The notes under the pieces: model-generated
What the model saw: only the letters and a program-made list of their open reading frames with translations
Told to the model about the DNA's origin: nothing
Database searches by the model: none
Assembly (NCBI GenBank): GCA_943704425.1
Contig: CALSCP010001577.1
Coordinates: forward strand, 1 to 35,112
Source: Ministeria vibrans ATCC 50519
Lineage: Eukaryota; Protista; Filasterea
Length of the DNA: 35,112 bases
Direction of reading: 5' to 3'
Part shown: piece by piece, positions 1-35,112 of the stretch
Layout of the letters: every line of letters begins with the position of its first letter
Numbering within the stretch: position 1 is the stretch's first letter
Position numbers and translations under genes: made by a program

Positions 1-1506
1 CTCTTCACCGGCATGCGCGTTCCCGTCTACCGCATCCTCGACGAGCACTCTGAATGCGTCTTCGTTAGCCCGTCCTTCCATCTCCTCCATTGGAATCATA
101 TTGGCACCCCGTGCAAAGATATCCGCCCCATTAACCTAGAGAGAGGAGAGAGGAAAGAGGAGAGAGAAAGAGAGAGCGAGAGAGAGAGAGAGACAGAGAG
201 ACAGAGAGACAGAGAGACAGAGAGACAGAGAGAAGAGAGAGACAGAGAGATACAGAGTGAGACAAGGAGACAGAGACAGAAACAGAGAGAAACAAAGTGA
301 TAGGAGAGAAGAGGAAGAAGATTCAAAGTGATAGAGAGAAAGAGTAGAAAGCAACAGAAGAGAGAAAAACAGTGTGCGTTATTAGTTTTGTAGAGAGAAA
401 GAAAGAGAGTGAGAAGAGAGTTTTTTTGTACTTTGTAGCGCATTGTGAAATCTCCTGACCCATTTTGACCAGCGGATTCTTCGGGATTTGTATCATTGAC
501 AGTGACCAAATAAGCAGTGCGAAAGCCAATGCGACGAGAATCAACAAGAGAGGCTGGAGCAGAGTAAAGATAAACATTGGAGGTATGATTGAGAAAACTC
601 TTTGCATGCAGGGTTAGGATTAGGGCCACACTCGGCATCAGGGATAAAATTGATACCCTTTGAGTTGTGTGGAGTGTAGGAGACGGTGACATTGTACATG
701 GGCTGGCGACCCACTCCCGAGGGCCACCAAAGACTGATGACGTGTCCGTCTGCTGTCAAATTAGCACTCGCAATGTTTTCACCGCTCTACAGACAAGTAT
801 TAATCAAGAAGACATACTTGGATATACTTATTATTAAAATATGTTACTTTGAGAGTGACAGTCTGATCGACACAAAGGTCCGATTGCCACGAACCACAGA
901 CACGAAGAGAGCCTTGTGATGAAGCAGAAAGAGGCGAGTACAGATACACCCGCACAGTCACCTAGTCAACACACAGGGAGAGAAATAGAGAGAGAGGAAC
1001 GAGTGAGTGAATTTTGTGTTTGGATGACAGGGGTTTGTTTACGAGAAAGTCAGCGTGGCTGTGCTCGACAAGGGGCTCTGTTGGGTAAGCGCCGGTGTAA
1101 AAGACGTGAGGAACAAGATGCGTGAGCGCTGCAGACACCACTGGGACCACATAGACTGCCTTCCAGATGCCTAACGAGCAAAAACAGAAAGTGGGAAAAG
1201 TGCTCTGTCTCTCTCTATCACTTTGTTTCTTGTTTCTTTCTCCCTCCTCTCTCTATCACTTTTTTTCTTTCTCCCTCCTCTCTTCTCTCTATCACTTTGT
1301 TTCTCTCTCTATCACTTTGCTTCTTTCTCCCTTCTCTCTCTCTCACTTTGTTTCTTTCTCCTCTCTCCTCTTTCGCTTTCTCCCTTCTTTATCACTTTGT
1401 TTTTTCTCACTCTTGNNNNNNNNNNNNNNNNNNNNNNNNNNNNNNNNNNNNNNNNNNNNNNNNNNNNNNNNNNNNNNNNNNNNNNNNNNNNNNNNNNNNN
1501 NNNNNN

Positions 1507-1597
<91 letters not shown>

Positions 1598-2459
1598 TGC
1601 TCTACCTTTCGACATGGTTTGCGCCTTGTGTTGATCAAAGGTATCAGTGTACGGCGCCCAGTCCCAGCCACCGGTGCAGGCCTAGTAGGACAACTTATGA
1701 GTGAGTGCCTTGCATGGCCCAATCGAAATCGTTCTACGGTGTACCATGAAGCGGCCATCGCAGTCAATGTCGTTTGTCAGAGGGAACTCTACTTCAAGAT
1801 GGTTGTCGCCCACGCGAGCAGCCGCCTTGATGGGGAACTGATAGCGGAGAAACTGGTCGTTTGCAATGCCCAGACTGACACCGTTGAGGGCAATGCGCGC
1901 GCCCATCTTGATGCCGTCGAACACGAGCAGAAGCTCGTCGGCTGCCGAGTAGTCTGCGCTGTTCAGAGCAAAGGTGGTCTTGTACGTCCACACATGTCCA
2001 TTCCATAAGTCAGAGTGGACCAGGAAGCTTTGAAAAGTAAAAGAAGAGTTGGACCACAAACAATGCGATTTTTTTAAGAGCGTACTTGTTGTCTGTCAGC
2101 GGATCTTTGATCATCCCTGCTGTCTGCAAGTCGGTCAATAGATCACCAGGGACCTACCGGAGGTTCGTGAGCGAGTGAGTTGGAGTGAGTTGGAGTGTGT
2201 GAGGCAGTGCGCGAAAGGGATGAGTTCACACAGCCGGAAAAGCAGCAGTGCCTCCGGCAACAAGCCATTTTGCGCGCACCTTGGCAGGAATTGTTGTTCC
2301 ACTGTGGTCCATGGTTGCTGTCCACGGACGATCGCTCACGAGGACAAGTCCATTGCCGACAATTGGGTTATCTGTGAGACCCACTCCAAAAACTAGCGCA
2401 GGCAGCGCCAGCGCAACGATCAGAGCCGAAAAGGCCTTATTGGTTAGAACAGAGTGCAT
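1..2459 (-). CDS. Secreted glycoside hydrolase family 2, beta-mannosidase-like; multi-exon, 3' end runs off the window start
   Basis: Signal peptide MHSVLTNKAFSALIVALALPALVFG. Manually spliced exons (approx. 2459-2280, 2153-2086, 2030-1745, 1682-1607, 1170-1043, 962-849, 787-657, 556-433, 136-) give VPGDLLTDL, LVFDGIKM..IALNG, GWDWAP, SKGIWKAV, LWWPSGVGRQPMY, RRIGFRT and VNGADIFARGANMIP, the ordered motifs of GH2 beta-mannosidases. All junctions are GT-AG. Confidence 0.85.
1416..1592. repeat. Assembly gap (N 1416-1505) followed by (TC)n microsatellite in an intron
   Basis: Directly visible. Confidence 0.95.
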
Positions 2460-3002
2460 TGTGAAGAGGCAAAGGCTGTGAATATGTTTATTATGTGTAA
2501 TAAACAGAGAATACGTCGAACGTCGTAATCACATGAAATTCATCTCAACAGTCATTATTTTATCTTATCCCTCTCCAAAGTAGCCACGGAGTGCTTGCCA
2601 TCTACCAGGCAAAAGGTACGTTGCGACGCGACTTGGTGGCGTTGCTTCGTTTGGGGTTGATGACGAGAGGGTTTTTTATTTTTGGTCGATAACCAACCCT
2701 GAGGTGAAAATGCGTGCGAACGACGCCGCTCTTGGCTTGTGGAGCACTGGACCACCGCAGTGGAGTGTGTTGGGTTGCTTTCAACGCGCTTTATACGTCC
2801 AACCTCGACTGTTTTCTTTTTTTTTTTNNNNNNNNNNATATATAAAGAAAATATAAGAAAGTCTAAAGATAGTGCGGCGGTTTTTGAACGCAATAACGGG
2901 CATAGCTGTGATGGACAGTGCGACTTACGATGGGTACGTACGGCGTGTAGGTGATTCTAACGGTCGAGACGTGATTGGACGTGGACAGAGCGAACTACTG
3001 CA

Positions 3003-5889
<2,887 letters not shown>

Positions 5890-5973
5890 CAGCACTCACA
5901 TGACTCATTGGAATACACGTCTCGTTTATTTTCTTCTCTTTGATGACTCCCTCTCTCTCTTCCCATCCTCGCC

Positions 5974-6869
5974 TTATTGTTGTTGTTGTTGTTGTTCTAC
6001 TGTACATACTCCGGTGCGCACTGCACGCACAATGTTTCTGCGTTGCTCCGCATGGAACAGATCGCGCAGTCGCGTTTCGCTCAGTTGCGCTAGATTTTCA
6101 ATGTCCACTAGTCGCTCTTTGCCGCCCAGGAGCGCCGCAACACGCGCCTTTTCGGCCGCAAATGGAAGTGCATTGAGCAAATCAATAAGTTGATCACAAC
6201 GCAATCGGCAATTTCCCTTGGCAACCACTGCGCACGCGTCCAGACGACTTTGTGGTCCTGTCGCCCGTTTCACCGCTCGAATCGTCTGCTCAAGCTCGGC
6301 TGGAGACAGCACTGCAGTGTCGAACAGCGTCTCGTTAGTAGTAGCAGCAACAGCACCACCACCACCACCACCAGCAGCAGCAGTAGCAGCAGGAGGGGCC
6401 GTAGGAGAGACCCCAGTGGAGGTTCCACCAGACGGTGGTCCACCCTCCGAACTTGTTTGTTCTGTACACGTCGCTTTTCTTTTCGCTGACGACGGCACAG
6501 TCGCGCCTTTCAGCACCGCCTTGTGTTCTTCTCGTAGGCGACCCAGTCGAGTGAGAAGGAGCGCCACTTGCTCCTCCTGAGCGCGCTCCGACACTTCGAG
6601 TTCTAAGACAATTTTTCAACATGACTTTGGCAGGAGAGGAAAAGTGTCAAAATACCGTCTAGACGTTGAGCCAAACGATTCTGGGCGTCGGCCAATGTCT
6701 GCTCCGCCTGCTTTGCTGACCCCCGTCGATCGCCTGACAGCGTTTTCAGGTCATCCTCAATGAGATGCGATGCGTTCTTTGCTTCTCGCTCGGCATCCTC
6801 TTCCTTCTCGCCTTCAAGTGTGTGATTCAACGGAATAGACGCTTCTTCGTGCTCGCAGTCGTCCGACAT
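5974..6869 (-). CDS. Hypothetical protein: N-terminal coiled coil and C-terminal DUF4476-like helical domain; 2 exons (6869-6656, 6602-5974)
   Basis: A 53-nt phase-1 GT-AG intron joins ORFs 6603..6869 and 5974..6594 in frame. The C-terminal LSPAELEQTIRAVKRA..SRLDAC..GNCRLRCDQLIDLLNALPFAAEKARVA..LVDIENL resembles the DUF4476 pattern as I recall it. Confidence 0.6.
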
Positions 6870-7137
6870 GGATAAATTTCCGAGAAAGACTGATCAATCA
6901 TCAATCGCAAACCGACTGATCAGTCGTTTGGCAGTTTGTTCCGACTCGTTTCGCAGCTTTTTGAAGAAAAGTGACCCTGGACGAGGTAAAAGTGTGCCAC
7001 TGAGGCACTGACCAGAGTGGTAAATCTGGTGGTATTGTGCGGTGTAAGTAAATGATTCGCGAATTTGGTTGAAATTTGAATCATTCAACTGAACTATTTT
7101 TTTCACAAATCACACTCACTCATTTCTGGAATTTGCC

Positions 7138-8159
7138 ATGGAGGAAGCTCTTCGAGAGGCAGCGTGCAATGGAGACGATGCAATGTTGTCACACCTGTTG
7201 CAGAGCGGTGTCAGTGTCAATTCGCAGCATGCGATCAACAAGAGGTGCGCATGGAATCGTCGCGACTCTGTTTGCGTTTTGACACCTCGCAATATGCTTC
7301 TAGGACGGCCCTGCACTGGGCTGTGAAACGGAAGCATCGGCGCTGCGTGGAAGTCCTGCTGCAGCACTTTGCCGACACAACGCTAAAGGATAGCAATGGC
7401 CTGACGCCGCGCGACTACACTGACTCGTCCGCCGAAATTCTCGCACTGCTCGGAGTCGCTGCGGCCGACTCGTCCGCCGACGACGGTGCTGGTGACGATG
7501 CCAACGACGACAAGTACGTCCCCAACTACTTGCGCCACCCGGAATTCCCCTATACGTCCACAGAGACTCCTGCACAGCGTGTGGCGCGTCTCAAGCTGGA
7601 AGAAGACACGCGAAACGCAGCAGCGACAGGAACAGGGACCGGACCAAGTGCCACCTCCAGTACGGTAGCATCGTCAACAACAGCGACAACAACTGCGACG
7701 AATGGCATACACTCACACACCCAACTGAGTGCGCGTGTCCCGCCCGTCGTGGCCACAACATCACAGCACGACAACGAGCTTGCCGAGCCCCATACGAACG
7801 CACAGCCCCTGCTCCCCAGCACGACCACACAGCAACACGGCAAGCAACACACCCACCACCACCGTCATGTGGACAGCCCGGCCATCTCCCACCTGCAATC
7901 AACCTACACGTTTGCCCAGCGCCGCAGCGCCCGTCGCATCTTCTTGCGCTCGCGCCACAACCTCAGCGGCACCCTCGCTGTGCCTGTCTTCGAAGAGGAC
8001 ACCATGGAACAGCTCATCCAACGCATCCGCATCTACACGGGCCACACCGCCATTTCGGGCCTGCGTCTCTCGCTTCACCCGCCTCCATGCCCCGTTCCCG
8101 TCATCCTCGATCCATGCCTTCTGCGCGACAATGACTACGTCGACATCATCATTCAATAA
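7138..8159 (+). CDS. ANKRD40: Ankyrin repeat domain-containing protein 40-like; 2 exons (intron approx. 7245-7302)
   Basis: Spliced MEEALREAACNGD..LLQSGVSVNSQHAINKRTALHWAVKRKH..VEVLLQHFAD, then an acidic stretch and YVPNYLRHPEFPY, matching the ANKRD40 signature (LREAA..GVDVNSQ..LHWA.KR..FVPNYL.NP.FP). Confidence 0.8.
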
Positions 8160-8280
8160 TTCAATAACAAGAACAAGAATAGAAAAAATGAAAAATAGAT
8201 TAATCAAATAAAATATAAATAAAAAGTTATATTATTATTATTATTATTAATGTTATTATAGTATACAAGTAAGTGCGGTC

Positions 8281-9451
8281 TCAGACGACCTTGTGGAAGA
8301 GACGAGGTACACTTGTGTTGCGGACGGACGCGCGATGAACACGCATCTCGCCCGTCTTGTAGTCGTACAGCTCCTGCCGCACAACCTGTGCTGTCTCCTC
8401 GTTCATCATCACCAGGGCATGGCTGCCCCCATCGCTCAGTCTGCTTGCATCGCCACACGACACTGTGTGATCCAGTGTCACCGTTGTGTGAAAACGCACC
8501 GTCTTGTGAGGCTCCTCATCCTCCTCATTGCCTGTCTCCTCCTCATTGCCTGCCTCCTCCTCATTGCCTTCCTCCTCCTCCAGCGTAGTCTCCCTGCTCA
8601 TGTTGTGCCCACTGTTGCTCTTGTGTCGACTCAAAACCACATGACTAAAGGAGCCGCTGTCACTGGAGCAGCTGCGAGTGCGTCGCACGCGTGTTCGCGT
8701 GGCGTTCGTCGCGAACCGCCCATACGCCGATCGTGCACGTCGCAGAATGCCCTTGAGTCCTCCTTTCGCCGAGGGTTTAGCAGTTGCACTCTGCACGACT
8801 TTCATCCCATCATCTAATACGCCAGGCTCCACTGCGTCTGGCTCGCCCGAGTCGCTCTGTGCCGCCCAGCCAACAGCCACAATGCGCGGGTTCCATTCAC
8901 GACTGTCGCGACAACTCACGGAATCATCCACGTCGCTGTCAGTGCCGACGCTACTCTTTCGACCACCACAACCGCTTGAAGGGGTGTTTGATGCGAGCAC
9001 CGGCGAGAAAATACCAAAGGGTGAGGTGATGTGAGAACAATGGTGGTTGTAGTCGCTGCGGTTGTCTCGGTTCTCGGTAGAAGAACCGTCGTTGAGGAAC
9101 GTAGATCTCTGTGGAGGCCAAGTGGAATAGCTGTATCGACGATAGGGTGTCTCGCTGGAGCTCGACGACGCCGGCATCGGGAGCATATCGTGGACACTGG
9201 AGAAGGACCGAGAACGCGTGATCGGAGGCGAGCTCACTTCGGAAAAGGAACATTGCGATGCGCTCTCCACCACATCGAGCGAGCTGCCGCCTGACACCAC
9301 CGAGCACACACCCCCACCGCCACTGGTGCCGCTACTGCTGCAAATGCTACCGCCCCAGGGCCAGCCGATGGATGAGTCGCTGGAGAGCGGCCGAACCGCA
9401 GTCGTATGCCGTTCCCGCGCGGATTCTCGCACTCCGGACCTCGTCGACGAC
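8281..9451 (-). CDS. Ser-rich disordered protein with a C-terminal Phactr/Bni4-type PP1-binding domain; 5' exon not resolved
   Basis: 383-aa open frame preceded by a TAG acceptor near 9452. C-terminus KTVRF..VRQELYDYKTGEMRVHRASVRNT resembles Phactr ILIRF..[23 protein letters not shown]. Confidence 0.6.
8515..8580. repeat. Coding 18-bp tandem repeat (about 3 copies, core CTCCTCATTGCC) encoding EEExGN
   Basis: Visible in the DNA and in the protein as EEEEGNEEEAGNEEETGNEEDEE. Confidence 0.8.
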
Positions 9452-10303
9452 TATTAAGGCACACACACACATAACACAGAGACATGCACACGTCAGCATT
9501 CGGCAGGCAAATACAGAGAGTTGGGAAGAGCAAACATACAGAATGTTATCGGAAGAAAAAAAAAAAGCAACGAAAAAACGAGAAACCAAAAAAGGGCAAC
9601 AGCCCTGGCGGGAAACGGTCGGAGATAAGCATCATGGAGCATATGAGAGGCAGGATCGGGCTGGAATGCGGTCGTGCAAGGCGGAGGAAGGCGAGTGCGG
9701 TTTTGCTCAGTGATAAACCAGCACCTCCGAAAACGAACGAATTCTCGTCCCGTCTTGCCGCGAACATCCACAACATACACCATTGTGTAGCAGTACGGCA
9801 AAATATCGCGAAATCACGACCGGATTTCAGTTTCCATCGCTTCTTTTTTTTTTCTTTTTTTTTTTTGCTTCCGTTTCTCTTTCACCTCATCATCATCAAC
9901 GTCGACCGTCTTCGCTCTACTCAGTGATATTGATGTCGCAGAGATCATGGCGCGACGGGAGGGCAGAGGAAAAGAGTGCAGTGAGTGCAGTGAGTGATAT
10001 GTGATATTTCGCTTCCCCTGTGAGTGACTCAATGCGCGTCCTTCCGTTCGGTGACTGAATCACTGTCTCGCTCAGCAGTCAACCTCTCTGGCCCTGCCTG
10101 GTCACCCTGGTGTCTCATTTTTTCGCTCCCTCTCGACGCTCCTGTTAATTGTTATCCCTGTAGCTCAGGAATGTTTCATGTTTGTGCTATTTATTTCTTC
10201 TGTCTTCATTATTTAATAATAATAATTATTATTATTATTAATTTAACATTTGCATTTTGTTGGACGTCTGAGGGCCGATTTACCGCTACTGTCCGTGTGT
10301 GTG

Positions 10304-10341
<38 letters not shown>

Positions 10342-10386
10342 CGTCTGCTTGTGTGTGGTGCTGAAGATTGACATTGAATTTTTCTC

Positions 10387-10893
10387 ATGAAACGAACGAG
10401 AGGCGATTCGGAGAGCGAAGAAGAAACACAGGGAAAACGCACTCGTCCCCGACGCGACCAAGTGTCTGGGACAGTGTCACCTGACAGTCTTAAAGCTGTG
10501 AAGGACGCGCCGAACGAAGAAGTGCTCTCAGAAGACGAATTGTTGACAAGGAGAAAATTTGAAAATGGCGCTCGCTCCAAAAGTGATGTTGGAGGCGGTA
10601 CAAGCGACCGTCGTCACAAAGGGGCTGCTCCAGAGAGTGTCAACAACAGCGATGAAGATGACGACAGCGCCGGGTACGGTCTGAATGAGGATGCCGTTGG
10701 CTATGCGGCGGCAACGGACAAGTTGCGCGACTTGCGCCGACGCAAACGCGCCGACCAGCTGCGTGCGTGTCGCGAACGCGAAATTGCCGAGTCGCGGTCG
10801 TCTCGCTATCTTCGACGTCAAGGGTTGGTGCAGGCCGCTCCGAAGAACACAAAGCAAATCCGGTGGAGATCTCCTTTGGAGACAGACACCTGA
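10387..10893 (+). CDS. Hypothetical charged, probably nuclear protein (168 aa)
   Basis: Clean ATG-to-stop ORF with coding-like composition, NLS-like KRTR..KRTRPRR and LRRRKR, and C-terminal KQIRW. No family recognised. Confidence 0.55.
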   Translation: MKRTRGDSESEEETQGKRTRPRRDQVSGTVSPDSLKAVKDAPNEEVLSEDELLTRRKFENGARSKSDVGGGTSDRRHKGAAPESVNNSDEDDDSAGYGLNEDAVGYAAATDKLRDLRRRKRADQLRACREREIAESRSSRYLRRQGLVQAAPKNTKQIRWRSPLETDT

Positions 10894-11102
10894 GGCGACG
10901 GCTATCACACGTTCACGGCGCGCCTTCATTCAAGACCTGGCTTTCCCACGTATCTAACTTCTAAAACGTAACCCCTCAGCGACCAGCGTATGGACAGTAG
11001 CGCACTTTTCATTTTGGCTGTAGACGTACACACGTTTCAAAAATTATCGGACTACGAAAATAATTAATAGAGAATCGAGAGCTGTACTCCTCAATGTCAA
11101 AA

Positions 11103-12087
11103 CTAGAGTGCATACAAAACAAAGAGCAGCACAATACTTCCGCCGTAGACTTCAAGACGAGAAGGTCCAGAAAGAAGCCTATAGACCCACTGATGCACCC
11201 ATGAGAAGAATGTACGGAGGCACAGGTAGACCCTGTACACGGCAGTCCCCAGTGCACCATTGCAGCGCCACTCAGGCTCAATGCGCCGGAGAGCCTTCGA
11301 AAGGGAACGGGAGAACTGGCTGCCAACGTTCACAAGACACTGACGTGTCTCAGAGATGGCAGCGGTGAGAGTGGTCCTCACCGCAGGGGCAGTCTGGCGT
11401 ATACGGGGTTCCGGCGAGTGAGAGCATCGGGCGAATGTGCACGCGCGTGCGCTCGCCACCCGGCGTGTACGTACGATATATATTTACACGCTTCTTGGAC
11501 AATTTTGAGGAGCTGGTTCAGCCGGGGCCGCGTCACCTCTAGCTGGCAAAGAGGAGAGGGGTAAGTGTTGGGTGGCCGTGGCGCCCGGCTGTTCCCCCTG
11601 GCTGGGTGTTAACACACAGTGCATCTTTGTGTTCGATCACCCGTATTGTCCTTGCAGTGGCTGCTGGCGACGGGTTAGCTGCTGTGGCCTGTGCGGGCGG
11701 CGTGTTGAGTACGGAGGGCGGTGATGATCGTGAATATTGACAGAATATTGACAGTGGAGTGGGGGGGGTGGTGATTTCGATGTGATGGTGAAGTGGTGGA
11801 CGCCTCGCGGGCGCTTCGTGCAGCCGTCGCCGCATTGGAGATACATGACAGCAAGCCAGCTATGAGGTGGTAGAGGCGAGAGGCGGCCTCAAGCAGGCAC
11901 ATGCCCGTACGAAGTGCAGAAGTGGGGGCTTTGGGCGAGTCTTCCACAAAGCAGTGTGCGGCTGATCTTGTGTGGGCTTGTCGAGTGTGATGTATTCGAT
12001 TGGTCGACGACTCACTCGACGTAGGTGGGTGGTGCTGAGGGCATAGTCCATGTGGCTGAGGATCATGGCGAGAAAAGTGAAAGACAT
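11103..12087 (-). CDS. Hypothetical multi-exon protein, possibly with a C-terminal membrane anchor
   Basis: A 51-nt GT-AG intron (11910-11860) joins ORFs 11860..12120 and 11539..11835 in frame. Downstream junctions are ambiguous. One solution ends ..GGSIVLLFVLYAL*. Confidence 0.35.
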
Positions 12088-12255
12088 TGCCTTGAAGCAG
12101 ACTAATTGCTCATACTTCACAATTATTTATTCTACTGTGTTCTAGACACCTTTCTTCTTGTCGCTCTCCTTTCGCCGTACCCCTTTTCTCGCACCCACTT
12201 TGCGCTTCGGGGGCTCCTTTCAAAGTGTTTTGTTCCCGTGTAGCCCGCCTGCGTC

Positions 12256-15200
12256 ATGTTGGGGATGCGTTTGGCTGCTGTGGTTTGTACCGTCTGGCTG
12301 ACCACTTTTTCATCTTTTGTGACGTCTGCACATCAAACGTGCCAGAGTGCAAATTGCACCGTGCTCGAGGGCGATCTTTACTTCAACGAGTCTTCGTACG
12401 TCGCTGCTGACTGGTCCTGGCTTGCGGCGGTGCAGGAGATCCGCGGCACCGTACTCTGGCAATCTTCGTCATTTCCTCCCCTTCCCTCGCTCCTCAACAT
12501 CACCGGCGATCTCCTTATCAGCAACAACCTCTATGCACACACTGCTCGTCTGCCGCCCAATCTCGTCTGGATTGGTGGCGATTTTGCCGTTTTTCAAAAC
12601 GACAACCTTGGAGTCCTTGTGGGCAATTCACACCTTCGCGTCGGACGCTCGCTCCTCGTCCACAACAACCCGCAGCTGGCTTCGCTGGGCTCCCTCGTTG
12701 GCCTGCCCTCCGCGGTGGCGGGAAACGTCTCGATTTGCGGTAATCCAGCGCTGTGTGTCGCACTTGCAAGTAGCGACACAGTTCGGATTACGGGCAACGC
12801 TCCTCTGATGGACTCAGGCACTGCCAGTTCCGCTGTTGCCTGCTCCCTGGCGACCCTCTCAACCATACAACAATATATGGCTGCGAGCACCACCAGCGCT
12901 AGCGCCAGCGACGATCTGTGCCTGGCACTCTCCAACACCGTTCAGCCGCTGGTTAACTTAGCGAGGCCGTCACCACGCCTCTGGATGAGCGCCTCCGACC
13001 CTCTTGTTGCATCACACACCATTAGCGGCACCTTTGACACACTTTCTTGGTGCGCAGTTGACGTGTCGCTTGCCACAACGGCAACGCGACAGCTGGGTTT
13101 ATTCATTGGTACCGCTCAGCTGAGCACCATTCCTGTGCTGGTCGCACCTGCCGCAGTGCGTCTTGTCACACGTCTCGTCCGCCTCCGTCAAAACACACGT
13201 CAAGACAAGCTCGTGTGCTCAACTCCGTTTCTGTCGGGCACCGCCTTCAGCGCAGCCAACTCTACCTGTGACGCTGTGCTTTCGCACACCGGTCTCTTTG
13301 CCACGCCAAATCTCACCGCCGCTCTGTCTCAGGCCCAGGCTCACGCCTACATCAACGCCTCAACAGCACTCTTGGGGAACAGCGTTGCAGAGACGGTGCT
13401 GCCTTCTTTGGTGGTTTTGGGCGGCTTTGGCGCAAGTGTATTCGCCGACGATGCGACGTCGTATGCCCAGGGAGCAGACATAATCAGTGCTCTCTACGCC
13501 CGTCAGGTGACTGCGGCGGTCCAAGCGTCTCTGGGCAATGCCGACTCCATTTCAAATCTATTGGAGCGCGGCACACAGGACGTGCCACCCTATCTGCCCG
13601 TCCCGCTTGTCGACTCGCCTATCGCCGTCTTCACCATGAACGCGATGCAGCCACTGGTCCCGTCACCCCCGGTGACCGTCGTGCTTCAGCACGGTCTTTC
13701 CGCCCCTACCGTTACCAACACAAGCACGACGCTCCTTTCGCGCGTCTGCATGACTCGTCCACTCAACGACACCACCGTGCGCTGGCAGCTTGGTACGTGT
13801 CTCACCCTCCCCTCCCCCTCCACCACCACCACCACCACCAGCTGTGTGTGTCCCGCCGGCCTCACCGCCAACACTGCCGTCGCCGTTGTCGTCACCTACA
13901 CCACGCCAACGCCCCCATTCAGTGTGTACAGTCTCTTCCACACACCCGCCACTCTGCGTGCCTTCGCGATTCTCTTCTATGGCTCTATTGCCAACATGGT
14001 CTTTTTTGCGCTTGTCTTCCTCACGTACGCCTTCCTCTGGCGTCTACGCACCCGTCCCATGTCGTACATCATGGACTTGTGTATTGCCCTGATCGGCGTC
14101 AACGGCTACCTCCTCTGGGGTTTCGAGGGCAGCTTCGACACCCTCCGTTGCACCACCAGCTGTCTCCTCGGCTACTACTTTGTCATGGTGGTGCTCGGCC
14201 GTCTCGCCCACATTGCCATCGTCTTCTACCGTGGTATTGTCTCCCTTGAAGCCGACCACTCTTCCAAGCCCATGTGGCGCATTATGATGCCTCTCTGGCT
14301 CATTGTACTCGTGCCCACAGCCCTTCTGGCCATTCTCAATGCGACCGTCTCGGGTGGCATTGGTCTGGGCAGTGCCTACGTGTGCTTCCTGTCGCGCACC
14401 CTTGTCCAGCGCATCGGCTTCATCCTTCCCGCGGGCCTTCTTCTATCCTTCAGCGTCTTGTGCTTCTCTTTCACCCTCTTCTCGCTCAGTCGCCACCGAA
14501 AGATCGCCACCGGCAAGACAGTCAGTCTGCGCCAACACGTGCTCATCATTCTCGCGCTTGCTCTGGTGCTTTCCGTCACTTGGATAGCCGCCTGTGTGCT
14601 CATTTCCACCCTCAACTACGTCGTTTTCTCCATCTTTGTCTGCTTTAATGCCACCCAGGGCATAGGGATCTTCCTCATTTACGTTGCACGCGCCCGTGTT
14701 CTCCAGGAACTACGTTGCTCGCTGTTCAATCATCCCCGCAACACGACGACCACCAGCACGAGTGAGAGCCCCTCTGTCGCGCGCTCCCGACGCGCCGCCG
14801 CCCGCGACGTGCGCGTGCGCGACTCCGTCTCACTTGACTCCCCTCCCCCCATTGCCGCCTCCGCCGCTCACAACAACAACAACACCACCACCACCACCAC
14901 CACTGTCACATTCACACCAAAAATTTCCCCAAATCTGGACGATTCGGGGGGCTTCTCCGACCAAGACCTTGCTTCCGCCGTCTCGCCCGACTCAAGTGTC
15001 GTGGTGGCACATCTTCCTGACTTCATGGCCACTCCTGCTGTCGCTGATGGCTTTAGCGCGGCTGACATGGAGCTGCAGCCCCTGTCCATGTCGGCTGACC
15101 ACAGCGACAGCGACGACGATTTCCTTGCCACCTCTCCTCCGCCCCGCTCCGTGCCCCTTCGCAAAGCTTACATCCAATATAGTCTGCCGGAGCTCTCCTC

Positions 15201-15642
15201 CGAGCGCAACACGACAATGGTCAAGGTGCCCGAGCGACGATCGCAGCCTCAAAAGCTCGACCACCAACAACAGCATGAACTACAAGAACTCGTAGAGCAA
15301 CAACAACATCGCCATAATCAGTCTCTGCGCAAGATTGTCGACGTCACCGGTTTCTCCTCGCCCATCTACTCGCATGGGGCGTCTGCCATTACCACCACAC
15401 CTATCTCCAGCTCCACCTTACGTCGCCGTCTTCGCGGTGTCTCTGCGTCCGCCCTGCCAACTGCGCTGGGCGATCTCACGCGTCGTGTCTCGCGTGCCCT
15501 TGGTAGAACCATTCAAAGCGCAACCAGTTTCGCGCTCCCCTCCGCTTCCGCACGCGCCGCCATCTACCACAATGCCGAACAGATGGACGCGCTTAACGAG
15601 GACTCAGACTCAGACTCAGACCCTGACCAGACGACTGTCTAA
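12256..15642 (+). CDS. Adhesion-type (family B) GPCR with N-terminal receptor L-domain-like repeats, degenerate GPS, 7TM and long C-tail; intronless, 1128 aa
   Basis: Signal peptide. L-domain-like CTVLEGDL..VQEIRG..LLNITGDLLISNN..LVWIGGDFAVFQNDNL. GPS-like C..W.LG.C..SCVC. 7TM with family-B motifs RLR..MDLCIAL, C..LLGYYF, CFL, FILP, LSVTW, FNATQG.GIF..Y. C-terminus QTTV. Confidence 0.88.
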   Translation: MLGMRLAAVVCTVWLTTFSSFVTSAHQTCQSANCTVLEGDLYFNESSYVAADWSWLAAVQEIRGTVLWQSSSFPPLPSLLNITGDLLISNNLYAHTARLPPNLVWIGGDFAVFQNDNLGVLVGNSHLRVGRSLLVHNNPQLASLGSLVGLPSAVAGNVSICGNPALCVALASSDTVRITGNAPLMDSGTASSAVACSLATLSTIQQYMAASTTSASASDDLCLALSNTVQPLVNLARPSPRLWMSASDPLVASHTISGTFDTLSWCAVDVSLATTATRQLGLFIGTAQLSTIPVLVAPAAVRLVTRLVRLRQNTRQDKLVCSTPFLSGTAFSAANSTCDAVLSHTGLFATPNLTAALSQAQAHAYINASTALLGNSVAETVLPSLVVLGGFGASVFADDATSYAQGADIISALYARQVTAAVQASLGNADSISNLLERGTQDVPPYLPVPLVDSPIAVFTMNAMQPLVPSPPVTVVLQHGLSAPTVTNTSTTLLSRVCMTRPLNDTTVRWQLGTCLTLPSPSTTTTTTSCVCPAGLTANTAVAVVVTYTTPTPPFSVYSLFHTPATLRAFAILFYGSIANMVFFALVFLTYAFLWRLRTRPMSYIMDLCIALIGVNGYLLWGFEGSFDTLRCTTSCLLGYYFVMVVLGRLAHIAIVFYRGIVSLEADHSSKPMWRIMMPLWLIVLVPTALLAILNATVSGGIGLGSAYVCFLSRTLVQRIGFILPAGLLLSFSVLCFSFTLFSLSRHRKIATGKTVSLRQHVLIILALALVLSVTWIAACVLISTLNYVVFSIFVCFNATQGIGIFLIYVARARVLQELRCSLFNHPRNTTTTSTSESPSVARSRRAAARDVRVRDSVSLDSPPPIAASAAHNNNNTTTTTTTVTFTPKISPNLDDSGGFSDQDLASAVSPDSSVVVAHLPDFMATPAVADGFSAADMELQPLSMSADHSDSDDDFLATSPPPRSVPLRKAYIQYSLPELSSERNTTMVKVPERRSQPQKLDHQQQHELQELVEQQQHRHNQSLRKIVDVTGFSSPIYSHGASAITTTPISSSTLRRRLRGVSASALPTALGDLTRRVSRALGRTIQSATSFALPSASARAAIYHNAEQMDALNEDSDSDSDPDQTTV

Positions 15643-15795
15643 GGAACGTAAAAGGAGGTTTTAAAGGCTCTTCTTTCCACTTCTTCTACTCTTAGTATGT
15701 ATTTTCGCCCATGTACAATAAGAATAAGAATAAAAATAATAATGATAAACATAAAATAATAATAATATTCAAATCGTATTAAAATAACACTGATT

Positions 15796-17242
<1,447 letters not shown>

Positions 17243-17992
17243 TGAATTGCGTAAAGATCAGTGACAAGTGATATTCCCTTGAGAATTCTCAAATTCTGAT
17301 TCTTTCCAGTCTTTTTTTTTTGAATTCCAGACTTTAATGGCATCCTTATACTCGTGGCTTTTTGCCACCCCAGAACAACCCAAAGCATTGAAAGAGACCA
17401 ATCCAGGTAATGACGGCACGCGTGCCATTGCACTTGACGTTTGAGCACACATTTGTCGCAAAAAAAAATGACAAGTTCACTTTTGAAAAAACCGTGTCAG
17501 CCGCTCATTTCGTCATCTATTCCGGGCGCCGCTTTTGCACAACCCTTTTATTTGAGGAGTATTGTCTGTTGATTGTAGAGATAACTCGTGGATTGCTTTC
17601 TGTTTTCACAACGAAAGTTTGCGAACTTTTTAACGGTTTTTTTTTGGATCTTCCCTCTCTGTCCCCGCTGCTCGCAAAGTGCGCCCCAAAGCCCGAGGCA
17701 TGCTCTTTCAATTTGACAATTACAACGAATGCAGCTGACGAGCAGTCGGCTTCGTACGCGCCGTGCGTGTTCGCATCGAGAGAATTATATTTATGACGGC
17801 CCAACGAAAGAGCCGGAAAAGAACCCCATGACCAGCCATGGAGTCGGTCCCTTGGTGTTATACGCTCTTTTTGGCGAAGCGTTGCGCAATGGCTATTGAT
17901 ATATTCGCGTGTGTTTCGCTCGTATGACAATCCACTGTTTGTTTTTGACTCTTTTTGTTTTGCCGCGCGTTTTTTTTTTTCAATCTTCGCAG

Positions 17993-18178
17993 AAAGAGAG
18001 GAGGACGAAACGTATGTAGTAGTGGGACCACAGCCCCCCGAGCCAGGGAGTGGCTATGTGGTTGTTCCTCCTGTTGAGAAGGAACCCGAAGCGGAGGCGC
18101 TGGTGATTTGCAGACCGTCAGAGACGGCGCAAGGTGAGTCGAGACTGAAGGGATCAAGTCTAATCGCTAATTATTACG

Positions 18179-18246
<68 letters not shown>

Positions 18247-18755
18247 NNNNNNNNTTTTTTTTTTTCTCAGATCAACTGGAGGAGAGCATGTATGTGCGAC
18301 TGAGGATGAATGAGAAACAAACGACGAATACGTCGAATAGGAAAGGAGGGGAAGGGACGAAGGATGAGCAGGCTGCCATTTCGATTGACGATTGGTTTGT
18401 GGTGTGCCAAGATGACTGCGAGGAGCTCAATAATGGAATTGGGGGTGTAGCGAAGGGGGGAAAGAAGGAGAAGAGGGACAGGACGAGCGCCTACGGAGAT
18501 GTGCTGGAGCGCAACCACACACTGATTCGAATGCGCGCGACACCCACCAACAGTGAAGTGCCAGCCAACGGCACTTCGTCGACGATTACTAAGGCCAAGA
18601 CGCACCAGCAGCAGCGTGTGCGTGAGCGGGCGCGTTTACACGCGTTGCTCATGCAAGACGCTGAGCCATCGAGTGGCGCGGCGGCCGACTGGAAGACGCT
18701 GGACCGATCGCAGCGCAGACTACTCAAAGCATCGCAGCGCAGAGCGCACAAGTGA
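17993..18755 (+). CDS. Hypothetical protein (exons approx. 17993-18133 and 18271-18755; first exon unresolved)
   Basis: G|GTGAGT donor near 18134 and poly-T/CAG acceptor at 18270 join ORFs 17896..18303 and 18288..18755 in frame (..SETAQDQLEESMYVRL..). Acceptor TTCGCAG near 17992. Confidence 0.55.
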
Positions 18756-18954
18756 CGAGCAGAAACGAGAGGAATCAGAGGAGACGAGAAAAAAAAAACT
18801 ATAGCGTATTAGCAGATATTCCTAAAGAAGAAGAGAACCGCCTCAAGAATCAGGCGCCACTGAAAAAACAAACATAAATAATTAATGAACTAATAATAAA
18901 AAACGTTATAATAATTATGTTATAACTTAAGTGATTATTATTTTATTTTCTTTG

Positions 18955-20859
18955 ATGGAGGCTGGTGCAGGGGTTCACCACCGCCACCATCACAGGAGGC
19001 CTCCTGGCGAGAATGCCTCGAAGCCTCATCCCGACAAGCTTAACACATCGACCAATTTTTCGTCCTCTTCCAAAGTACAGTCACTCGCCCTCTCTCTCCT
19101 CCCCTCACACTCCCATGGCCACCCACCCACCCACCCTCGCTCCCTCTCTTTGTCTCTCTGTCTCTCTCTTCAGGCACTGCAACGCAAGATGCAGGCGGCC
19201 AGGAGGCAGGGCGTCCTGAAAATGGTTGGGACTAATGTTGGCTTCTTGGACGATCTCTTTGTTGATGCTCTCAAACTCGCTTGGTGGAAGCTGTGTGTGG
19301 TCTTTCTCTTGGTCCTTGTCGCAGAAAGTGTCGTGTTCTTCGTGGTGTACCTCTTGGATGCGGAAGTGAGTTTGTGACGGACGAAGCTGAAACGACGTAC
19401 TAAATTGTGCGCTTTGCATCATACAGGGGCTAGAGGGCAACAGCGGTCCATACAGCATCTTCATGTTCTCCGTGTCGCTTACGACGACCTTTGGTGGCAC
19501 ACCAGTCTCTGCCAACTCCAATTTTGCACTTTTCATAGGCAATGTGCACACCTTGGTGACCATGCTTCATTTTGTCTTTGTCACGGGCGTTGTCTTTGCC
19601 AAACTCGCGCAAGTAAGACGTGGTTTTTGTTTAAAACAGAGCAAAGGGGATACGAATGAATGCTTTGCAGCCAAAACCGTGCGTAGAAATGGCAAAGTAT
19701 TTGATATTGGGGCGGCACAACGAGTCTGCTCACCCCTGTCTGTACACACGACTGGTCCTGACGAACAGTCCGCCTGAGCTCGTGGATGCACGCTTCACGC
19801 TGACTTACCGCCATCAGGTGGTCCTGCCGACGGGCCAACTTTTTTTGAAGCTCGACTCGCTCGCTCTTGCTCGTGCTGAAGCGCCCGTTCTCATGGTACC
19901 ATGATTGCGCGAGCTTTGAGTTTGTGAATGTGTGAGTTTGAATTTGCGTCTTTCAAACTCATTATCCTCTCTCGGTCATTGCGTGTGTGTCTCTCTGTGT
20001 CTCACTGTGTGTATGATCTTTATTTCTGTGACTCGTTGTGTGTGTTTATTTATTGCGTATGTTTCTCTGTGACTCACTATGTGTTTTGCATTTTATCTCT
20101 GTGACTCATTGTGCGTATGTTTATTTATTGTGTGTGTTTCTCGGTGACTCACTGTATGTATGCATCTCTCTATCTCTGTGACTCATTGTGTGTGTGTTTA
20201 TGTAGTATGCGAATACGGTTCGGCACTTCATCGATAAGGAGAGCCCTTTGCACGGCAAAACAATGAGTGATCTGGCGCGTGAACATGCGACGTTTGTCTT
20301 GTCAGCCATTGGAATGGACCGATTCTCAATGGAAACAGTTTATGCAGACAAGGTAAGGGTTTAGCCTGAATTCGACTGCAATCTCACTGTCACTCCAACT
20401 CGTTCTGAGTCTGACGCGCTACCCCTTTGCCCCATCTCACGCTCTTCCTTATTCTATTTCCATTTTGTTCTGTCTGACTGTATGTACATCTGCGTGTGTG
20501 TCTTGTTGTTTCGTTGTCAGGAATACAGTGCAGTCGATGGGGCGGTCATGACGGGCGTTGAGTTTGAGGACATGGTCTTGTACGTGCCGGACCGTCCTCT
20601 CGACCGCCAAATTGACCATGACAAGCTCAACGATCTTATTGTGTGTGAGCAAACGGTCTCGTATCGTCCAAGGAGCCGCAGTTCGAGTGCCTCTGCTTTT
20701 CCCGACGCAGACATAGACATCCCCACCCAGGCATCCTCACCTCCCCCTCTTCTCGTCCAAGAGAGTATGAGTGCCATTGCGTCCGATCTGCTCTATGCTG
20801 CGAGGAACAGTGATCGTGCCCATGACGGCAGTGGTGACCACAAGAACGGAGACAGCTAG
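18955..20859 (+). CDS. Inward-rectifier (Kir/KirBac-like) channel subunit with a non-canonical filter; exons 18955-19074, 19174-19365, 19427-19612, 19671-19895, 20206-20352, 20521-20859
   Basis: Slide helix FLDDLFVDALKLAWW, M1, pore helix IFMFSV, M2 ending TGVVFAKLAQPK. Cytoplasmic domain LALARAEAPVLM..HFIDKESPLHGKT..DL..A.FVLSAIGMD..EFEDMV..IDHDKLND. All introns are phase-0 GT-AG. Confidence 0.85.
19985..20200. repeat. Intronic minisatellite, approx. 32-43-bp units with core CTCTGTGACTCA
   Basis: GTGACTC recurs near 20028, 20069, 20101, 20144 and 20178, with alternating spacer types. Confidence 0.75.
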
Positions 20860-21228
20860 TGTAATACAAGTAATAATCCTTTGTACATCTTTTTGCTGAT
20901 TCTTCAAACATATCACCAAAACGCTCTCTCCATCGGATTCACATTGTGCGCTGCTTCTATGTGATCTTTCATGACCCCTCTATGAACAGATCTAGAGCCT
21001 GACAAGGCAAGATCTTGAGTGATCTACAACAAAAGAACAAACCTTTTCTTTTTTGGTGAGTTTCTCTGCTCTCAATTTCTCTCAACTAACTAATCTCAAT
21101 CTCATTTTATTTTATCCCGTGTGTAAAGCCACCACCGGTCTACTGTACCTCTCTTCCAACTCCCGTTACAGCAGCCGCGGCAGAGACTCTCGCTACAGCA
21201 ACAGACAACACCCTATTTTACAGATCAG

Positions 21229-23283
21229 ATGCAGACCATTAAATGCGTCGTCGTTGGCGTAAGTAGCTCCCCTTGTGGACCATCTGTCTCCACTGCACGC
21301 TTGTGCACCCCCTAGATTCGCATAGATTTCCTCTGTGTCTCCTCCGTTTGGCCTTTTTTCGGTTTTTTTTTTTAACCAAAAACGCCCACCACGGAGAAGC
21401 GGCAACGCATGGCGCGCTCGCGTCTGCGGGGGGGACCCTTCAACTCTGCTGCTATTCGTTGACGCCGCCCCTGACATCCCTCGTCCACTGCCACTGCTGA
21501 TTTTTCGCTCCCCTTTTCGTCATTTTCGTGTATCGCTCGCGACGCTCCAATCGACCCACCGGCTCCTCCTTGGCTGCCTCTCGCCCCCTCGACACCCGCA
21601 TCACACATCCACTGCAACGCTCCGCCGCCTCCCCGGCCATTTCGCCCCCTCCCCGTCCTCTTCTCTCTCTCTCTCGCCCTTTCGCTCACCTCCCCCCTTT
21701 TTTNNNNNNNNNNGTGTCCAGACAACGCTTATACGACGCGAATTCAAATGTGCGTCAGGTGTGCAGTGAAAACTCCCTGTCGTGTTGATCCTGCGTTTGT
21801 CAGCCACGCCCCTTCCCCCGCCGCTTTTTCTCCGCTTTCTTCCTGCTCCCCTGGACCCTCTTGATCCACCCTTGAACCCATCACCCTGTCACCCTCGAAG
21901 CCATTGTCTTTTTTTTTTCTTACCTTTTTTTTTTTTGGTTTGGGCTTCTTGCGTTTTTTTTATTTTAAGCTACGACGCATACGCATCGAATTCGCCTCTC
22001 GCTGCTCCTCCCTGCGTCTGCTCTTTACCTGTATAGGACACTGCAAACGTCCGCTTGGTCGTTTTTTGATGATTCAATGCCATTTTTGAGGTCCTTTTTT
22101 TCTTTTTTTTCCATTGACTTCCTGGCACGGGCCCCGTGACATCAACGGGGCTCGCTTGCCCACACACTGCTCGCCTTGAGTCGTTGTACGACTGGGTGTG
22201 GCGCACGTGTAAGATCTGAGCAGATTTCGGCATCTTTCGATTGCCATGACGTTTTCAAAGTGTACAGTCACTTTTTCATTTTATGCTCTCCTTTGCCGTT
22301 TTTTTATTTTGTCACATACCGCTTCGTGTCCATTCTGTCCCTCCCTCAGATTTAATGCCATGCGATGAGTGGCTTTCTCTTTCTTCTCTTGACTTTTTTT
22401 TCTCTCTGTTTTTGTTGAGTTTTTTTTTTTTTGCGGTCTTACTTTGACAACTTACTAACCCCTCTTCTTCTTCTTTTTCTTCTTCTTCTTCACATATACA
22501 TATACATACAGGACGGTGCCGTAGGAAAGACTTGTCTTTTGATTTCATACACCACCAACAAGTTTCCCTCTGAATACGTCCCAACAGTACGCTCGCGCCA
22601 GCAAGACACAGTCTGTGTGTGTGTGTGCTAACCGTGTCTTCTTTTCTTTGTCTGTCTTTAACAGGTCTTTGATAACTACGCCGTCACGGTCATGATTGGC
22701 GGAGAGCCCTACACACTTGGTCTCTTCGATACAGCAGGACAAGAAGATTACGATCGACTGCGTCCTCTTTCCTACCCGCAAACCGATGTATTCCTTGTCT
22801 GCTTCAGTGTCGTCTCACCGTCCTCGTACGAAAACGTCAAGGAGAAGTGGGTCCCAGAGGTAAAGAGAACAACCACGAGAGAGAGAGAGAGAGAGAGAGA
22901 CAAAGAGATAGAGAGAGGCACAACTGACATGCTATCTTTTGTACACAGATCTCGCATCACTGCTCCAAGACCCCGTTCCTGCTTGTCGGCACACAGGTTG
23001 ACTTGCGAGAAGACCAACAGACGGTGGAGAAACTGGCAAAGAACCGACAAAGACCCATCACAGGTACGAAAAATACTCACACGCACACACACAACTGAAC
23101 AAACGCTTGCCTCCTTTTACAGTTGAAAATGGCGATAAGAGCGCGAGAGAGTTGTCAGCGGTGAAGTATGTGGAGTGCAGTGCGTTGACACAAAAGGGAT
23201 TGAAGAACGTCTTTGACGAGGCTATCCTGGCAGCACTCGAGCCACCGGAGCAGAAGAAGAAGAAGAACTGCGCTCTTCTGTAG
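21229..23283 (+). CDS. CDC42: Rho-family GTPase Cdc42; exons 21229-21258, 22512-22586, 22665-22859, 22949-23063, 23123-23283
   Basis: Spliced [125 protein letters not shown] (polybasic region plus CAAX). Probable 5'UTR intron 21056-21223. Confidence 0.98.
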
Positions 23284-23522
23284 AGTTTGATGAGATGGAA
23301 TGATTGAGAGCTGTGTGTGTGTGAGAGAGAGAGAGAGTGGGTGAGAGAGAGAGAGAGGGAGAGAGAATGAGTGTGTGTATGTGACTCGTTATTGTGTCAT
23401 TATCATCACACAAAGATGCGATATAGAGCGTGAAATAAACCCAAAAATAATAACCATTTTATTTTCAAAAAAAATGTCTTGCAATGTACACTAGTATTAT
23501 AAGTGAAAAGGCTGAGGCCCTT

Positions 23523-24323
23523 TCAGGGCTCTCGACAGAGCTCCTGAAGGAACTCGTCAGTGGCCGTGTTGTGAATGGAGTGGCCGGCAAAGGGGAAGTC
23601 GCGGACGTCGAGGCGAGGGATAAGGGATCGCATGCAGGCGAGCGAAGTATCGTCGACACTATTGGACTGACCCGCACGCCAAACGGACACGGGATAGCGC
23701 CCATGCGCGATGGTCTCGCACGCCCGCTCGCCCTCTTTGGTTGCCAGAACACGGTGCGAGGCGAGCATCGAGGCAATGGGGTTGATGCCGCTCCAGGCGC
23801 GGCCGTTATCGCGCACAATGATCCGCTTGTGTTCGAGCCAGTCGGCGATTCGGCCCTGCCGATAGCCGAACATCATCAGGGTTGCCATGCACTCGTCGAC
23901 ATTGGCAAAGTCACGGGAGAATGCCCGACATGCCTGCAGGCGATCTTTCGTCACCTTCGGTGCGAATCGCGGCGCAATGTCCATGTCTTCGATAATGAGG
24001 CGCGCAATGTCGTCGGGAAAGCGTGCAGCGTACTCCATGGCAACGCGACCGCCCATCGAATGGCCCACCAGCGTAAACGGAAGCTGGACATTCTGTGTGC
24101 GGAGGGTCGCGTGCACGTCGGCCGCGAGCTGAGCACTTGAGAATGCGCTTTCGTCGCCCAGTTCACTCTCGCCCATCCCTCTCAAATCGAGCGCAATGGC
24201 TGACGTCTGCGTGGCGGCCAGGCGTTCGAGAACAGTCGACCAAGTGTCTTTGGCTGCGTCGAGGCCATGCAGGAACACATACCGCGGTGGTGTTGTGAGG
24301 TTTCGAGCACACGCCAAGTTCAT
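23523..24323 (-). CDS. Alpha/beta-fold hydrolase (esterase, ABHD11/YbfF-like); CDS appears intronless
   Basis: VFLHGL oxyanion motif, ALDLRGMGES, nucleophile elbow LVGHSMGG, LIIEDM, C-terminal AGHSIH. ATG at 24323 lies just after a TTTCAG acceptor. Confidence 0.85.
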   Translation of the reverse strand: MNLACARNLTTPPRYVFLHGLDAAKDTWSTVLERLAATQTSAIALDLRGMGESELGDESAFSSAQLAADVHATLRTQNVQLPFTLVGHSMGGRVAMEYAARFPDDIARLIIEDMDIAPRFAPKVTKDRLQACRAFSRDFANVDECMATLMMFGYRQGRIADWLEHKRIIVRDNGRAWSGINPIASMLASHRVLATKEGERACETIAHGRYPVSVWRAGQSNSVDDTSLACMRSLIPRLDVRDFPFAGHSIHNTATDEFLQELCREP

Positions 24324-24552
24324 CTCCTGAAAGAAAAGTGTGAAGTGATTTATCAATATTCAATGATCATTGGACATTCATGTCGATGATCGAATTGTCG
24401 AGTCACGCAATGATCGAGATTCCAGTCAGTGGAGAGTGAGTGATCAGTCTAGTCAGGCGACTCAATTGAGGCGAGTAGATTGAGAAAAGCGTTGTTTCGT
24501 TGTTTACATATTCCCAACACGACAGTCCCACTTGTATAAACTGGGCTGACTC

Positions 24553-25925
24553 TTACTGCTCCTCGGCAGTGTGTTGGGTGACAAGGGGCACGGCAGCACC
24601 CCGTTTGCGGTCAAGGGCGCCCTTGTACGGTGGGTTGATAGGCATTTGCGGAGGCGCATGGGCCTCGTAGGCGACGCCGTTGAGTGCGAGTGGGTACGAC
24701 TGGTCGGCGTCGTAGGCAGAAAGGTCGCCACACGCAAGAAACGGCACAATGGTGCGTGCGGGACCCACAGCCATCTCGTCAGTGGGCGAGTATGAGTGGG
24801 CGTTGAGTAGCGGCGCCGACATGGTTGGCGTGTAGCCCTCGGGTGGACAGTAGCCCTGTTGTAGTTGAAAAGTGTCAGAGAAACAGAAAGGAGATAGAGA
24901 AGCAGAAAGGAGATAGACAAAAAGGAGATAGAGAAACAGAAAGGAGATAGACAAAAAGGAGATAGAGAAACAGAAAGGAGATAGAAAAACAGAAAGGAGA
25001 GAGAGAAGCAGAAAGGAGATAGACAAAAAGGAGACAGGAATAGACAAAAAGAAGACAGGAATAGACAAAAAGGAGAGAGAGAAGCAGAAAGGAGATAGAC
25101 AAAAAGGAGAGAGAGAAGCAGAAAGGAGATAGAGAAGCAGAGACAGAGATAGAGATAGAGAGAACACGTATATTTTTATGTTATTATGGCATTATAATGA
25201 GTGTGATACCTGGCAGACAATGAAGCTCTCAATGGACGAGTGACGCGAACTGCGTGGTTTGGCGCAAGTGACTGTCGTAAAGAACATTTTCAGTTGCGAG
25301 AAAAGCAGTGAGATGTCTTTGCCGCGGAAGATTTTGCTGACAAAGGTGCCGTTGGGACGAAGCAGGTGTGTGGTGATGTTGATGGCTGCAAGAAGGAGTT
25401 GCGCCTGTGCCACATTCGTTAGTTGTCCTTGTTCGAGCGTGTTTTTCCCCTACCTGGATGTACTCATCGATGTCGTGGAGTCCCGTGACATCGGGGGCCC
25501 CGTCGCAGATGACCAGGTCTGCCTGTTCGCCGTCAAAGTGACCGATAATCTCGCGAGCTGTCTCCTCTTTGGTAATGTCGCCCTGCAGTGTAATGACGCC
25601 GGGAAGCGGCGCCATTTCCTATGCGGGCAAGGAGGGAAGGTGCGTGAGGGTGGGTGTGCGGTGGAGGACGGGAGAGGCAGCGTGTGCGTACCTGCAGGTC
25701 GACAGCGACAATTTTGGCGTCGGGTTGATCGCGCATGGACCGACTGAGAACCTGTGACCACGAGCCAGGGGCGGCGCACAGATCCACGACGCGAGTGCAG
25801 TTGTCAAGAAGGTGAAATTCTTCATCCAGCTGGAGTAGTTTGAATGCCGAGCGTGCACGCCAGCCCTGCACAGGGACGAAGGAAGCATGGCGTGAGCCAT
25901 CGTTTCTTCTTTACCCACACAAAAG

Positions 25926-25976
<51 letters not shown>

Positions 25977-26049
25977 CTATATATGTATGTACCTGCTCCT
26001 TTGCTAGTCGATAGTAGATGTCGCGTTTATCTTTACTAGCTCGACCCAT
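24553..26049 (-). CDS. FTSJ1: tRNA (C32/G34) 2'-O-methyltransferase Trm7/FTSJ1; 5 exons
   Basis: Spliced [140 protein letters not shown]. Confidence 0.96.
24877..25162. repeat. Purine-rich minisatellite (AAAGGAGATAGAGAAACAG / AAAGGAGATAGACAA units) in the last FTSJ1 intron
   Basis: Alternating approx. 19- and 14-bp units are directly visible. Confidence 0.9.
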
Positions 26050-26256
26050 TTCAACTAATTGAGAAGGAAAAGTGTTGGTTATAAAAATATGTAAATTAAT
26101 CGGAAATATTTTGAATTAATAGTAAAAAATTTTACTTTTAATTTGGGAAAGACAAGAAAGGTGTCATAGCTATAATAATTATTGCTATCATTATGTGAAG
26201 TGTACTCAAACTTTTTTTTATTATTTATCTCACAACTTTGAGTTCGGGGAGGCGAT

Positions 26257-28025
<1,769 letters not shown>

Positions 28026-28122
28026 TGTTTATGGTGTTTGTGAGGGGTGTTTTTTTTTTGCGAAGAAGAAAAAAATTAGAAGATTAAAACTTTCGATCTT
28101 TTTTATTCCCCCAACTTACAAC
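28026..28122. promoter_or_regulatory. Compact bidirectional promoter/5'UTR region between GAPDH and RPL10A
   Basis: Only 97 bp separate the divergent ATGs (28025 on -, 28123 on +). AT-rich, with a pyrimidine tract ahead of RPL10A. Confidence 0.7.
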
Positions 28123-28351
28123 ATGAGGTATGTCTAATGTTGAGGCATCCAACGGTGTGGCTGTCGCTCCTTGTGTGTGCGTGGACGGCCATGTGGTGCA
28201 GTGCGTTTGCCGTCCACAGTGTTGCAACGCTCTCTTTTGCCCATTTCTGCCTCTTCTCGCTTCGCTTTGGCCGCCCATTGCGACGCCCCGTGTGCCGCAG
28301 CAGACGAACCCACCTGGGCTGTACGAGCTTACTTGTTCCTGTCAAAAACGC

Positions 28352-28382
<31 letters not shown>

Positions 28383-29464
28383 CTGTTGCGACACGTTTCG
28401 TCGAACACTGACACATGCAGCGCATATTTGACGCCGCGCTTGTGCTTCAGCGCTGTCACGGTGTGGTGTTATGCTGTTGCTCATCTTTGCTGGACGCGAC
28501 GCTGTCGCAAACGAATCGCATTTTCATTTTTTAATTTTTTTTTTCTCGATTTTGACTTGTTGTAGCAAAATCACACGCGACGGTCTTTACGAAGCAGTTG
28601 AGAATGTCCTCAAGGGCTCTCAAGAGAAGAAGCGCAAGTTCCGCGAGACTGTGGAGCTCCAGGTACGCGCGTGCTTCTGAAGACAAGCGACAAAGCGAGA
28701 TTTCCTCTCACGATTTTCGCTTCTTTTTGTGTGTCTCCTCCAGATTGGCCTCAAGAACTACGACGCCAACAAGGACAAGCGTTTCAGCGGCACTGTCCGT
28801 CTTCCCAACACCGCCCGCCCCAACCTCCGTATCTGCGTTCTCGGAGACCAGGTAAAGCAAAAAAATGCGCACTGAAGAGAGACCTATTGCACTTGTTGTT
28901 GAAACTTGGTTTTTTCTCTTCTTTGCTTCCTATCTGTAGGCTCACATTGATCAGGCGACCGCTCTTGGCATCCCGTCGATGAGCTCGGACGACCTCAAGA
29001 AGCTGAACCGCAACAAGAAGGAGGTGAAGAAGCTGGCGAAGCAGTACGATGCGTTTGTGGCTTCCGAGTCGCTCATCAAGCTCATCCCGCGTCTGCTCGG
29101 CCCCGGTCTCAACAAGGCCGGCAAGTTCCCTTCGCTCATCACGCACTCCGACGACCTCGCTACCAAGATTGAGGAGATCCGCGGAACAATCAAGTTCCAG
29201 ATGAAGAAGGTACAAGCGAAACACGCACTCGTGTAACGTGCAGTTTGTAGTCGTGTTGCTGACCCGAGACTGGACACGCTCTTGTACATCTAGGTGCTGT
29301 GCCTCGGTGTTGCCGTGGGCCACGTCGAGATGACCGACGACCAGCTGGTTGCCAACCTGTACACCAGTGTCAACTTCCTGGTGTCGCTGCTCAAGAAGAA
29401 CTGGCAGAACGTCCGCTCGCTCTACATCAAGAGCTCGATGGGCAAGCCCCAGCGCCTGTACTAA
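28123..29464 (+). CDS. RPL10A: 60S ribosomal protein uL1 (L10a); exons 28123-28127, 28566-28662, 28744-28851, 28940-29209, 29294-29464
   Basis: Spliced [140 protein letters not shown]. Confidence 0.99.
29259..29317 (+). repeat. Source copy of the 59-bp repeat: branch point, 3' splice site and first 24 nt of the last RPL10A exon
   Basis: Identical to 27862-27920. Acceptor TAG at 29291-29293. Confidence 0.95.
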
Positions 29465-29795
29465 GCGCGCCCCCCTTCCAGCCAAAGAGAGAGGAAAGAG
29501 AGAGAGAGAGAGAGAGAATGAGAGAGTGAGGACGTCATCGCGGCCTCTTGGTCCTTTTAACCAACGTACACTGTGGTCTGTGTGTGCGCGCGTGTGTGTG
29601 TGTGTGTGTTTTTCGCGCACACCTCGTTGCGTGTGTACCGGCTATTGTGTTCTTTTGGGAGCGGTGTGATTTTGTGAAAACGGGGGAAACGTTGAAACAA
29701 CAATCGAGAGAAAAAAGTATTACAAAAAGAAACTCTGATACTATCTTTGTGTCAAAAAAAAATAAGAAGAAAGGTTACAATTGTTGATAAGGTGA

Positions 29796-30632
29796 TCAGA
29801 GAGAGTCGAGAATACAATGAGCATTGTCAGCGGGTGTCCAACCAAAGACACCAAGGGACTCAGCGTGGACGAGAGAGGCGGAGGGGCCCTGTGAGATCGC
29901 ATAGCCAAGACGGAAGGGCACGGGCGCGGTTACCGTTGTGCTGGCCGACGCGGAGACATCCATGGGTGCCGATACTGCTGTTTGAAACACGCTGATGGCG
30001 TCGCGGCGTGTCAGTAAGAGTGCTCGAGCGTATGCGCGTGCATTTTCGTCGAGATGCAGCAGCCAATCGCGCCGCTCTCGCTCCTCCGCCAGAAATTCGC
30101 CGCAGATCCAGCCGATACGCAGACAAATGACTTCAAGGCCGTGGATGCGCGCATAGAGGCGTCCTTCAAGCTCGTTGAAGGCTTTCGTAAGTCCGTAATG
30201 GCTGTCGGCATCGTACGAATCGCTGCTCGTGAGTGACGGCCCAACGCCATCCGGAAAAACATTGCCAAAGACGGACGCCTGCGCACTTGGATTGTGAAGG
30301 AAGCCCAGTCGATCGCCAACGGTGTGGGTTGACGAGGAGAGTACGACGCGCCGTACGCGAGCGCGGCGACACTCTTCCAGAACATTGTGCGTAACGACCA
30401 AGTTGGTCTTCACAATGTCGGCAAAGGGTGCTGCTGTGGACGGATCGCCTGCGCAATGAACTACCACATCGAGTCCTTCAAAGGCTCCTTCCAGCGCAGC
30501 CGCGTCCGACAGATCTACGCCGTTCGGAAAGTGGAAAGTGCGCAGTTCAAAACATTCGCCCGTGAAGCCGTCCTTCAAAATAGATCCAAGCTGTCCACTC
30601 GCGCCCGTCAGACCCACTTTGAGGCTTTTCAT
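29796..30632 (-). CDS. NAD-dependent epimerase/dehydrogenase (extended SDR), uronate-dehydrogenase-like; intronless
   Basis: Rossmann motif LTGASGQLG, DLSD, DVVVHCAG, N..THNVLEECRRARVRRVVLSSS.H.VG, catalytic YGLTK, GLEVICLRIG. Confidence 0.85.
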   Translation of the reverse strand: MKSLKVGLTGASGQLGSILKDGFTGECFELRTFHFPNGVDLSDAAALEGAFEGLDVVVHCAGDPSTAAPFADIVKTNLVVTHNVLEECRRARVRRVVLSSSTHTVGDRLGFLHNPSAQASVFGNVFPDGVGPSLTSSDSYDADSHYGLTKAFNELEGRLYARIHGLEVICLRIGWICGEFLAEERERRDWLLHLDENARAYARALLLTRRDAISVFQTAVSAPMDVSASASTTVTAPVPFRLGYAISQGPSASLVHAESLGVFGWTPADNAHCILDSL

Positions 30633-30782
30633 ATAACACGTTCTACTGTCAAGTCTTATTACTTTGAAATAACTTTGAAATTTGAATGTGGATACAGTTA
30701 TTACGTGGATTTGATCTGAGTTGGTTGGGCAAGTCGAAACGACTTCTTATCATTCTTTTTTTCGTCTCCCTCGCACGACGCC

Positions 30783-33046
30783 ATGAACTCGGTTGATGAC
30801 ATGTCGTCACCGCTTGGCTCCCTCTCGAGGCGTCTTCCGTCTGCCAAGTGTAAGAATGGATGTGCCTTCTACGGCAATCCAGCGTGGCAGGTACACCGGT
30901 GACAGTCTCGCCCTGTCGCTCATCTCATCCGGATGTCACTCTTCGTTTATTCTGCCGTCTTTGCAGGGCCTTTGCAGCGTATGCCATCGCGAGCTTGCTT
31001 CCGGCGGTAGTCCCGGCCGTCCTGCACAGCCCGTTACGGGAAAACTCATTGATTTTGACGAAGACGCCTCGGCCGAAACGTGCGCCATGGACGTCTTTGT
31101 GGCGGCGCGTGCCTCACAAGACGCCATGCAGGCGCGTGTCAGTCAACGGCCCGCGTCCTCACCCGCTCGAATGACCCCGAAACCCTCCACGAACGGAACG
31201 GCGTCAACGCCGCCATCTCAACCGTCGCCGCGCAAGGCACTCGTCGAGACGTATGCGCCTCCTCCCGTACGGCCTCAACCGTCGCAACCACCTCCTCGAA
31301 CCACCATCGCCTCCACCGCTGCCACATTGGCGCCATCTGCACCCACTCCACCTCTCACGGCCTCCCAGAAGCTCTTCTCCATGTTTCTCGGCAAGAAGAG
31401 CGGCACAGTCGCCGCTCAAATGTCCGCCTCCTCGTCCGTCGCCACCTCAACTCCCCCAACCACAGCGACGACTGCACCGTCATCATCATCATCAACAACA
31501 ACAACAACAACAACTACATCGTCGGTCAACAGCAGCGGCGGCAACACAACGGCCGCTGCGGCGACGGCAGCGGCAGTCGCTGGCATGGGCACCAAGAAGA
31601 AGAAATCGTCGTCGTTTGCCGACTTCCTTGCGCTCATGCGACTGCCGGCGGCACAAGGACTGGTCGAGCTCACGTGTACTTTTATCGATCGATTCACAGC
31701 ACTGGCAGAGAAGCGGCGCTCGACGGTGGAAGAGCAGAGCGAGCAAGTGCTGACGTTTCTGCAGGACATGGCAGGTCGCATGGCGCGCCACGTTCTCTGG
31801 CGCGATGCCGAAGAGCGCTCCCTCGAACGCTCTGTCGACGCCCTCGAAAAGTACGTCACGGCCAAAATATACAACTATGTCTTCACGGCGAAAGGAACCG
31901 ACGACGCACACAAGGACGCAGTGCTCCTCGCCAAAATGACCTCCTGCCAGTGGATCAAGGTAATACCACTCTGGCCTTCTGTGCGCTATGTGTGTCTGAA
32001 CGTTGATTCCAATGACGACTTTAATGACAATGACAATGACAATGACAACCTGACCCCTAGTGACGAATCATGACAACTCCCTCTCTCTTTTTTCTTTTTT
32101 TTTTCTTTGATAGTTACACCACTTGGGAACGGACAGTATCAACGTAGGATGTGCGGACGAACTGATTCTCAGTGCGATCCGAGAACTGCGCAAAATGGAC
32201 GACAAGCTGGCGCCGCAGGACAAACTGGCGTGCATTGTGCGCTGCTCGAAGCTCGTCTTTGATATCCTGCAACGCACACGCGACAGCAGTGGTAGCAGCG
32301 CTGGTGGAGGGGGAGGCAATGCGGCCGGTGCTGACGAGTTTTTGCCGGTGCTCATTTACATTACGATCAAAGCGAATTTGCGCACGCTCCAGAGCAATTT
32401 GCAGTTCATTTCGCGCTTCTGCAATCCCAGCAAACTCATGAGCGGCGAAGGGGGCTACTATTTCACCAATATGTGTTGTGCGGCGTCGTTCATCGAGACG
32501 CTGTCGGCCAAGTCGCTTGAAATGGACCCGGGTGAGTTTGAAATGCGCGTGACGGGTCGCGATGCGGCTGTGCAAGCGCTGGACGGTCAGGACGGACCCT
32601 CGGCGACTGCGGTGCTGCCAGACGGGCCCATTGCCGACGCCTGGCGCGAGGACGCTGCTGCCGTGCGCGTTTTGCATGCAAAACAGGCGGATCTGGCCGA
32701 TCGTATGGCCAAGCTCGAGACGTAACGCACCGCACAAACGCTCGATGACAGCTCATTCTAATGTATACGTTCTCTCAGGACTCTTTCACAGGAGCGCGAC
32801 GGATTACGACAGCCTTTGACGCTCGGCGCAGACCCTTGGGAGATGGCGCAGGTGGCCAAGCGGGCGGTGTCTGCGCCTCCCGCGAAGCCGACGACGCTCC
32901 CGTCAGTGCCTGTCGTGGATGACTTGATCCAACTCTTTCCCGAAACAGACGCAGAGGAAAAAGGGACACCCGCCGCAGATGCAACGCTGCGCAGAGAAGA
33001 GGAAGATATCAAGATTGCTCTGGCGCTGTCCATGAGCGAGCAGTAG
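30783..33046 (+). CDS. RABGEF1: Rab5 GEF Rabex-5-like (A20 zinc finger, VPS9 domain, C-terminal UIM); exons 30783-30890, 30967-31959, 32114-32721, 32779-33046
   Basis: A20 ZnF [20 protein letters not shown] split by intron 1. Helical bundle VEEQSEQV..F..M..LEKYV. VPS9 core APQDKLACIVRCSK..GADEFLPVLIY..LQSNLQFISRF..GEGGYYFTN..AASFIE. UIM EEEDIKIALALSMSE. Confidence 0.92.
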
Positions 33047-33136
33047 AGACGGCGAGAGGAGGAGAGCGTCTGTTGTAACCGTAAACAAATCATAACAAAG
33101 CGTTTTGGTTTTGTACTGTCAATCTTCGCGCATTGC

Positions 33137-33382
33137 TCAGTAGTTCTTCTTGCACTTGCCACAGGCCGCAGAGTTTCCAGAGAGCGTTGGCGTTCCGTCG
33201 CCAAGGTTGCGCTTGCACTAGGGAGGAGAGACGGGAGAGACAAAAAATCAATCAAAAAAAATCCTATGTTAACCACACACAAAAAAAAAGACAAAAAACA
33301 ATACCTGTTTGCACATTGCCGTGCCGCAACTCTTGCACGAAATCTTGTCGGAGGATCCGCAGCCGCTGGCGTACTTGCACAT
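33137..33382 (-). CDS. 52-aa Cys-rich microprotein (8 Cys; zinc-finger- or metallothionein-like); exons 33382-33305 and 33217-33137
   Basis: AAAAAA-ATG start, CAG|GTATTG donor, 87-nt intron with TTAAC and a polypyrimidine/TAG acceptor, phase 0. Product: MCKYASGCGSSDKISCKSCGTAMCKQCKRNLGDGTPTLSGNSAACGKCKKNY*. Confidence 0.75.
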
Positions 33383-33642
33383 TTTTTTATTCTTTTTTTG
33401 CTTCTTGGAAAAAATAGTAAACTTATTATAATAATATTATTTTATTTACTTAGTTCCTTTACCTTTCCTTTGGCTCATAAATGACTGCCGTCTGTCTGCG
33501 TCGTTCTTCCACAGCGCCTCCAAGAACGTGGCCTTGATGATAATGCTTGGGGCCAGACAGTTGCCTTGTCTGCCGTATTTGATCCCTTGGGGTCAACCAG
33601 TCAAATTAGTTTTATTTTTGACGTCGTCCTCTAGAGTCACCC

Positions 33643-34291
33643 ATGGATAGTATCGAGTCGTCGTCGCGCGACGAAGCCAGAAAACGGCCCCGATCACGAT
33701 CACGATCACGATCACGATCACCTCCTCGAAGCAGGCGGCGCACTGAGTCGTCGTCGTCAGACTCGGATACTGATCGCCACATGCGGCACCGAAGCCACAA
33801 GAAAGAGAAGAAGCACAAGAAGAAGAAGAAGAAGAAGCACAGGAAGAAGCAGGCGAAGGAGGGCAGTGGCACGGCGAGTGTGCCGCCCGTCCCTTCCGAT
33901 GTCTTTGGTCCGCCCCTGCCGTCCGGCAAGCGGCCCGTTGCCGCAACCCCGACCCCAGCCACCACCGAGCAGCCCAGTTGCGCCCGCAGGGTCCCTCCAG
34001 CAACGCGCGCCTTCGTTCCTATGTCTGAGGCGGAGTACAAGCTCCGCCAACAACAAGTTAGTACACCTTCTCTTCCTTTATCGTCTCATCGTTTCCATTT
34101 TGTTTTTTCTTTTTTTTTAGGTCAGAGAGGTGTACGACGAAGACACGGGCCGTATGTTGCTAATACGAGGCGACGGGGAGCGCATTGAGCGCATCGTCTC
34201 TCGTGATCAACAAGCGGCAACCAACCGCACTGCCACTGCAGGCGATGGAGCGTCTTTCCAGCGCGCTGCTGTCTCCAGCTCACGCTCCTAA
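33643..34291 (+). CDS. ARL6IP4: SR-25/ARL6IP4-like splicing-associated protein; exons 33643-34056, 34121-34291
   Basis: RS repeat, Ser tract and Lys-rich tract, then FVPMSEAEY..RQQQVREVYDEDTGRMLLIRGDGERIERIVSRDQQAATNRTATAGDGASFQ, matching the ARL6IP4 C-terminal signature (PMTKEE..DPETGR.RLIKGDGE..E.IV..INKQAT.GDG..FQ). Confidence 0.88.
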
Positions 34292-34353
34292 GGGCCCTTC
34301 TCGATACCATTCTTACAAACTAGTATAGTTGTGATTGATTCTTTATTGTACTT

Positions 34354-34964
34354 TTATTCGAGGTTGTCAGCGACAAAGGCAAAGTCGGCAAATTCGAGTG
34401 CGTCCAGTTGTGCGTCAATTTGCTCTTGCTCTACAAATAGAGGATCGCGAGTGAACTCAGCCGACGAGCGGCGACGCATTGACTGGGGAATGGTGGAAGG
34501 GGAGCCGAGCTTGTGAGGGCGGTAGGTGGGTGGAGTTGCAAGGGTTTGCGCAAAGTCTAACATCATAAGAAGTATGAGTGAGTGAGTAAGTGTGTACGGT
34601 ATGTGTGTTATGTGTATGCGCGTGTACCGTCAAAGAAGTCGTGTGAGGATACTTTCCGAAAAGCATTGTTGATGGATGCACTGAGGCGACGAGTGGGGTC
34701 GCGCTGGAGAAGATGCTGAATGAAGGCACGGGCGGCAACGCCCAGGGAGGGCTCACGCGGTGAGGGCCATGCCACGGCACTCACGACGATCTGTGTTGTT
34801 GGTGAATGAGTGAGTGTGTGTGCGTGCGTAAATGTGTGTGTGTGTGTGTTTGTGTGTGTTGTTTTTACCCTTTGATACATTTCGTATTTATTTTGGCAAT
34901 AGAAGGGAGTGCGTCCGACCAACAGCTCAAACACAAACACTCCCAACGCCCAATAGTCCACATC
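34354..34964 (-). CDS. 3' part of an AGC-family Ser/Thr kinase; 5' portion lies beyond the window end
   Basis: Spliced exons give DVDYWALGVFVFELLVGRTPF, ARAFIQHLLQRDPTRRL, SHDFF, PPTYRP and terminal EFADFAFV (subdomains IX-XI plus AGC tail). Stop TAA at 34354. Confidence 0.8.
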
Positions 34965-35040
34965 CTACACAATACAATCATGAATCAGCACATGTTTCCA
35001 ACATGTTTCTTCTCTCCCTCACACACGCACACACACACTC

Positions 35041-35055
35041 TCTCTCTCTATCACT

Positions 35056-35112
<57 letters not shown>
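35041..35112. repeat. CTATCACTTTGTTT unit plus (TC)n microsatellite in a kinase intron
   Basis: Directly visible. Confidence 0.9.

Follow-up and report, generated by a model that had tools for sequence, protein, structure and literature searches.

A gene on the forward strand of the window (the whole 35,112-nucleotide stretch of Ministeria vibrans DNA that was analysed) is by homology a member of the Kir fold and, judging from its sequence, a further member of an already known but barely studied eukaryotic family that includes the moss MCamb proteins. The K+ signature T-x-G-Y/F-G is absent from its pore loop, which reads T-F-G-G-T-P, so the encoded protein is not a canonical K+-selective Kir channel, though it is a Kir-fold homologue. 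The original prediction took this for a signature that had been replaced in an otherwise ordinary Kir channel, a view that the comparison with relatives overturns: TFGG[S/T]P is the consensus of a eukaryotic clade reaching land plants and, as far as the aligned sequences tell, an old and conserved state, not a private mutation. By analogy with other channels we narrowly favour the view that four such subunits would assemble into a working Kir-fold cation channel that discriminates little or not at all between K+ and Na+; what is said here on how the subunits assemble and gate, which ions they select and what they do in the cell is inferred.

Gene structure and sequence support

Tests on the window's gene were run exon by exon, with each exon scored separately, and five exons, all on the forward strand, are backed by homology. 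Exon 1 (19174–19365, with the first well-supported ATG at 19189) covers the N-terminal slide-helix region and M1, retains the invariant M1 Phe, is followed by the donor GTGAGT at 19366 and matches nodes 33–76 of the family profile (30.0 bits, E = 1.3e-11). Exon 2 (19427–19612), whose translation has 62 residues, holds the pore helix, the filter and M2 and matches nodes 104–157 without a gap (74.6 bits, E = 3.6e-25). The linker and the first half of the cytoplasmic beta-rich domain are encoded by exon 3 (19671–19895; nodes 158–240, 60.5 bits, E = 7e-21), which retains the invariant R, L and R, and the middle of that domain, with the H-x-I-D-x-x-S-P-L block, by exon 4 (20206–20352; nodes 242–288, 46.0 bits, E = 1.9e-16). 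Exon 5 (20521–20859; nodes 291–333, 12.5 bits, E = 2.7e-06) completes the domain and continues into a Ser/Pro-rich tail of ~65 residues before a TAG stop at 20857–20859. From 19174/19189 to 20859 the five exons are colinear with the profile without gaps, their separate scores sum to ~224 bits, and the introns between them are canonical GT-AG and all of phase 0. The matches of exons 1, 3, 4 and 5 are independent because the family was collected without these exons. All 8 invariant family columns are retained; of the nearly invariant columns, 13 could be checked and 11 agree.

Five of the "six clean exons" of the original prediction thus have family matches; the other, a putative extra 5' coding exon (18955–19074, forward strand) of 40 His/Arg-rich codons that joins 19174 in frame, is uncertain. 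As read from the sequence it has an ATG at 18955, a donor GTACAG at 19075 and an acceptor AG at 19172–19173; it gave no match to the family profile (score −3.6), and as a coding exon it is only plausible. The predicted protein is compact, at ~357–402 residues, and the 104-residue entry P0001 is an ORF-style fragment of it.

It appears highly improbable that the unusual filter reflects error or decay (wrongly sequenced bases, a pseudogene, an overlooked GYG exon), although single exons score under the curated Pfam cut-offs. The frame is open over five colinear exons with canonical splice sites, which points to an intact gene, every invariant residue is kept, and the motif is the family consensus. 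A sequence error and an alternative exon with a normal GYG had both been allowed for in the original prediction, and neither came to light. An independent assembly of the same organism (Logan contig, SRR23272272) has the same exon 2 and is 99.65% identical to the window over 2271 bases, where the 8 differing sites comprise 7 non-coding and 1 synonymous difference and no non-synonymous one. On neither strand does any exon encoding T-x-G-Y/F-G occur from 15.7 to 23 kb, and the strict form of the motif is absent from the whole window.

Kir fold of the family

The original assignment to the Kir fold held, in that the exons match the family profile and the profile in turn matches KirBac1.1 (E = 6.7e-32) over both the membrane and the cytoplasmic domains. 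Both domains are likewise covered in the animal Kir2, Kir6 and GIRK channels (1e-17 to 1e-11), and KirBac3.1 is matched at ~1e-28. Exons 1–2 correspond to profile nodes 33–157, which align to KirBac1.1 residues 46–150 and by homology form the membrane core; the cytoplasmic domain follows directly after M2, with exons 3–5 matching nodes 158–333, which align to the KirBac1.1 cytoplasmic domain. An AlphaFold2 model of the relative P0018 (mean pLDDT 82.5) has helices at residues 33–45, 49–77, 94–111 and 123–152, and structural comparison places it nearest to KirBac3.1 (E = 3.3e-23) and KirBac1.1 (TM 0.76); the model is of a monomer that is ~53% identical to the window's protein in exon 2, and is silent on the filter geometry of a tetramer. 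Taken together, the profile alignments and the model indicate that the family is truly Kir-fold.

Single exons also found the right Pfam families, IRK and IRK_C, to which the original prediction had pointed, but below the cut-offs. Exon 2 alone matches IRK (PF01007) over positions 86–140/141 (E = 0.0064, 16.8 bits against a cut-off of 22.7), and exon 4 alone matches IRK_C (PF17655) over positions 76–108 (E = 0.032, 14.3 bits against 22.5). Full-length relatives lie above the IRK_C cut-off (30–34 bits against 22.5) and below that of IRK.

Register and composition of the filter

The translation of exon 2 is identical to the pore segment quoted in the original prediction, including TTTFGGTP at 19481–19504, and the gapless alignment to KirBac1.1 claimed there was reproduced, since the family profile aligns gaplessly to 1p7b and 2wll throughout the pore helix, the filter and M2, as does exon 2 to the profile. 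The pore-helix equivalent (19433–19486, forward strand), transferred from the helix at residues 94–111 of the P0018 model through the gapless profile alignment, ends at the family-invariant Thr. The filter T-F-G-G-T-P (19487–19504, forward strand) follows and corresponds to T110-V111-G112-Y113-G114-D115 of KirBac1.1, and the M2 equivalent (19520–19609, forward strand) was transferred by alignment from the P0018 helix at residues 123–152.

The equivalence of TFGGT and TVGYG is borne out by the gapless profile alignment and the modelled end of the pore helix alike. We also considered a register shifted by two residues, as in the phmmer alignment of exon 2 to Kir6.2, where TTTFGG falls on TIGFGG; it would mean a "weaver-like" Gly-to-Thr change at the first Gly. 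This register was rejected because the segment running from pore helix through M2 is exactly as long in the family as in KirBac1.1, because the profile alignment has no gap there and a high posterior, and because the modelled pore helix of P0018 terminates on the invariant Thr that immediately precedes T-F-G-G. On the side of the shifted register, a paralogue in the same genome (C1696) reads TTGFG and a metagenomic relative (L012) reads TTYGE. In GIRK2, a Gly-to-Ser change of this weaver type leads to a loss of selectivity (PMC9001731). Under either register, the sequence predicts that the canonical filter is lost.

Across 46 distinct relatives the filter columns are T in 39, F in 34, G in 43, G in 38, S/T/A in 43 and P in 33; TFGGSP is the commonest filter, most relatives read TTFGG[S/T/A]P, and a normal GYG, by which the original prediction could have failed, occurs in none of them. 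These relatives were gathered with the pore exon as query, so that the motif counts are biased to pores resembling the window's. The pore-helix Glu that the original prediction saw changed to Ser is E106 of KirBac1.1, and Ser also stands there in 43 of the 46. After this Ser, the family pattern T-T-[F/L/Y]-G-x-[S/T/A]-P, realised here as T-T-F-G-G-T-P, parallels TIGETP(PP) of CNG channels (PMC4555469), which makes the comparison with CNG filters apt.

Within M2 the gene retains the family's invariant N130, G145 and F148, the last two of which correspond to KirBac1.1 G143 and F146. The two M2 His residues of the original prediction are present: H41 (19547–19549) aligns to KirBac1.1 E130 and H48 (19568–19570) to G137. 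The glycine hinge of KirBac1.1 is G134 and not G137; the G134 position is Thr in the window's gene. Among the aligned relatives, H41 is found again in the non-plant subclade and H48 is absent from all, and pH sensing through these residues is speculation.

Range and paralogues of the family

Besides the moss MCamb proteins, the family takes in liverworts, ferns, Ginkgo and zygnematophyte algae as well as Ichthyophonus, the genera being Physcomitrium, Marchantia, Calypogeia, Ceratopteris, Adiantum, Ginkgo, Closterium, Spirogloea and Ichthyophonus; in databases the members are entered, for example, as "hypothetical protein" or "IRK C-terminal domain-containing". In the streptophyte members seen, TFGG[S/T]P hardly varies, and the filter is more varied (e.g., TLGISP, TYGEAP, LSGSSP) in the subclade nearest the window's gene, where M2 ends in T-G-V. 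When the cytoplasmic domain of P0046 served as query in a word search, only 3 close matches came up, of which P0069 (80% identity) shares the P0046 pore; on metagenome contigs, neither exon 3 by itself nor an alignment of 3 sequences brought up further relatives free of the pore bias. Two candidate relatives, P0005 and P0040, were set aside as repeat proteins unrelated to the family.

The same genome holds two close paralogues with other odd filters, C1696 (TTGFGAT) and C313 (TTTVVDS). The metagenomic L012 is a near-orthologue whose filter, T-Y-G-E-A-P, contains Glu; it shares 33–54% protein identity with the window's gene and has no match to it at the DNA level, and dN/dS against it would be uninformative because synonymous sites are saturated at this distance.

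Comparison with known systems

The named relatives are MCamb1 and MCamb2 of Physcomitrium patens (AAT00626.1 / XP_024398848), which appear as calmodulin-binding and ion transporter-like in the passages of PMC1952061 and PMC4532166 that cite Takezawa and Minami 2004. All that is known of them is that stress induces them and that they bind calmodulin (PMC1952061, PMC4532166), and calmodulin binding is described for the moss proteins only (PMC4532166, PMC8655846). Exons 2–4 are each ~41–49% identical to the moss cluster members P0055 and P0056, which have the same filter, TTFGG[S/T]P, and the Kir-like membrane and cytoplasmic domains and invariant residues match. The plant proteins, however, have N-terminal extensions of 100–500 residues and a basic C-terminal tail, whereas the window's N-terminus is short and its Ser/Pro-rich tail is unlike the moss tails, which belong to the reported calmodulin binders; M2 ends in T-G-V-V-F here and in S-G-A-V-F in plants.

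Among solved structures, KirBac1.1 and KirBac3.1 (1p7b, 2wll, 1xl4) are closest, with the same fold and domain order, and in KirBac1.1 the segment running from pore helix through M2 has the same length and both the lower Gly (G143) and the gate Phe (F146) are shared. They differ in being prokaryotic, intron-free K+ channels with the filter TVGYGD, and in E106 and G134, which are Ser and Thr here. Functionally, the best precedent with a shared scaffold is NirBac (Anaeromyxobacter, Gemmatimonas; PMC4607889), Kir-fold channels without TxGYG that are tetrameric and, in the case of NirBac1.1 and NirBac1.2, non-selective among monovalent cations (PMC4607889). The NirBac proteins are prokaryotic, however, with P-loops in NirBac1.1 and NirBac1.2 that are unlike any known filter and TTGTD in NirBac2.1, whereas the window's gene is eukaryotic, has spliceosomal introns and keeps a recognisable pore helix and T-x-G. 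NirBac is at most a functional analogue and not the same family.

TbIRK of Trypanosoma brucei is, like the window's gene, a protist Kir homologue without the classical signature, but it is described as having the filter GGYVG, a K+ selectivity > 7 over Na+ and a location in acidocalcisomes (PMC5429665). CNG channels and the NaK2CNG mimics (TIGETPPP, TVGXTPP; PMC4555469, PMC3082925) share the filter pattern T-[V/I/F]-G-x-T-P. The CNG channels, however, have six membrane helices and a cyclic-nucleotide domain where the window's channel has two helices and a Kir-type cytoplasmic domain, and NaK has a two-helix core without a Kir domain; the Ca2+-binding Glu of the CNG filter is Gly here. On the sequence comparison, the resemblance to CNG and NaK filters is one of convergence, not of shared membership.

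Predicted permeation

Each subunit would comprise a slide helix, M1, the pore helix, the filter, M2 and a cytoplasmic beta-rich domain. Across the clade the filter keeps the inner half of the K+ signature (Thr-x-Gly), with the outer Tyr-Gly-Asp giving way to Gly-[Ser/Thr]-Pro as in CNG channels and the NaK2CNG mimics; the Kir-type gate, made up of the lower Gly and the Phe in M2, is retained along with the cytoplasmic domain, and both would serve in gating. In the mimics the outermost K+ site is gone and Na+ and K+ pass about equally, and by this analogy monovalent cations would pass the window's channel with weak or no selectivity. Ca2+ block is mediated by the Glu of TIGETPPP (PMC4555469), and in NaK2CNG the sequence TVGXTPP forms three sites and gives no selectivity, with X = Asn abolishing Ca2+ binding (PMC3082925); strong Ca2+ block is therefore not expected here, where Gly replaces the CNG Glu. 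Functional data (currents, selectivity) for any member of the family were not found in the literature searched.

The loss of the motif alone is no proof that selectivity is lost, because TbIRK, without TxGYG and with GGYVG, rectifies inwardly and keeps PK/PNa > 7 in oocytes (PMC5429665). The window's channel might similarly conduct yet prefer K+ through a non-canonical filter, Thr-x-Gly and the small Gly-Thr-Pro turn building enough carbonyl sites, and filter positions 1 and 3 are indeed conserved (Thr in 39 and Gly in 43 of the 46 relatives). We consider this unlikely: structural studies of NaK variants indicate that high K+ selectivity needs four contiguous sites and that T-V-G-X-T-P-P gives three and no selectivity (PMC3082925), and the window's filter fits that pattern and not GGYVG.

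It seems quite doubtful that the subunit is non-conducting alone and acts as a modulatory partner in mixed tetramers with C1696 and C313, or as a scaffold or sensor, given that the gate residues and the pore-helix Thr are family-invariant, as would fit a working pore, and that the streptophyte filter hardly varies. Two close paralogues with different filters in one genome do speak for such a role, and heteromeric assembly is common among Kir channels. The MCamb proteins, too, are described as "transporter-like" and not as proven channels (PMC1952061), but the signature-free NirBac channels are stable, conducting homotetramers (PMC4607889). We thus retain the reading of a weakly selective or non-selective cation channel.

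Implications

A wider proposal, which we advance tentatively and would not yet call probable, is that the MCamb-like clade is an ancient, eukaryote-wide Kir-fold family of non-selective cation channels that converged on a CNG/NaK-type filter, a eukaryotic counterpart of NirBac in which paralogues with different filters (TFGGTP, GFGATS, VVDSP) might mix to tune permeation and which might serve calmodulin-regulated, stress-induced cation entry in bryophytes, ferns and gymnosperms.

Taken alone, the window's gene is one more family member, compact and easy to clone. What looked like a broken filter is the conserved signature of a whole family, from a protist to mosses, ferns and Ginkgo. If these proteins are non-selective cation channels, they would show the rules of the K+ filter at work on a eukaryotic Kir scaffold, a case so far met only in a few bacterial NirBac proteins and, differently, in the trypanosome TbIRK, and a molecular function would be at hand for the MCamb proteins of non-flowering plants, which are stress-induced and bind calmodulin.

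Gene structure and setting

The genes in the window have a eukaryotic structure with short spliceosomal introns, and there is no sign that the contig is human. The model of the Kir-fold channel gene was read from the sequence, and its exons were searched and scored one by one, never as a joined protein. On the forward strand, exon 1 lies at 19174–19365 (best-supported first ATG at 19189), exon 2, which carries the pore helix, filter and M2, at 19427–19612, exons 3 and 4, both read from the sequence, at 19671–19895 and 20206–20352, and exon 5, ending in a TAG stop, at 20521–20859. All introns have GT-AG ends and are in phase 0, and the predicted product has 357 residues counted from the ATG at 19189. 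The pore segment is as originally quoted, with 62 stop-free residues at 19427–19612 (+) and TTTFGGTP at 19481–19504. The original prediction counted six exons; five of these match the family profile described below, and the putative additional 5′ exon (18955–19074, +), which a weak GTACAG donor would link in frame and which would add 45 His-rich residues, is suggested only by its open frame and did not match that profile. Directly 3′ of the channel gene is a Cdc42-type GTPase gene (21230–23000) with a first intron of ~1.25 kb that is interrupted by an assembly gap (a run of N at ~21705–21714). The upstream gene ends at ~18755, and one of its introns holds a very long poly-T tract with an N gap within (18180–18270).

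A colinear genomic contig from the Logan assembly of SRR23272272 is 99.65% identical to the window over 2271 bases. Of the eight differences, seven are non-coding, with five located in intron 3, and the eighth is a synonymous substitution affecting the final codon; small as this sample is, it agrees with how deeply the protein is conserved. Intron 3 contains a GT-rich minisatellite (19978–20201), inside which four of the eight differences are located, with the fifth intron 3 difference just upstream of it. A search in and around the channel gene detected no further exon that would supply a normal filter.

Membership in the Kir superfamily

In single-exon scans, exon 2 matched Pfam IRK weakly (E 0.0064, model positions 86–140 of 141), as did exon 4 IRK_C (E 0.032). 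Relatives were gathered with exon 2 as the query among 1.84 billion representatives, yielding 54 matches at E ≤ 0.001. One of these, P0001, is an ORF-style fragment of the window's own channel gene, and two unrelated repeat proteins were set aside; the remainder form a single eukaryotic protein family with a strikingly similar pore segment. Its members occur in the moss Physcomitrium patens, in a cluster including the “calmodulin-binding ion transporter-like protein” AAT00626.1, in liverworts (Marchantia paleacea and Calypogeia fissa), ferns (Ceratopteris richardii and Adiantum nelumboides), the gymnosperm Ginkgo biloba, algae (Closterium and Spirogloea muscicola), and the ichthyosporean Ichthyophonus hoferi. 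A word search added an MMETSP transcript and was otherwise almost without matches, and two scans of metagenome contigs for further relatives gave none. In one member, P0013 (731 aa), the C-terminal half resembles a retrotransposon integrase or chromodomain, and is probably the product of fused gene models in its genome of origin.

A profile built from 14 family members, most of them full-length, matched KirBac1.1 (E 6.7e-32), KirBac3.1 (E ~1e-28), and animal Kir2, Kir4.1, Kir6, and GIRK (E 1e-17 to 1e-11) from the slide helix through the end of the cytoplasmic domain, its scores placing the family nearer to KirBac than to animal Kir. The AlphaFold2 model of the relative P0018 (mean pLDDT 82.5, ~85 over the filter) contains a slide helix, M1, pore helix, loop, M2, and a beta-rich domain, and structurally it is matched best by KirBac3.1 (E 3.3e-23) and KirBac1.1 (TM 0.76), followed by animal Kir channels. 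Because of these profile and structural matches, the MCamb-like family, named after the moss calmodulin-binding transporter-like proteins, forms a genuine branch of the Kir superfamily.

The whole window gene fits this family. When an HMM built from the same 14 members was scored against each exon separately, exons 1 to 5 matched nodes 33–76 (30.0 bits), 104–157 (74.6 bits), 158–240 (60.5 bits), 242–288 (46.0 bits), and 291–333 (12.5 bits), colinearly and meeting at the splice junctions; since the family was collected with exon 2 only, the matches of exons 1, 3, 4, and 5 are independent. All eight invariant columns of the alignment are retained, namely the M1 Phe, the Thr at the end of the pore helix, the M2 Asn, lower Gly and Phe, and three cytoplasmic-domain residues. 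The M2 Gly and Phe align with KirBac1.1 G143 and F146, the latter being the bundle-crossing gate residue.

Register and conservation of the filter

The original alignment of TFGGT with TVGYG was borne out by the family profile, which aligns without gaps to KirBac1.1 from the pore helix through M2 and pairs TFGGTP (19487–19504) with T110-V111-G112-Y113-G114-D115. A phmmer search with exon 2 offered a shifted register, in which TTTFGG pairs with Kir6.2 TIGFGG, leaving the first Gly as the sole, weaver-mutant-like change; it needs a two-residue gap. We favour the TVGYG register from sequence and modelling, because the pore-to-M2 lengths equal those of KirBac1.1 exactly and because the modelled pore helix of P0018 ends at the invariant Thr, followed by TFGG. 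The canonical K+ filter is absent under either register. The profile alignment likewise reproduces the replacement of the KirBac1.1 pore-helix Glu by Ser and the two M2 His residues, which align with E130 and G137. The hinge glycine of KirBac1.1 is G134 rather than G137, and the G134 position is Thr in the window gene.

The K+ signature had been described as replaced in this gene, as if by a private change, and here the original reading has to be revised: the TFGG-type filter is a family trait, with neither GYG nor GFG at the filter in any of 46 distinct pore-covering relatives, a sample found through the pore exon and hence biased to similar pores. Across its six positions, the filter has T in 39 of the 46, F in 34, G in 43, G in 38, S, T or A in 43, and P in 33, and the most frequent form is TFGGSP. 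Filters are more variable (for example TLGISP, LSGSSP, and TLADAP) in the subclade that has the M2 ending of the window gene, TGVVF. The nearest relative found, a metagenomic near-orthologue (JGI metagenome 3300071654, contig Ga0620614_039171, 812–2050), shares three intron positions with the window gene at identities of 33% (exon 1), 54% (exon 2), and 45% (exon 3). Its filter is TYGEAP, with an acidic residue as is typical of CNG filters.

Paralogues in the same genome

In the assembly (2860 contigs, 29.7 Mb), a scan that scored the best candidates only found no Pfam IRK match above the cut-off, and M. vibrans may lack any canonical Kir. A close paralogue on contig C1696 (L002, 1429–1800, −; also L005 and L008) has M1, pore, and M2 in one exon, and its pore motif TTGFGAT resembles a canonical GFG filter, displaced by two residues relative to the gapless family register. 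A second, on C313 (L006, 1186–3067, +), has the pore TTTVVDSP and a long intronless C-terminal ORF (464 codons), the cytoplasmic part of which scores 116.7 bits against the family profile. Two Kir-fold genes of more distant relationship, whose N-terminal region resembles that of animal Kir, are found on C2695 (L001, L009) and C1139 (L003, L007); their pore loops, around SFETP and EVKSPFEP, have no TxG and are unlike TxGYG. Because these paralogues with other pore loops share the genome, mixed tetramers are conceivable, which keeps alive the idea that the window protein is a modulatory subunit.

Expected permeation and place in the family

In K+ channel filters, Thr-x-Gly forms the inner ion sites and Tyr-Gly-Asp the outer ones; the window filter retains the first of these motifs and has lost the second. 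The pattern T-[V/I/F]-G-x-T-P is common to the window gene, the CNG filter TIGETPPP, and the NaK2CNG mimics (TVGXTPP). With three contiguous sites, these mimics conduct Na+ and K+ equally well; K+ selectivity appears to require four contiguous sites (PMC3082925). Ca2+ block of CNG channels is mediated by Glu at x (PMC4555469), and Asn at this position in a NaK2CNG mimic abolished Ca2+ binding (PMC3082925); the residue is Gly in the window gene, in contrast to Glu in the metagenomic near-orthologue.

Kir-fold proteins lacking the K+ signature already have three precedents. Moss MCamb1/2 were described as “transporter-like” and Kir-like proteins that bind calmodulin and are induced by stress (PMC1952061, PMC4532166, PMC8655846), and bacterial NirBac proteins, which form tetramers on the Kir scaffold without TxGYG, are non-selective among monovalent cations (PMC4607889). 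The plant “Kir-like” proteins of PMC8619664 belong to the unrelated KCO3/TPK lineage. By analogy with other solved or measured channels, namely the NaK2CNG mimics and NirBac, the CNG-like filter pattern leads us to expect a channel that passes monovalent cations with weak or no selectivity and is gated by Kir-type machinery. The main caveat to this reading is the third precedent, the Trypanosoma brucei Kir homologue TbIRK, which has GGYVG for the signature and still favours K+ over Na+ by a factor of more than seven (PMC5429665).

A full-text literature search for the filter motif strings returned no paper on the MCamb-like family. The window gene thus adds a member to a known, functionally uncharacterised family, and the CNG-like filter pattern across the whole of that family may have gone unremarked until now.
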